Source: Gemmatimonadota bacterium (lineage in GTDB: Bacteria > Gemmatimonadota > Gemmatimonadetes > Gemmatimonadales > Gemmatimonadaceae). From it: a DNA stretch of 64,000 nt. The stretch covers positions 32,001 through 96,000 of the forward strand of contig JAZJZK010000007.1 of NCBI GenBank assembly GCA_040389905.1. The letters run 5' to 3'. The notes under the pieces were generated by a model that saw only the letters and a list, made by a program, of their open reading frames with translations, was not told the origin of the DNA and made no database searches. Positions 1 through 64,000 of the stretch are shown piece after piece. Made by a program: the position numbers and the translations under genes. The number at the start of each line of letters is the position of its first letter. Within the stretch, counting starts at the first letter, position 1.

Positions 1-2
1 CC

Positions 3-72
3 GCGAGTCGAGGGGGTCTGCACGGCAAACCCAGACCGAGGGTGCAGATCCCTCGACGTCGCTCGGGATGAC
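3..72. repeat. REP-like palindromic repeat, family A (inverted pair, truncated at window edge)
   Basis: GCGAGTCGAGGGGGTCTGCAC...GTGCAGATCCCTCGACGTCGCTCGGGATGACA; matches the copies at 31066, 40826 and 48177. Confidence 0.8.
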
Positions 73-131
73 AATCGAGCAAGGCGTGCGAACGCCTTGC
101 GGCGTAACGATTTACCTCCCATATTCGCGCC

Positions 132-1469
132 GTGACCAGGATCACTCCGCTCACTAAAGACCGGCATCGCTCGCCCGAGGCTCCCGAGACCGGCCTGCGC
201 GAGCTGATGGCCATTCGTGAGATCGTTCATGCGTTTCTCACGGCCGATCGCCCTGAAGATGTCTTTCAGTTCGCGCTCGACAGGGTGACGCCGCTGGTCG
301 GTGGCTCGTTTGCCTGCGTCTACCTGATCGATGGCGCGTCGGAGCTGATGCGCCTGGCGGCGGTGCACAACTGGCCCGAGAAGTTCGCCCCCTTTCTTGG
401 CGAGATGCGGGTGCGGCTGGGTTTTGGTCCGAGCGGCGAGGCCGCTGCCGAACGTCGCGTGATTGAAGTGCCGGATATCATGTCCGACACATCGCTCGAC
501 GACTGGGCCGAAGTGGCGGCCGAGCTCGGCTTTCGCGCGATCGTGGCACTCCCACTCCAGACCGGCGAAGGCGTGCTCGGCGCGGTCGCGTTCTACTTCG
601 AGAAAGCGGGCACGATCAACTCCGAGACGAGAAGCCTGTTGCGCATGGTTGCCGATCAAATGGCGGCCACGGCGCAGAAGGCGCGCCTCATCGAGGACTT
701 GCGACGCGCCAACGCCGCCCTGATGGAAACGAACTCGGAGCTCGAGCGGCAATACGTCTCGCTCCTCGAGGCGCGGCGGGTCAAGGATGAATTCCTCGCC
801 AATATCTCGCACGAGCTGCGGACGCCACTGACCGCGGTCATGGGCTATCTCTCGCTCATGGAGGAAGGGCTCGCTGGTCCGATCACCGCCGAGCAGCGCA
901 AGACGCTCGCGCAGGTCAAGTCGTCGAGCCACGTTCTCCTCGACCTCATTGGCGACCTCCTGGAGCTGACGACGCTCAAGCGCGGCGGGGTAGGCGTCGT
1001 ACCAACCGCGTTCGACATGCGCGAACCGATGCACGATGCGATCACGTCGACACGCGGTCGAGCGGAGGGTGTCGCGCTTCGCGTCACCGAGCCGGATGCG
1101 CCTGTGATGATCGTGAGCGACAAGCGCAAGATCGCGAAAATGCTGGTCGCGCTCCTGAGCAACGCGTACAAATTCACCACCGACGGCGAGGTGCGGGTGT
1201 CGGTCTCGGCGCGCAACGATCGCATCGTGTATCGCGTACAGGACACGGGCATCGGCATTCCAGAGGAGATGCAGAGCCTCGTGTTCGAGGAGTTTCGCCA
1301 GGTGGATGGATCGAGCACCAGGCGGTACGGAGGATCGGGGCTGGGCCTGTCACTCGCACAGCGCCTTGCACGCCTGCTCGGGGGCGAGATCTACGTGGAG
1401 TCCACGCCCGGGAGTGGTTCGGTCTTCACGGTCGAGCTACCGATGGAATACCAGGCCCCGGCGCAGTAA
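132..1469 (+). CDS. GAF-domain sensor histidine kinase
   Basis: GAF-like N-terminus; H-box FLANISHELRTPL; NAYKFT, DTGIGI and GSGLGL boxes. Confidence 0.93.
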   Translation: MTRITPLTKDRHRSPEAPETGLRELMAIREIVHAFLTADRPEDVFQFALDRVTPLVGGSFACVYLIDGASELMRLAAVHNWPEKFAPFLGEMRVRLGFGPSGEAAAERRVIEVPDIMSDTSLDDWAEVAAELGFRAIVALPLQTGEGVLGAVAFYFEKAGTINSETRSLLRMVADQMAATAQKARLIEDLRRANAALMETNSELERQYVSLLEARRVKDEFLANISHELRTPLTAVMGYLSLMEEGLAGPITAEQRKTLAQVKSSSHVLLDLIGDLLELTTLKRGGVGVVPTAFDMREPMHDAITSTRGRAEGVALRVTEPDAPVMIVSDKRKIAKMLVALLSNAYKFTTDGEVRVSVSARNDRIVYRVQDTGIGIPEEMQSLVFEEFRQVDGSSTRRYGGSGLGLSLAQRLARLLGGEIYVESTPGSGSVFTVELPMEYQAPAQ

Positions 1470-1599
1470 GCCGACTGGTCTTCCGAAGGTGGCGCAAGTG
1501 GATCGCTGCGCCACTTACCACAGACCGATTAACTTCCACAACCAATCTCTGATCCTCGTTGTCCAACGAGCTCAGCTCCTTCGTGCTCCGGATTCGGCC

Positions 1600-1914
1600 A
1601 TGACTAGTTCTCAGCGCACACTTCAGGAGTTCCGCACCACGCTTACGCCGTCCGCGGTTCTCGGTTCCGCGAAGCAGTTCTTCGGGGGGCGTAACAGCCT
1701 GTACGCCACCTTTCTCGAGCAGGAAAGCGCGAACCATCTCACCTTTCGCGGACAGGGCGGCGAGGAGATCGTTTTGGCGGCCATCGAGCGCGACGGTGCC
1801 ACGCTGGTGACGGGCTCCTCCTACATCTTCGACATGCAGATCGGCCGGTTCTTCACGACGCTCCCGGAAGCGCAGTCGTCCGCCGCCCTGCTCGCCGCAC
1901 CGGTGACCGCATGA
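1600..1914 (+). CDS. hypothetical protein (about 104 aa)
   Basis: ATG at 1600 within track ORF 1306..1914; host-like codon usage; stop overlaps the next start (ATGA). Confidence 0.75.
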   Translation: MTSSQRTLQEFRTTLTPSAVLGSAKQFFGGRNSLYATFLEQESANHLTFRGQGGEEIVLAAIERDGATLVTGSSYIFDMQIGRFFTTLPEAQSSAALLAAPVTA

Positions 1915-2234
1915 CACAGCCATTCGTGTCGCAGTTGCGTGCGCGGGGCGACGCCATTCAACTCGCCGCCGATGGTGCGTCGGCAATTTCGGTTCGCGTG
2001 GAAATGCCGGAGAGCTGGGATACCGTCAAGGCCAATGTGTCACCAGACGCCTCGGTCTCCGCGCTCAAGGCCGCCGCGCTCGATGCACTCGATCCGCTTG
2101 CTGCGACGGATGACTTCGTGGTGAAGCTCAAGGGGTGGGAAGTGCTCGACGAAAGCGTTTCACTCACGCAAGCCGGCGCTATCGACGGCTCGATCTTTCT
2201 CCTTACACTCCGCCGTCGGCGCGCAGTCCGCTGA
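1911..2234 (+). CDS. ubiquitin-like (beta-grasp, YukD/EsaB-like) protein
   Basis: Pattern VSPDASVSALK...VVKLKGWEVLDESVSLTQAGAIDGSIFLL resembles the ubiquitin fold; no C-terminal GG. Confidence 0.65.
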   Translation: MTQPFVSQLRARGDAIQLAADGASAISVRVEMPESWDTVKANVSPDASVSALKAAALDALDPLAATDDFVVKLKGWEVLDESVSLTQAGAIDGSIFLLTLRRRRAVR

Positions 2235-3268
2235 GTACAGCCGCCAGCTCCATCGCTTCCGTAGGCAGCCGCGCCACGGATCCCGACGCACTCCGTGACG
2301 CACTGGGCCGCCTCCGGACTGAGGTTCAACGTCGCATTGTTGGTCAGGAAAAGCCGCTCGACGAAATCCTGATGGCGCTGGCCTGCGGCGGTCATGCGTT
2401 GCTGGTCGGTGTGCCGGGTCTCGCGAAGACGCTGATGATTCGCTCCATCGCCGAGGCGCTCTCACTCGACTTCCGGCGAATTCAGTTCACGCCGGATCTG
2501 GTGCCGAGTGACATCACCGGCAGCGAGATCCTCGAGGAAGATCATGCGACGGGAGCGCGGAGCTTTCGCTTCGTGCGTGGGCCGATCTTCGCGAACATCG
2601 TGCTCGCTGACGAAATCAATCGCGCGCCGCCGCGTACGCAGGCCGCGTTGCTCGAAGCGATGCAGGAACATCGTGTCACTGCAGCCGGTGAATCACTGCG
2701 GCTGCCGGAACCGTTCTTCGTACTCGCCACGCAGAACCCAATCGAGCAGGAAGGCACGTATCCGCTCCCGGAAGCGCAGCTCGATCGCTTCCTCTTCGAT
2801 GTGCGCGTCGGCTACCCGAATGCGGAAGACGAGGTCTCGATTCTTCGCGCGACCACCGGTGCCGCACAGGAGCCACTGCGTCCGATGCTTGGTGCGGAAG
2901 AGGCGGTTGCGCTGCAACGCGCGGTGCGCGACGTGTCGGCGTCGGAGCCCGCACTGCGATATGCGGCGTCGCTGTCGCGGGCCACGCGGCCCGATGATCC
3001 CTCGGCCACTGCGTTGGTCAAGCGAGCCGTCCGCTGGGGTGCCGGCCCCCGTGCCGGGCAAGCGCTCGTGCTTGGCGCAAAGGCACACGCATTTCTCGCC
3101 GGTCGTGCCGCAGTTGCCCCAGAAGACATTCAGCGCGTGGCGCTCCCGGTGTTGCGTCACCGCGTGCTCGCGAGCTTCGCCGCCGAGGCCGAAGGGCTGA
3201 CGCCGGAGCAGGTGATCGCCGACATCCTCGAGCGCGTCGCTCCGCCGCGGAGCGGGCTGGTCGTTTAG
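2231..3268 (+). CDS. MoxR-family AAA+ ATPase
   Basis: Walker A GVPGLAKT, RIQFTPDL, LADEINRAPP, ATQNPIEQEGTYPLPEAQLDRF; start uncertain (in-frame CTG at 2231 overlaps the upstream TGA). Confidence 0.93.
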   Translation: MSTAASSIASVGSRATDPDALRDALGRLRTEVQRRIVGQEKPLDEILMALACGGHALLVGVPGLAKTLMIRSIAEALSLDFRRIQFTPDLVPSDITGSEILEEDHATGARSFRFVRGPIFANIVLADEINRAPPRTQAALLEAMQEHRVTAAGESLRLPEPFFVLATQNPIEQEGTYPLPEAQLDRFLFDVRVGYPNAEDEVSILRATTGAAQEPLRPMLGAEEAVALQRAVRDVSASEPALRYAASLSRATRPDDPSATALVKRAVRWGAGPRAGQALVLGAKAHAFLAGRAAVAPEDIQRVALPVLRHRVLASFAAEAEGLTPEQVIADILERVAPPRSGLVV

Positions 3269-4132
3269 GTGTCAGCGGGCCCGTACGGCGCGCTCCTCGA
3301 CGCCGTTCGCGGTGTCCGCTGGCCGGCGGCGCGCCGCGTGATGGGTGCCACGCTGGGCGCGCATCCCTCGCAGCTTCGCGGCAACTCGTCGGAGTTCAGT
3401 GAGTTTCGCCCATATCGGCAGGGGGACGACCCGCGCCGCGTCGACTGGCGGTTGCTCGCGCGCAGCGAGCGCGCCTATGTGCGGCTCACCACGGATCGCG
3501 CGACCCTCCGCACGAGCATGATCGTAGATGCTTCGGCATCGATGGCGTTTCCGACGCCTGATTTCGACAAGTGGCGTCTGGCGCGTGAGGTCGCGATCGG
3601 GTTGGCGGCGGTAGCGCACAGCGAAGCGGATCCCGTCGGCCTTGCGATCGCCGGTGCGGGACAGACCGTTCTGACGCCGCGCGCACGGCGCAGCGTGTTG
3701 CTGGAAATGATGCGCGCACTCGATGCCACCACGCCCTCCGGCAGTACGGCAATCGCGCCGCTGGTGATCGCCGCTCGCGCCGCTCGCATCGTGGTCATCA
3801 CCGACCTGCTCGGCGACGCCGACGATCTCATTGCTGCGGCGCGCCTTCGGATTGCCGCGCGCGGTGAAGTCATCCTCGTGCATGTCGTCGCTGCGGCGGA
3901 GCTCGAGCCGCCTGCCGGCGCGATGCTGGCGGTCGATTCCGAGTCCCCCACGCTACGACGCGTGATGGATGGCGAGCTGCGCGCCGAATATCAGCATGCG
4001 TTCTCGCGCTGGATGGACGAGACCGCGGCCACGGCACGCACCGCCGGTATTCGCTATGTGCGCGCGCCGACGACCGAACCGACGCCGCATCTCGTCCGGC
4101 GAATTGCGGGTGAAGCGACGAGGAGCGGATGA
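3269..4132 (+). CDS. DUF58 domain protein (MoxR-associated)
   Basis: EFSEFRPYRQGDDPRRVDWR motif; DASASM vWA-like motif. Confidence 0.9.
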   Translation: MSAGPYGALLDAVRGVRWPAARRVMGATLGAHPSQLRGNSSEFSEFRPYRQGDDPRRVDWRLLARSERAYVRLTTDRATLRTSMIVDASASMAFPTPDFDKWRLAREVAIGLAAVAHSEADPVGLAIAGAGQTVLTPRARRSVLLEMMRALDATTPSGSTAIAPLVIAARAARIVVITDLLGDADDLIAAARLRIAARGEVILVHVVAAAELEPPAGAMLAVDSESPTLRRVMDGELRAEYQHAFSRWMDETAATARTAGIRYVRAPTTEPTPHLVRRIAGEATRSG

Positions 4133-5394
4133 CGTTTCTCGCGCCCTGGGCACTCGCACTCGGTGCATTCGCGGCGTTGGCGACTGTCGTGCTGCATCTC
4201 GTGGCAACGCAGCGGCCGGCGGCGTACGTCTTTCCGACAACGCGTTTCATTCCCGACCAGCGGACGCTTGTAAGCCGAGCGGCCACGAGGCCGCGTGACC
4301 TACTGCTGCTCGCGCTACGCATATTGCTTCTCCTCAGCGCTGCAGCGGCGTTCGCGCGTCCCGTTGTAACGCCGCGACGTGGTGCCATCGCGCGTGTGGT
4401 GGTGCTCGACCGTTCGCGTGCAGTTGCTGATCCGTCGGCGGCCGTTGAACGTGCACGCTCACTGGTCGGTGACGACGCTCCGTACCTCGTCATTGTATTT
4501 GATTCGATCGCCACGACGCTTGCGGCGCCACAGTGGGATTCGTTGCGTGCAGCGCCTCACTCCGGCGCGCCAGGCTCGCTGAGTGCTGCATTGATCGCCG
4601 CCCGACGAGCGAGCCTCCTGCTTGCCGACCGCGCGGATTCGGTGCAGTTGATCATCGTGTCGGCCTTCGGATCGAGCGCTGTCGATTCGGCGACGAGGCG
4701 AATTCGAGATGCGTGGCCGGGTTCGATCCGAACGGAGCGCGTGTCGTTGCGGAGCGACCCGGGCGAGTCATGGCACCTCGAGCGGCCGCTGATTGCACAA
4801 GACCCACTTGGCCCGTCGATGATCGGAGTTCGTGCCACCACTGGCGCGCGGACCACACGCCTCACGCGTGGCCCGTTCTCCGACAGTGACAGCGCATTCG
4901 CGCGCGCCGGCGGAACGGTGGTCCGTTGGGACAGCATCGCGGCAGCTCGCGCCTTGCCCGAGGGACTCGCCGTCGGGGATGATGTCGTCGTCGCGGCGTT
5001 CGAACGACGCACGCTCGCAGGCGCTGGGCGACCCATCGCGCGTTGGGCTGACGGCGTCGCCGCAGCGATTGAGGTGTCCGTCGGATCCGGCTGCATTCGC
5101 GACGTAGGCATCGCGATTCCCGGCGCCGGTGATCTTGCACTCCATCCACCGTTCCAGCGGATCGTGCGCGGGCTGCTCGCTCCGTGCGCGCTGAAAGTTG
5201 CCGAGCAGCCGGTTGATTCTGCGTTCATGAGGTCTCTGGCGGGAGCGCAACCAGGCGCAGCGCGCTCTCGTGACCTCCGCAATGACGCAAATCGGCCCAG
5301 CCCGATTGCGACGTGGCTGCTCGCCATGGCATTGCTGCTTGCCTTTGCGGAGTTGGTTGTGCGCGGCCGGCCTGTTGCCGCGGGTGCTGCATGA
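4129..5394 (+). CDS. BatA-domain membrane protein
   Basis: N-terminus MTFLAPWAL...LHL...FPTTRFI...LLLLALRILLL...AFARP; C-terminal TM segment. Confidence 0.8.
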   Translation: MTFLAPWALALGAFAALATVVLHLVATQRPAAYVFPTTRFIPDQRTLVSRAATRPRDLLLLALRILLLLSAAAAFARPVVTPRRGAIARVVVLDRSRAVADPSAAVERARSLVGDDAPYLVIVFDSIATTLAAPQWDSLRAAPHSGAPGSLSAALIAARRASLLLADRADSVQLIIVSAFGSSAVDSATRRIRDAWPGSIRTERVSLRSDPGESWHLERPLIAQDPLGPSMIGVRATTGARTTRLTRGPFSDSDSAFARAGGTVVRWDSIAAARALPEGLAVGDDVVVAAFERRTLAGAGRPIARWADGVAAAIEVSVGSGCIRDVGIAIPGAGDLALHPPFQRIVRGLLAPCALKVAEQPVDSAFMRSLAGAQPGAARSRDLRNDANRPSPIATWLLAMALLLAFAELVVRGRPVAAGAA

Positions 5395-7409
5395 CCGCGC
5401 TCACGCGATTGCTCCAGTTGCGCCGTTCGCTGGTGGTGACACTTGCGACGCGCGCGGTGTTGATCGGTCTCGCGGTGGCGCTCGGAATACTCGCAGCTGG
5501 CCGGTCTGTTGGAGTCCCTTGGTCGGGATCAATTGGCGCGCTCGCCGGTGCGATTGCCGCGACCATATTCCTCGCCCGCCTGAGGTCCGCCAAGTCGCTG
5601 TCGAACGTCGCGCTGTGGGTCGAAGAGCGGACGCCCACGCTTCGCTATGCACTCGTCACCGTTGCAGATGGCGTTGAATCGCCAATCCTGAACCACCAGG
5701 CCCTTTCCGTTCCATGGTGGACGGACGCACGCTCGGCGCAGCTCAAATCGTTAGTGGCGCCTACGCTTGCGGCGCTCGTGACGGCTGCGCTTGCGATCTG
5801 GGCACCTGTTATCGCCGCGCGCGTGAGTAGTTCAGCTCGCCCACCATCGGCCACGAGTGGAAGCGGGCCGGTCACCGACGTCCTCGCCTCGATTCACGTC
5901 GCTGTCACTCCGCCCAATTACGCCGGTGTCGCACCGACGGCGTTCGACGACCCGACCAGTATTGAATCACTCGTCGGCAGTGCGATTACGCTGAGCGGAA
6001 AGGGTGACGCAAAGCTCCTCACCGCAAGCGCGGATTCAACGGCGCGCAGCGTGGCGCCGCGCGGCGACGGCTGGAGCCTCTCGCTCACCATGCCCACCCG
6101 GCCCGCGATCATTCGGCTGCATTCCGCTGCGGGTCGCGACCGACTCATCGTTCTCGCACCGATCGCGGACGCTGCTCCTGCTGTAACGCTTCTCATGCCG
6201 GCCCGCGACACGATTGTGCGCCGCGCAGCCGGGAGCATCCGTCTCCACGCGCAACTGCGCGATGACATCGGGCTTCGTGATGCGACGTTCGAGCTGGTGA
6301 TCACGTCGGGTGGCGGTGAAAACTTCACCTTCCGCACTGGCAGCGTTGGCCGAGTGCGAATCAACAACGCGCTCGAGGCGACGCTCGACGCACGACTCTC
6401 ACTTGATTCGTTGCGTCTCGAACCCGGCGACATTCTTCAGCTGCGCGCCGTGGCGCGCGACGGCAACACAGTGAACGGACCTGGACTCGGCGCGTCGGAA
6501 ACACGCGCACTGCGAGTGGCGCGTGCAGACGAATACGACTCCGTATCGGTCGAGGCCTTGCCGCCGCCAGAGGAAGAACAACAGGTGCTCAGCCAGCGCA
6601 TGTTGATCAACCTTACCGAGGCGCTCGTGAAGAAGCAGCGGTCACTGACGCGTTCGGTGCTCGTCGCCGAATCGCAACGCATCGCGGCGGATCAGAAGAA
6701 GCTGCGCAAACGGGTCGGCGATGTGGTGTTCCAGCGACTTGGCGCGGAGCCGCTCTCCGAGGAGGGGGCGGACACTCCGGAAGTAGGTAAGCTGACACCC
6801 GAGCGGGTGTTGGCGCTCGCGGACTCCGCTACCGGGAACGCCGGCGGCAACGTGATGGACGTCGAAGGAGACGAAACGCCGATTCTCGCCATCAACAAGC
6901 CGTTGCTCGAGGCGTTCAACGCCATGTGGGACGCCGGCCGAGCACTTGAAGTCGGCGAACCGGCGAAAGCGTTGCCTCCAATGCGCATTGCTCTCGCTGC
7001 CATTCAGAAAGCGCGAATGGCAGAGCGTATCTATCTGCGCGGCAAGCCAGGCACGCAGATCGTGGACCTCTCGAAGGTCCGGCTGTCGGGCAAGGACAAG
7101 GGCTTGTCGTCGATCCGCGAGGCGCGACTCGTGGTTGATCCGGTGCTGCGCCGGCGTAATGCGACGTTCGAGCGCGTTACGGCGATCCTGGCTCGCGACC
7201 CGGATGCAGCCGCGGATTCGTTGCTGTTGATGCGGGTGGAAGCACTCGGTGACGCCCCCGCGCTCGCGACCGCGCTGGACGAAGCCGCTCGTGCGTTGCG
7301 CAAGCGGGACGCCGCCGCCATTCCGCTCGCGTGGACGCGTGTGCGCCGAGCACTCGGTGGCGCGCCGGTGCAACGCGCGGGTGTGTCCGCATGGTTGGGC
7401 ATGCCGTGA
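5391..7409 (+). CDS. membrane protein, DUF4175-like (TM helices, Ig-like domains, helical C-terminus)
   Basis: ATG 5391 overlaps the previous stop; three TM segments; VTPPNYAG and DDIGL motifs; MoxR operon context. Confidence 0.65.
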   Translation: MTALTRLLQLRRSLVVTLATRAVLIGLAVALGILAAGRSVGVPWSGSIGALAGAIAATIFLARLRSAKSLSNVALWVEERTPTLRYALVTVADGVESPILNHQALSVPWWTDARSAQLKSLVAPTLAALVTAALAIWAPVIAARVSSSARPPSATSGSGPVTDVLASIHVAVTPPNYAGVAPTAFDDPTSIESLVGSAITLSGKGDAKLLTASADSTARSVAPRGDGWSLSLTMPTRPAIIRLHSAAGRDRLIVLAPIADAAPAVTLLMPARDTIVRRAAGSIRLHAQLRDDIGLRDATFELVITSGGGENFTFRTGSVGRVRINNALEATLDARLSLDSLRLEPGDILQLRAVARDGNTVNGPGLGASETRALRVARADEYDSVSVEALPPPEEEQQVLSQRMLINLTEALVKKQRSLTRSVLVAESQRIAADQKKLRKRVGDVVFQRLGAEPLSEEGADTPEVGKLTPERVLALADSATGNAGGNVMDVEGDETPILAINKPLLEAFNAMWDAGRALEVGEPAKALPPMRIALAAIQKARMAERIYLRGKPGTQIVDLSKVRLSGKDKGLSSIREARLVVDPVLRRRNATFERVTAILARDPDAAADSLLLMRVEALGDAPALATALDEAARALRKRDAAAIPLAWTRVRRALGGAPVQRAGVSAWLGMP

Positions 7410-8017
7410 GCGATTTCGTCTTTGCCACGGCGCAATATGAGTCGGGCGACTGGGACAGCGCGCCGCTCGTCCCGGCCAACATCATCGACACCATCGCGCG
7501 TTATACGTCGATCGACGTTGCTCCGTCAGGCATCATTGTCCCGCTGGCGTCACCATCACTGTTCAGGTACCCATTGGTGTACCTCACCGGACATCTACCC
7601 GTGCGGTTCGGGCCGGGAGAATCCGCGAACCTCAAGCGGTATGCGGAGCGTGGCGGCATGCTCTTCGTGGACGATCACAATCACGACGTCGACGGCACGT
7701 TTCATCGCACATGCACCGAGGAGCTTACCCGGCTCTACGGTGCCCCAAAACCGCTGCCGAAAACCCATGCGTTGTACTCGTCGTTCTTCAAGTTCGACGA
7801 TGGCCCGCCGACGACGAGCCACGAGCTCAATGGCTGGGGAGACAACCTGGTGCACAAGACGCTCTCCGGTGTCGAGCGCGACGGTCGGCTCGTGCTTCTC
7901 TATAGCAGTAAAGACTATAGCTCCGAATGGAACTATCATCCGGAGAACAAGCGCTTCCTTTCGGTGGACAACACTAAGTTCGCCGTAAACATCGTGGTCT
8001 ATGCCCTCACGCGCTGA
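7406..8017 (+). CDS. DUF4159 domain protein
   Basis: GTG 7406 overlaps the previous stop; GDWD, YPLVYLTGH, GGMLFVDD, NIVVYALT motifs. Confidence 0.85.
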   Translation: MSDFVFATAQYESGDWDSAPLVPANIIDTIARYTSIDVAPSGIIVPLASPSLFRYPLVYLTGHLPVRFGPGESANLKRYAERGGMLFVDDHNHDVDGTFHRTCTEELTRLYGAPKPLPKTHALYSSFFKFDDGPPTTSHELNGWGDNLVHKTLSGVERDGRLVLLYSSKDYSSEWNYHPENKRFLSVDNTKFAVNIVVYALTR

Positions 8018-9280
8018 CGCACGCCGTTCTGCCGAGTGGGTGCTGCGCGGCGCGCTGATCGCGGCGCTCGCGTGGGCGCTCTGGTTGAGCATACGTCGTG
8101 CGGAGTCGTCGCCGCACCCACGGCGCGCCACGCCTGCGACGTTGGCCGAGGAACTTCAGTACGCGCTAACAACGAACGATTCGGTGTCGATCGATTTTTC
8201 CATTGACGCAACACCCACGCGAGCGGATCGCGATCTGCTGGTTGCGTTGCGTCGTGCTGGAATACCGGTCAGCTGGTCCGGCTCGCAACCTCCGCTGGCG
8301 ATGCAGCTCGTACGCGAGCGCGAGCCGGCCGCCGGTGCAATCCTGCGGATTGCTGGCGACGGTGCCGCAGCCGTCGCTATCGTCGACTCGGCGGGTCCGC
8401 TGGATAGCGTCGTTGCGCAGCGCGGAGCCACCCTCGCGATGGGAACGCTTGTTGGTGCCGTGCGGGCAAAGTCCGGCGACTTCTACTCGCGCACGCGCGT
8501 TCCCGATGCGGCGACGCGTCGTCCCGTACTTGTGCTGGGCCGCGCGGGGTGGGAGACGAAGTTCGTCATGACGGCCCTGACGGAGTCCGGATGGAACGTG
8601 CGCTCGCGTATCCCGACGGCGCCGAACGTTTTCGTACACGACGATGGCCTGCTTCCCCTCGATACAGCGCGCTACGATGCAGTCATCGCGCTCGATTCCA
8701 CTGCGGCTGACATGACCGAAGCGATCGCGCGCTTCGTTCAACAGGGCGGTGGCTTGGTGTTGACGACGAACTCTGTCGATGCGCTGAAGTCTCTCGCGCC
8801 GGGCAACGCCGGTGATCGCCGCCCGGGACGAATCCTTCTCGCGGAAGACACCGTAACGTCGCGCGACCTGCCGATCCGGCCGGTCGCATCGCTTCGCACG
8901 GATGCAATCGCGCTCGAACGCCAGTCGGCCGGCGTGGCGCTCGCCGCGCGCCGCGCGGGGCTGGGGCGCGTGCTCGCGGTCGGATATGACGAAAGCTGGC
9001 GATGGCGGATGCTCGGCGGCAGCAGTGGGTTGGCTGCCCATCGAGCGTGGTGGTCGCGCGCGGTTGGTTCGGTCGTCGCCGAGCGGCTCGAGGATGCTCG
9101 GCCCGCCGGAGACGAGGCAGCGCCACGGGCGGCGCTCTTTTCAGCACTTGGTCCGCCGCGTGCGAGTGGGCCGATCGAGGCGCCGTCGCCGGTTCGCATT
9201 GGGCTCTCGATCTTCCTCCTGCTGACGATCACGATCGCGCTGCTCGCAGAGACGGCATCGCGGCGCTTCCGGGGGGCAAA

Positions 9281-9284
<4 letters not shown>
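8001..9284 (+). CDS. membrane-anchored protein with a class I glutamine-amidotransferase-like domain
   Basis: N- and C-terminal TM segments; FVQQGGGLV and GLGRVLAVGYDESWRWR motifs. Confidence 0.65.
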
Positions 9285-10207
<923 letters not shown>

Positions 10208-10267
10208 ACTGCTGTCCGGCGTTGCACGCCGGGGGTTATCTTCTCTCCATCAGCGAGGGAGCAGCCA

Positions 10268-10879
10268 GTGGCATTGACTCTGTACGGCGTTACGGTAAAC
10301 GACACTTCTGCGAATGACATCGTCGTCGCCGATGTCGAGCTTATTGCCATTCGAGATCTCGCCGCCATTTGCGGTATTGTGGACTACAAGGCGGCTCAGA
10401 CGACGGAGCCGTCGGTCGATCGACACGCAGTCGTTGTGTCGACGTACTCCGCCCGGGGACCGGTGCTTCCAGCGCCTGTCGGTGCGGTGTTCCGCACGCA
10501 CGACGCGGTGCGGCGCTGGCTCGAGCTTCACTACAGCGCGCTGACGGGCGCGATGGTGTTCGTCGAAAACCGCGTTGCGGGCCGCGTGCACATCTGGCGC
10601 CCCGGCCCCGAGGAAGAGCGGGAGGCAGGCGCAGATCTCGCCGCAATCGCCGCAGAGAGTCTCCGCGTGTTGCGGCGAAGCGCCGTGGCGACGGTTCCGT
10701 TGCGCGTCGAGAAGCTCACCGGAGTCGTGCTGAGCGCGGCGTTTCTCGTGGAAGAAGAATTGTGGAAGGAATTCGTCGCCCAGGTCGCCGCACAGAAGGA
10801 GTCGGTGACTGGCGTCCGATTCGAGTTGACCGGCCCGTGGCCGCCTTACGACTTTATCCAGATGCAGCTCGGTAGCTGA
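10268..10879 (+). CDS. GvpL/GvpF family protein
   Basis: N-terminal LYGV, VLPAPVGAVF, AAFLV and C-terminal LTGPWPPYDF. Confidence 0.85.
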   Translation: MALTLYGVTVNDTSANDIVVADVELIAIRDLAAICGIVDYKAAQTTEPSVDRHAVVVSTYSARGPVLPAPVGAVFRTHDAVRRWLELHYSALTGAMVFVENRVAGRVHIWRPGPEEEREAGADLAAIAAESLRVLRRSAVATVPLRVEKLTGVVLSAAFLVEEELWKEFVAQVAAQKESVTGVRFELTGPWPPYDFIQMQLGS

Positions 10880-10880
10880 C

Positions 10881-11888
10881 GTGTTTTGTCCTGAGTGTGG
10901 AACGTGGAATCGGGCGAACGCCGCTGCTTGCAGCCGGTGCACATCGGCATTGCCGGCGGTGTCGGGGCAGCCGATGGAGAAGCCGGACGACGAAATCACG
11001 ACGTTGCGCCGCGCCACTGGCAGCCGGTACCGCATCCTCCGCCGGCTTGGCGGTGGAGGAATGGCAACGGTCTACCGTGCCGAGCAGATGCCGCTGGGCC
11101 GCGATGTCGTCGTGAAGGTCCTTCATCCGCACCTGGCGCGCGACGCCGAGATGGCGGAGCGCTTTCGCCGAGAGGCCGAAGCCGCAGCGCAGCTGGTGCA
11201 TCCGTTCATCTGCCCGTTGCTCGACTTCGGGCGCTCGGGTGAGACGGTCTACATCGTCATGCCGTACCTCGGCGGCGGCTCCCTCGCCGATCGCGTGTCG
11301 AAAGATCATGCGCTCTCGCCACCGTTGATCGCGGCGGCGGCGGCGCAGGTGGCGGTGGCACTCGACCACGCGCATCGGCGCGGTGTCGTGCACCGCGACA
11401 TCAAGCCGGACAACATTCTCTTCGACGACGACGGCAACGCGTACATCACCGATTTCGGCATTGCCACCGCGCGATTTCACGGACGGCTCACGGCGAGCGG
11501 TCGCGCGATGGGCACGCCACACTACATGAGCCCCGAGCAGGCCATGGGCAAGCTCGTGGACGGCCGGAGCGACCTCTACGCGCTCGGCATCGTGCTGTAC
11601 GAATCGCTCGTCGGCTTCCCGCCATTTGACGGCGCTGATGCGTTCTCCGTGGGCTACAAGCACGTCCACGAAAAGCCGGTCGATCTTGCGGACGTCGACT
11701 CGCGCCTGCCAGAGGCGCTGACGGAAATCGTCATGCGTTGCCTCGCGAAGCCGGCGGATGAACGCTACCCCCGGGGGGATGCGCTGGCGGATGCGCTGCT
11801 CGCGTACCTCGCCACCGCTGAAGACTCGGACTCTGCCCGCCGGTCCGCGGGCCTCGCTCGCCGACCCGTACCCTCTGAACGCGCATGA
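10881..11888 (+). CDS. Ser/Thr protein kinase with N-terminal zinc ribbon
   Basis: CPEC...CSRC; LGGGGMATVY, HRDIKPDN, DFG, YMSPEQ; no TM segment. Confidence 0.93.
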   Translation: MFCPECGTWNRANAAACSRCTSALPAVSGQPMEKPDDEITTLRRATGSRYRILRRLGGGGMATVYRAEQMPLGRDVVVKVLHPHLARDAEMAERFRREAEAAAQLVHPFICPLLDFGRSGETVYIVMPYLGGGSLADRVSKDHALSPPLIAAAAAQVAVALDHAHRRGVVHRDIKPDNILFDDDGNAYITDFGIATARFHGRLTASGRAMGTPHYMSPEQAMGKLVDGRSDLYALGIVLYESLVGFPPFDGADAFSVGYKHVHEKPVDLADVDSRLPEALTEIVMRCLAKPADERYPRGDALADALLAYLATAEDSDSARRSAGLARRPVPSERA

Positions 11889-12907
11889 AGCTCACGCACG
11901 AAATCGTCACACTTCGCACGAAGAACCCATTCATCATTGCCCGCGGCGGATCGAGCGAATACCGCGTCGTCCGGATCACGATCACGGCGCCCGACGGCGC
12001 AACCGGCTGGGGTGAAGCCGCGCCGAGCAAGTTCTACGGCGAAACGGCGGATACGGTCGTGGATGTGCTGCCACTCCTCGCCGACGCGATCTCTGGAATG
12101 GACACGTGGTCGCTCGAGGCGATGGAGCATACGCTCGCCAAGACGATCCGGTTCAACGGATCGGCACGCGCTGGTGTGAGCGCCGCGTTGCATGATCTGG
12201 TGGGCAAGCGGCTCGGTGTCCCGATTTACAGGATGTGGGGACTCGACCCGGCGGCGTCTCCGCTGACGAGCTTCACGATTGGCATTGCGCCCGATGAGGA
12301 AACGCTGCGCGCGCGCGTTGCCGAGGCGGAGCAGTATCCGGTCCTCAAGATCAAGTTGGGTTCGAATTGGGACGAGCGCATCGTCCGCGTGGTACGTGAG
12401 CTCGCGCCGAAAAAGATCTTGCGCGTCGACGCCAATGCAGGGTGGACCCCGAAGTCCACGTTGCGCATCGTACCGTTACTGCAGGAACTCGGCGTCGAGT
12501 TCGTGGAGCAGCCACTCCCGCCGGAAGACGTCGAGGGGCTTCGCTTTATCCGCGAGCGGTCGTCGTTGCCGATCATCGCCGACGAGAGCTGCCTCGTGTC
12601 GTCCGATATTCCGAAGCTCGCCGGCGTCGTCGATGGCATCAACATCAAGCTCGCCAAGTGCGGCGGTTTGCGTGAAGCGTTACGGATGGTAGCTGTGGCG
12701 CGCGCGCACGACATGCTCGTGATGGCGGGCTGCATGATCGAGAGCTCGCTCGGCATCACGGCGGCGGCCCAGTTCGCGCCACTACTCGATTGTGCGGATT
12801 TCGATGGGCACGTGCTGATATCGAATGATCCCTATGTTGGCGCGACGATCGATGATGGGATTATTCAGATTCCATCATCGCCCGGACTTGGTGTCGAGCC
12901 GCGATAA
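11885..12907 (+). CDS. dipeptide epimerase (L-Ala-D/L-Glu epimerase, enolase superfamily)
   Basis: PFIIARG, GWGEA, KIKLG, RVDAN, EQP, ADES, NIKLAKCGG, GCMIESS. Confidence 0.9.
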   Translation: MKLTHEIVTLRTKNPFIIARGGSSEYRVVRITITAPDGATGWGEAAPSKFYGETADTVVDVLPLLADAISGMDTWSLEAMEHTLAKTIRFNGSARAGVSAALHDLVGKRLGVPIYRMWGLDPAASPLTSFTIGIAPDEETLRARVAEAEQYPVLKIKLGSNWDERIVRVVRELAPKKILRVDANAGWTPKSTLRIVPLLQELGVEFVEQPLPPEDVEGLRFIRERSSLPIIADESCLVSSDIPKLAGVVDGINIKLAKCGGLREALRMVAVARAHDMLVMAGCMIESSLGITAAAQFAPLLDCADFDGHVLISNDPYVGATIDDGIIQIPSSPGLGVEPR

Positions 12908-13019
12908 GCGTAGTGCGCGCCGGCAGTGTGATGCAGATGTGAGCTCCTTGAGATCGGTACGAAGGCAGTCATGGTGATGGACGTCAAGCGGCGCGCAGCG
13001 ACTCCGCTCGCGTTTATCT

Positions 13020-15293
13020 TTGTCATCCATGACCTGCGTTGACGTCGCCCTCGCGCTTCCCTTGTTCCGCACCTTCACGTATCGGGTGCCTGACGATCTC
13101 AAGGGAAGTATCGCCCCAGGCTCGCGCGTCGTCGTTCCCTTTCGCAACAAGACCGAGCTCGGCGTCGTCATCGCTACCGTCGAGCCGAAAGAAGGAATGA
13201 AGTTGAAAGACGTCGTCTCGGCGCCAGATGACGCGCCGGTGATGGACGCACCGATGCTCGAGCTCTGCCGATGGATCGCTGATTACTATGTCGTGCCGCT
13301 CGGCGTTGCGTTGCGCACGGCGCTTCCCGCCGCGCTTACAGGCGCCGACGTCCCTGTACCCGTGCGCAAGAAGCGCCGTGTCGCGCAGATCATCGTCGAG
13401 CTTCCGAGCCTGTTGGAGCGTGACAAGACGTTCGCGCGCGCACCACAGCAGCGCGTGCTGTACGAATTGATTGAAGCGCTCGGTGGGCGCGCCGCCATCG
13501 AGATGCTCAACGAGAAGCTGGCGTTTTCCGCATCGGTGCTGAAGGGGCTCGTGACGCGAGGATTCGTCGAGATCGGCTTCGAGACGGTCGAGCGAGATCC
13601 TTTCCTGACGCGCGCCCAACGCGCTCCCGACGCTCACGTGCCCACCGCGGCACAGAGCCACGCGATCGAGCGGCTCGCGGCGGCGGCACCGGGTCACGTC
13701 GCACTGCTGCACGGCATCACGGGCAGTGGAAAGACGCTCGTCTATCTCGAGCTCCTCAGGCGCGTCGTCATGGAGGAAGGCAAGACCGCCATCGTCCTCG
13801 TGCCGGAGATTGCGCTCACTCCGCAAACGGTCGATCGCTTTCGCGCTGTGTTTGGAGATCGCATCGCCGTGCTCCACAGTGCACTCTCCGACGGCGAACG
13901 GTATGACGCGTGGCTCGCACTGCGGCGCGGCGAGAAGCGAATCGCCGTCGGCGCGCGGTCGGCCATCTTCGCACCACTCCGCGACCTCGGCGCGATCGTC
14001 GTGGATGAGGAGCATGAGTCGAGTTACAAGCAGGGCGAGTCACCGCGGTATCACGCCCGCGAGGTGGCAATCGTACGCGCGAGGGCGGAGGGTGCAGTCG
14101 TCGTGCTTGGGAGTGCGACGCCGAGTCTCGAGAGTTGGACCAATGCGGCATCCGGAAAGTACGAGCTCCTTCCGCTGCCCGATCGGGCGGGCGGCGCGAA
14201 GCTGCCCGGAGTCGAGATCGTCGACCTGCGCGCCGCGCGGCCCAAGGTGCCGCAGACGGAATCGCCGGAATCCGACGCTGCATTCGCTATCGCGGTCAGC
14301 GCACCGCTCGACGCTCGGCTACGCGACCGCCTGGCCAAGGGCGAACAGAGCATCCTGTTGTTGAACCGGCGGGGCTATGCGGCGTTCGTGCAGTGTAATA
14401 CCTGCGGAGACGTCGCCGTCTGCCCGAACTGCAGCATCAGTCTCACGTATCACCGTACGCCGGAGCAACTCGTCTGCCACTACTGCATGCATGGGGAGCC
14501 ACTACACGCGAGCTGTGTGCGTTGTGGCGGCCTGCGACTGCGGCAGCGGGGTCTTGGCACGCAGCAGGTCGAGCGCATGCTGAACGATCGATATCCGACG
14601 GCGCGCGTTGCTCGCATGGATGTGGATACGACGAGTGGAAAGTGGGCGCACACCCAGATCCTCGATCGCGTCGGTGCCGGTGAAGTGGACATCCTGCTCG
14701 GCACACAGATGATCGCAAAGGGTTTGGACTTTCCCAATGTGACGCTGGTTGGCGTGATCGACGCGGACGTTGGAATCAATCTGCCGGACTTTCGCGCATC
14801 GGAGCGATGTTTCCAATTGCTCAGCCAGGTCGCGGGACGAGCGGGCCGAGGTCCGAAGGGCGGGGAAGTGGTGATCCAGACGCGCTCCCCGTCGCACCAC
14901 GCGGTCCAGTGCGCGGTGACGCATGATTACCACCGCTTCGTGAAGGAGGAGCTCGCCGGCCGAATTCGGCCGCCGTATCCTCCCAACGTGCGCCTGGCGA
15001 ATGTCGTCCTCAGCGGCACGCAGGAAGAGGCGACCGCTCGGCTGGCGACGTCGGTCACCGGGTGGCTGCACAAGCTTCTCAAAGCTCGACCCTCGCCGGC
15101 GATCACGGTGATCGGCCCCGCACCGTGCCCCGTCGAACGTGTGAAGAACCGCTGGCGCTGGCATGTGCTGATCAAGAGCGAGACGCAACAGGACCTCGGG
15201 CGCGTCGCACGGTATCTCGTGCAGAAGTTCGAGATTCCGAAACAGTTCGGGTTGCGGATGACGGTCGATCGGGACCCCGTCGCGCTGCTCTAG
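13020..15293 (+). CDS. priA: primosomal protein N' (replication restart helicase)
   Basis: GITGSGKT, VPEIALTPQ, DEEH, GSATPSLES, four CxxC pairs, GTQMIAKGLDFP, QVAGRAGR. Confidence 0.97.
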   Translation: MSSMTCVDVALALPLFRTFTYRVPDDLKGSIAPGSRVVVPFRNKTELGVVIATVEPKEGMKLKDVVSAPDDAPVMDAPMLELCRWIADYYVVPLGVALRTALPAALTGADVPVPVRKKRRVAQIIVELPSLLERDKTFARAPQQRVLYELIEALGGRAAIEMLNEKLAFSASVLKGLVTRGFVEIGFETVERDPFLTRAQRAPDAHVPTAAQSHAIERLAAAAPGHVALLHGITGSGKTLVYLELLRRVVMEEGKTAIVLVPEIALTPQTVDRFRAVFGDRIAVLHSALSDGERYDAWLALRRGEKRIAVGARSAIFAPLRDLGAIVVDEEHESSYKQGESPRYHAREVAIVRARAEGAVVVLGSATPSLESWTNAASGKYELLPLPDRAGGAKLPGVEIVDLRAARPKVPQTESPESDAAFAIAVSAPLDARLRDRLAKGEQSILLLNRRGYAAFVQCNTCGDVAVCPNCSISLTYHRTPEQLVCHYCMHGEPLHASCVRCGGLRLRQRGLGTQQVERMLNDRYPTARVARMDVDTTSGKWAHTQILDRVGAGEVDILLGTQMIAKGLDFPNVTLVGVIDADVGINLPDFRASERCFQLLSQVAGRAGRGPKGGEVVIQTRSPSHHAVQCAVTHDYHRFVKEELAGRIRPPYPPNVRLANVVLSGTQEEATARLATSVTGWLHKLLKARPSPAITVIGPAPCPVERVKNRWRWHVLIKSETQQDLGRVARYLVQKFEIPKQFGLRMTVDRDPVALL

Positions 15294-15491
15294 ATTGGTC
15301 GGATGTTTCGGACGTCAGGGAACTGCGTTGAGGAACTGCGTTGTTCGAGGCTGCCGAGAATCAGATTGGACAAACTGGCGGAACGACATTTTGCAAGCGC
15401 ACCGTACAAATCCGGCAGTTATCCGTAGAATCCGTACAATCTGCTCCTCCCCCTCCGAAAAACGCTTTTCCAACGCCGTATCCGACCAATC
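15293..15491. repeat. intergenic element bounded by a 12-bp inverted repeat
   Basis: GATTGGTCGGAT (15293-15304) and ATCCGACCAATC (15480-15491). Confidence 0.45.
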
Positions 15492-15533
15492 GCACGCCTT
15501 GTTCCGAAAGATCGCGCCAATGATCTTTCATGT

Positions 15534-16646
15534 GTGACCTCCTTCAAGCATCCCGACTTCACGCAGCACCCGTTTATCGAGTACCCGGACGCATCCTTCC
15601 TCCCCGCTCCGGCAGACGGCGTGCTTCCCGAGGGATTTTTCTCGACCACCAATCTTCCGACCTACGTGCGGGTGAACGGCACCTGGCGGATGCCGCGCGA
15701 GCCGAGGATGGACTCGGTGCTCGTACTCGACCGGGAGGGGGAGCTCTGGGTTCGTGAGATGCGACGTGTCGAAAAAGACCAACTCGTCGCCGTTGGAATG
15801 GCAGAAGACGGCTCGGAAGGCATCTACGTCGACGTCGCAGGTTTCCTTGGCGACCAGAGTGGCGACGGCGAGTTCAAGTTCATGGCGAGCGAGGTGTCGC
15901 GAGAGAAGCCCATCGACTACTCGCTGATGGCGCGCATTCTCATCGACGAACGCGATCGCGGTGGCTATTGCGTCTGGGTCACCGGTCCGGCGCTCGTGCA
16001 TTCCCGCGCGCGTCACGACATGATCTGGTTCATCCAGAATGGTTTTGTCGGTGCGCTGCTCGCGGGCAACGCCGTCGCGGTGCACGACATCGAGGCGGCA
16101 ATCTTTGGCACGACGCTGGGCATGACAGGCGCGGGGGAAAACACCCAGGGGGGACACGGACTGCACATGCGCGCCATCAACAAGGTGCGCGCCGCAGGTT
16201 CGATTGCCGCCGCCGTTGCCGACGGCACGATCACCGGTGGGATCATGCACGCGTGCGTGACGAACAGCATTCCGTTCGTGCTCACGGGGTCCATTCGCGA
16301 TGATGGTCCACTCCCCGACGTCATCACCGATGCCCTTGCCGCGCAGGACGCGATGCGCGCGCACACGATGAAGGCCACGATGGCCATTCTCATCGCGACC
16401 GCGCTACATGCGATCGCGACGGGCAACATGCTCCCGGCCTTCGTCACTGAACCAGATGGATCGCTTCGCGAACTCTCGACGATTTGCGTCGACTCGCTCG
16501 AGTTCGTTGTCAGCAAACTCAAGGATCGCGGAACGCATCAGGCGTTCGGCGTCGTCACGAATGCACAGGATTTCATGCACATCTTGCGGCTCTATGTCGA
16601 ACGTGAGCTGGATCAGCGCCGAACCGCCAGTGCGGTGAGCGCATGA
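15534..16646 (+). CDS. TIGR00300-like protein (LOR/SDH-domain, putative ornithine cyclodeaminase)
   Basis: PADGVLPEGFFSTTN, RMD, LLAGNAVAVHDIE, GSIRDDGPLPD, IATGNMLP, KLKDRG. Confidence 0.8.
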   Translation: MTSFKHPDFTQHPFIEYPDASFLPAPADGVLPEGFFSTTNLPTYVRVNGTWRMPREPRMDSVLVLDREGELWVREMRRVEKDQLVAVGMAEDGSEGIYVDVAGFLGDQSGDGEFKFMASEVSREKPIDYSLMARILIDERDRGGYCVWVTGPALVHSRARHDMIWFIQNGFVGALLAGNAVAVHDIEAAIFGTTLGMTGAGENTQGGHGLHMRAINKVRAAGSIAAAVADGTITGGIMHACVTNSIPFVLTGSIRDDGPLPDVITDALAAQDAMRAHTMKATMAILIATALHAIATGNMLPAFVTEPDGSLRELSTICVDSLEFVVSKLKDRGTHQAFGVVTNAQDFMHILRLYVERELDQRRTASAVSA

Positions 16647-17212
16647 ACGAGGAAACACGGACGCGTTTTCTCGCGTCGATCGCGAAGCAGGTGCCCGCCG
16701 AGCGCGTCGCCGAGGTCCATGTCTTCGCGGGGATTCGCCAAGGTGGCGTCGAGAGTGGCGTCGCAGTCATCGCCGTCGAGAAACCGCTGCCGCTCGTGAC
16801 CGAAGTCGCCGAGGCGGCGTCGATCGAGACAACCGAAGCCGTCGTCGTTAGCGATCAACTCGCGGACGAATCAGCGTTCGTTGCCGATGAGGTGGTCGCG
16901 ACGGAGGATTCGCCGTACGCCGACGTTTCTGAGATCGTCCAGGAACTTGCAGTCGACGTGCCGGCGGCGGCGGAAGCCCCACCTGAACCACCACTCTCGC
17001 GCTACACGATCTTCTCAGCGCGCTATCGCCACACGCTCAAGGGTCTCGACCGTGGCAAATGGGAAGTATCGGTGACCGAGGAGGCCGATGCACCGCTCCT
17101 CACCGTCGAAGCCGTGGTTCGGGGTGTGCAGCGCCGTTCCGGTGATGTCGAAGAGGCGTCGCGCCTCAGCGGCGACGAGTTCCGCGCGCTGCTTCCGATA
17201 CCGGTTTCCTAG
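16643..17212 (+). CDS. hypothetical protein with an acidic low-complexity middle region
   Basis: ATGA overlap with the upstream gene; host-like codon usage. Confidence 0.75.
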   Translation: MNEETRTRFLASIAKQVPAERVAEVHVFAGIRQGGVESGVAVIAVEKPLPLVTEVAEAASIETTEAVVVSDQLADESAFVADEVVATEDSPYADVSEIVQELAVDVPAAAEAPPEPPLSRYTIFSARYRHTLKGLDRGKWEVSVTEEADAPLLTVEAVVRGVQRRSGDVEEASRLSGDEFRALLPIPVS

Positions 17213-17260
17213 CCAGCATCCTGCACGAGCCCGCACCGCCGGCCCAGTGAACGCGGATTG

Positions 17261-18541
17261 CTACGGCCGCTTCTTGAACACCACCAGCCCGGCAATGCCG
17301 TTGTAGTTGCCTTTGAGCGAGTCACCGACCTGCGTTCCGACGAAACGCACGAACGTCGAATGCACGTCCGAGTTGTTCGTGAACTGCAGTTCGATGCGGT
17401 CGCCGTCGCGTGCACCGGCAAGCCCATCGCGCGTCGCAACCTTTCGATCCTTCTGGTACCAACCGCTCAGCGACGCCGACGTTCCCGGCGTCTCGACGAA
17501 CAGCTTCAAGACGTCGACGTATGGTCGACCGCCGGTCGTTACCGGACTCTGCACGATTTCGTATTCGCCCTCGAACTTGGGCTCCTTGATGGGCTGCGTC
17601 ACATCCAGCAAGCGGGAATCGATAACCACAATCGACCCGAAGAGGCCGATGCCGCCCGAGAGATTGTTGATGATGCCGGATCCCGTGAATGGGTCGTTGC
17701 GCGACCGGTAGTAGTCGAAATAATTCGTATCGGCCGCGAAGATCGTCGAGACCTGTTGAAAGCCGGGGATGAAAAGACGCTGAAAGTCGTCCGCAAAGAA
17801 ATTGCGAAAGCTGCCGGCAATCGAGAGCTTGGTCGAATCGCTGAATAACAGCAGCGCCCCAAATGGCGATTCAACACGTACGCCGAACGACCGCGCGCCC
17901 GTGACAGGCGCCCAGTTGATTTTCAGTGTGTCCTTGGATCGGTCGAACAGAACCGTCGGCGTCGTGATCATCGGAGGCGCGCTCGGCACGACCGTCTTGC
18001 CGGTGACGATCACGCCATCCGGCGTTTTTACGGTGAGGGTGTAGGTTGCGCCCGGCCGAATCGGTGCCTTGAAGACGTTCGGCTCCGGTAAGCCGGCAAG
18101 CACTTCGTATCGCCCGGTTCCATAGCCAGCGGCCTTGCCGGTAAACGTGCGCTCTTTTCCGATGAGCACACCATCAGGGCCGGTGATCGTGACCTGAGCG
18201 TTCGCAATGGGGAGGCCACCAGCGGTATTCACCGGGTCCAGCACGTCGAACCGCTGGTTGTCGTTGATGAACACAGTGCCCGTCAACGTCTTCTCGACGA
18301 GCACGATCTGCATCGTCGCGCTCGGGTCGAGCACTGCGTGCACGACAACTTGAGGAGTTGAATACGCGATCGTTTCCTGATCGAACGCACACGCCGATAC
18401 GGAAAGCGCCGCAACGATCGTCACACCGAGCGTTCTAAACGAGGCCTTTGTCACCCCGAGCGAGCGCAGCAGCCTGCCCTCGAGGAGTGCCAGCGACGCA
18501 GGGAGGGGTCTGCACCTCACGCCCTTGCGGTTGTGGCTCAT
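17261..18541 (-). CDS. DUF4249-like lipoprotein, partner of the TonB-dependent receptor
   Basis: Lipobox-like VSAC; VVVHAVL; NYFDYY...NLSGGIGLFGS; start is ATG 18541 (coupled to upstream TGA) or GTG 18454. Confidence 0.75.
   Translation of the reverse strand: MSHNRKGVRCRPLPASLALLEGRLLRSLGVTKASFRTLGVTIVAALSVSACAFDQETIAYSTPQVVVHAVLDPSATMQIVLVEKTLTGTVFINDNQRFDVLDPVNTAGGLPIANAQVTITGPDGVLIGKERTFTGKAAGYGTGRYEVLAGLPEPNVFKAPIRPGATYTLTVKTPDGVIVTGKTVVPSAPPMITTPTVLFDRSKDTLKINWAPVTGARSFGVRVESPFGALLLFSDSTKLSIAGSFRNFFADDFQRLFIPGFQQVSTIFAADTNYFDYYRSRNDPFTGSGIINNLSGGIGLFGSIVVIDSRLLDVTQPIKEPKFEGEYEIVQSPVTTGGRPYVDVLKLFVETPGTSASLSGWYQKDRKVATRDGLAGARDGDRIELQFTNNSDVHSTFVRFVGTQVGDSLKGNYNGIAGLVVFKKRP
18449..18516. 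repeat. REP-like family A variant at the 5' end of the lipoprotein gene
   Basis: TGTCACCCCGAGCGAGCGCAGC...GGGGTCTGCACC; similar to 45781-45894. Confidence 0.7.
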
Positions 18542-20877
18542 CAGAAATTCACCGTCAAGCCGATGCTCGGAAGAAACGGAAACTGCGACGCGGCCTCGCG
18601 TGTCGGCGGATTGCGAGTGTAGTCGAACGAATAGATGAACACGTTCTTCGCGTTGTACGCGTTGACGATGCTGACGTACGGCGTGAGCCCGAGTCCGTGC
18701 CAGCGTGACACGCGCGAGAGCCCGAGGTCGAGCCGCTGGAAGAACGGATAGCGCGACCCATTGCGTGTCCCGCCGACCGGTTCGAGCTCGTCGCCGCTTT
18801 GGGCGTCGAAGACATGCGTCCGCGGATTGTAGCCGTGCCGCACGAGCTGGCCGACGATGTCCGTATACGGTGTACCAGTCGCCAGGCCGAGCCGCGCCGA
18901 AAAGATGTAATGCTCTCCGGGCCGGTACGACGCCACGACGTTCAGGTTGTGACGGCGGTCGTGGCCGGGCCAGTACGCTAACGTGTCGCGCGTCCGTGAG
19001 CTGACACCGTATGTGTACGACAGCCACCCGCCGAATGGACCGATTTCGAGCTGGCGGAACAAGAGGTCATACCCATACGACGTACCTTTCGAGACGAGGA
19101 ATTCATCACCACGAAACGCAGGATCGTCCGCCGTATTCTGCTCGAGGAGATTGCGGTACTGCTTGGCCCACGCCTCGAGCCGCACAAAGCGGAGAGGGCC
19201 CAGCCATCGCTCCATGCCGAGCACGTAGTGCCGCGCGCGGGAGACATCGGTGTAGGGATCGGCCGCCACCCAGAAGTCGAAGATGCGAATCGGGATGTCT
19301 TCGCGGTTGAGCGAGTGCAGCCACTGTGCGTAGTCACCAACCGCAGCCGTGACCGCGAGATCCGGTGTCACGAAGTACTTCACCGCGAGTCGGGGAGACA
19401 ACTCCGTCCACTGACGACCTGTCAGGTGCTCGAGGCGCATTCCCGCCTCGGCGATCAGTTTCTTCGTCGGCTTCCAGCGCTCCTGGTAAAAGAGCGCAGT
19501 CGCCGTCGGTCGCTGCGACAACTCGAAGAGCGCAAAGGGCGACGCATCCGAGTGAACGTCGTAGTGCACGGAATAGCTCGACAGCTCATAGCCGAGCTTT
19601 CGCTCGTGTGCTGCGCGGTTCCACTGGATGTTGCCCGAGAGGCGCAGCTCCTTGACCTCGTTGTTCAGCGTCAGCGCGCCGCTGCCGAGGTCGAGTCCCG
19701 TTTCGAAGCGTGTGTATGACGCGCTCTGTTCGACGGAGACACTGTCGGCGAGACCCACCAATGGCAGTGCCACGCCGTCGCGCCAGATGTTGTGCAGTCG
19801 CGCGCCTGCCAATTGGTTCGACCATCCAAACTTGAAAGAACCAACGCCGCCGCCGTTCGTCGCCGAATCAGTAAACAGCGAGAGGTCCGCGTCGAGAATG
19901 TCCTTGCCCGAGTACCCAGTGACCTCGAGCTTCATCTCGCCGTTGCCTAACGCTTTCACGCCGTGGAACTGTCCGTCCGAGAAATGATACGGGAAGGTCT
20001 TGTCGCTGATCGCGGCGATCAGCTTGTCGGCATACGTGCGACGACCCGAGATGGTCCAGCTGGAGCGCCCGTCCTGCGTCGCGGAGCCGACGGACAGGCT
20101 CGAGCTGATCGCGGAAACACCGAGCGTGCCGTGCAGTCCGGTTTTGTCGGGATTCGCTGACGTCACATCGAGCACGCTCGAGAGACGGCCACCGTACTCC
20201 GCACCGAATCCGCCCGTCAGGAGGTCGATCGACCCAACGGTTTCGTCGAGGAACGTGCTGAACAACCCGCCGAGGTGAAACGGGTTGTAGATCGGGTAGC
20301 CGTCGAGCAGGATGAGATTCTGGTCGGCCTCGCCGCCGCGCACGTTGAAGCCCGACGAGAAGTCATTCCGGGCATTGACGCCGGGCATGAGTTGCACGGC
20401 GCGCATGACGTCGGGCTCGCCGAATTGCGGAACCGCCTTGACCGAGCTTGCCGTGAGCTTGATCGAGCCGACGCTGGGGCTCATCTCGAAGGCTTCTCGC
20501 TCCGGCGACTTTGCAATCGCGCGCACGGCGGCCAGTGTCACTGCGGAATTCGCGACGCGCAACGTCAACGTGACGATCTCACCCGCGCGGACGACGACTT
20601 GCTGCTCGAGGCCGCGCGTGCTGATCTGCCGCGTGCGTAGGGTGTAGGTGCCCGGCACGATATCAGTGAGCGCGAAGCGGCCCGCGTCATCGGAAAGCAC
20701 GCCGCGTCCCGTTCCGTCGAGCAGCACCGCGACGCCGACGCGCGGCTTGCCCGTGGCGCTATCGACGACGCTCCCGACGATATTGCCGCGACCGGGTGCC
20801 TGCGCGGTCGCTCTCTGGACGCCGAGCGCCGCGCAGAGGGCGAGACTGAGAAATGTGTAGATGGCGCGACGAAGCAT
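18541..20877 (-). CDS. TonB-dependent receptor with N-terminal carboxypeptidase-regulatory-like domain
   Basis: Signal peptide; NVRGGEADQNLILLDG, GGFGAEYGGRLSSVLDV; C-terminal Phe; ATG at 20877. Confidence 0.92.
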   Translation of the reverse strand: MLRRAIYTFLSLALCAALGVQRATAQAPGRGNIVGSVVDSATGKPRVGVAVLLDGTGRGVLSDDAGRFALTDIVPGTYTLRTRQISTRGLEQQVVVRAGEIVTLTLRVANSAVTLAAVRAIAKSPEREAFEMSPSVGSIKLTASSVKAVPQFGEPDVMRAVQLMPGVNARNDFSSGFNVRGGEADQNLILLDGYPIYNPFHLGGLFSTFLDETVGSIDLLTGGFGAEYGGRLSSVLDVTSANPDKTGLHGTLGVSAISSSLSVGSATQDGRSSWTISGRRTYADKLIAAISDKTFPYHFSDGQFHGVKALGNGEMKLEVTGYSGKDILDADLSLFTDSATNGGGVGSFKFGWSNQLAGARLHNIWRDGVALPLVGLADSVSVEQSASYTRFETGLDLGSGALTLNNEVKELRLSGNIQWNRAAHERKLGYELSSYSVHYDVHSDASPFALFELSQRPTATALFYQERWKPTKKLIAEAGMRLEHLTGRQWTELSPRLAVKYFVTPDLAVTAAVGDYAQWLHSLNREDIPIRIFDFWVAADPYTDVSRARHYVLGMERWLGPLRFVRLEAWAKQYRNLLEQNTADDPAFRGDEFLVSKGTSYGYDLLFRQLEIGPFGGWLSYTYGVSSRTRDTLAYWPGHDRRHNLNVVASYRPGEHYIFSARLGLATGTPYTDIVGQLVRHGYNPRTHVFDAQSGDELEPVGGTRNGSRYPFFQRLDLGLSRVSRWHGLGLTPYVSIVNAYNAKNVFIYSFDYTRNPPTREAASQFPFLPSIGLTVNF

Positions 20878-20949
20878 TTCGCGGAGGCGGGAGTGGCGCA
20901 CACGTGCCACGAATGCAGAAGATACAGGCGGGACCGACTCTTGTTCCGC

Positions 20950-21211
20950 CTGACATACGTACTCGGTACCCAGCACAACCCATGACGTACGAAGTACTCT
21001 GACCCTGTACCGGGACTGGCATCCAGGCCAAGGAGAGCCATCGAGACAGGTGGATCGCATCGACCCAACGCCAAACGCCGTCCGCAGTTGCGAACGGCGT
21101 TATCCGGAATGCCACTTTCTGATGGCTCTTCTTGGCTCGTATGCCAGTCAGGGTACCAGAGCCCGGGTACTTCGTACGTCTGTGTTTGTACTCGGTACTT
21201 TCGTACGTCAG
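20950..21211. repeat. long imperfect inverted repeat (about 100-bp arms), MITE-like
   Basis: GACGTACGAAGTAC...GACTGGCAT...GCCAAGGAGAGCCATC is mirrored by GATGGCTCTTCTTGGC...ATGCCAGTC...GTACTTCGTACGTC. Confidence 0.8.
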
Positions 21212-21588
21212 TCAGCCCCTGCCAACCACTCCCCCACCATTCGGACCAGGTCCCGCGAAGGCACTGGTTTGAGCAGCATCGCCACGCACCCCGCTTCCTT
21301 GCAGCGCAGCGCCGTTTCTGGCTCGTCGCGCCCCGTCAGCGCCACGCACACGCGCGGCATCGCACCCTCGGCGCGCAGCGTCGCGAGCACGTCGAAGCCA
21401 TCGCCACCGGAGAGGCCGAGATCCAACAGGAGAAGATCAACCGGGTCCGACGTCGCGATGTCGATGATTTCCGCGATATGACCTGCCGTCGAGACGCGAT
21501 ACCCTGACGCATCGAACAGCACCCGCATGGCATCGCAGACGAGCTGGTTGTCCTCGGCGACGAGCAGGTGCGGTCGCGGCGCGGTCAC
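21208..21588 (-). CDS. single-domain response regulator
   Basis: LLVAEDN, DLLLLDLGL, ALTG, LLKP; GTG 21588 overlaps the kinase stop. Confidence 0.9.
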   Translation of the reverse strand: MTAPRPHLLVAEDNQLVCDAMRVLFDASGYRVSTAGHIAEIIDIATSDPVDLLLLDLGLSGGDGFDVLATLRAEGAMPRVCVALTGRDEPETALRCKEAGCVAMLLKPVPSRDLVRMVGEWLAGAD

Positions 21589-22403
21589 TTCGACGGGTAC
21601 GGAATCGCGAAGAAGAAGCGACTGCCCGCGCCAAGCTCGCTCTCGAGCCAGATGCGCCCTCCGTGCAGCTCGACGAGCTTGCGGGCGATCGTGAGGCCCA
21701 GCCCCGTTCCGTGGTGCTGGCGAGAGGCGCTTGCGTCCACCTGCGCGAATTCGCGGAACACCAGTTCGTGATGCTCCGAGTCGATGCCGATGCCGGTGTC
21801 GCCAACCTCGACGACGCACTCGGCGCCGTTCGGGCCGCAGGCGCACTTCGCGCTCACCCACACGCGGCCACCCTGGGGCGTGAAGTCGATGGCGTTGCCG
21901 AGCAGGTTGCCGATGATGTGGGCGACCTTTTCGCGATCCGCCGTGAGGAGTGGGAGGTCGTCGGATACGTCGCTAATGAGCTCGAGCCCCTTCTTGCTCA
22001 CCAGTGATTCATTGAGGGCGCGGAGCTGTGTGACGACGTCGCTCAACTTGAATTCGCTTCCCGTAATCGACAGCTGGTTTGCGGCACCCCGGGCGTACGT
22101 CAGGATCTCGCCCACCTGTTCGAGGAGCTGTCGCCCGCCGTTGATGATGCCCGCAATGCTTTCGAGCTGTCGTTCGGTCAGTGTCCCGAGAATTCCGTCG
22201 CGCAGGATTTCGGCGTGCGTGATCACCGCCGTCAACGGTGTGCGCAGGTCGTGTGAGATGTTGGCGAGAAACTGCGTTTTTAGGGAATCACCTGCTTCGA
22301 GCTCCGCAATCCGTTCGCGCGCCTGTTCGAGCTGGGCTTCAACTGATCCCGGAGCGACGGAGTGCATGAGGGCAGAATGTGATAGTGATTCGATTCGCGG
22401 CAT
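21585..22403 (-). CDS. histidine kinase lacking a sensor domain
   Basis: FLANISHDLRTPL, NAIDFT, DTGIGI, GTGLGL; only about 40 aa precede the H-box. Confidence 0.9.
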   Translation of the reverse strand: MPRIESLSHSALMHSVAPGSVEAQLEQARERIAELEAGDSLKTQFLANISHDLRTPLTAVITHAEILRDGILGTLTERQLESIAGIINGGRQLLEQVGEILTYARGAANQLSITGSEFKLSDVVTQLRALNESLVSKKGLELISDVSDDLPLLTADREKVAHIIGNLLGNAIDFTPQGGRVWVSAKCACGPNGAECVVEVGDTGIGIDSEHHELVFREFAQVDASASRQHHGTGLGLTIARKLVELHGGRIWLESELGAGSRFFFAIPYPSK

Positions 22404-22678
22404 CGCGGAAACCTAACTGTACGTTGCACCAGGCTGATAGGTCGCAGCATTGTCGCCGGACCGGGATAACAATCAAACGTCCTCGGTGCCGTTCTCGTTC
22501 GGTATTGTGCGATCGTATGCCTTGACATGCGGCGCTACCGTACACAGCTATTCGCGGACAGTCGAGTCGGCTGGCAGGTTTCTTGCTACTTCCTGAATGG
22601 TTAGAAATGAGTTAAGTTGTTGTAGCACAGCAATTTCGCTCGCTAAGAGCTCCGCACTAAAATCTTTGGAGGTCGTTC

Positions 22679-23530
22679 ATGGGGATTCATTTTCGCAGGC
22701 TCCGTGCACCGCTAGCGCTGACGGTCGCGCTACTGGCTGGTGCGTGCTCCGCGTCGGATAAGGCGAAGGACACCGCACTTGCCGTTGACACCGCGCTGAA
22801 CAAGGATCTCGCATTGGCCGGTCGCGACACGTCCGCTCAGCCTGCCTTGAATGACGTGGCCTCCACGCCGACGGCCACGAAGCCTGCGGCCAAGCCCGCC
22901 GCGCCGAAAGCGACACCGAAGCCGCCAGCCGCCACGACGACCGCGTCGGGCAACACGGTGACGAAGAACCCGTCGGGCTCAGCGAGCTCGAGCGCCGGTG
23001 GGGCCGTTGGGACAATCGCCTCGGGTACATCGCTCGCGCTCCATTCCAACGCCCGCGTCTGTACGAACACGCACACGGTCGGCCAGACCTTCTCCGCCAC
23101 ACTTGCCGACGCCGTGAGCGGCTCGAACGGCGCGTCCATTCCAGCGGGCGCCACGGTCAATCTCGAGATCACGAATCTCAAGCGGAGCGAGAACGCCACG
23201 GACAAGATCATCATGGAGTTCGCCGTCAAGTCGGTGAGCTTTGGCGGGCGCACGTATCCGGTCAGCGCCACCGTGGCCGATGCCCAGGTTGACAAGGTTC
23301 GCAACCAGCCGAAGAGCAAGGACGTCCAGAAAGTCGTGGGCGGCGCGGTCCTCGGAGCGATCGCGGGCCAGATCATCGGCAAGAACACCAAGGGAACGGT
23401 GATTGGTGCGGCAGCCGGTGCCGCCGCTGGAGCAGGCGTCGCGGCGGGTACGGCCAACTACGAGGGCTGTGTGCCGGACGGTGGAAACATCACGGTGTCC
23501 CTCACCGGGCCCCTCCAGATCAAAGTCTGA
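22679..23530 (+). CDS. lipoprotein with a glycine-zipper motif
   Basis: LAGAC lipobox, Pro/Ala/Lys/Thr linker, GGAVLGAIAG...GAAAGAAAGA. Confidence 0.8.
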   Translation: MGIHFRRLRAPLALTVALLAGACSASDKAKDTALAVDTALNKDLALAGRDTSAQPALNDVASTPTATKPAAKPAAPKATPKPPAATTTASGNTVTKNPSGSASSSAGGAVGTIASGTSLALHSNARVCTNTHTVGQTFSATLADAVSGSNGASIPAGATVNLEITNLKRSENATDKIIMEFAVKSVSFGGRTYPVSATVADAQVDKVRNQPKSKDVQKVVGGAVLGAIAGQIIGKNTKGTVIGAAAGAAAGAGVAAGTANYEGCVPDGGNITVSLTGPLQIKV

Positions 23531-23551
23531 TTCCTTTCGGAGGAAGCACGG

Positions 23552-23584
23552 GGGCCGGCGAGCAATCGCCGGCCCTTTCGCTTT
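23552..23584 (+). terminator. probable rho-independent terminator
   Basis: GGGCCGGCGA-GCAA-TCGCCGGCCC stem-loop followed by TTTCGCTTT, just after a stop codon. Confidence 0.75.
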
Positions 23585-23616
23585 CCAACGGTTAGCCGTC
23601 CTCAGGTGCATAGAGA

Positions 23617-24339
23617 GTGGAGCCGAACGCCCACCAGCGCGCCGTCTCAATACCACCAGAGCCTGATCGTCCAACCCCGGTCACGGGAGCGGGCGCTCAC
23701 GAGAGGATTGATCAAACGTCTGCACTCGCGTTTCTTGAACCGGTGATCGAACCCACCGAAACAGACTCGTCCCGAGCTGACGAGCGCCTCGCTGCGCGCC
23801 TTCGCGATTCCGCGCTCGTCGCGCGCGTGCGTGGCGGCGACCGGTCCGCGTTCGACGGGCTGGTCCACGCGTACATGCGCCAGGCGTTCCAGCTGGCGTA
23901 TCGCGTCGTGGGGCACCGGGAGGACGCCGAAGATCTCGTTCAGGAGGCGTTTCTCGCGGCGTATCAGTATCTGGACACGTACGACGCGGCGCGACCGTTT
24001 GGGCCGTGGCTCATGCGAATCGTTCTCAATCGCGGCGCGAACCTGCGCCGGTCGAGAAAGCGCCGCGAGACGGAGCCGGAGGTCGACGTCGTCAGCTCGG
24101 CGCCGACGCCGCTCGATGAAAGTGAACGGAGTGAGGCGCGCGTCGTTCTCACGCAGGCGTTGGCGGGGTTGTCGGAACGGCAGCGGATGATCGTCACGCT
24201 CTTCGACGTTGATGGCCAGACGAGCACGGAAATCGGCGAGATGCTGGAACTCTCGCCTGGTACGGTACGGTGGCATCTTCACGAGGCGCGGCGCACATTA
24301 CGCGACGCGCTCTCCCGATTCTACAAGGGCGATGTATGA
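23617..24339 (+). CDS. ECF-family RNA polymerase sigma factor
   Basis: DAEDLVQEAF, FGPWLMRI, EIGEMLELSPGTVRWHLHEAR; exact start uncertain. Confidence 0.92.
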   Translation: MEPNAHQRAVSIPPEPDRPTPVTGAGAHERIDQTSALAFLEPVIEPTETDSSRADERLAARLRDSALVARVRGGDRSAFDGLVHAYMRQAFQLAYRVVGHREDAEDLVQEAFLAAYQYLDTYDAARPFGPWLMRIVLNRGANLRRSRKRRETEPEVDVVSSAPTPLDESERSEARVVLTQALAGLSERQRMIVTLFDVDGQTSTEIGEMLELSPGTVRWHLHEARRTLRDALSRFYKGDV

Positions 24340-24755
24340 CTGATTCACGTAGGACACTAGGCGAAGGCGCGTTCGGACCCGAGCCGTCGCGCGATGTCAA
24401 ACTCGGCGCGCTCCTGCGCGAGATCGAGGGCGTCACGCCCGACGCGTCGGTCGACTGGGCAGCGCTCGCGAGTCGCATCGCGGATGGCGTCGCGGCGCAG
24501 GCATCATCGTCGTCGTGGTGGGACTACGCCACGCGGTGGGAGCGGCGGGTCGTCCCTCTTGCCCTCGCCGCAGGGCTTGCGGCGTCGTTCGCGTTGTGGA
24601 ACGCCTCGCTGGCGGCTCCCAGCGGCGTGCAGTTCGTGACATCGTCGTCGATCTCGACCGCAGTGGCTGACGGTGCGCCGCCGGAGGATGCGGCCGCGAC
24701 CTTTGCGACGGCCATCACGAACGCCGTCGATCCGATGATTGGAGTACCGGAATGA
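24336..24755 (+). CDS. putative membrane anti-sigma factor
   Basis: ATGA overlap with the sigma gene; single TM segment (VVPLALAAGLAASFALW). Confidence 0.6.
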   Translation: MTDSRRTLGEGAFGPEPSRDVKLGALLREIEGVTPDASVDWAALASRIADGVAAQASSSSWWDYATRWERRVVPLALAAGLAASFALWNASLAAPSGVQFVTSSSISTAVADGAPPEDAAATFATAITNAVDPMIGVPE

Positions 24756-25201
24756 CCAGTCGCATGCGGGCGGGTGGTGTGCTCGCGCTCATCGCTGTCT
24801 GTAGCGCGCTGGCCGGCGCCGCACTCGATCGTGTCGCCGTGCAGCGCATGGGTCGTCATCGCGGTGGCGGACAACCGGTTGCGCCTGGAGGGCCGGGGGG
24901 CCGCGATCGTTTTTCGCCGGAAGCCGACGCGAAGCGCCGCGGCGAAATGCTCGATCGCATGACGACGAGCCTCGATCTCACCGCGGCCCAGCGCGGAGGT
25001 CTCGACTCCGTCATGAAGCACACGGATTCATCCTTGCGCGCGATTCGCCTCGAGATGCAGCCAAAGATTCGCGCGGTATTCGATTCTTCTCGCGTCGCGA
25101 TGCTCGCGCGCCTCGATCAGCAGCAGCGGGCGAAGTTCGAGGCGAGCAGGTCCGAGCGCGGCGGAGGCGCTGACGGCGGTGGCGGGAAGCGGCGGCCGTA
25201 A
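24752..25201 (+). CDS. periplasmic Spy/CpxP-like helical protein
   Basis: Signal anchor; LDLTAAQR and LDQQQRAKF (LTxxQ-like); third gene of the ECF cluster. Confidence 0.6.
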   Translation: MTSRMRAGGVLALIAVCSALAGAALDRVAVQRMGRHRGGGQPVAPGGPGGRDRFSPEADAKRRGEMLDRMTTSLDLTAAQRGGLDSVMKHTDSSLRAIRLEMQPKIRAVFDSSRVAMLARLDQQQRAKFEASRSERGGGADGGGGKRRP

Positions 25202-25226
25202 GCCGCTCCCCGTATCAGCAAGGTTC

Positions 25227-25263
25227 GTCGAGGGATCTGCACGTCGAGTGTGGGTCCCTCGAC
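25227..25263. repeat. REP-like family A hairpin (possible terminator role)
   Basis: GTCGAGGGATCTGCAC-GTCGA-GTGTGGGTCCCTCGAC. Confidence 0.7.
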
Positions 25264-25454
25264 TGCTATGAGCGCGCACACCGTCCGTTTACGCAACACT
25301 ATGTGCGGCCATTCCGCGACAGCTCGGCCCGCCTCAAATTCCGGGAATTTCGTAAGTCACTGCGAGTAAACGACTTGCTGGTAAACAAACGGGGACATCG
25401 AATTGCTTTGCACTGTCGCGGTGCACTTTCCCACACTCCGACACAAAGACTTCG

Positions 25455-26132
25455 ATGCCGAAGCCATTCCCCTCCGCCAGCCGTCTGGCCGCAGCGCTGC
25501 TCCTCCTCGCTGCGGGTACGCTCAACGCGCAGACGATCGTGTACGACAACGGCGCGCCCAGTGGCGCGCAGGGGGCCTTCATTCGCGGAGCGGGCGCGTG
25601 GGGAGCAAGTGATTTCACCCTGCTGACCTCAGCGACCATCAACACGGTGCGCATTTGGGACCTCCGTTCAACTCCGGATGCGGGGTCGGTCACGTGGTCG
25701 ATCCTGGCCAACAATGGCGGTGCGCTTGGATCCGCGCTCTTCGGCGGCGTCGCGTCGGTGACCGGCGTCGCAACCGGAACCTGTTGCAATGGCTATGTGA
25801 CCAACGAGGACGAATTCTCCGTCGGAGCGATCTCGCTTGCCGCGGGCACGTACTGGCTGCAACTCAGCGATGCGACGAACTCGTTTGCCTACTACTGGGA
25901 GACCGCCACGCCCTCAGGGTCGTCGTCGTATCAGGACCGCCAGTGGACACAACCTGACAGGTTTGGCGGCGGCGAGTCCGCGAGCCAGAACGAGAATGCC
26001 TTCCAACTCCTGTCGAATACGACCGAAGATGCCACGCCGGAACCCGCCAGCGTCATCCTGATGGCGACCGGACTCCTTGTCGTCGGCGCCGCGCGGTTTC
26101 GGCGGCGCCTGCCATCAGCTTCTCGTCAGTAG
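25455..26132 (+). CDS. PEP-CTERM sorting domain protein
   Basis: Signal peptide; C-terminal TPEPAS, TM segment, RFRRR. Confidence 0.9.
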   Translation: MPKPFPSASRLAAALLLLAAGTLNAQTIVYDNGAPSGAQGAFIRGAGAWGASDFTLLTSATINTVRIWDLRSTPDAGSVTWSILANNGGALGSALFGGVASVTGVATGTCCNGYVTNEDEFSVGAISLAAGTYWLQLSDATNSFAYYWETATPSGSSSYQDRQWTQPDRFGGGESASQNENAFQLLSNTTEDATPEPASVILMATGLLVVGAARFRRRLPSASRQ

Positions 26133-27916
26133 CCGATCGGTCGGCCCGCCGATCGCGGATCCGATACGCCTTCGTATCCGCCGCGAACGCGCATGATCGC
26201 GTTCACGAGCCCGATGCCGCGACCCGATGAGATACTGTACCCCATGAAGCGGAGGGAGTCCGCCACCGCCGGCGTGATCGCATCGCGCTCGAAGTAGAGC
26301 GTGTCCGGCAGCGCTTGATGATGGACGCGCGGCGCGCTCATCGCGTCCGCCAGCGTCATCTTGTAATCGAGCACGTTGACGATCACCTCCGACGTGCTAG
26401 TGATGATGCGTGGTCCGCCTCGGCTGCCCACCACCAACAACAGTGAACCGTCGCGATCGAGCACGATCGTCGGCGACATCGCGCTCAGCATTCGCTTTCC
26501 GGGCTGGATCGCATTCGCTTCGCCCTGCACGAGCCCGAACATGTTCGGCTTTCCAGGCAGCGCCGCAAAGTCGTCCATCTCGTCGTTGAGGAAGAAGCCC
26601 GCGGACGTCAAGTACACTCCCGATCCGAACAGATTGTTGAGCGTCGTCGTCGTAGCCACCGCGTTGCCTTTTTCATCGACCACGGAGTAGTGCGTCGTTT
26701 CCATCCCTTCGCGCATTGACTTGCTCACCGAGGTCGTCGGCGTCGCGCGCATCTGGCCAATCGTGCCGCGCAACTTCGCTGCGTACTTCTTGTCAGTGAG
26801 CTGCGTGATGGGCACCGGCACGAAACCCGGGTCGGCGAGCTTCTCGTTGCGATCGACAAAGGCGCGCTGATAGGCGGAGCCGAGGAGGTGCGCCCATCCG
26901 GCGCTGCCATATGCGGGAAGCGCGTCGAATCCCTCGAGAATGTTCAGCGCCTCGGTCACCACCACGCCGCCGGATGATGACGGCGGCATCGTGAACAAAC
27001 TGTATCCCCGATACGTCGAGCGGACCGGCTCGCGCCAGATCGGCTTGTAACTCTTGAGATCGTCGACGGTGATGATGCCACCCGCCTTCTTCAACTCACT
27101 CGTCCACGCCTCGGCGATGGGGCCCTCGTAAAAGGCGCTCCGTCCCTTCGACGCGATCGCGCCGAGTGTGCGTGCAAGCACCGGCTGCTTGAGAGTGGAA
27201 CCGACGACCGGTGGTGCGCCGTTCGGCAGAAACACCGAGGCTCCGCTGAACGACGCGATCAGCTTCTGGCTGCCGCGAATACCGTTCGCGAACGCGCTGT
27301 CCACTGTGATGCCCTCTTCCGCGTACCGAATCGCCGGCGCCATCACGTCGGCAAGCGACATCGTGCCGTACTTCGCCAACGCCTCCGTCATTCCCGCCAC
27401 GGCACCCGGCACGCCCGAGGCAAGGGGGCCGACGACACTCTTGTCCGTGAGCTTGCCCTCGGCGTCGAGGTACATGTTGCGCGTCGCGGCGAGGGGCGCA
27501 ATCTCGCGATAGTCGATCGCGGCGGCGCGTCCGTCGGCCATGTGTATGACCATGTATCCACCGCCGCCGAGGTTGCCCGCTTCCGGATACGCGACCGCAA
27601 TCGCGAAGCCGACTGCGACGGCCGCATCCACCGCGTTTCCGCCTTTCCTGAGGATCTCGACCCCGGCAGCGCTGCCAAGTGGCGCGTCGCTCGCGACCAT
27701 GGCGTGCGCACCGAAGACCGGCGCACGCCCTGCCTTGTGTCGCCAGGCATCGGGAAACACTGCGGGCCGTCGGTCAGCGGCAGGGACGTACCCTGCGCTC
27801 GACGCGAGCGTCTGCGGCGTGCCGACGTCAGTCGCGCCGTGCTGCGGACCGGGGCTTGGAGCTTGGCTGTGGCAGGCGGCGATCGCCACGACGGCGATAA
27901 GAGTCTTTCGTGACAT
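26126..27916 (-). CDS. ggt: gamma-glutamyltransferase
   Basis: GGNAVDAAVA, ETTHYSVVD, LNDEMDDF, PGKRMLSAMSP, PRVHHQ; ATG at 27916. Confidence 0.95.
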   Translation of the reverse strand: MSRKTLIAVVAIAACHSQAPSPGPQHGATDVGTPQTLASSAGYVPAADRRPAVFPDAWRHKAGRAPVFGAHAMVASDAPLGSAAGVEILRKGGNAVDAAVAVGFAIAVAYPEAGNLGGGGYMVIHMADGRAAAIDYREIAPLAATRNMYLDAEGKLTDKSVVGPLASGVPGAVAGMTEALAKYGTMSLADVMAPAIRYAEEGITVDSAFANGIRGSQKLIASFSGASVFLPNGAPPVVGSTLKQPVLARTLGAIASKGRSAFYEGPIAEAWTSELKKAGGIITVDDLKSYKPIWREPVRSTYRGYSLFTMPPSSSGGVVVTEALNILEGFDALPAYGSAGWAHLLGSAYQRAFVDRNEKLADPGFVPVPITQLTDKKYAAKLRGTIGQMRATPTTSVSKSMREGMETTHYSVVDEKGNAVATTTTLNNLFGSGVYLTSAGFFLNDEMDDFAALPGKPNMFGLVQGEANAIQPGKRMLSAMSPTIVLDRDGSLLLVVGSRGGPRIITSTSEVIVNVLDYKMTLADAMSAPRVHHQALPDTLYFERDAITPAVADSLRFMGYSISSGRGIGLVNAIMRVRGGYEGVSDPRSAGRPIGY

Positions 27917-28123
27917 CACGTGGAATTCTCGGCGGGCGGATTTCTGATCGAGTTGCCAGTCAGGAATCTGCATTCCTGCGAGGCAATTCGCACGCACGCA
28001 TGGCCCCAGGAAAGGAGCGGAGATGACGGATGACATGGAAACAGCACGGATCAATACGCGGGAATCTGGCTGTTCCCCTCAAAATCCGTTCAATTCGGTC
28101 CTCAAGGCAGTGGCAGTGGCGGT

Positions 28124-28162
28124 TCCTCTGCGACCCTCTGCCTCTCTGCGCCCTCTGCGGTG
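28124..28162. repeat. repeat family C half-site
   Basis: CCTCTGCGACCCTCTGCCTCTCTGCGCCCTCTGCGGTGA; matches the arms ending at 42860 and 46918. Confidence 0.7.
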
Positions 28163-28222
28163 ACGATGACGACGCCAGTGTGAGGTGTTGCGTCGCCCGA
28201 TGAAGCGCGAGCTGCAGGCCCT

Positions 28223-28870
28223 TCATCCGCCGAGCCCGAATCTCCCCACCACCCGAGTCTGCTGCACTCGAACGCTGTTGTTGGCGCCGGCGTCCAGTCC
28301 GGTGGTCTGATGGATCATCGTCATCACATCCTGCACCACGTCGATCGAGAAGCGTGGCGAAAGGGAGTATCCGAGCCCATACCCGAATGCGAACGTGAAA
28401 TCGAAATCCTGCGAGCCGGGATTCAGCGGGAACGCATCGGGCCGCGCACGAAAGTTGGAGTACATGGTCGCGCCCGCGCTCAATTCGAGCACGCTGTGAA
28501 ACCCAGTCCCGTTTGCGACGTGAAGCACCCCGAACAGCTGCGAGACGTTCGCGTCAGCATCGGTCGAGAGACTTCCGTCACCACCGTTCACACGTTGGTA
28601 GCGCAGGGGGACGCTCGCCGTCGTGCCGCGCACGCCAAGGCTCACGCCCGATGAGATATGCTTCTCGAGCGACGCCACCCACGGGTTGGCGCTGCCAAAA
28701 TCCCACGTCGAGTTTGTACTCCCATCCGAGACCGACCATCCCTGCTGAAACCCCATGCCAAGGGACGCCGACGCAGTCGGCTCGCGAAGCTGATATCGGG
28801 GACGAATGATCTGCGCACCGGCCTCGGCCGAGAGCAGAATCAACAGGCAGACGAGCTTCGATCGGTGCAC
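28223..28870 (-). CDS. putative outer-membrane beta-barrel protein
   Basis: Signal peptide; alternating hydrophobic strands; ends VVGRFGLGG. Confidence 0.65.
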   Translation of the reverse strand: MHRSKLVCLLILLSAEAGAQIIRPRYQLREPTASASLGMGFQQGWSVSDGSTNSTWDFGSANPWVASLEKHISSGVSLGVRGTTASVPLRYQRVNGGDGSLSTDADANVSQLFGVLHVANGTGFHSVLELSAGATMYSNFRARPDAFPLNPGSQDFDFTFAFGYGLGYSLSPRFSIDVVQDVMTMIHQTTGLDAGANNSVRVQQTRVVGRFGLGG

Positions 28871-29000
28871 GGTCGCTCCGACTGGCTTGCGAGTGGTGAA
28901 CGGCGGCCGGTAACTTAGCCACTGCGTTCGAGGATGTGCATCGTCCTGAGAAGTACCCTCGTGTGCGCCTCAAGTTCTCGTTACTGAAATCGGAGAGACT

Positions 29001-29918
29001 CTGCGCGTCACCGACCCCCGCATCACCGAGCGTCGCAATCCGCGAACGCAGCAAATCGACCTGGCCGATTCACTCGGCATCACCGACCTCATGCTCGCCG
29101 AGGACCGCACCGTCCCCGATGCGGTCGCGACACAGCGGGAGAGAATCGCGGAGGCGATATCGGCGGCGGAAGCCACATTCCGGAGCGGTGGCCGCCTGTT
29201 TTACGTCGGCGCAGGCACCTCGGGCCGGCTCGGCGTTCTCGATGCCTCGGAATGCCCGCCGACCTTTGGCACGCCGCACGAAATGGTGCAGGGTATCATC
29301 GCCGGAGGGTTGCCCGCGCTCACGCGGGCGCAGGAGGGGGCGGAAGACAGCCTCAACCAGGCGCGCATCGACCTCGCCGAAAAGGGCGTGCGCGCCGGTG
29401 ACATGGTCGTCGGCGTCGCGGCCTCCGGCACGACGCCGTATGTGCGCGTCGCGCTCGAATACGCGCGCGAGGTCGGTGCGCGAACGGCGATCGTTGCATG
29501 CTCGCCGCCTCCCGAGAATACGATGGCCGTGGTGGACATTCCCATCGTGGCGATCACCGGACCCGAAGTCGTCACCGGCAGCACGCGTCTCAAGGCGGGT
29601 ACGGCGACGAAGTTGATCCTCAACATGATCACGACGGGCGCGATGATTCGCATCGGCAAGACGTTCGGCAATTTGATGATCGATCTCCGCGCGACGAACG
29701 TGAAGCTCGTCGATCGCAGCGAGCGCATCGTCGCCGAGGTCTGCACCGTGTCTCGTGAAACAGCGCGGGAGTTGATCGGCCGCTCCGGCGGCTCGGTGAA
29801 GCTCGCGATCGTGATGCACGCACTCGGCGTCGAGAAGGAGGAGGCCGAGCGCCGCATCGAGGAGGGCGGAGGAGTGATTCGCCGCGTCATCGGCGGCGAT
29901 CCGCCGCCCGTCGAATGA
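29001..29918 (+). CDS. murQ: N-acetylmuramic acid 6-phosphate etherase
   Basis: TERRNPRT (upstream of the first ATG), GAGTSGRLGVLDASECPPTF, GPEVVTGSTRLKAGTA; start appears non-canonical. Confidence 0.95.
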   Translation: MRVTDPRITERRNPRTQQIDLADSLGITDLMLAEDRTVPDAVATQRERIAEAISAAEATFRSGGRLFYVGAGTSGRLGVLDASECPPTFGTPHEMVQGIIAGGLPALTRAQEGAEDSLNQARIDLAEKGVRAGDMVVGVAASGTTPYVRVALEYAREVGARTAIVACSPPPENTMAVVDIPIVAITGPEVVTGSTRLKAGTATKLILNMITTGAMIRIGKTFGNLMIDLRATNVKLVDRSERIVAEVCTVSRETARELIGRSGGSVKLAIVMHALGVEKEEAERRIEEGGGVIRRVIGGDPPPVE

Positions 29919-31054
29919 GCGTCGAAACTCCTGCCGGTGGCACGTACGTCGGGCTGATGTCGGGCACATCGCTGGACGGTATTTCGGCCGCTGTTGCGCG
30001 CTTTGCGCCGTCGAACAATGGAGCGTTCGACGTCGAGCTGCTTGGCTTCCACGTCCATGAGTATTCCACCGAGCAACGGGAACGACTCCTCGCCGCTATG
30101 CGCGATGGATCGGCGCGCGACTACTGTCGCCTCGCTGTGGACTTCGGTGGATGGCTCGCCGACGCTGCGATCGCCGTGATGGCGGAGGCAGGTGTGGCTC
30201 GCCACGACATTCGCGCAATTGGAACGCACGGGCAAACGCTCTGGCACGAGCCGGGGCATTCGACCTGGCAGCTCGACGCGCCCGCGGTGATCGCCGAGCG
30301 AACCGGAATCGATGTCGTCAGTGACTTTCGCGTGCGTGATGTGGCGGCAGGTGGGCAGGGAGCGCCGCTGGTGCCGATTGCGGATGCTCTGTTGTTCGGT
30401 GGCGGAAAGTGGCGCGCGCTCCAGAACATCGGCGGCATTGGCAACGTGACGATCGTGCCGCCCGACGGCACTCTGGCGAGTGTCCGAGCATTCGACACGG
30501 GGCCGGGCGTCACCATCATCGATGCCGTGGTTCGACTGCTGTATCCGGGGCAGCGCTACGACAAGGACGGACTCATCGCGTCCACAGGGAAGCCGGTTAT
30601 CGAGGTCGCCAGCGCGTCGATGTCACATCCGTTCTTCAGCGCCGAGCCGCCGAAGAGTACGGGGCGTGAACTCTTCGATCCTGCCTACGTCACGGCGTTC
30701 GTGGACGCGTGCCGCGCGCATGGCGCGAGCGACGCCGACATCGTCATGACGGCCACGTGGTTTACCGCGCTCAGCATCGGCGACGCGTATTTCAGGTTTA
30801 TCCCCGAACCTGTCGAGGAAGTGCTCGTATCTGGCGGCGGGGCAAAGAATCCACTCCTGCTCTCCATGTTGCGGGAGAGCGTAAAACCACTCGATCTCGT
30901 GACCTTCGACGAACGTTATTTCGACGGCGAGGCGAAAGAGGCCGTGGCCTTCGCGTTGCTCGCGCACCTGCATCTCGCGCGAATTCCGGGCAACGTTCCA
31001 ACTGCCACTGGTGCGCGCGGTCCGCGCGTGCTCGGCATGCTCACGCCCGCGTAG
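29915..31054 (+). CDS. anmK: anhydro-N-acetylmuramic acid kinase
   Basis: GLMSGTSLDG, HGQTLWH, GGQGAPLVP, NIGGIGN, FDTGPG, PKSTGRE. Confidence 0.96.
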   Translation: MSVETPAGGTYVGLMSGTSLDGISAAVARFAPSNNGAFDVELLGFHVHEYSTEQRERLLAAMRDGSARDYCRLAVDFGGWLADAAIAVMAEAGVARHDIRAIGTHGQTLWHEPGHSTWQLDAPAVIAERTGIDVVSDFRVRDVAAGGQGAPLVPIADALLFGGGKWRALQNIGGIGNVTIVPPDGTLASVRAFDTGPGVTIIDAVVRLLYPGQRYDKDGLIASTGKPVIEVASASMSHPFFSAEPPKSTGRELFDPAYVTAFVDACRAHGASDADIVMTATWFTALSIGDAYFRFIPEPVEEVLVSGGGAKNPLLLSMLRESVKPLDLVTFDERYFDGEAKEAVAFALLAHLHLARIPGNVPTATGARGPRVLGMLTPA

Positions 31055-31065
31055 ACATGAGAAAC

Positions 31066-31105
31066 TGTCATCCCGAGCGAGCGAAGCGAGTCGAGGGATC
31101 TGCAC
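31066..31105. repeat. REP-like family A copy
   Basis: TGTCATCCCGAGCGAGCGAAGCGAGTCGAGGGATCTGCAC; identical to 40826-40865. Confidence 0.9.
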
Positions 31106-31130
31106 CTCGCTGTTATGCAGGTGAGCTGAC

Positions 31131-32165
31131 ATGACACTCGAGGAACGCTGGCACCCACTGCGCCGCGAGTGGGTCGTCGTCTCGTCGAACCGCAGCAACC
31201 GGCCGTGGCTCGGTGAGACCGTCGGCAAAGACCGCGCGGCGCTGCCGCCGCATGTCGCGGATTGCTACCTCTGTGCCGGCAATACCCGCGTATCAGGACA
31301 CACGAATCCGGACTACACCGGCGTCTACGTCTTCGACAATGATCATCCGTGTGTAAGCCCGGCGGCGCCGGTCGTCGAATCGCCGGAGTGGAGCGTCTTC
31401 CGGAATCGCCGGGCGGATGGCGTCGCGCGCGTCGTCTGCTTTACACCACGCCATGATCTGACGCTCGCCGAGCAGTCGCAGGAAGAGATCGTCGCATTGC
31501 TTCGAACGCTTCAAGAGCAATACCGTGAGCTGGGTGCTCGCCCGGAAGTGAAGCACGTGTTGATGTTCGAGAACAAGGGCGACGTCGTCGGCGTGAGCAA
31601 TCCGCATCCGCATTGTCAGATTTATGCGACGAATTTCGTCTTCAAGACCATCGAGACGGAGGCGCTGGCAGCGTCCGAGCACTTCGCCGTACGCGGTCGC
31701 GCGCTGATGGCGGACATCATCGACGCCGAGGAGGCCGATGGCCGGCGGGTCATTGCGTCGCGCGAGCAGGCGCTGGCGTTCGTGCCGTACTTTGCGCGCT
31801 ATCCGTATGAGACCTACGTGGCACCACGCGCGTCGCACGCGAGCATCGCCGATCTCTCGGAACAGGAACTCGAGGAGTTTGCGAGCGTGTTGAAGGAGAC
31901 ACTCGTTCGCATGGACAATCTGTGGCGCATGTCCTTCCCCTACGTGCTCGTGCTACATCAGGCGCCGACAGATGGCGCGACGCACCACGGTTTCCATTTT
32001 CATATCCAGATTCATCCGCCCCTGCGGAAGCCTGGCTTGCTGAAGTATCTGGCGGGCCCTGAAATCGGCGGCGGGAATTTCCTGAATGATACGGCGCCCG
32101 AGGAAAAGGCCGCGGAGCTTCGAGCCGTGAGCGCCGTGCACTACACCACGGCCGATGGCCGATAA
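31131..32165 (+). CDS. galT: galactose-1-phosphate uridylyltransferase family protein
   Basis: [19 protein letters not shown]...SNPHPHCQ. Confidence 0.9.
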
Positions 32166-32205
32166 CGCTCGTTTTGTCGCCCTGAGTGAAACGAAGGGCC
32201 CGCAC
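32166..32205. repeat. REP-like family B copy
   Basis: CGCTCGTTTTGTCGCCCTGAGTGAAACGAAGGGCCCGCAC. Confidence 0.8.
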
Positions 32206-32219
32206 CTCACGCAGTTACC

Positions 32220-33221
32220 ATGAACACGCTGCTCGCCCCCATTCTCGCCATGCACGACCGCATCCGCGACGCGGTCGTCGCCGCGTGCGAGCAACAGAGT
32301 GCGGCCGCGATGTCGGCGGTGGCGCACGACGACGACGGCGACACCATCTACGCCGTAGATCGCGTCAGCGAGGACACGCTCGTCGCCTGTCTCGCCGACC
32401 TTGCCAAGTCGGAGCCTCTCGTCCTCATCGCCGAAGGCTTGCCGTCCGAAGGCCTCGTGCTCGGCGCATCTACCGACTCAGACTGCCAGTGGCGCGTCCT
32501 CGTCGACCCGATCGATGGCACGCGGGGCCTCATGTACCAGAAGCGGCCTGCGTGGATTCTCACCGGCGTTGCGCCGAATCGCGGAACGGAAACGAGGCTG
32601 CGGGACATCACTCTCGCCGTACAGTCCGAAATCCCACTGGTAAAACAGCATCTGTGTGACCAGGCGTGGGCGATACGTGGACAGGGCGCCGAGGCGCAGC
32701 GCATCAATCGCCTCACCGGGGAACGGCTGCCGCTGACGCTGCGGCCGTCGGGCGACTCGACGATTGCCCATGGATTCGCATCCATCAGCCGCTTCTTCCC
32801 AGGCGCGCGCGATGTCCTGGCGTCGATCGATGATGAGATCGCCGTCGCGGTCTCGGGCCCGTTGGTGGATGGAAAGGCACTGTGCTTCGAGGACCAGTAC
32901 ATCTCCACGGGCGGGCAGTTGTATGAGATGATGGCTGGCCACGATCGCTTCATTGCCGACATTCGTCCGCTGCTCAACGCGCTGCTGACGGCGCGTGGCA
33001 TGCCACACCCGCTCTGCTGTCATCCCTATGACCTCTGCGCCGTGCTCATCGCGGAAGAGTTGGGGCTGATCGTCACCGACGCGCACGGCAACCCGCTCGA
33101 TGCAACGATGGATCTCGAGAGCGACGTGTCGTGGGTCGGGTACGCGAACGACGCGCTCCGCGCCCGCGTTGAGCCTGCGTTGCGCGCTGCGCTCACGAGC
33201 AGGGGATTGCTCGCTACGTGA
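32220..33221 (+). CDS. inositol monophosphatase-superfamily protein
   Basis: VDPIDGT motif; HPYD-type C-terminal motif. Confidence 0.85.
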
Positions 33222-34594
33222 GCACAGCTGACGGTTTCTTCAGTGGAGATGAGCCGATCATCGTCGCGCGCGCTCCCGGCCGGCTCGACGTGATGGGCGG
33301 CATCGCGGATTACAGCGGGTCACTGGTACTTCAGCTTCCCCTCGATCGCCACACGGTGGTGACGGCGCAGCGCCAGCGCGAACCAATGCTCGACGTCGTA
33401 TCCGTGCGTGAGGGTGCGGAGTCGGTCATGCGCATGACCACCGAGGGCATTCTCGCCGTAGGTTCGAGGAGTCCCAGGCGACTCGGAGAGGCCTTCGAGC
33501 ACACACCGGACGCCCACTGGATGAGCTACATCGCCGGTGTTGCGCTTGTCGTGCTGAAGCGCCTTGGGCCAGCGGCGGCGGCGTCGCCGCTCAAGGGTCT
33601 TCGCATGCGCATCGAGTCCACTGTGCCCGAGGGAAAAGGCGTCAGCTCGTCGGCCGCGCTCGAAGTCGCTTCGCTCGCCGCGATTGCGGCGGCGTACCAC
33701 GTCGACATGACCTCCGAGGAGATCGCCCTCTCGAGCCAGTGGGCAGAGAATCATGTCGCGGGTGCGCCCTGCGGCATCATGGACCAGATGACGAGCGCCT
33801 GCGGGCGTCGTGATCACCTGCTTCGACTGCGTTGTCAGCCCGCGAGAATCGAGGGACACGTCGCCATCCCCGGCGGGTATCGGTTCTTCGGAATCGACTC
33901 CGGCGTTCGGCACGCGGTTACCGGCGCCGACTACGGCACGGTGCGCACCGCGGCGTTCATGGGGTATCGCATCATTGCGGACCTCGCGCAGTTCCCCGCT
34001 GTGCAGAAGGGAGAACTCATGCGAGTGGACGACCGTCGGTGGAACGGCTATCTGGCGAATATTGCGCCGGTCGAGTTCGTGCGAGACTTCGAAGCACGCT
34101 TGCCGGAAGCGATGTCAGGCGCGGAATTCATCGCGCGCTACCAGGGCACCACGGACTCGGTGACTCGCGTAAAGCCGGAGCGCACGTATCCCGTTCGTCA
34201 GGCGACCGCGCATCCGATTCACGAGAACGCGCGCGTGGCGGAGTTCGCAAATCTGCTCGAGCGTCTCACGTCCGATCCTGCGGCGGCGCAGCAGATGGGT
34301 CAACTCATGCACGCGTCGCACGAGAGCTACGGTGCCTGTGGACTTGGTAGCGAGGGTACCGATCGGCTCGTTGCGATGGTAACGGAATGTGGCGTGGAGA
34401 AGGGACTCTTCGGTGCAAAAATCACCGGCGGTGGCAGTGGCGGCACCGTCGCGATACTCGGCCGCACTGATGCGGAGAGTTGCGTGCGGCAGATCGCGCG
34501 CCGCTATGAAGAGGAGACGGGGCGATTCGCCGATGTGTTCGCCGGCTCAGGGGCCGGGTTGTCGTATGACACGTCTACGGGCGATACGCACTGA
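33218..34594 (+). CDS. GHMP sugar kinase (galactokinase/L-arabinokinase-like)
   Basis: [49 protein letters not shown]. Confidence 0.9.
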
Positions 34595-35057
34595 GCACGA
34601 GCCCGTCCTTCTTCATCTGGTCGTGACACGCATAACACTGCTGCGGCGTCGGTGCTGCTGCGAGTTCCGTCTTGCTGTCCTTCACGAAGCGCTGGAACCC
34701 CCAGCCGCCGGTGCTCGCATACGTCACTGAGTCCTTGACCATCACGTCGACCTGACGACGCGCGCCCTCGGCGAACGCGCCGTTCGACTCGGACATCGCC
34801 AGCCAGTCGAACACGACGACTGAACCCTCCGGGAAAACGCGTGTGCGATAGCCGGTCATCGCTTGCGTGTTTGCGTAGATGTGCTGGAAGCCGCCCTGGC
34901 TCGCGAAGTTCTTGTGGCTGGGGCTGACGACGCTGCTCTTCACGTGCGTCCAACCACGGTACCCGTCGGGGTAGGGAACGGCGTCCGCGCTATGACTGCG
35001 AGCGGCGGCAACACTTCCTGTGATGAAGAGCAGCGCGAGGGGGACGATGAGCCTCAT
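34575..35057 (-). CDS. cytochrome P460-family protein (probably c'-beta type)
   Basis: Signal peptide, YPDGYRGW, HIYAN, FPEGSVVVFD, VMVKDS, GGWGF, C-terminal CYACH. Confidence 0.88.
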   Translation of the reverse strand: MRLIVPLALLFITGSVAAARSHSADAVPYPDGYRGWTHVKSSVVSPSHKNFASQGGFQHIYANTQAMTGYRTRVFPEGSVVVFDWLAMSESNGAFAEGARRQVDVMVKDSVTYASTGGWGFQRFVKDSKTELAAAPTPQQCYACHDQMKKDGLVLSAYRP

Positions 35058-35313
35058 TGAATGCTCCGAGTCGGATTCTTCGCGCCGCTGGCCGACGCCA
35101 TCAGTATCACCCCGCGCAGGGCACTTCCGTCATTCCGAGGGTGTTGGGCCATTGGGCGCGTGAACCGCTCACCGCTCCCAATTTCCGCCCGCGCCCGCAC
35201 CCGAGCCCGGGTCCGAGCCTGCAGGCAAGCCCCAGCCCCGGCCCTAGCCCAAGCCCGCGGTTGGCCCGTGACGCAGAGGGCGCGGAGAAGAGGAAATCGG
35301 AAAGTCGAGGTTC

Positions 35314-36687
35314 CTAGCGGAGCACCGAGTTGCCATCGGGACCCAGGAACGCCGCGAGCCGCTGCGCAGGAACGGCATACACGATCCGCCCGCCGCTCTC
35401 CTTCGCGCCGCCGTAGATCACGCCAACCACCGTGCCCGAGGCGTCGAACAGCGGTGAGCCGCTCGACCCATGTCCCGCGAAGGAGTCCATCTGGATCACG
35501 TCATCGAGACGCTTGCTCACGGTGCCCGGCGTGATCGTCGTTCGCGCGACCAGGTCCGTCAGCGACGACCCGCCCATCGGCGTGTCGTTGGCAAGCGGAT
35601 ATCCGATCGACGCGACCGGCGCGCCCACCTTCGCCAGTTGTCCTTCACGACTCACGCCGCTCACGACGGGCCGCGGTGTGGTGCCGTCGATCTGAATGAG
35701 GGCGAGATCATCCGTGTCGCTCACGCGGACGATCTTCGCCGGCGTCCAGCCTTGCTTGTTCGCGAACAACACCGCGATCCGCCGAGCAGGCTGGCCCGCT
35801 TCCGTGCGCACGACGTGCTTGTTGGTCACCAGCAAGCCGCTCGCAGAAATGCAGAACGCCGTACCCGCCGTCGGAACCCCATCGAGATCGGACACCACCA
35901 TCGCGACTGCGGCGTCATTCAACGTGGACACTTTGCTGAAATCCATCTGGAGCGCGGCGGGCGACTGGCGCATTCGCTGCGAGAGCGCCTCCACAGAGCC
36001 CGCGGTCATCGTACCACCGGCGATCATCGCCTTCGCTCGCTGGATCTCGCCCTCCTTCTCGGCGATCTCCTGCTTGAGGCGATTCATCAACGCCGTGTCC
36101 GTCGCCGGAATCGACGCAAGCGCCTTCTGCAGTGCGGCCGTCGTGCTATCGCCGCGCGCGATGAGCGCGGCATACTCTGCCTCGCGCGCGGCACTCTGTT
36201 TTTGCGTCCACGCAAACGCCGCGGCGCCCGCGATCACGAGAAGCCCGATGACCACCGCAAAAGTGTTGCGAAGGGTCTTGGTTTGCTTCTTGACTTCGAT
36301 CGCCACGCGCACGCCGGTGTCGATGCGCTTGGCGCCCGGTGCGGCCGCACTTCCCGCGGGCGGCGACTTCCTCGACGCACCGACGCCACGCACTTCGACG
36401 CGCGGTCCGTTCGCACCGAACGTGATGATGTCGCCATCGTAGATGCGACATTCGCCGGTCACGCGCTCGCCATTCACCAGCGTGCCGTTCGTGCTCCCCA
36501 GATCGGTGACGATCCACCCATCGGCATTCTTGCGGAGCTCAGCGTGACGAGTCGAGACGTCGAGGTCCTTCTGCGGATCGAACCGCACGTCGCTCGTCGC
36601 ATGCCGGCCGACGCTGACTTCCTCCGTATCGAAACGCAGTTCGTGGCCGGCACGTGAGCCGCTCAGGACCTTGAGCTCGAGCGTCAT
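35314..36687 (-). CDS. FHA domain, TM, coiled coil, trypsin-like serine protease
   Basis: FHA motifs GR, STRHA, STNGT; catalytic triad LVTNKHVV / DDLAL / GSSGSP; ATG at 36687. Confidence 0.88.
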   Translation of the reverse strand: MTLELKVLSGSRAGHELRFDTEEVSVGRHATSDVRFDPQKDLDVSTRHAELRKNADGWIVTDLGSTNGTLVNGERVTGECRIYDGDIITFGANGPRVEVRGVGASRKSPPAGSAAAPGAKRIDTGVRVAIEVKKQTKTLRNTFAVVIGLLVIAGAAAFAWTQKQSAAREAEYAALIARGDSTTAALQKALASIPATDTALMNRLKQEIAEKEGEIQRAKAMIAGGTMTAGSVEALSQRMRQSPAALQMDFSKVSTLNDAAVAMVVSDLDGVPTAGTAFCISASGLLVTNKHVVRTEAGQPARRIAVLFANKQGWTPAKIVRVSDTDDLALIQIDGTTPRPVVSGVSREGQLAKVGAPVASIGYPLANDTPMGGSSLTDLVARTTITPGTVSKRLDDVIQMDSFAGHGSSGSPLFDASGTVVGVIYGGAKESGGRIVYAVPAQRLAAFLGPDGNSVLR

Positions 36688-37880
36688 GTGGGCGTGACTG
36701 CGGGCGGCGCGGCCTTCTTCGGTGCCATTCGCGAAACTGTGCGGTAAACGGCCCACATCGCGCCGAGGAGAAAAGCGAGCATCAGGACCAGCGCGATGAT
36801 CGAGCCACGTGTGCGGCGCTTCGCGGACACCGCCGGGGCCGTGCGAAATGCCGCGAGGGGATCGTCTTGCGGAGCGATCTTGAGCGTTGGCCGCCGAGCC
36901 TCGTCGATTCGGACGGCGTTCGTTGGCGCGGTGACGTTGCCGGGTGGCGCCGTGCCGCGCGATGCGGCGGGACTCTGGCCAGAATCCGTTGGTAACGGGA
37001 AGACGCGATGCCCAACGTCATCTCCCGAAACCGCGTGCACCAGTCCGGTCCCGTCGAATCGCACGGCGATGACCGTGATGTTATCCGGCCCACCATTCTC
37101 GTTCGCGCGGTCGATCAGGCGCTTGCACACCTGCATGAGATCGGGCTCGTCGGTCGCGACGCGCGAGATCTCGTCGATCTTCACCTGGCCGCTCAACCCA
37201 TCACTGCACAGGATCAGCACATCGCCGGTGCGCACCTGTTGGTGCGTCAGATCGACTTTGACGTTCGCCTCCGGGCCAAGCGCCTGAAGGATGATGTTAC
37301 GTCGCTCGCTCTGCTCGGCTTCCTCTTCGGTGATTTCGCCGGCTTCGATGAGCTTCTGCATCAACGATTGGTCCTTCGTGATCTGCATCGCTGTGCCGTC
37401 GCGCACGAGATACGCTCGGCTGTCGCCGACCTGCGCGAGGAACAGCGTGTCGCCCAGGACGCATGCGATCGTCGCCGTCGTACCCATGCCGCGGTACTCC
37501 GGATGCTCGAGCGCATACTGGTGGATGCGCGCGTTGGCGGTCGCCGTCGCCCGCTTGAGGGCAGCGGCGTACGTCTCCTTGTCCGGGGCGTCGGCCTCGG
37601 CGAAGGCGCCCGACAGCTCACCGAGGACGACCTCGATGGCCATCGCGCTGGCGATTTCGCCGGCCGCGGCGCCGCCCATGCCGTCGGCCACCATGAACAG
37701 CGATCCACGGTCACCCACGATGTGTGTGCGTACCTCTGGTTGGAGAGTCGCATTGCCGCGAGTCAGGTCCGCAACGACGAACGCGTCCTCGTTGTGCTCA
37801 CGAGTGCGTCCAACGTCCGTTCGGCCAAAGACGTGGACGACGACTTGTCCAATCGATCCCGATTCTTGGGGTGCAGTCAC
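36684..37880 (-). CDS. PP2C-family (Stp1-like) Ser/Thr phosphatase with C-terminal TM
   Basis: GRTREHNED, VADGMGG, GMGTT, VGDSRAY, CSDGL, DNIT. Confidence 0.93.
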   Translation of the reverse strand: MTAPQESGSIGQVVVHVFGRTDVGRTREHNEDAFVVADLTRGNATLQPEVRTHIVGDRGSLFMVADGMGGAAAGEIASAMAIEVVLGELSGAFAEADAPDKETYAAALKRATATANARIHQYALEHPEYRGMGTTATIACVLGDTLFLAQVGDSRAYLVRDGTAMQITKDQSLMQKLIEAGEITEEEAEQSERRNIILQALGPEANVKVDLTHQQVRTGDVLILCSDGLSGQVKIDEISRVATDEPDLMQVCKRLIDRANENGGPDNITVIAVRFDGTGLVHAVSGDDVGHRVFPLPTDSGQSPAASRGTAPPGNVTAPTNAVRIDEARRPTLKIAPQDDPLAAFRTAPAVSAKRRTRGSIIALVLMLAFLLGAMWAVYRTVSRMAPKKAAPPAVTPT

Positions 37881-37884
37881 AGGA

Positions 37885-39570
37885 TCACGGCGTTCCGCAG
37901 GATTGAAGTGCTTCGGTGAAGTCGGATTTTAACTCACCGTGGAGGTCGTTTGCCCGAAGTACCCGCAAGAGACGACAGCCTTTCTCCGCGCCCACCGCAA
38001 TCATCGTCGCCTTGGCTTCGACGAACGCCATGGCGGCCTTGTCGGCAGGCAAGGTCACTTTCGCTTCGTAGTCTGCCAGCTTCTTGAGTGCAGCCTGCGC
38101 TGTTACGTCGTTGATGATCGAATTCGAGAGCGACAGCAGATCTGCGTCATATGACACTGCGACGATCGGCCCGGTTGTACCCGCCGGCGGATTGACCGCG
38201 CCAGCAGCCTTCGTGCCGGGGTTGCCGGAGCCCTGACCACCCGTGTTTCCTCGATTGCCGGTGTTGGACGCACCAGATGGAGTTTGTGTCGCCGGTGGCG
38301 CCGTCGCTGTGACCGGCGTCGCAGCTTTTGACGTATCGGTGCCCGGCGGCGCGTCCTTTTTCCCCATCTGCGTGTACGCCACGAAGGCGATCGCCACGGC
38401 TGCCACACCCACGCCGACGTACAGTCCCGTGCTCGACTTGGCAGGAGCGGCAGGAGGCGCGTACGCGGGCGGAGGCGCAACAGGAGCCACCGGTGCCGGT
38501 GCAGGCGCGGCCGACGCACTCGCGTCGATCCGCGTCGGCGGCGGGGCACTCATCACCGCGGTCGCGCCGTCTATCGCGCCTACCATCTGAGTCGCGGCGG
38601 GCGCCTGTTTCGGCATCCGCTCGACCGCCACGAGCAGGTCGGTCCCAAAGTCCGATGCCTTGCCGTACCGGTCTTCGCGGCGTCGCTGCAATGCCTTCCG
38701 CATCACACTCTGGACCTCCGCAGACCAACTCCGGTCGGGCTTCATTTCCTGGAGCGACTTCGGCTCATCCGTGAGCCGCATGATCATCGACTCCTGCGCC
38801 GACTCGCTGGGGAAGGGAAGCTTGCCCGTGAACATGTTGAACGCCACGAGCGCCAGCGAATAGATGTCACTTCGCCCGTCCAATTTGTCACCGGCGAGCT
38901 GCTCGGGGCTCATGTACTCCGGCGTCCCAACCACGAGTCCCGTCTTCGTCACCTTCTGGTTCTCGGCGCCGGCCGCTTTCGCGATGCCGAAATCGACCAC
39001 CTTCACGCAATCCGACCCGTCGCGATTCTTCGCGATCATGATGTTATCGGGCTTGAGATCGCGATGGACGATTCCCATGTCGTGCGCAACGGCGAGGCCG
39101 TCTGCCGCCTGCTTGGTGATGTCCGCCGCGCGCGTCGGCGGCAGCGCACCAGCGGATTCCACCAGCGCCGTGAGCGACTGCCCCTCGATGAACTCCATCG
39201 CGAGGTAGATCAGCCCGTCCGGCGTTTCACCGAAGTCGTAGATGCCCGCGACGTTCGGGTGGTTGATCCGGCTCGCGTTCGCCGCCTCGCGATTGAAGCG
39301 GCTGATCGCGTCGGCGTCGTGCACCATGCCGGGGTTCATCACCTTCACAGCGCTCTTGCGCCCCATCTTCACGTGTTCGGCGAGATACACCTGACCCATC
39401 CCGCCTTCGCCCAACTTCTTGAGCACGTGATATCGCTCGGCGATGATCGATCCGACGAGGTCGTTGCTCTCGCCGCCCTGCGAGCGCAGGGCCGTGCCGT
39501 CCCGGGGGCAGAAACGTTCGTTCGCGGGGTACTCCGTGCCGCAGGTCGGGCAGATCTTTTCAACACTCAC
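37885..39570 (-). CDS. membrane Ser/Thr protein kinase with N-terminal zinc ribbon
   Basis: CPTC...CPRD; LGEGGMGQVY, HRDLKPDN, DFGIAK, YMSPEQ; TM segment. Confidence 0.94.
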   Translation of the reverse strand: MSVEKICPTCGTEYPANERFCPRDGTALRSQGGESNDLVGSIIAERYHVLKKLGEGGMGQVYLAEHVKMGRKSAVKVMNPGMVHDADAISRFNREAANASRINHPNVAGIYDFGETPDGLIYLAMEFIEGQSLTALVESAGALPPTRAADITKQAADGLAVAHDMGIVHRDLKPDNIMIAKNRDGSDCVKVVDFGIAKAAGAENQKVTKTGLVVGTPEYMSPEQLAGDKLDGRSDIYSLALVAFNMFTGKLPFPSESAQESMIMRLTDEPKSLQEMKPDRSWSAEVQSVMRKALQRRREDRYGKASDFGTDLLVAVERMPKQAPAATQMVGAIDGATAVMSAPPPTRIDASASAAPAPAPVAPVAPPPAYAPPAAPAKSSTGLYVGVGVAAVAIAFVAYTQMGKKDAPPGTDTSKAATPVTATAPPATQTPSGASNTGNRGNTGGQGSGNPGTKAAGAVNPPAGTTGPIVAVSYDADLLSLSNSIINDVTAQAALKKLADYEAKVTLPADKAAMAFVEAKATMIAVGAEKGCRLLRVLRANDLHGELKSDFTEALQSCGTP

Positions 39571-40652
39571 GAGCCGACACTCTCTATGCGAAGGATCTGG
39601 TCTCCAATGAGAACGCGCTGCCCCGGCTTGAGCACGCGGTCGCCGCGGACGCCCACCGCCACACCGTTGCGGCTGCCCGCATCGTGGACGAAGAACTCCG
39701 CATCCTGACTTCGAATCTCTGCGTGTTTCCCACTCATGGTTTGATCGTACGGGAAAACCCAGTCGCCTGATTCGCGGCCGAGCAACACGGTGCGAGCGGG
39801 AGAAAGGTGGAAGGTGTCGCGCACGCTGCCATCGGCGCGGAGCTGCTCCAGCACGGCGACGTCGGCGGACGGCACCAGGGAGCCCATGCGTCGCGTGGCG
39901 TCGGCCTCGGGTGGATGCGGGCCCGGATAGCCGAGGCGCCGGAAGCGAATGAGCTGCGACCCGACGAGGATCACGTCACAATCGGCGAGCCGTGTCGGCC
40001 CATCGATGAACGTCCACGTCCCGTTTCGCGAACCGAGGTCGCGGATCCAGAGCTCGCCGTCGCGAAGGTCGAACCGCGCGTGGAGCGGCGAGAGAAACAC
40101 GTCTTCGAACTTGATATCGGCTTCGCCGCGGCCCACGACGGCCTCGCCCCGATCGAGCGTGAACGTCTTCGAGATCGCTCCGTTGTCGTCGAGCAGCGCG
40201 AGCCGAGGGCTGTTCTCGGGAGGCGTCCCCACGAGTGTGCCGAACGCGTTGTTGACTTCCACGCTCACACGCTGGCCGACGCGGGTGCCGCACCGCGCGC
40301 AGAACAAATCCACGCCATCCATATAGGTAGCGCCGCAGGTCCAGCACGCTCCCGACCCGACGGATGCGGTGACGCGCGTACCACAATGGCCGCAGAACGG
40401 CTGCGTGAGGTCAACGTCCTTGGCACACTTCGGGCACGTCTGCGAGTCCGCGGCCGGCGGGCGCGGGGGTTGCACCAACGCCCCGGAACCGACGGCGGCG
40501 CCTGGTATGGGCGCGCTGTTGCGGATCACGGGCGCAGCCGTGGGCATTGGCCGAGCCGCCGATGCAGAAATCGGCTTGCCGCAGTCCATGCAGAAGCGGG
40601 ACACCGGCTCGTTGTCACGGCCGCAGAAGGCGCAGGAGACGAGTTCCGTCAC
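39567..40652 (-). CDS. zinc-ribbon and double FHA domain protein
   Basis: Six CxxC motifs; two FHA domains (SPLHA...SRNGT; SGKHA...SRNGV). Confidence 0.88.
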   Translation of the reverse strand: MTELVSCAFCGRDNEPVSRFCMDCGKPISASAARPMPTAAPVIRNSAPIPGAAVGSGALVQPPRPPAADSQTCPKCAKDVDLTQPFCGHCGTRVTASVGSGACWTCGATYMDGVDLFCARCGTRVGQRVSVEVNNAFGTLVGTPPENSPRLALLDDNGAISKTFTLDRGEAVVGRGEADIKFEDVFLSPLHARFDLRDGELWIRDLGSRNGTWTFIDGPTRLADCDVILVGSQLIRFRRLGYPGPHPPEADATRRMGSLVPSADVAVLEQLRADGSVRDTFHLSPARTVLLGRESGDWVFPYDQTMSGKHAEIRSQDAEFFVHDAGSRNGVAVGVRGDRVLKPGQRVLIGDQILRIESVGS

Positions 40653-40755
40653 GAGAGATTGGAGGCAACCATGTGGCGCGAATATATGGGGCGCGAAACA
40701 GGGGCGTCAACAAACCGGCCAGTATTCAATGTCATTCGTCCCAATTGAGAAGAAT

Positions 40756-40920
40756 TGTCACCCCCACGGTCATCCCGAGCGATTGGGCAAACTACCTGTC
40801 ATCCCGAGCGAGCGAAGCGAAGAGCTGTCATCCCGAGCGAGCGAAGCGAGTCGAGGGATCTGCACCTTCAGTTCCGCCCTTCCGCTCGTTTGTCGCCCGG
40901 GCAAAACGAAGGGCCTGCAC
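40756..40920. repeat. composite REP cluster: stacked partial and full family A copies plus one family B copy
   Basis: (T)GTCA(T/C)CCC starts at 40756, 40769, 40797 and 40826; B copy at 40884-40920. Confidence 0.85.
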
Positions 40921-40978
40921 ACTCCCGCGACGTGCCCAGCGTAGCCTGCTCCAGCGAACCTCGTTTACCTTAACTCCC

Positions 40979-42667
40979 ATGCCGCTTTTGCGTAACACAT
41001 TCTTGACGCTGGCCCTGCTGGTCGCCGCCGGCGCCTGCAGCGGGGGTGGTGGCGTGGCCGCCCCGGCGCCCGCTCCCTCGCCGGCGCCCGCCCCACCGCC
41101 CGTGAGCGGAGCTGTTGCCAGCCGGCCCCACGAGGCAGCGCCGCCCCTGCCCGCCATTCCCCTGGTCGATGGCCCGCTTGCGATTCGCGTCGTCTACCCA
41201 TCCCCGAATCAGACCATCACCTCGCGCGACTCGAATTTCATCTTCGGGTCGGTGGGCAGTGGCCGCGCCTCATTGACCATCAACGGCGTCCCGGTGCCGG
41301 TCTATCCGAACGGCGCCTTCACCGCCTATCTCGCCAATCCATCGGCCACCGCACCGAAATACGACATCGTCGCCTCCCGTGGTACCGATTCCGTGTCGCA
41401 CACGCTGAACATCCGGTACCCCGTCGTGGCCGCGCGCCCCGCCGTGGTGCCTCCCGCGACAAAGCCGGAAAACCTGCCAACCTCCCGTGCCGACACGATC
41501 GCCGCGCTGAATTCGCGAATCGACTCACTGCGGACGCAGCTCTCACGCAACGATCCCATTGGCATCGCGCAACTCGGCCAGCCTGCCGCCGCCGACTCGG
41601 ATATCACGATCTATGGCAAGCCGATCGTCGCCGGCACGTACAAATGGTTCTTCACACCAGGCACGCTCGTACCCGTCGTCGGCCGAGTCCCCGGCGCCGT
41701 GCGCGTTCGCCTCGACGACCAGCTCGATGTCTTCGTCGATTCCGCCGACGCACGCGACGCCCCCGCGGGCGCCACGCTCCCACGGCGCACGCTGTCCAAC
41801 ATGCGCGTTCGCGCCACCTCCACTGGCGCCGATGTCATCATGCCCATCGGGGCCAAGGCGCCTTATTTCGTCGAGGAGGGCGACCGCAGCATCTCGGTAA
41901 CGCTCTATGGCGTGCGGGGCAACACGGACATCATCAACTATGCGTCCGACGATTCACTCGTGCGCACGGTCGAATGGTCGCAGCTCGGCAGCGAGCGCAC
42001 GCGCGTCACGGTGAATCTGCACAACGCGCCCTACGGCTATCTCGTGCTGTGGGAAAACAATTCCCTCGTGCTCAAACTGCGCGGCCGGCCCGCCATCGTC
42101 TCGGCGCGTCCGCTTGCCGGTCTCACCATCGCCGTCGATCCCGGCCACCCGCCGATTGGCGCCACAGGGCCAACAGGACTCTACGAAGGCAACGCCACCC
42201 TGATGATCGGCCAACGCGTGCAGCGCATGCTCGAGGAGCGCGGCGCCACGGTCATCATGACGCGCACGACGGAAGCGCCCGTCGCGCTGGGCGATCGCCC
42301 CATCATTGCGCGGCGCGCGAATGCGCATGCCTTCGTGTCGATTCACCTGAATGCCTATCCCGACGGCGTGAATCCATTCGTCAACAACGGAACGGGAACG
42401 TACTTCTTCCGCACGCACAGCGAACCGCTCGCGCGAGAAGTCCAGCGCACCCTGGTCGCGCAGCTGGGCCTCCGGGACCTCGGCGTCAACTACGACAACC
42501 TCGCGGTGGTTCGTAGCACATGGTATCCAGCGGTGCTCTGCGAAGGCGCATTTCTGATGATCCCCGAGCAGGAGGCCGCCTTGCGGACGCCGGAGTTCCA
42601 GGATCGGTATGCGCGGGGCGTGGTGGATGGGCTGGAGAACTACTTCCGTAATCTCGCCAATCGATAA
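40979..42667 (+). CDS. N-acetylmuramoyl-L-alanine amidase (Amidase_3) lipoprotein
   Basis: AGAC lipobox; IAVDPGH, FVSIHLNA, PAVLCEG; ATG at 40979. Confidence 0.9.
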   Translation: MPLLRNTFLTLALLVAAGACSGGGGVAAPAPAPSPAPAPPPVSGAVASRPHEAAPPLPAIPLVDGPLAIRVVYPSPNQTITSRDSNFIFGSVGSGRASLTINGVPVPVYPNGAFTAYLANPSATAPKYDIVASRGTDSVSHTLNIRYPVVAARPAVVPPATKPENLPTSRADTIAALNSRIDSLRTQLSRNDPIGIAQLGQPAAADSDITIYGKPIVAGTYKWFFTPGTLVPVVGRVPGAVRVRLDDQLDVFVDSADARDAPAGATLPRRTLSNMRVRATSTGADVIMPIGAKAPYFVEEGDRSISVTLYGVRGNTDIINYASDDSLVRTVEWSQLGSERTRVTVNLHNAPYGYLVLWENNSLVLKLRGRPAIVSARPLAGLTIAVDPGHPPIGATGPTGLYEGNATLMIGQRVQRMLEERGATVIMTRTTEAPVALGDRPIIARRANAHAFVSIHLNAYPDGVNPFVNNGTGTYFFRTHSEPLAREVQRTLVAQLGLRDLGVNYDNLAVVRSTWYPAVLCEGAFLMIPEQEAALRTPEFQDRYARGVVDGLENYFRNLANR

Positions 42668-42699
42668 TCAGTGTTAGAGAAAGAGGAATATCATTTGAA

Positions 42700-42860
42700 C
42701 CGCAGAGGGCGCAGAGGCGCAGAGGAGCGCAGAGGACTGCACGCGCGTTTTGTTGCCCTGCGCCGCAGTTACGCTCGTTTTGTCGCCCTGAGCGCAGCGA
42801 AGGGCCTGCACCTCCCGCAGTCCTCTGCGAACCTCTGCTCCTCTGCGACCTCTGCGGTGA
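42700..42860. repeat. nested repeat: inverted family C arms enclosing family B copies
   Basis: ACCGCAGAGG...GCAGAGGACTGC and GCAGTCCTCTGC...CCTCTGCGGT flank TTTTGTCGCCCTGAGCGCAGCGAAGGGCCTGCAC. Confidence 0.85.
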
Positions 42861-45769
42861 GTCTGTTGCTGTTTTTGTTTTTCAGCACTGCCGCTGGTGC
42901 ACAGCCCGCCCCCTACCACCGCTACTATACCCTCGACACCAGGCACTTCCACGTCCACGTCCCGGCCGGCCTGGAACGCGAAGGCCGTGTCGCCGGCGCG
43001 TACGCTGAGCGAGCCTATGAACTACTCGCCAGAGAATTAGCCCCGCCGCGCGGCATGATCGAGCTCGTCGTCAGCGACGATGCCGACTACTCCAATGGCT
43101 TCGCCACGCCGCTCCCAAGCAATCGTATCGTCGTTTTTGCGACGCCGCCCGTTGAATCACCGTCGTTACGACTGAATGCGGACTGGCTCGAGATCGTCAT
43201 CACGCACGAGCTCACGCACATCTTCCATCTCGATCGTGCGCGCGGGCTGCCTGGATTTGCGCAACACATTTTTGGACGCGCGCCGTCCCTCTTTCCAAAC
43301 CTCCAGGGCCCGTCGTGGCTCACCGAGGGGTTGGCCGTCTACTATGAATCCCGCCTGACCGCTGGCGGGCGGCTGAATAGCTCCGAGCACCGTATGCTCG
43401 CTCGCGCCGCCGCCATCGAGAACAAGCTCCCGCGGCTCGGCGACCTCAGTCTCTCGTCACCATTGTTCCCCGGCGGCGAACGCGCGTACGGCTACGGCTC
43501 GTTGCTGGTCGAGTACATCGCGCGCACCCATGGCGACACCGGTGTAGCGAAGCTGATTGACGCGCAGAGCGGGCTCCTGATTCCGTATCGGCTCAACCAC
43601 GTTGCCCAAAAGGCCTTCGGCGTCGACTTCTCGACCGCGTTCGACGCGTGGAGCGACTCCGTTCGCGCCAGCGTGCGCCAGGGCAGCCCCAACATGACGT
43701 ACACGGAATGGCGCGAACTGACCAAGCATCCGTACTACGCCACGGATCCGCGTTGGATTAATGACTCCGTGCTCGTATACGCCGGAAACGATGGACGCTC
43801 CACCCAGGCCGCGTACTCGCTCCGGCTCGACGGCGGCCGCGAACGTCTCGGACGACGAAACTCACTCGGCGCCAGCGTCCCGCTTCCTGATGGCAGCTTC
43901 ATCTTCTCGCAGCTCGAGCTCGTGTCGCCGAGTGAAGTGCGCTCGGATTTGTACGTCGAGAAGAACGGCAAGCAGCACAGAATCACGAAAGGAATGCGCC
44001 TCGTGCAGCCCGACGCGCGCCGCGATGGAACCATCATCGCAGTACAGCTCGCGCCAACGCGTGCGAGTCTGCTCCTCATCGATTCCACATTCACGCACCA
44101 TCGACTGCTGCGGGATGCTGGGCCCGACGAAACGTGGAGCGAACCGCGCTGGTCACCCGATGGGCGATACGTCGCCGCCATTCATCGCGTGCACGGTGGC
44201 GAGTTCACACTCGAGGTGATCGACATCCAGACGAACGCCGCGGACGTGCTCGACGTCAGCCGCGCCATTCTCGCTGCGCCGAGCTGGGCGCCGAGCGGAG
44301 GGAGCGTCGTGTACACCAGCGAAGCGTCTGGCGTGCCGACCCTTACCGTCGTCCGCCGCGACCTGATGCAGCGTCGTCAGGGTGATCAGGGCGGCGGAAC
44401 GGGCGCGTATGCCGGCGAGATAGCACCGAGTGCGCAGGTGATTGCCGGCGTGCATCTGCGTGCCGACGGCTTTCACGTTGGGGTGATGCCTGCCTCCAGC
44501 GCTGCCACTGGCGCCGTCAGCCCCCTGAGCGAAGCGAAGGGCCTTCAATTGGCCCAAGCTCAAGACAGCCAACCCCTCGCCGCCGGCGATTACCGCAAAT
44601 ACTCCGCGTGGGGCACTGTCCTGCCCACGTACTGGCACCCGCTCATCGAAGCCGCCCCGAACCGCGGCACTCGCCTCGGCTTCGAGACGAGCGGTCACGA
44701 TGCCATTTACCGGCATCTTTGGGACGGCTTCCTCGCCGTTCCGACTACCGGCTCATATCCGACGGGCCGCTTCACATATCGCTACGCCGGCTTCAGGAAG
44801 CCGTACATCGATCTCCAGCTTTCGCAGGACTACACGTCGGATTTCACCTTCCAGAATGGCGGCACGGGCGAGATACTTGGCGCCTTGTTACGCCGGTCCC
44901 AGAACGCGTCGCTCGGTGCAACGTTCGTGCGGCCACGCGTGCGGACCTACTCGTCCTTCTCCTTCGGCGGCAATCTCGAGCGACGAAGTTTCCGCGCTGA
45001 TCCGGGCGAATTCCTCAAGCAGCTCGACACCGCGTACGCCCGCGACTACAACTTTCCAAGCGCGTTCCTCAGCGGCTCGTGGTCGAACACGCAGCGGCCG
45101 TCGCTCTCCATCTCCGCGGAAGACGGCGTGAGTCTCTCGTTCACGGTGCGCGAACGTGCGCGCGCGGACATCGCGAAGAACACGCGCTCGACGAGCGTCG
45201 TGGGCGCGACGTCGATGTATAAGAGCCTCGACCTGCCTGGCTTTGCGCATCATGTGCTGGCGCTGCGCGTCGCGGGCGGCATTGCCGATCGCCGGGCGGC
45301 CTCGTCGTTCCAGGTGGGCGGCGTCAGCAGCGGAACGATTCAATTCGCGTCGAACTACACGCTCGGCGAAGGACGTCGCACCTTCGGCGTGCGCGGCTTC
45401 TCGCCGGCGAGCGTCTTCGGCACTCGCGCGGCGAGCGGAACACTCGAGTATCGCGCACCGCTCTCGTTGGGTGGACGCGGCTTCGGAATGCTGCCGCTCT
45501 TTTACGATCGCGCGTTCTTCACCGCCTTCGCTGATGCCGGCGTCGCAACGTGCGCAGAGAATCCCCTCGTGCCGACAGTGTGCGCGCCCTCGCCACGTAT
45601 CGGTCGAACCATCGCGAGTGCGGGTGGGGAATTCATCCTCTCGGCGTCCGTGCTCGATTGGGACACGCCGCAGAGTATCCGGTTAGGGTTCGCGGTGCCG
45701 GTCGCCGGTCGTGCCGTTACCGGAGCGAGCCGCGTCAGCGTCTACCTCGCGTACGGCTTGTCCTTCTAG
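42857..45769 (+). CDS. outer-membrane protein: HExxH peptidase domain, TolB-like propeller, Omp85-like barrel
   Basis: ITHELTH...WLTEGLA; PRWSPDG and PSWAPSG repeats; VRGF; ends YGLSF; start GTG 42857 (or 42671). Confidence 0.8.
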   Translation: MSLLLFLFFSTAAGAQPAPYHRYYTLDTRHFHVHVPAGLEREGRVAGAYAERAYELLARELAPPRGMIELVVSDDADYSNGFATPLPSNRIVVFATPPVESPSLRLNADWLEIVITHELTHIFHLDRARGLPGFAQHIFGRAPSLFPNLQGPSWLTEGLAVYYESRLTAGGRLNSSEHRMLARAAAIENKLPRLGDLSLSSPLFPGGERAYGYGSLLVEYIARTHGDTGVAKLIDAQSGLLIPYRLNHVAQKAFGVDFSTAFDAWSDSVRASVRQGSPNMTYTEWRELTKHPYYATDPRWINDSVLVYAGNDGRSTQAAYSLRLDGGRERLGRRNSLGASVPLPDGSFIFSQLELVSPSEVRSDLYVEKNGKQHRITKGMRLVQPDARRDGTIIAVQLAPTRASLLLIDSTFTHHRLLRDAGPDETWSEPRWSPDGRYVAAIHRVHGGEFTLEVIDIQTNAADVLDVSRAILAAPSWAPSGGSVVYTSEASGVPTLTVVRRDLMQRRQGDQGGGTGAYAGEIAPSAQVIAGVHLRADGFHVGVMPASSAATGAVSPLSEAKGLQLAQAQDSQPLAAGDYRKYSAWGTVLPTYWHPLIEAAPNRGTRLGFETSGHDAIYRHLWDGFLAVPTTGSYPTGRFTYRYAGFRKPYIDLQLSQDYTSDFTFQNGGTGEILGALLRRSQNASLGATFVRPRVRTYSSFSFGGNLERRSFRADPGEFLKQLDTAYARDYNFPSAFLSGSWSNTQRPSLSISAEDGVSLSFTVRERARADIAKNTRSTSVVGATSMYKSLDLPGFAHHVLALRVAGGIADRRAASSFQVGGVSSGTIQFASNYTLGEGRRTFGVRGFSPASVFGTRAASGTLEYRAPLSLGGRGFGMLPLFYDRAFFTAFADAGVATCAENPLVPTVCAPSPRIGRTIASAGGEFILSASVLDWDTPQSIRLGFAVPVAGRAVTGASRVSVYLAYGLSF

Positions 45770-45780
45770 CAGAGACTTAT

Positions 45781-45894
45781 TGTCACCCCGAGCGAGCGCA
45801 GCGAGTCGAGCGGGTCTGCACTTCCGCTCGTTTTGTCGCCTGCCTGCCCTTGAGGAGCGCAAGCGACGAAGGGAGCGAAGCGAAGGGCCTGCAC
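45781..45894. repeat. composite REP family A plus B
   Basis: TGTCACCCCGAGCGAGCGCAGCGAGTCGAGCGGGTCTGCAC then GCTCGTTTTGTCGCC...GAGCGAAGCGAAGGGCCTGCAC. Confidence 0.85.
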
Positions 45895-45948
45895 CTCATG
45901 CGGAGTTCACGTCGTAACTCCAAAGCACCAACGCGCGTAGGTGAGTCC

Positions 45949-46770
45949 ATGCCTCACCTTCCCGCTCAGCGCAGTTGCCGCACCCTCGGCGCCACGATCA
46001 ACGAGTTCGTCCTGCCTCCGAACTGCCCCATTCCTGTCCACGAGCACGCGCCACCGCACATCCTCGTCATGCTCGACGGCGAACTCGCCGACGTCGAAGG
46101 CGCGACAGAAACCGTGTGCGCTCGAGGTTCGCTGCGCTACTCCCCCGGACGCGACCGGCACCACGTGCGCATCTCGTCGAATGGCGCACACTGCCTCGTG
46201 ATCGAAGCGGGCGGCTTCCCCGATCTCAGATTCCGGAACCGCATCTACGTCCCCGCTCGTGATTCGGCCGGCATGCGCGAATCGCTCGCCCGCTGGCTCT
46301 TTACGGAATCGTGCGCGTCACCAGCGCGCGTGGAGGATTGTGTGCTCGCGCTCTTCTGTCATATCCGTGACTTCGACCGCGGAGCACCATCGACGTCCAC
46401 GCCATGGCTCGACGACGTGCGCCGCATGCTCGACACCGTTGGCGCCTCGTCGACACCATTGGCCGACGCCGCCCGCATCGCCGACCGAAGCCCTGGCCTC
46501 GTCGCGCGAACGTTCCGCGCTGCGCACGCCGTGTCGATCCACCGGTACTATCGTCGCCGCCAGGTCGATCGCGCGTGGGACATGTTTACCTCCTCCACCA
46601 ACTCGCTCGGCGTCATTGCCAACGACTGTGGCTTCGCTGACCAGAGTCACATGACGCGCACCTTCGTCCGCGAGACCGGTGAGACCCCGTCTCGCCTGCG
46701 CGCACGCATGGCCGACGGCCTGCATAGGAATTGGTTTCTCGCCGCGCCGCTCGAGATCATCGGAACGTGA
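45949..46770 (+). CDS. AraC-family transcriptional regulator with a cupin domain
   Basis: PVHEH cupin; IANDCGFADQSHMTRTF...GETPS; ATG at 45949. Confidence 0.9.
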   Translation: MPHLPAQRSCRTLGATINEFVLPPNCPIPVHEHAPPHILVMLDGELADVEGATETVCARGSLRYSPGRDRHHVRISSNGAHCLVIEAGGFPDLRFRNRIYVPARDSAGMRESLARWLFTESCASPARVEDCVLALFCHIRDFDRGAPSTSTPWLDDVRRMLDTVGASSTPLADAARIADRSPGLVARTFRAAHAVSIHRYYRRRQVDRAWDMFTSSTNSLGVIANDCGFADQSHMTRTFVRETGETPSRLRARMADGLHRNWFLAAPLEIIGT

Positions 46771-46805
46771 CGTCTCGCAACGAGCCACTGGCTCAGTAAG
46801 AGCCA

Positions 46806-46918
46806 TTTACCGCAGAGGTCGCAGAGGAACGCAGAGGAGAACGGGAAGGCAAAAGCGGTTTTGTTTTCCTCTGCGTTCTCTGCGGCTGTTGCAGTTCCTC
46901 TGCGCCCTCTGCGGTAAA
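46806..46918. repeat. family C inverted pair between convergent genes
   Basis: TTTACCGCAGAGGTCGCAGAGGAAC...GTTCCTCTGCGCCCTCTGCGGTAAA. Confidence 0.85.
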
Positions 46919-46966
46919 ATGCTTTGCGATGCTTGTCATGCAGAGGAACCGTGGCGAGCACATCGA

Positions 46967-48082
46967 CTATCGTCTGATCCCCTGCCGCGCCGTCCACGCG
47001 AACACCGTATCCCACACCCCCGGCGCGAAGCTCGCCATCCTGTTCCCATTCGGCCCGCGCACCACAAACAGCCCATGGTTCGCCTCCGGGAACAACCGCC
47101 ACGTCACCTGGTTCGGCGTCGGCAACGAATCCAGCACCGCGATGCTCTTCGTCACCGGCAGGCTCGAATCCCACGCGCCGTAGAGCCACAGCGACGGACG
47201 CTCCATGTGCGCCAGATTCGCGCGCGGGTCAAATCCCTTGGGCGGCACCGCGAGCATGCGCCGGTCGAGCTCCTCGAAGGGAATCGGCGGCGGCTTTACG
47301 CCGAAGTGATCCGTGTTCTCATCGGTCCACCGGCTCCACACGCCTTCTTCGTGCGGCGACACCGCCGGGCCCGAGATGTTGATCGCGAATTGCGCGCGTG
47401 ACGTGCCGTCCAAGAGCGACGACATCACCCAGCCACCCTGGCTGATCGTGACGACGCCGATTCGCTTCGGGTCCACGCCGCGCAGTGCCGCGAGCGTTTC
47501 CAATGCGACGCTCGTCTCGTGCGCGCGGAGCGCCATCACTTTGCCGTCCTCGAGATCGTCGCCCCAATAGCGTCCGGCTGACCCACCAACGCCTCGCTTG
47601 TCCACGTTCAGCACCACGAAGCCATGTTCCGCGAATCGGCGCGCGAGAAAGTGATAGGCCCCACGCTTCGAATTGCCCGAACCGTGGACGATCACCACGC
47701 CCGGCCGAGCCTCCGCCGATGAGCCGCGGGGACGGTAGATCGTGGCGGAGCGTGGCGATCCGTCGACCATCACGTCGGTCGTCGTTCTCGAGTACGCGCT
47801 GAATTCGCGCCAGGAGGTGCCGATCACCGCGAGACCGATGAACGCGAGCACCGATGCATGTCCGATGCGCACCAATAGTGGCGGTGCCGCGTCGACCCAT
47901 CTCGAAACGCCGAACAGCGCAAGCGCGACGACTGAGAAGATGAGCTGCATCATGGGCACCGACCCACCAACGATGCCCGCGAAGAACTCGATCATGTCGT
48001 TCGGGCGAGCGAGCAGGAGCACCAACACCGCAAAGAACACCGACAGGAGCGCGGTTACCGCGCCGACAATTCGTTTCCACAT
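46967..48082 (-). CDS. membrane-anchored alpha/beta hydrolase
   Basis: Three N-terminal TM segments; VHGSG, DKRGVGGS, nucleophile elbow TISQGG, GAWD, ANH. Confidence 0.85.
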   Translation of the reverse strand: MWKRIVGAVTALLSVFFAVLVLLLARPNDMIEFFAGIVGGSVPMMQLIFSVVALALFGVSRWVDAAPPLLVRIGHASVLAFIGLAVIGTSWREFSAYSRTTTDVMVDGSPRSATIYRPRGSSAEARPGVVIVHGSGNSKRGAYHFLARRFAEHGFVVLNVDKRGVGGSAGRYWGDDLEDGKVMALRAHETSVALETLAALRGVDPKRIGVVTISQGGWVMSSLLDGTSRAQFAINISGPAVSPHEEGVWSRWTDENTDHFGVKPPPIPFEELDRRMLAVPPKGFDPRANLAHMERPSLWLYGAWDSSLPVTKSIAVLDSLPTPNQVTWRLFPEANHGLFVVRGPNGNRMASFAPGVWDTVFAWTARQGIRR

Positions 48083-48176
48083 GCGGCCACAATAGGATCG
48101 CATGTGGCGGTCGTCTTGCACGATTGCGCACCTGCCCGTGTGTCGCGAGCCCTATCTAGGCGTGTATCACTGTGGA

Positions 48177-48239
48177 TGTCATCCCGAGCGAAGTCGAGGG
48201 ATCTGCACTTTCAGTCTGGGTTTCGGGGTCGGGATGACA
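48177..48239. repeat. REP-like family A hairpin
   Basis: TGTCATCCCGAGCGAAGTCGAGGGATCTGCAC...TCGGGATGACA. Confidence 0.85.
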
Positions 48240-48272
48240 AGTGCTGCACTAACGCCAATTTGCGCAGCTGGT

Positions 48273-51200
48273 TCAGGGGTACAGGACAGCGGTTGGCGCG
48301 CTGCGCATGATCGTCGTCCCATCGCCCACTCCTCCAAATTCATTCTTTCCCCAGCAATACGCCGTGCCGCCCGTCGTCAGTCCGCACGCCGCCCTCTCGC
48401 CAACGCTCAGCATTGAAAACGTCAGGCTGCCGGCGACCGCAACCGGCGTCAATCGGGTAATCACGGTCGTTCCGTCTCCCACGACACCATCTTCGTTCGA
48501 TCCCCAGCAATAGGCGGCCGCCGACGTCGTGAGTCCGCACATGGTTTCCCAGCCTGCCGTGACGCTGGAAAAAACCAACGTGCCGGCGACCGCAGTTGGT
48601 ACGTTGTGCGCGGTAGTGGAGCCGTCACCGGTGCCGTATCCGGAGTTTCCTCCCCAGCAATACGCTTTCCCCGCCACCGTAAGTCCGCACGAAAGATTGA
48701 GCCCCGCCGCAACCTTCACGAATTGGTGGCCCCCAACGACAAGCTGTGGCGGGCTTGCGACCAGATTGCCAGAGGTGGAACCGTTCCCGATCTGTCCGTA
48801 GTAATTCAAGCCCCAGCAGTAGATGTCATTGCCGGTCGTGACCCCGCAGGTATGGACTCCCCCCACAGCCAGCACGGCGAACGTCCGGCCGCCTGGCACG
48901 AGGACGGGAATTCTGGAGTAAGACCCAACAGCGCTGCCCAACGCTCCAGAGGAATTGTTTCCCCAACAGTAGGCAGCCCCGGTTGTCGTCACCCCGCACG
49001 TGTGCCGACTCCCTCCCCCTGTCGAGAGACTCGTGAAGGTCAATCCGCCCGAGACGGCTTGCGGCACACTCTCGAGACCGGTTGTGGCGCCATTTCCTAC
49101 GCTCCCCAGGGTATTGTCACCCCAGCAGTAGGCAATACCACCCGACGTCAGTCCGCAGGTGTGTTGCATCCCGACCACGAGCGACACGATTGAATCTCCA
49201 TTGCTCACCTTTATTGGCGTGGGCCGCGTCTGCACCGTCGTCCCGTCGCCGAGTTGCCCCAGTTGACCTCCCCCCCAACAGTAGGTCCCGGCCGACGAAT
49301 GACTGCAGGAGTGAATGCCCGCCGCCACGCTCGACACGATCGGTGCGGCGTCGGTGAGCACCGCAAAGCCCGCTGAGGTGACCGGTGTCAGACCCGACGC
49401 GCTGAAGGTGAGCGCGACTGTTCCGCTCCCAGTGACCGCAAGGTTGGTGAATGATGCGACGCCACCTACGGCGTTCACGGTCGTTGTCCCCGAGAGGGTG
49501 CCGCTCCCGCTCGCGATCGACGCCGTCACGGCATTGCTCCCAGTGGTACCGTTACCAGCATTGTCGACGAGTTGAATGACGGGCTGGATCGAAAGCACAG
49601 TCCCGGTCACCGAGCCCCCCGGCTGACGCGACATCGCCAGTGCACTCGCCGGTCCCGCCACGATGAGCGTCGACGTCGCCGGCACCTTCGAAGGCGCAGA
49701 GAAACTGATGCGATGCGTGCCAACTCCAGTGACGGCCAGATTGGTGAACGTCGCGATTCCGCTCGAAGCAGTGGCCGTCAGCGTGCCAGAAAGCGTGCCC
49801 GATCCCAAATCGTATGCCGCGGTCACGACAGTGCTGTTGTCGCTCGTCACCACCTGACCCGCACCATCGACCACCTCGACGACCGGTTGCGTGGCGAATG
49901 GTGCGCCACTCGTTGCACCCGCCGGTTGTACGGAAACTCGAACTGCCGGTCCTGAGGTCCCAATCGCAAAGGCGTTGGATGTTACAGATGGCGTTCCAGG
50001 CGCCGAGAACACCAACTGATACTGACCCTCGGCCGTTATGCTGAGATCGGTGAATCGTGCAACGCCGTTGGCGACTTGCACGCTCTGCGTTCCCTGCAGG
50101 CTACCAGGCGCCGCGCCCGGTCCGCCCAACTTCGCGGCAGTGACGATCAGTCCGTTGATGTTCGTCGCCGTGTCGCCAGACGCGGTCTTGAAGACGAGCT
50201 CCGGCTGCACTGGCAATGCGACGTTCTTTGTTCCATTCACGAGTGGCGCGATCAGTACCATCGAGCCCCGCACCCTGAACGCCTTCGCAACCGACGGAGC
50301 GCCCGCGCCACTGCCCGCCGCAGCGAAGATCCCTGGGAGGCCCGGCAGAAGCGCCGTTACGACGCCGCTCGCCGAGACCGTTGCCGTCGTCGGATCATTC
50401 GTTGTGTACACGAAGGTGAGGCACGCGCTGATGTCGACGCCGTTCGCGTCCTTCGCAACGGGATCGAGCTGTGCCCGCTGACCAACTGCCAGATCGATGA
50501 GCTGCCCGCCCGGCGAGGGCTCCAGAAGTGGCGAGGGCAGGTATGAGTCACCGATCAACGCGTACACCCGCGGAATCGTGATCGTGGTGGCGACAGGCGT
50601 CACGGCAAGCGTCGTGTTCGTGCGCGCCGAGGCGCTCAGGCTCACGGAGAAGCGCGCGATCTGCTGCGCGTCCACGATGTTCACGACCCCGTCGTTCGTC
50701 ACGTCGCCCTGCGTTGCCACGGCCGCTGCATTCGAGACGCTCAAGCCAACGGTGGATCGCGCGAGCTGCTGCGCATCGATGATGTCCACCGCATTGTCGA
50801 TATTCACGTCGCCCCAGAGACCGCTCAGCGCAACGCACGCGTCCAGCTTTCGCACGCGCACGATCGACATGAGATTTGCGCCGACGTCACTGCCCGCGGC
50901 CGTCGGCAGGAGCGTGACGCTCGTCGCGCCGGTGGACGCGGTGAAATACACCGTCGCGACGGTAACCGTGCTGGTCGTTCCCGCCGCGTCGAACACCGAC
51001 AACGAGAGTTGGCCTGCCGATGCATTCGCGCTATTGAACGAGACCGATCCGAATGACCCGGCCTTCAATGAGTCGAAGGTGAGTCGCGTCGGGCTCCACG
51101 ACACCGTCGTCGTCAACGAGGCAAGATTGGTCCCTCCCGCGGCCGACATGTCGATCACGATGGGAACCGCGACGGTCGTATTCGGCGTCGCCGTGATCTG

Positions 51201-51311
51201 GCCGCCCGCTCCTGGGCGAATCGTGATGACGTTCTGTGCGCTGAGCACACGGCCGGCGAAGGCCAGCGCGGACGCGCAGATCGCGAGCGCGAGGCGGCGG
51301 CGAATTGACAT
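48273..51311 (-). CDS. secreted protein: cohesin-like, dockerin, Ig-like repeats, RCC1-like propeller
   Basis: Signal peptide; GDVNIDNAVDIIDA and GDVTNDGVVNIVDA; QP(V/E) repeats; repeated HTCG...AYCWG units. Confidence 0.85.
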   Translation of the reverse strand: MSIRRRLALAICASALAFAGRVLSAQNVITIRPGAGGQITATPNTTVAVPIVIDMSAAGGTNLASLTTTVSWSPTRLTFDSLKAGSFGSVSFNSANASAGQLSLSVFDAAGTTSTVTVATVYFTASTGATSVTLLPTAAGSDVGANLMSIVRVRKLDACVALSGLWGDVNIDNAVDIIDAQQLARSTVGLSVSNAAAVATQGDVTNDGVVNIVDAQQIARFSVSLSASARTNTTLAVTPVATTITIPRVYALIGDSYLPSPLLEPSPGGQLIDLAVGQRAQLDPVAKDANGVDISACLTFVYTTNDPTTATVSASGVVTALLPGLPGIFAAAGSGAGAPSVAKAFRVRGSMVLIAPLVNGTKNVALPVQPELVFKTASGDTATNINGLIVTAAKLGGPGAAPGSLQGTQSVQVANGVARFTDLSITAEGQYQLVFSAPGTPSVTSNAFAIGTSGPAVRVSVQPAGATSGAPFATQPVVEVVDGAGQVVTSDNSTVVTAAYDLGSGTLSGTLTATASSGIATFTNLAVTGVGTHRISFSAPSKVPATSTLIVAGPASALAMSRQPGGSVTGTVLSIQPVIQLVDNAGNGTTGSNAVTASIASGSGTLSGTTTVNAVGGVASFTNLAVTGSGTVALTFSASGLTPVTSAGFAVLTDAAPIVSSVAAGIHSCSHSSAGTYCWGGGQLGQLGDGTTVQTRPTPIKVSNGDSIVSLVVGMQHTCGLTSGGIAYCWGDNTLGSVGNGATTGLESVPQAVSGGLTFTSLSTGGGSRHTCGVTTTGAAYCWGNNSSGALGSAVGSYSRIPVLVPGGRTFAVLAVGGVHTCGVTTGNDIYCWGLNYYGQIGNGSTSGNLVASPPQLVVGGHQFVKVAAGLNLSCGLTVAGKAYCWGGNSGYGTGDGSTTAHNVPTAVAGTLVFSSVTAGWETMCGLTTSAAAYCWGSNEDGVVGDGTTVITRLTPVAVAGSLTFSMLSVGERAACGLTTGGTAYCWGKNEFGGVGDGTTIMRSAPTAVLYP

Positions 51312-51465
51312 GAGACCTCTGGTGGGTACATGTCGCCGACGACATCAGCGGCATATTGTTATTGACTGTTCAAATGTATACGAATTCAGGCGAAGGCGCA
51401 CGTCCGTACGGCAACATCAAGCGGGCTGATGCTCACGAATACAGCCTTGATGAAGCAGCCCAAGA

Positions 51466-51957
51466 ATGAAAACGCCAACTATCCATCCCCACGCGTTCGT
51501 CCACCCCGCCGCCCACGTCATCGGCGACGTCACGCTCGGCGCGCGCGTGAGCGTGTGGCCCACTGCTGTCATTCGTGCCGATACCGACGCCGTCGTCATC
51601 GGCGACGATTCCAACGTGCAGGATGGCGCGATCATCCACTGCGACCCCGGCATCCCGTGCACCATCGGCAATCGCGTGTCACTCGGTCACCGCGCCATCG
51701 TGCACGGCGCCACGATCGACGACGACGTGCTCGTCGGGATGGGGGCCGTCGTGCTGAACAACGTTCGAATCGGAAGCGGATCCGTAATCGGGGCAGGGGC
51801 GGTGTGCCGCGAGGGCACGGTCATTCCACCCCACTCGCTCGTCGTGGGTGTCCCGGGCAAAGTCATCCGGGAAACGACCACGCTGGAGCGCGAGCGAATC
51901 GCTCGCGCAGTGGCCTCGTACCTATATCTCCAGGACGTACATCGTTCCGGCGGTTGA
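51466..51957 (+). CDS. gamma carbonic anhydrase family protein
   Basis: Hexapeptide repeats; IRAD, NVQDG, GHRAIVHG. Confidence 0.92.
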   Translation: MKTPTIHPHAFVHPAAHVIGDVTLGARVSVWPTAVIRADTDAVVIGDDSNVQDGAIIHCDPGIPCTIGNRVSLGHRAIVHGATIDDDVLVGMGAVVLNNVRIGSGSVIGAGAVCREGTVIPPHSLVVGVPGKVIRETTTLERERIARAVASYLYLQDVHRSGG

Positions 51958-51976
51958 CCGCAATTGCGACTGTCGA

Positions 51977-54900
51977 TTACGGCGTGAGACGAAGCACCGA
52001 GCTCCCGAGAATCACCAGGAATTCGGTATTCCTCCACACGACTCGGCCGCCCCCGTTCACGTCGACGGGCGCACCAGTCGCGGTTGCGATGTAGGTGCGT
52101 CCACCCGCACGGAACACCGTCGTCCCATCGCTCCCGATCGCATCGATCGAGGCACTGGACGTGAGCGAGGAGACTTGTCGCAGCGTGCCCGATGGTGCGC
52201 GCAGCCACACCTGGCGAATATTCGATCCGTCGGGCTTGAGGAATGCGGTCCAGCCATTGTTCAGTTCGTAACTGTAGGCCGGGTCGCCCAGGTTACTGTA
52301 CACATAGGTGGCGAGCGTCGTTTCGGTCGTTCCGTCGTGCAGCACCGTGTAGTAGGTTCGTGTGCCGCCCGTCGATGGTGTCCTCCGGGTGAACACGACA
52401 TTGGTCCCATCTGTTCTTGGATCGACGTTCCACCACGTCGCATTGTCGTCGTTCGTCAGTCGTTGCACAGCGCCAGCGTGGTACCAGTAGACGTCCATGT
52501 CTCCGCGACCCATGTACGCGATGGATCCGTCTGGTGCCACGTCGTTGTTGGTATTGTTGGCCCACGACGTCACGAGGATGTCGCTACCTGAGATCAGATC
52601 GCGACGGTAGAGGTCGAACAGTCCGGGCGCAGGGGATGTCGTAAACGCCGCATAGTTGCCGTTCACGACGATGTTCCCCCAACTCTCGAGATTCGTCGTC
52701 GTGTAGAGCGAGCCACTCCGGTAGTCGTACAGCGAGTAGTTCACCGAACCGGCGACGCCCGCGCCCAGGATGGCCCCGAGCGGCGTCACGAGGCGCGTCG
52801 TCCCCGTCAGTCCGGTGGGCAACGGTATGGTGGTACTCGCGCTGCTCGACAGATTCCAGAGCGCGAGGGGCTGGCCGCCGTCACTCGGACGCCGGTATAT
52901 CGCGCGGTCCCCGCTGGCGTCATCGACGTTGCCTGGGGCGGTGCCGAGGAGCGTAAAGTGCGCGCTGGAACTGACGTACACTGCTCGCTTGATCGTCGTC
53001 GAACGTCCCTGCGAATCCGTCCCCTTGAATACGATCTCGATTGTCTGTCCGGTGTAGCTGCTCACCGAGGTCGAGCCACTGACGCTGCTCGTCCCGGTTG
53101 CGAGCATCGGTCCACCGGTGATAGACACCGTCAGGCTCGCGCAGCCCGCCGGGTCATCATCCCCGCAGGTGGCCGCATAGTTCAAGGTGCCGATCGCCGC
53201 GCTGGCCTCGGTGGGCGACGACACCGAAACGCTCGGCAGCGCATCATGGATGATCGGCTTGGTGGCCGATGCCGTCACGCCATTCGCATCGACGGCCGTC
53301 GCGACGACGAAGAGTGTGTCCCTCGAGAGCCCCGTGAGGTCCATCGTCCCGGTCCACGTTGTGGACGTCGGGCTGTTGCGCGTAATGGTGACTGGCCGCC
53401 CGCCTACCGTCACCGACATGGATGTGATCGTCGTGTTGGACGCCGCGCTGACGTTGAGCGAGTAGCTGTCGCCGGCGTACGCGTACGCAGGAGGAACTCC
53501 GATGGCGACATGCAACGGCGAGAGCTCGAAGTTCGCAACGAGCGTCCGGTTGCCGGTGACCGCGAACGGATAGTCAGTGAAGGGGTGGACGATGACCCCG
53601 TTCTCCGTCCAGTTCAGGAAATTGTAGCCAGAATTCGGAGCCGTGGCGACACTGATCTTCGTGCCGACGTCGTAGGTCGAAGCGCCATACACCGCGCCGC
53701 CTCCGGACGGATTCGCCGATACGGCGATGACGCCGCGCAGCGAGGTCGTCGCGAAGTTTGCGACGAGGGTGCGCGCGCGCGTGACGTTGAAGGTGTACTG
53801 CGAATCCGTAGAAACGACCGTACCATTCTCCATCCAGTTGGAGAACTTCCACCCCGCATTCGCCGTGACCTGAACAGTCGTCGCCGTGCTCGTTTGAACC
53901 GAGGTGCCGCCGCCGAGCGTCGTGCCGGCGCCAGAGGGATTCACCGACGTGGCGATCGCGACGTTGCCGTCGACCTTGAACGGGATCGTCACGACCCCGC
54001 CCGAGGCGGAGTACACAGTGATGCTCGCAGTATCCGGCACGAGGCCGGTCACCAGACCCGAGGAGGACACCGTCAGAACAGCAGGCCTGATAGACGCATA
54101 CGTCAGGCTTGCGCACGCCGTCACATCTGCGCCGCCGGCATCCTTGGCCAGTGGCCGGAGCTGGGCCTCGGGCTGAAGGGGCACGTGTGTGCGAAAGACC
54201 TCGTTGGCAGGGTCGAAGCTGCCCAGCGTGGCGGCATAGCTGTGTGGGACAGTGAGCGTTGCGACCGTCGCCGGCGTGGACAGCAATGTATTGGTTCGCG
54301 GAGATGCGCTGAGGCCGACCGAGAAGCGGGCAATCTGCTGGGCGTCGACGATGTTGATCGTGCCGTCCGCCGTCACATCACCGTTCGTGGCCAGCGCAGC
54401 CGGGTTCGCCACGCTCAACCCCACGCTGGAACGTGCCAACTGCTGCGCGTCGACGATGTTGACCGTGTTGTCCGCGTTGACGTCGCCCCAGTAGCCACCC
54501 TGCGCGATGCAGGCGTCCAGCCAGCGCACCCGAACGAGCGACATGATGTTCGCCGCCGTCTCGTTGCCGGCCGCCGTGGGCCGAACCTCCACGGTGGTCG
54601 CGCCGGGGGTGCTCGTGAAGTAGACGGTCGCCATGGTGACCGTCGTCGTTGTGCCGGTGGCGTTGAAGATCGAGAGCGTGAGGTTGCCGTTCGCGGCGTC
54701 CGCCGCATTGGCGGTGAGGCTGCCGAAGTTCCCGGCCTTTACCGAATCGAAGGTCAGCCGCGTCGCTCCCCACTTGAGCTGTGTCGTCAGCGAGGCGAGG
54801 TTCGCGCCCGCGGCATCGCTCATGTCGATGATGATCGGTACGGCGACCGTCGTGTTGGGCGCATACGTCGCTGCGCTCACGCTGCCGGCGCGCACGTGGA

Positions 54901-54988
54901 TTGTGCCTTGGGCGGCAAGGGGCGCCGAGGCGGCCAACGCAGCGGCCAGCATGAGTGGCGCGATCACAGAACGTCGCATGAATTTCAC
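51977..54988 (-). CDS. secreted protein: cohesin-like, dockerin, InlB-B-like repeats, Ig-like domains, propeller-like C-terminus
   Basis: Signal peptide (ATG 54979 possible); GDVNADNTVNIVDA and GDVTADGTINIVDA; two G(W/Y)xFxNWxENG...TLVANF repeats. Confidence 0.82.
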   Translation of the reverse strand: MKFMRRSVIAPLMLAAALAASAPLAAQGTIHVRAGSVSAATYAPNTTVAVPIIIDMSDAAGANLASLTTQLKWGATRLTFDSVKAGNFGSLTANAADAANGNLTLSIFNATGTTTTVTMATVYFTSTPGATTVEVRPTAAGNETAANIMSLVRVRWLDACIAQGGYWGDVNADNTVNIVDAQQLARSSVGLSVANPAALATNGDVTADGTINIVDAQQIARFSVGLSASPRTNTLLSTPATVATLTVPHSYAATLGSFDPANEVFRTHVPLQPEAQLRPLAKDAGGADVTACASLTYASIRPAVLTVSSSGLVTGLVPDTASITVYSASGGVVTIPFKVDGNVAIATSVNPSGAGTTLGGGTSVQTSTATTVQVTANAGWKFSNWMENGTVVSTDSQYTFNVTRARTLVANFATTSLRGVIAVSANPSGGGAVYGASTYDVGTKISVATAPNSGYNFLNWTENGVIVHPFTDYPFAVTGNRTLVANFELSPLHVAIGVPPAYAYAGDSYSLNVSAASNTTITSMSVTVGGRPVTITRNSPTSTTWTGTMDLTGLSRDTLFVVATAVDANGVTASATKPIIHDALPSVSVSSPTEASAAIGTLNYAATCGDDDPAGCASLTVSITGGPMLATGTSSVSGSTSVSSYTGQTIEIVFKGTDSQGRSTTIKRAVYVSSSAHFTLLGTAPGNVDDASGDRAIYRRPSDGGQPLALWNLSSSASTTIPLPTGLTGTTRLVTPLGAILGAGVAGSVNYSLYDYRSGSLYTTTNLESWGNIVVNGNYAAFTTSPAPGLFDLYRRDLISGSDILVTSWANNTNNDVAPDGSIAYMGRGDMDVYWYHAGAVQRLTNDDNATWWNVDPRTDGTNVVFTRRTPSTGGTRTYYTVLHDGTTETTLATYVYSNLGDPAYSYELNNGWTAFLKPDGSNIRQVWLRAPSGTLRQVSSLTSSASIDAIGSDGTTVFRAGGRTYIATATGAPVDVNGGGRVVWRNTEFLVILGSSVLRLTP

Positions 54989-55058
54989 TGAGTGACTGAA
55001 GTGTTACGGACCTCGTTCCGATCCTGACAGTGCAATTTACGGCGCGGCTGGCCGTGGA

Positions 55059-55212
55059 TGTCATCCCGAGCGACCGCGTAGCCCGCTCCCCAAGCGTAGT
55101 CGACGAGCTTGCTTGGGGTGACAACGCTTGAATGGGCGGTTTCAGGATGGACGCTCGCTCGTTTTTGTCGCTTGCTCTTTTTGTCGCCCTGAGCGGAGCG
55201 AATGGCCTGCAC
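55059..55212. repeat. family A hairpin (55059-55123) and family B copy (55156-55212)
   Basis: TGTCATCCCGAGCGA...GCTTGGGGTGACA; TTTTGTCGCCCTGAGCGGAGCGAATGGCCTGCAC. Confidence 0.8.
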
Positions 55213-55668
55213 TTGCTATCGCGCCCGCTGGGTAATTTCGGATCGAGCGAACACATCGGCGCTAAAGTTGCAGGGCCCGCTTCGACGTGTTTCCAGGCAA
55301 GTTGACGGCCGCAGCATTCCGACGCAGAAGCGGCAGTATCGGCCTCAACCACGAAATACTTAAGCGCTCGGTCCCCGTCTAAGTGCTGTCCAGCTATGCG
55401 TTTAAGATTTTCTATGCGTCGAAAAGTTGCGCGCGGCGCTCACAATTGACTCATCAATTCGGCCGCTCCACATGTTCTCCACGTTACAAAACTAGGTCTG
55501 CCAGCAAAGTGATGCACCAATTGGAACTCGTTATATTTCATGGACTTAAGGTAGGGCTGGCGCGGACTCACATGTGAAGTAACTTCCGCCCCCTCAGTAA
55601 GAACAGCACCGTGCACCGAAGGCGGCGTTGGAGCCGTCAGAGTTCATAAAGAAGTCAATTCCGGAGAA

Positions 55669-58188
55669 GTGCCCATGTCCCTGTCCGCTACGCCACCATC
55701 TGGTCCCGTCACCCTGTCCAGCAACGCCCGCACCGTTCTCGAAAAGCGCTACCTCATTAAAGACCGGACAGGAAAGGCCACGGAATCACCAGAAAGTTTG
55801 TTCTGGCGAGTCGCGACAGTAGTTGCAGAACCCGACGCCCGCTATGGCGCCACCGAAGACGACGTGCAGCGTACCGCCGAGGAGTTCTACTTCCTCATGA
55901 CGCAGCGCCGCTTCGAGCCCAACTCACCCACCCTCATGAACGCCGGCCGCCCACTCGGCCAGCTTTCCGCGTGCTTTGTCCTGCCCGTCGAGGATGCGCT
56001 CGCCAACGGCAAGAACGGCATCTACGACACCCTCAAGGCCATGGCCATCATCCACCAGAGTGGTGGTGGCACCGGCTTCGGCTTCTCGCGTCTCCGCGGG
56101 AAGGGCAGCATGGTCCGCAGCACCACCGGCGTGGCCAGCGGCCCCATCAGCTTCATGAAGCTGTATGACGCCAGCACCGATGCCGTGAAGCAGGGTGGCA
56201 CCCGTCGTGGCGCCAACATGGGCATCCTGCGCGTCGACCATCCCGACGTGATGGACTTCATCGCCTGCAAGGAAGACCTCACGCAGGTCACGAACTTCAA
56301 TATCTCCGTCGCCGTCACCGCGAAGTTCATGGACGCGGTGAAGAACAAGACGTCCTACGATCTCTACGATCCCTCCAACGGTGCCGTCGTCGGCTCGCTC
56401 GACGCGAACATGGTGTGGGACAAGATGATCCAGGGCGCGTGGAAGACCGGCGAGCCTGGCTGCTTCTTCATCGACGAAGCCAACAAGTACAACCCCGTGC
56501 CGCACCTTGGTCCCTACGAGGCGACCAATCCGTGCGGTGAGCAGCCGCTGCTGAGCTACGACGTGTGCAACCTCGGGTCGATCAACATCGGGTTGTATGT
56601 GAGAGACGGGCAGTTGGATTGGAGCGCGTTCGGAAAGGACATCGCGCTCAGCACGCACCTGCTCGACAACATCATCGACGCGAACAAGTATCCGCTGCCG
56701 GAAATCGACGCACTGTCCAAGCGCATCCGCCGCATCGGACTCGGCGTCATGGGCTTCGCCGATGCGCTGATCAAGCTCGGCATCGCGTACGACTCCGCCG
56801 AGGGTGTGGAGTTCGGACGTCGCGTGATGGAATTTTTGGACGTTGAGTCAAAGAAGGAGTCCGAGCGGCTGGCGAACGAGCGTGGACCGTTCCCCGAGTG
56901 GGCGCGGTCGATCTGGGGTCCGGATTCCACCTGCGCGCGCGACGCGAACGGCAATCGCATTCGTCCGATGCAGATGCTGCGCAACTGCAACGTCACCACC
57001 GTTGCGCCCACCGGCACCATCTCCATCATCGCGGGCTGCTCGTCGGGGCTGGAGCCGCTGTTTGCCGTTGCCTTCATGCGCAACCAGGCCGGCGTGATGA
57101 TGCCGGATGTGAACGAGGAGTTCGTCGCCATCGCCAAGCGTGAGGGATGGTACTCCGACTCGCTGATCGAGAAGATTGCGAAGGAAGGGCACGTCAACTT
57201 CAGCGAAGTGCCGGTCAAGTGGCAGAAGGTGTTCGTCACCGCGAACGCTATCGCGCCCGAGTGGCATGTGCGGATGCAGGCGGCTTTCCAGTTGCACTGC
57301 GACTCGGCCATCTCGAAGACGACCAACTTCTCGCACGCGGCGACGGTCGAGGATGTGCGCGCCATCTATGAGATGGCGTATGAGATGAAGTGCAAGGGCG
57401 TCACTGTCTACCGTGATGGGTCGCGCGATGCGCAGGTCTTGTCGACGGGCGCGACGCAGAAGGCCGCCGAGCAGCGTGATGCCAAGCCACCGACCGCCGC
57501 TGAGCGCCGGGAGATTGGCGACCTGCATGGTACGATCGCCGAGAAGGACGTGGAGATCGAGCGGTTGCGGAAGCAGTTGTTCGATGTGGAGGCCGAGAAC
57601 CTTCAGCGTCGGCAGAAGCGCTCGCGGCCTGACCGGCTGCGTGGAACCACGCACCGGCTTGAAACCCCGCTCGGTACGATGTTCGTGAACATCACCGAGG
57701 ATGATAAGGGGCAGCCGTTCGAGGTCTTCATCACGCTCGGCAAGGCTGGCGGATCTGCCATGGCGGATGCGGAGGCGATGGGGCGGCTTATTTCTTTGGC
57801 ACTACGGTCCGGCATTCCGATTACGACGATTCACAAGCAACTGCGGGGGATCTCGTCGGATCGTGCGGTCGGGTTTGGGGCCAACAAGGTGTTGTCGGTG
57901 CCGGATGCCATTGGAATCGCGCTCGAGCAGTGGTGGAAGGACAAGGAGGGGGTGCAGCAATCACTGCTCGACCTGTCTACGCCGGTTCATGGGACGCCGG
58001 TGCCACCCGAGGCGGTTGTCGTCTCGAGAACGTCGGGGCAGACAGGAGCCGAGGCGCAGCAGATGACATTCGAGGCGTACAACGGGGGCGAGACGTTCAT
58101 GGGGACGTGCCCGGACTGTGGGTCACAGCTGGAGTATGCTGAGGGGTGTGTGAAGTGCCATGTGTGTGGGTTTAGTGAGTGCGGGTGA
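55669..58188 (+). CDS. nrdJ: vitamin B12-dependent (class II) ribonucleotide reductase with TSCPD domain and zinc ribbon
   Basis: PNSPTLMNAG, QLSACFV, RRGANM, TNPCGEQ, APTGTIS, ISKT, GVTVYRDGSR; C-terminal CPDC...CHVCGFSEC. Confidence 0.95.
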   Translation: MPMSLSATPPSGPVTLSSNARTVLEKRYLIKDRTGKATESPESLFWRVATVVAEPDARYGATEDDVQRTAEEFYFLMTQRRFEPNSPTLMNAGRPLGQLSACFVLPVEDALANGKNGIYDTLKAMAIIHQSGGGTGFGFSRLRGKGSMVRSTTGVASGPISFMKLYDASTDAVKQGGTRRGANMGILRVDHPDVMDFIACKEDLTQVTNFNISVAVTAKFMDAVKNKTSYDLYDPSNGAVVGSLDANMVWDKMIQGAWKTGEPGCFFIDEANKYNPVPHLGPYEATNPCGEQPLLSYDVCNLGSINIGLYVRDGQLDWSAFGKDIALSTHLLDNIIDANKYPLPEIDALSKRIRRIGLGVMGFADALIKLGIAYDSAEGVEFGRRVMEFLDVESKKESERLANERGPFPEWARSIWGPDSTCARDANGNRIRPMQMLRNCNVTTVAPTGTISIIAGCSSGLEPLFAVAFMRNQAGVMMPDVNEEFVAIAKREGWYSDSLIEKIAKEGHVNFSEVPVKWQKVFVTANAIAPEWHVRMQAAFQLHCDSAISKTTNFSHAATVEDVRAIYEMAYEMKCKGVTVYRDGSRDAQVLSTGATQKAAEQRDAKPPTAAERREIGDLHGTIAEKDVEIERLRKQLFDVEAENLQRRQKRSRPDRLRGTTHRLETPLGTMFVNITEDDKGQPFEVFITLGKAGGSAMADAEAMGRLISLALRSGIPITTIHKQLRGISSDRAVGFGANKVLSVPDAIGIALEQWWKDKEGVQQSLLDLSTPVHGTPVPPEAVVVSRTSGQTGAEAQQMTFEAYNGGETFMGTCPDCGSQLEYAEGCVKCHVCGFSECG

Positions 58189-58220
58189 GACGAGGATGAC
58201 ATGAACTCCGCATCTGGCTG

Positions 58221-59228
58221 ATGGCCGACAGTTCCGCACGGCTCGAACCAGAAGCCATTCGCGCTTGGCTGGCGTCGGATGGCGGGTTCTATTCTGACGA
58301 TGCGGTAGTGTCAGTGCTCACGCGCTGCCGCTCGCTGACTGAGGTTCGCTTCGCTGCCGGGCTGCTTTCAGTGGGTGGCTGGTATGTCAAGGACGCTGAT
58401 ACATTCGGCCATCCCCGCTACCTGTTGCGGCCACAGTTTCGCTTCGCCGGGCGCGTGGTTTCCTTTGTACTCAACTCGCGATGGACGAAGAAAGCGGCGA
58501 TAGTGGACGTAGTGAGAGATGCACATGATTCGGCTCGGAGCCCGTTCGCCACAACGGTTCGCGAACGAGGGATGCTGTTCATTCCGGTTGATGAACTCAA
58601 TTGCGTCGAAACAGCCCGAGAGCTTCACGCGTCGCTGGAAAAGGAGTTCCAGCTAGACTATCGGCGTGATCCCGAGACGGCCTATGCCGTGCCGGCGCTC
58701 GTAAAGCGCGTTCTGCAACGTGAATTCGACTGGAAGCAACTCGCGATTACCGAGCGCGCTCAACGATATCCGGCATGGGTGTCGGCCTATGGGCGGACGT
58801 TGCACTCGGGAGGCATACCATCGCACTACATGGCCGTGATCTCCCGGTGCGAGACCTCCAGTGAACTACGCTTCGTGCTTCCGATCCTCAAGGCGCGGCG
58901 ATGGCGCGCTGGCGCACAGAACAGACTGATCTCGGACGGATTCGAAATACGAATTCAGGAGAATGCCGCGGAAGCGGTTTTTGACTTTGTTCTGATCGAC
59001 CGAACAACCGGGCGAACGTTCGCCCTTGACGTTGTCTCTCCGCTTGACACATCCAAGTCACCCCTCCAAAGGGTGCAACACCGCGGCGCGGCGGAAGCGC
59101 TGAAGTGGCATTATGAGCAAATACCCGCAATAGATGCGGCAATGAAAGGCCAATTCTGGTCGGGTTTGTTACTGGAATCTGCTCCTCATGCCACAAACGC
59201 CCCGGCGGTAACTTGGCCACAAGGCTAG
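58221..59228 (+). CDS. hypothetical protein with two degenerate DUF559/Vsr-like nuclease-fold repeats
   Basis: Internal repeat RCRSLTEVRF...PQFRF...AAIVDVV versus RCETSSELRF...IQEN...FDFV...FALDVV. Confidence 0.6.
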   Translation: MADSSARLEPEAIRAWLASDGGFYSDDAVVSVLTRCRSLTEVRFAAGLLSVGGWYVKDADTFGHPRYLLRPQFRFAGRVVSFVLNSRWTKKAAIVDVVRDAHDSARSPFATTVRERGMLFIPVDELNCVETARELHASLEKEFQLDYRRDPETAYAVPALVKRVLQREFDWKQLAITERAQRYPAWVSAYGRTLHSGGIPSHYMAVISRCETSSELRFVLPILKARRWRAGAQNRLISDGFEIRIQENAAEAVFDFVLIDRTTGRTFALDVVSPLDTSKSPLQRVQHRGAAEALKWHYEQIPAIDAAMKGQFWSGLLLESAPHATNAPAVTWPQG

Positions 59229-59861
59229 CGTCTAGTTCGGCGTGGCGGGCACGAAGAATGTCGCCGGATGCGAGGAAGCGCTCACCTACTGCATCGCGTG
59301 CCGACGTGCGAAGTACGATCAAGCGTGCTTCAGCACCTGCCAACACCGCGCATGAACACCGGACTGACCTACTGCGGCCTTAACGTCTTCTCAAACGATT
59401 GGCAATTACGGCAGGCGTGTCCGACCAAGCAACACCCCTCCTCCGTCAGCATCGCTCTGACATACCGCAGGACAATAGATCCTCGGTGCCGGCAATCTGA
59501 TCGGCAGCCCGCGCGATTGGATGCAGAGGAACCCGGACTGACCTGGCAACGGCCAGAAGTACTCGAATCTAGCCCAATTCTGCTGCGATGAACAATATGT
59601 AGCATAATTGTACTGAATTGATACGGGAGCACTGACCACAACCATCAGACCCAGGCTCCGGAATGACCATATGAAGTCGCCGCTTTGTAGCTCATGGCAA
59701 TTCAAAACCTGGACATTTCAACTCGTCGACGGAGCGTCTGAGTGCGGTTACTGGCAATGTGGCACGAACGACGCTCTCCGAATAGAGGACCACAGGGCGG
59801 GCCAGCCGCGCTAACGCATGCAGGCAACCTACGGTCATCTCTCCTTCCTTAGGCAATTCGC

Positions 59862-62800
59862 ATGAGCCAACAGCGTACTGCGTCAGGCAGAACCAACGGG
59901 CGCGTAGTATTGACCGCAGATGAGCTGGCGACGCCGTTGCGCCTCGCCAACTCTCTAAGAGCGCGCAATTGGCTATGCGAAGACGCGTCGAGCATAGAGC
60001 TCCCAGAACATCTCGATGAAGTACAGGTGTCACTGATTGATTGTCCTCACATAGACTTAGAACAGGTTGCCTTGATTGCATTGCTCATCCGGTTCATTGC
60101 GGACCATGGGAGGAGACTCTACGTAAGGTGGCCGGAGAATACGAATGAGGAGCAGGCGGGGCGATGCCGCTTTCTAACACGCATCGGCCTGCCTGAGGCC
60201 ATCGGTCTCAGAGCGCCAGAATATCCATGGCAATCGAGAGTCCTTGAAATAAACAAACTAGCATTTCCTTCCGAAGGGTCATGGGAAGACAAGCAAGCGG
60301 TGCGCCGATACCTACCATTGACGTGGTTCGACAAGAAGTCATTTAGCTATGAAGAGCCCATATGGGAGGCAAGCGCGTACCTCCGGTCAGCGTTCACAAA
60401 TAGACTTCGAGAGCAACTCACTGCCGGCGGCTTTCTTGACAGCAAAGCGATACTAACGCTGAATACCGCCCTCTTCAACGAAGCTGCCTGGAACGCAGTC
60501 CTTCACGGCGGAAACAACCCCGGGGATGGATGGGGCGTCATGTGTGCGCACATGGACAGCGAACAGACGCGTTCGTCGAAACAATCAACCAAGATCGAGA
60601 TTGTTGTAGCCGACCTCGGGCAAGGAATTCCACAGTCTCTCGGTGAAACGTTCGAAGCCACGGCTCCTGAGGCGATTCGTAAGCGTGTATGCTCGCGCGC
60701 CTCGATGATTACTCTTTTTGCACTTACGCCGGAAGGAAGCCGCCGACCGATTCCCCACAAGAAGCGCGGCTCCGAGTCCGTAGGTGGTTTGACTGACCTT
60801 GCGTACCTGTCTGCAGCCTGGGGCCGGATGCGTCTGTATTCTGGAGGCGGAGGGGTGGAGGTGGCTGGTGGAAACCGGGGCGGAGCGCTCCAGCAGCGGA
60901 TTCGCGTAGACGACTCAAGAACGCACGCGGCACTCCCCGGAGTGCAAATTTCCTGCTCGTTCGAGGCTCCAACTGCTTCTGACAGGGTTCTCTTTGCCTC
61001 GCAGCGTCAGGAATGGGCGAACGATGGCGACGTGATCTCGGCCATTGATGCTCTCGGATCTTGGGGAGCAATTACAACGCACGAGGCAATCAACGACCTC
61101 CTCTCAGCTCTGCCCAATTCATCAGGAACAGCCATCATTGACCTCGGATACGCACCGATCGACAAGGATAGCCTTCGAACGCTCATGCGGACGATTCACG
61201 CACGCGAACGTAAGAGGATGATTGTCTATTGGAATGTTGCTGCGGACTGGGCCTTGCTCAGCGAGACGGCAGCATGGATGGCCACGCATGCCGTCGCAAA
61301 TCAACCACCGACACTTGTGGTCCGTGCAGTAGATGACGTGGCATTGCTTGGAGCGACGCACAGTCCCCAGTTGTTGGCGGCCGTCGAAAAGACACATGGA
61401 CTGGTGGTCGATGCAGAGCAAAGTGCACAGAAGGGTGAAGCGATTCTAGCGTGCGCCCTTGAAGGCGGGGCGTACAACGCTGTGACGTCGAGGTGCAATG
61501 TTGCGTTCGTCGCCCGAGGATTCGATGCTGCTGGCCCAGGAGCGGGATTCTACTCCGGTAAAATACACCTGCTTAGCGGAACCACTAGGCGCCGTTTCTT
61601 TTCGCTCAGTAAGAATATCGCTGTCGCCCATGGGAACACTGTCAGGTGGGCCGAAGCGCTTTACGGACTTCTTCTTGCAGGACTCGCCGAGGAGGACATA
61701 GGAGACGACGGACACTTGGTCCTTGTAGGTTTCTCAACATCAATTGCCAAAGTCGCTGACATAGTGTCCAGTAGACTCGCCGCGACGCACGCGCATTCCG
61801 CAATCAATCTACTCTCATTCGATGCACCGACTCAGGAGGAACTACGACCATTAGTTCAGCGGGATAGCAAAGTAGTCTTGTTGACGGATGCGGTATCAAC
61901 CTCGTCTTTGTCTGACAGTGTCGTGGCGGCCGTGGAACGGTGTGGCGCCAAGGTCGTTATGATGGCTATCGCAGTAGACGCCAGAGCTGAAGCCACTGTT
62001 TCTTCGTGTCCAACGTCCGCTTCGGTCACACTCGACCCAGGGCCAGCCAGCCATGAGGGCTCGGCCAAGGAATACTGGGTGGACCCGATTTCGCAGATCC
62101 CTGCCGCAAGCCGTGAGTGGGATACTGCCATTGATGCCCGGATTCCGCACACGCTTTCACTAATTCACTCGGCCAGGGCTGTACGGTGTGGACACATTGT
62201 GGATGGTGCTCGGCATTCGGAAGTTTATGTGGATGTGAAGGAGCTGATAGATCGATGTCCGTCGCAGCTATTTGATACCAGTCAGGCCGAGATGCGCGCC
62301 CGTGTGTCAAAGCGCGGTTGGGGAGATTTTGTCCCGTCGGTGCTACTGTACCCAAGCGGGATCCGTCGGATTGAGGTTATGCGGTCGCATCGGGACGTTG
62401 GCGCTAGCCGTCCTGCCTACGAGACCGCCGTGCAGCAACTGCGACGCCTCCTTTCACCTCTCTGGAAGCCAGCAGGAAGAGAGATTGTTGAGAAGGAGGT
62501 ACTGCGAACTTTTGATCCCGGTGGGCGGTCTCGCTGCCAGGCCGTACTTGAGTTCACGGAGCCCATCGCCGTGCATCCGAGCCGCGACAAGCCAGACATG
62601 ATGGTGGTGGATGACGGACTTTCCTCGGGAAGGACGGTGAGAGAGTTGCTCAGACTAGCGGCGGCAGCTGGCGCCGGGCGCGTGCTAGTGTTCTGTCTTG
62701 TTGCGCGCCTTAAACCGCGAGACCTTGAGTTTTGGGAGTCGCTCCGAGTCGTGTCCAGCGACGGCGGCGACGATGTAGAGACTTGCGTCGTACTTCCCCT

Positions 62801-64000
62801 ATACCTTCCTGTGTCCTTCAATGACGCGCACACCTGCTCATATGACATTACGGCAGGACGTCTAAGAGAATGGGCCAACGGCACCGACGGAGCGGCCCAG
62901 ATTGCTCGGAATCTGCTCAAGACCGTGGAGCCGCAGTCCCCCGCGACTTGTGCGCGCCGGTCGGAAATCTATGAACGATCATGGGTGAGAACCCACGTTC
63001 TCGCAGAGCTTGCAACAGAGAGTCAGGAAGCTATTGAGGCCCTCCGCGATGTGATCGCCGCTTGTGAGAATGCGGACGATGCGGACGAACAGCTGGCCGT
63101 CCTATCCGCGTTCCTTGAGAACTGGCGGATATTGGGCACCCCCCGCGTGAGGCAAACTCTCGCTAGGAGCGTGGAACGCCTCTCTGTACACTTACTCCGG
63201 GCAAGTGATACACGCGAAGACGTGCGTTTAGCGGCGGTCGCAATCCTGAGATCCCTATTCGTCTCGAGCTTTTTAGAGGAACTGCGCGATCTTCCCAATC
63301 TGCCCGGTGCATCCATTGCTCTAATCGAACGAGCCACATTTAATGCATTCACGCTTCGAACAAGAGCGACGCAGTCAAGCGGCATCGCGCTCTTTCTCGA
63401 CGCGCTTCAGCTTACACCCTTCGGAAGGAAGTCTGCAGGTGACGAAAGGGACCACGACGGGCAACGTGAGCGAATTGTAGACATGACAATGCGGTTGGGG
63501 ATCGCCTGTGCGATGACCGAGGCACCCATCGGAATGAAGGACCGCGTTGAGCGCGCCGACCTACTGATGCTGCGGGACGGTGCTCTGTATCATCAGCCGC
63601 TTGGACAGACTCTCCAGGCAATCGCCAGGTGGTCTCGTCTCGCACCGGGGACCATCAAGAAAGAGACAGTCGAGATCACGCTAAAAAGCGTTCAGGAGCA
63701 TTCGCGTTTCATTACTCGCCGAGTTCTGCCCGTGATTGCGCCTTTGGCGATGTTAATGCGCGACGCGGCAGGCGATAGCGACGACATAACAATGCATGAT
63801 GGCTTGTTGTACTTGTCCACAGCAGAGAATCTACGAGGTGAGTTGATAGGCGATCTCGGGTCAATCGCCTTTCGTCTGGAGCAGTTGCAGCAATCGCCTA
63901 ACTATCCTCGCGCCCTGACATCGGCTGCGGAGACGGCAGAAAAGATTTACGCTCATCTGGCGGCCCGGGATAGTACAATTGTGCGCTTCCTGAGAAGCCT
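59862..64000 (+). CDS. giant multidomain protein (partial, at least 1379 aa): STAS-like, GHKL ATPase, STAS-like, two PRTase domains, helical region
   Basis: Hand translation from ATG 59862 (in-frame TAG at 59850) finds no stop before the window end; EAAWNAVLHG, IVVADLGQGIP, VVLLTDAVSTSS, MMVVDDGLSSGRT. Confidence 0.88.
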   Translation, partial: MSQQRTASGRTNGRVVLTADELATPLRLANSLRARNWLCEDASSIELPEHLDEVQVSLIDCPHIDLEQVALIALLIRFIADHGRRLYVRWPENTNEEQAGRCRFLTRIGLPEAIGLRAPEYPWQSRVLEINKLAFPSEGSWEDKQAVRRYLPLTWFDKKSFSYEEPIWEASAYLRSAFTNRLREQLTAGGFLDSKAILTLNTALFNEAAWNAVLHGGNNPGDGWGVMCAHMDSEQTRSSKQSTKIEIVVADLGQGIPQSLGETFEATAPEAIRKRVCSRASMITLFALTPEGSRRPIPHKKRGSESVGGLTDLAYLSAAWGRMRLYSGGGGVEVAGGNRGGALQQRIRVDDSRTHAALPGVQISCSFEAPTASDRVLFASQRQEWANDGDVISAIDALGSWGAITTHEAINDLLSALPNSSGTAIIDLGYAPIDKDSLRTLMRTIHARERKRMIVYWNVAADWALLSETAAWMATHAVANQPPTLVVRAVDDVALLGATHSPQLLAAVEKTHGLVVDAEQSAQKGEAILACALEGGAYNAVTSRCNVAFVARGFDAAGPGAGFYSGKIHLLSGTTRRRFFSLSKNIAVAHGNTVRWAEALYGLLLAGLAEEDIGDDGHLVLVGFSTSIAKVADIVSSRLAATHAHSAINLLSFDAPTQEELRPLVQRDSKVVLLTDAVSTSSLSDSVVAAVERCGAKVVMMAIAVDARAEATVSSCPTSASVTLDPGPASHEGSAKEYWVDPISQIPAASREWDTAIDARIPHTLSLIHSARAVRCGHIVDGARHSEVYVDVKELIDRCPSQLFDTSQAEMRARVSKRGWGDFVPSVLLYPSGIRRIEVMRSHRDVGASRPAYETAVQQLRRLLSPLWKPAGREIVEKEVLRTFDPGGRSRCQAVLEFTEPIAVHPSRDKPDMMVVDDGLSSGRTVRELLRLAAAAGAGRVLVFCLVARLKPRDLEFWESLRVVSSDGGDDVETCVVLPLYLPVSFNDAHTCSYDITAGRLREWANGTDGAAQIARNLLKTVEPQSPATCARRSEIYERSWVRTHVLAELATESQEAIEALRDVIAACENADDADEQLAVLSAFLENWRILGTPRVRQTLARSVERLSVHLLRASDTREDVRLAAVAILRSLFVSSFLEELRDLPNLPGASIALIERATFNAFTLRTRATQSSGIALFLDALQLTPFGRKSAGDERDHDGQRERIVDMTMRLGIACAMTEAPIGMKDRVERADLLMLRDGALYHQPLGQTLQAIARWSRLAPGTIKKETVEITLKSVQEHSRFITRRVLPVIAPLAMLMRDAAGDSDDITMHDGLLYLSTAENLRGELIGDLGSIAFRLEQLQQSPNYPRALTSAAETAEKIYAHLAARDSTIVRFLRS

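Follow-up and report, generated by a model that had tools for sequence, protein, structure and literature searches.

A giant STAS–GHKL–phosphoribosyltransferase sensor and its receiver–kinase partner as a candidate defensive phosphorelay

Our analysis inclines us towards a model in which a giant gene of a Gemmatimonadota bacterium and the gene that follows it form a horizontally moving, two-gene defensive phosphorelay that is Detocs-like and joins a new sensor to a kinase effector. The giant gene runs off the end of the window (the whole 64,000-nucleotide stretch of DNA that was analysed), and its C-terminal histidine-kinase module and the adjacent receiver-kinase gene were missed by the original prediction because both lie past that end. 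Together these two parts argue for a two-gene phosphorelay rather than a self-contained switch. On its sequence, the operon is a member of neither Detocs, CapKS nor VapKSC, and from its genomic context it probably has an anti-phage role.

A giant sensor gene and its family

The frame that starts at ATG 59862 had been described as an unlisted giant ORF open to the window end. This is borne out: it stays open to a TAA at position 96445 of contig C7 (64445 in window-extended coordinates, 445 nt beyond the window end), with no earlier in-frame stop, and encodes 1,527 amino acids. Extending the contig past 64000 recovered the C terminus and the downstream partner gene (Table 1). The motif positions first given for EAAWN (E207, 60480), DLGQG (D251, 60612), VVLLTD (V671, 61872) and MMVVDD (M913, 62598) are correct. 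A Logan contig is identical over the operon (0 differences, 0 gaps), so an error of a single assembler does not account for the operon; that contig was probably built from the same reads and hence is no independent sample.

Word-index protein searches recovered the sensor itself only, and the family emerged with an exhaustive HMMER search, which gave 70 proteins at E ≤ 0.001, 44 of them at E ≤ 1e-30. Besides the self-hit, 33 are full-length homologues (1,429-1,560 aa, local identity 25-36%), which makes the ORF more than a chance open frame. Residue counts out of 34 refer to the homologue alignment of the sensor; alignment A1 excludes the self-hit and 36 of the 69 other matches (fragments, partial proteins and PRTase-only proteins). 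Loci from genomes G182 and G813 were kept out of the alignments and no claim is built on either. One sensor/partner locus, L011, carries an in-frame stop.

Table 1. Features of the sensor gene and its partner. Positions are those of the window unless marked C7 (contig) or L001 (locus).
Feature	Position	Strand	Residues	Remarks
Giant sensor gene	59862..64000 in window; whole gene C7 91862-96445 = L001 5862-10445	+		
STAS-like domain 1	59994..60236	+	~45-125	Conserved phospho-Ser absent
GHKL domain 1	60369..60977	+	~170-372	CapK/anti-sigma-kinase type
STAS-like domain 2	61014..61361	+	~385-500	DxG[FY]xD motif; phospho-Ser absent
PRTase fold 1	61479..62021	+	~540-720	pyrE-like hood; PRPP loop T-D, not D-D
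PRTase fold 2	62154..62816	+	~765-985	Canonical DD..GxT loop
Helical region	62859..63536	+	~1000-1225	Conserved R..[HQ]..[TS] motif (R1157, T1164)
Candidate phospho-accepting helical domain	63534..63971	+		His1244 codon 63591-63593
Second HATPase, histidine-kinase catalytic type	63969..64000, on to C7 96442	+	~1370-1527	
Partner gene	C7 96448-98037 = L001 10448-12037, wholly outside window			~529 aa, GTG start inferred

The STAS–GHKL–STAS module and the tandem PRTase folds

Neither GHKL domain was picked up by sequence searches of Pfam and PDB, apart from weak HATPase_c matches in 2/15 and 1/6 members. Profile comparisons support the domain order and the GHKL and PRTase calls originally made, and profile-profile comparison against shuffled controls recovered both the first STAS domain and the GHKL core that Pfam had missed. 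STAS 1 matches anti-anti-sigma STAS domains at 59% in hhalign (score 26 against a shuffle maximum of 11) and STAS-GHKL-DUF4325 proteins at 61%; the corresponding values for GHKL 1 are 96.7% against STAS-GHKL-DUF4325 proteins and 77.7% against anti-sigma kinases. The key residues of GHKL 1 are E207, N211, H215, D251-x-G253-x-G255, R295, G309 and G360, with E207 conserved in 32/34, N211 in 33/34, and D251, G253 and G309 in 34/34; the window's own copy has Gly instead of Arg before G309. The second STAS domain is supported weakly, at 38.6% over 42 columns only (score 25, shuffle maximum 12.7). It is the least conserved region of the sensor (mean pairwise identity 16%), although D427 is invariant (34/34).

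The original prediction took these parts for a one-polypeptide RsbV/RsbW switch. Such a switch, with GHKL 1 phosphorylating STAS 2 in cis to toggle the PRTases, would account for an intact anti-sigma-kinase-type active site and for a domain order shared with single-chain STAS-GHKL-DUF4325 proteins. We nevertheless consider it very unlikely. The position after DxG[FY]xD, the phospho-serine site in anti-anti-sigma factors, is Ser in 4/34 and Thr in 3/34 homologues, no STAS 2 column exceeds 44% Ser/Thr among the 34, STAS 2 has no match to the DUF4325 domain (hhalign 0.13%), and His1244 and the partner gene would be left unexplained. A conserved phosphorylatable STAS antagonist, as in the RsbW/RsbV pair, is absent. 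By contrast, CapS and VapS, separate STAS proteins that act with a wHTH or VapC target, are described in the available text of the CapK/VapK report as having an absolutely conserved phospho-Ser/Thr (PMC13373217).

According to the same text, CapK and VapK combine STAS and GHKL domains, are linked to immune loci, are reused with different outputs and respond to single-stranded DNA, for which CapK has a conserved aromatic (W68) between STAS and GHKL; the main text mentions neither PRTases nor receivers (PMC13373217). As far as these systems are described there, our sensor shares with CapKS and VapKSC a STAS domain and a GHKL kinase with intact active site, followed by STAS, a likeness drawn via related STAS-GHKL proteins and not CapK itself. 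It differs in that STAS 2 is fused, lacks the serine and is followed by PRTases and a histidine kinase, and in that the output has no wHTH repressor or VapC toxin. We propose that the N-terminal STAS-GHKL would act as a CapK/VapK-like sensor of infection or DNA damage. Aromatics between the two domains that may be candidates for a counterpart of W68 are W123 (23/34), W155 (23/34) and F161 (31/34).

Both predicted PRTases hold up in Pfam, NCBIfam and PDB profile matches, fold 1 with a degenerate and fold 2 with a canonical loop. Fold 1 has an NCBIfam pyrE-type match (pyrE_Therm) at residues 665-713; D676 is invariant (34/34) and position 675 is Thr in 29/34, and from its sequence the fold is probably non-catalytic. 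Fold 2 is the best-conserved region of the sensor (30% mean identity), with conserved H778, R784, H785 and R882 and a loop of D917 (34/34), D918 (31/34), G923 (34/34) and T925 (31/34). Pfam PF00156 matches it in 13/15 members (E 1.6e-5 at 913-954 in the window copy), and of the two folds only this one has a PRPP loop with the type I signature, an acidic pair with GxT. The hood and PRPP-loop motifs are those of type I PRTases (PyrE/APRT class). Unlike those enzymes, the sensor has two tandem copies inside a signalling protein, the first with Thr for the first acidic residue, and all its NCBIfam scores fall far under enzyme-family cut-offs. The PRTase system validated with DefensePredictor is not this protein, being 343 aa long and retron-III-like.

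A split relative bears on what the PRTase pair does. Two genomes (G077, locus L101; G255, locus L106) carry an operon of STAS-GHKL, PRTase and HD-CE-PRTase genes (HD-CE, Pfam PF24391), in both cases adjoining recombinase or transposase genes. The part order is the same, the kinase matches that of the sensor at 98% by hhalign, and PRTase 1 scores best with gene 2 (36 vs 22) and PRTase 2 with gene 3 (34 vs 21). It differs in having three genes and an HD-CE output, with neither histidine kinase nor receiver, and gene 2 yielded no confirmed STAS domain. Nicastro et al. 2023 may cover this split form.

The conservation of fold 2, with its intact loop and extra invariant His and Arg residues, would also suit a toxic effector that drains PRPP or nucleotides, the kinase modules and partner restraining or resetting it as an antitoxin. 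PRTase folds occur in known defence toxins (ShosT, a weak match; retron III and PsyrT entries), and the split relative fuses PRTase 2 to the HD-CE effector. Against this idea, which we think unlikely, the partner gene has a receiver-plus-output effector layout, as in the Detocs systems described in the available text, and the split relative keeps the PRTase pair while the output changes from histidine kinase to HD-CE, for which a transducer is a better fit than an effector. We favor a transducer model in which the two folds would form a single-chain pseudo-dimer with a degenerate and a canonical half. On binding PRPP or a nucleotide this pair would relay the signal, its role being that of a gate and not of a salvage enzyme.

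The C-terminal kinase module and the receiver-kinase partner

The long helical region first noted is helical as stated, but that description was incomplete, as it runs into a second HATPase that lies mostly beyond the window. It has no Pfam repeat match, and no TPR family was found in the 15/15 members scanned. The absence of an H-box holds for the first GHKL domain but may not hold for the whole protein, whose C-terminal histidine-kinase module has a candidate phospho-acceptor in the near-invariant His1244 (32/34). This residue aligns to the HisKA H-box His at 4.6% only (score 14.6 vs shuffle maximum 13.0), which is not significant. A second conserved His, at position 1161 (His in 26, Gln in 7, Asn in the window), was rejected as an H-box since it does not align to one. 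The C-terminal HATPase matches histidine-kinase catalytic domains at 93% over 116 columns (score 43.8 vs shuffle maximum 13). N1439 is conserved in 33/34, the G1 position 1477 is Asn in 19/34 and Asp in 8/34 (the Asp is missing from 26/34), the G2 glycines are not conserved among the 34 homologues, and the region around His1244 and N1439 is otherwise 17-18% conserved. GHKL 1 and this domain barely match each other, making a recent internal duplication unlikely. HisKin-conflict (Pfam PF22561) is the top Atlas neighbour of residues 1215-1527 (0.95, 207 shared features), but its listed Atlas clusters are proteins of 212-347 aa, and its HMM matched no sensor member scanned. A genome search with this family matched nothing, its controls included, which makes it uninformative.

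A receiver-kinase gene directly follows the sensor in all seven independent loci with downstream DNA, at spacings from a 4-nt overlap to a 21-nt gap. Its kinase matches Pfam TCAD9 (3.9e-11) and APH (4e-6), and its receiver was found by profile in our own copy and by Pfam in 6/6 homologues. Conservation extends to the receiver Asp and switch Ser (7/7 each) and to the kinase Lys and Glu (7/7 each), with HGD and DF in 6/7; the partner at L010 has no catalytic loop. The canonical receiver Lys is absent (Arg in 5/7, neither in 2/7), and the acidic pair reads D-N in the window's own copy. Domain scans found no DNA-binding output domain, HTH or PIN in either gene, and the adjacent ORFs of at least 90-100 aa included no recognisable stand-alone receiver. 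Partner matches to PDC-M60B/C (best 3.9e-5) do not place the operon there, as the sensor has no matching PDC-M60 match.

Detocs, as described in the available preprint text, has three genes including a stand-alone receiver (DtcB), TPRs in the sensor, and swappable effectors (PNP in 80%, REase, TOPRIM or membrane/hydrolase), with its trigger left unstated there (bioRxiv 10.1101/2023.01.24.525353). On that description, the operon likewise has a large sensor, here ending in a putative histidine kinase, and downstream of it a receiver whose output is an enzyme rather than a DNA-binding domain; the partner gene joins a receiver phospho-Asp to an enzyme in this way. It differs in having two genes and no stand-alone receiver (7/7 loci), in its sensor, which is STAS-GHKL-STAS-PRTase-PRTase, and in its output, an APH/TCAD9 kinase.

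We envision a scenario in which His1244 of the C-terminal module accepts a phosphate and passes it to the partner's receiver at the invariant Asp; this transfer would release the APH-like kinase to phosphorylate a host metabolite or protein and so arrest the infected cell. On balance we expect the C-terminal catalytic domain to supply the phosphate; a CheA-like role for the intact N-terminal GHKL is a less probable source, and docking with no phosphotransfer is somewhat less probable again. One further reading, which we regard as speculative and rather improbable, is an AND-gate: a CapK-like GHKL activated by ssDNA, once a serine kinase, would serve as the CheA-like catalytic half and phosphorylate His1244 ~1,000 residues away, but only if the PRTase pair signals that phage has altered the PRPP or nucleotide state, after which the APH-like kinase would kill. 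The degenerate transfer module would then be likened to ChpT or Spo0B. The AND-gate would account at once for the missing STAS serine, an intact GHKL 1 beside a decayed GHKL 2, and the conserved His and receiver Asp.

Distribution, genomic context and implications

The island location and conflict role first suggested are supported, the latter as probable, by a patchy, low-GC spread and by defence or mobile genes that adjoin the operon in 6/7 loci (strict defence-type in 3/7; raw counts with no background rate). Operon GC3 is 0.58 against a genome median of 0.76, and all 30 clusters looked up have 1-2 members only. No full-length match was found in 400 genomes of the phylum, 54 of the genus or 400 further genomes of the Lacunisphaera phylum, and no homologue in the plasmids, phages and viral contigs searched. 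A family-level search with an N-terminal profile found 0/300; as the split relative known from G077 escaped it too, its sensitivity is limited. In its own genome the operon neighbours HsdS and RhuM fragments and two PIN toxins, the PIN genes lying 1.4 and 2.6 kb downstream, with none beside the operon in other loci. Elsewhere the neighbours are Thoeris genes and a STAND NTPase (L007), a RelA/SpoT-like gene and an integrase (L005), Y1 transposases (L011, L012) and a TrwB coupling protein (L014). Promoter and terminator scans gave chance-level counts (4 vs 3.6; 7 vs 7.0).

PurR and PyrR read PRPP or nucleotide pools, and housekeeping signalling precedents exist for every part of the operon. The PRTase pair could likewise read these pools in non-immune metabolic or stress signalling, with the relay tuning a small-molecule kinase. 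One locus (L006) sits among metabolic genes, its 11.9 kb holding neither defence nor mobile neighbours, and the operon belongs to no defence library, PADLOC giving weak domain-level matches only. We find this improbable, given the very sparse, low-GC occurrence, the absence of a full-length match from the close relatives searched, the small clusters, the lack of a transcriptional output and the neighbours at the other loci.

The defensive phosphorelay that we favor bears on the question of what defensive two-component systems actually sense. As a compact two-gene test case, it has both candidate sensors, a CapK-like ssDNA module and a PRTase pair, on the same polypeptide that feeds the phosphorelay, and each step offers single residues for mutation. 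Comparison with the split relative suggests that STAS-GHKL and two PRTases make up a portable sensing unit, with either an HD-CE nucleotidase-type effector or a histidine kinase as its output. In that case, PRTase folds in immune systems could act not only as toxins but also as transducers, and APH/TCAD9 kinases could be effectors under receiver control.

The putative sensor gene and its receiver-kinase partner

The reading frame predicted to stay open from the ATG at window position 59862 to the window end does so, and extending the contig past 64000 recovers the C-terminus: the stop lies 445 nt beyond the window, giving a complete sensor of 1,527 aa. All motifs quoted in the original prediction occur at the positions assigned to them. 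The operon is matched without differences by a Logan contig, probably assembled from the same reads. The sensor gene has a GC content of 0.564 (0.634 for the genome) and a GC3 of 0.584 against a median of 0.757; a value under 0.60 is seen in 1.8% of the 1,893 long ORFs retained after a crude filter. Searching exhaustively by HMMER with sensor residues 1-1200 gave 70 proteins at E<=0.001, the self-hit included; 33 of the others are full-length homologues and form, with the query, the 34-sequence alignment used here. The 30 family clusters looked up hold one or two sequences each, nearly all metagenomic, and one homologue comes from a Lacunisphaera MAG. No full-length sensor was found in 400 genomes of the phylum, 54 of the genus or 400 further genomes of the Lacunisphaera phylum, nor in the plasmids, phages and viral contigs searched. 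No curated family covers the sensor: Pfam and NCBIfam give PRTase-level matches only, and PADLOC gives no match for the window's protein. The sensor is a genuine, conserved protein with more to it than the original prediction described.

The partner gene starts, at its inferred GTG, two bases past the sensor stop. Two collection scans gave 11 sensor loci. L007 and L008 represent a single locus, the overlap among L010, L014 and L015 is 97.5-100%, and L009 and L013 end before any downstream gene. Wherever there is downstream DNA, in the window's genome and in six independent loci, this receiver-kinase is the gene that follows the sensor. Sensor and partner are correlated in their pairwise identities (Spearman 0.91; 15 non-independent pairs from 6 loci), as expected if both genes were inherited together. 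In all 7 partner receivers the Asp and the switch Ser are invariant and the usual Lys was not found, and the kinase motifs are intact in 6/7, the exception (L010) lacking the catalytic loop. A deletion of ~36 residues spans that loop, and the sensor of L011 has one in-frame stop; these reflect decay or assembly error.

Features of the sensor loci and their relatives (C7, the window's contig; L001, the window's own locus with DNA past the window; L005-L012, homologue loci; L101 and L106, split-relative loci)
Position	Strand	Feature	Remark
C7 96448-98037	+	Partner: receiver fused to APH/TCAD9 kinase	Beyond window; GTG start inferred
L001:12265-15013 (C7 98265-101013)		HsdS fragment, frameshifted RhuM-family gene, two PIN toxin genes	Downstream, past window
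L001:4137-4184		48-nt match to contig of run X1	
Window 58221-59228	+	335-aa ORF	
Window 48273-54988	-	Two long secreted proteins	
L005:1-2984		RelA/SpoT-domain gene with upstream partner and tyrosine integrase	7 kb off operon
L007:6497-14348		Thoeris with two TIR genes facing SIR2-STALD gene, then short peptide with ATP-grasp ligase, STAND NTPase	
L010:6110-7597		Partner with deletion	
L011:1717-1719		In-frame stop in sensor	
L101:1374-5375 (G077:C2)		Split operon STAS-GHKL / PRTase / HD-CE-PRTase	Near serine recombinase
L106:7520-11216 (G255:C1)		Split operon STAS-GHKL / PRTase / HD-CE-PRTase	

Genomic surroundings

Besides the neighbours listed in the table, Y1 transposases lie next to the operon in L011 and L012 and a TrwB-type coupling protein in L014 (the same locus as L010); no defence or mobile gene was found among the neighbours of L006. 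Non-immune metabolic signalling by the sensor and its partner seems to us quite improbable. The HsdS/RhuM/PIN stretch of the window's genome is decaying defence debris, in which one PIN gene adjoins what is, by eye, an AbrB-like gene.

The gene before the island, which we take from its sequence motifs to be a ribonucleotide reductase, is common to 16/16 genus loci compared, and the DNA after it to 0/16. At the end of this gene a lower-depth second contig of run X1 matches and then diverges, and is possibly from a related strain without the island. The ORF opening the low-GC island has no Pfam, NCBIfam or PADLOC match and is presumably, by eye and from its motif, a duplicated, degenerate DUF559-like nuclease; inspection of the other sensor loci did not reveal it. 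The two secreted proteins, again by eye, carry cohesin-/dockerin-like segments and RCC1-like or invasin-like repeats.

Sensor domains and a putative phosphorelay

Profile comparison recovers the predicted GHKL fold: in single-chain STAS-GHKL-DUF4325 proteins, the STAS-GHKL part aligns with sensor residues 40-372 (hhalign, 97.7%, 239 columns), and GHKL1 by itself reaches a score of 72, where shuffled controls give at most 19.5. Because its N-box Glu and Asn, DxGxG box, lid Arg and later glycines are kept in 32-34/34 sequences, ATP binding by GHKL1 is probably intact. The proposed second STAS-like segment matches anti-anti-sigma factors over 42 columns (hhalign) that reach as far as the motif before the phospho-serine; the serine itself is not conserved in STAS2 of the aligned homologues. 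Partner switching in cis within the sensor is in our estimation very unlikely. The single-chain proteins (~420 aa; L025-L034, from family f6/f7 genomes) retain their STAS serines. L034 also gives a match to the PADLOC DrmA model (model positions 137-393; E 5.6e-40), a hint that this module may be grouped with DISARM helicases or form part of a fusion with them.

The tandem PRTases were correctly anticipated, with a degenerate first loop (T-D), a canonical second loop (D-D) and near-invariant His and Arg residues close by in the 34-sequence alignment. That PRT2, with its canonical loop, is the toxin rather than the partner kinase appears unlikely. After the helical region His1244 is kept in 32/34, and its alignment with the H-box is in register and not significant (hhalign). 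Residues 1370-1527 were compared with 61 of the 69 HisKA matches in the window's genome, and align with the catalytic domains of these histidine kinases at 93% (hhalign); in the Atlas, residues 1215-1527 adjoin HisKin-conflict and HisKA_2 kinases. This C-terminal HATPase retains the N-box Asn; its G1 Asp is mostly replaced by Asn, and no conserved G2 glycines were found across the alignment.

The most likely reading, to which we give somewhat better than an even chance, is that sensor and partner form a defensive phosphorelay. Domain architecture, residue conservation, gene pairing and distribution are observed directly, and each functional step is what we infer: sensing would fall to the PRTase pair together with the CapK-like module, His1244 would become phosphorylated, the phosphate would pass to the partner receiver and the toxic partner kinase would be released. 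Comparison proteins are PurR, PyrR, CheA, ChpT and Spo0B. The system resembles Detocs at its output end (bioRxiv 10.1101/2023.01.24.525353) and CapK/VapK at its input end (CapK/CapS/VapKSC; PMC13373217), but lacks defining features of each. No description of the sensor architecture was found in the literature searched, including the consulted portions of PMC7159879, PMC13092281, PMC9503650, PMC10542128, PMC13712802 and bioRxiv 10.64898/2026.01.15.699771.

A split three-gene relative

A weak match in genome G077 led to an operon encoding a STAS-GHKL protein, a PRTase whose loop is degenerate, and an HD-CE domain fused to a canonical PRTase. The whole or the split form could already be contained in Nicastro et al. 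2023, in which HD-CE and PRTase-CE were reportedly introduced, or in Burroughs and Aravind 2020, said to treat conflict histidine kinases. Among 251 genomes there are two true cases (G077 and G255; a third match is unrelated), both adjoining recombinase or transposase genes, and neither PADLOC nor NCBIfam has a name for genes 1 and 2. Part by part, the operon corresponds to the giant sensor in the same order (hhalign; kinase 98%, PRT1 best with gene 2 and PRT2 best with gene 3), the PRTase matches covering the loop region only. The split operon is itself a candidate for a separate defence system, and these sequence correspondences suggest that the kinase and PRTase pair may be a portable sensing unit whose output would be either HD-CE or a histidine kinase relay.
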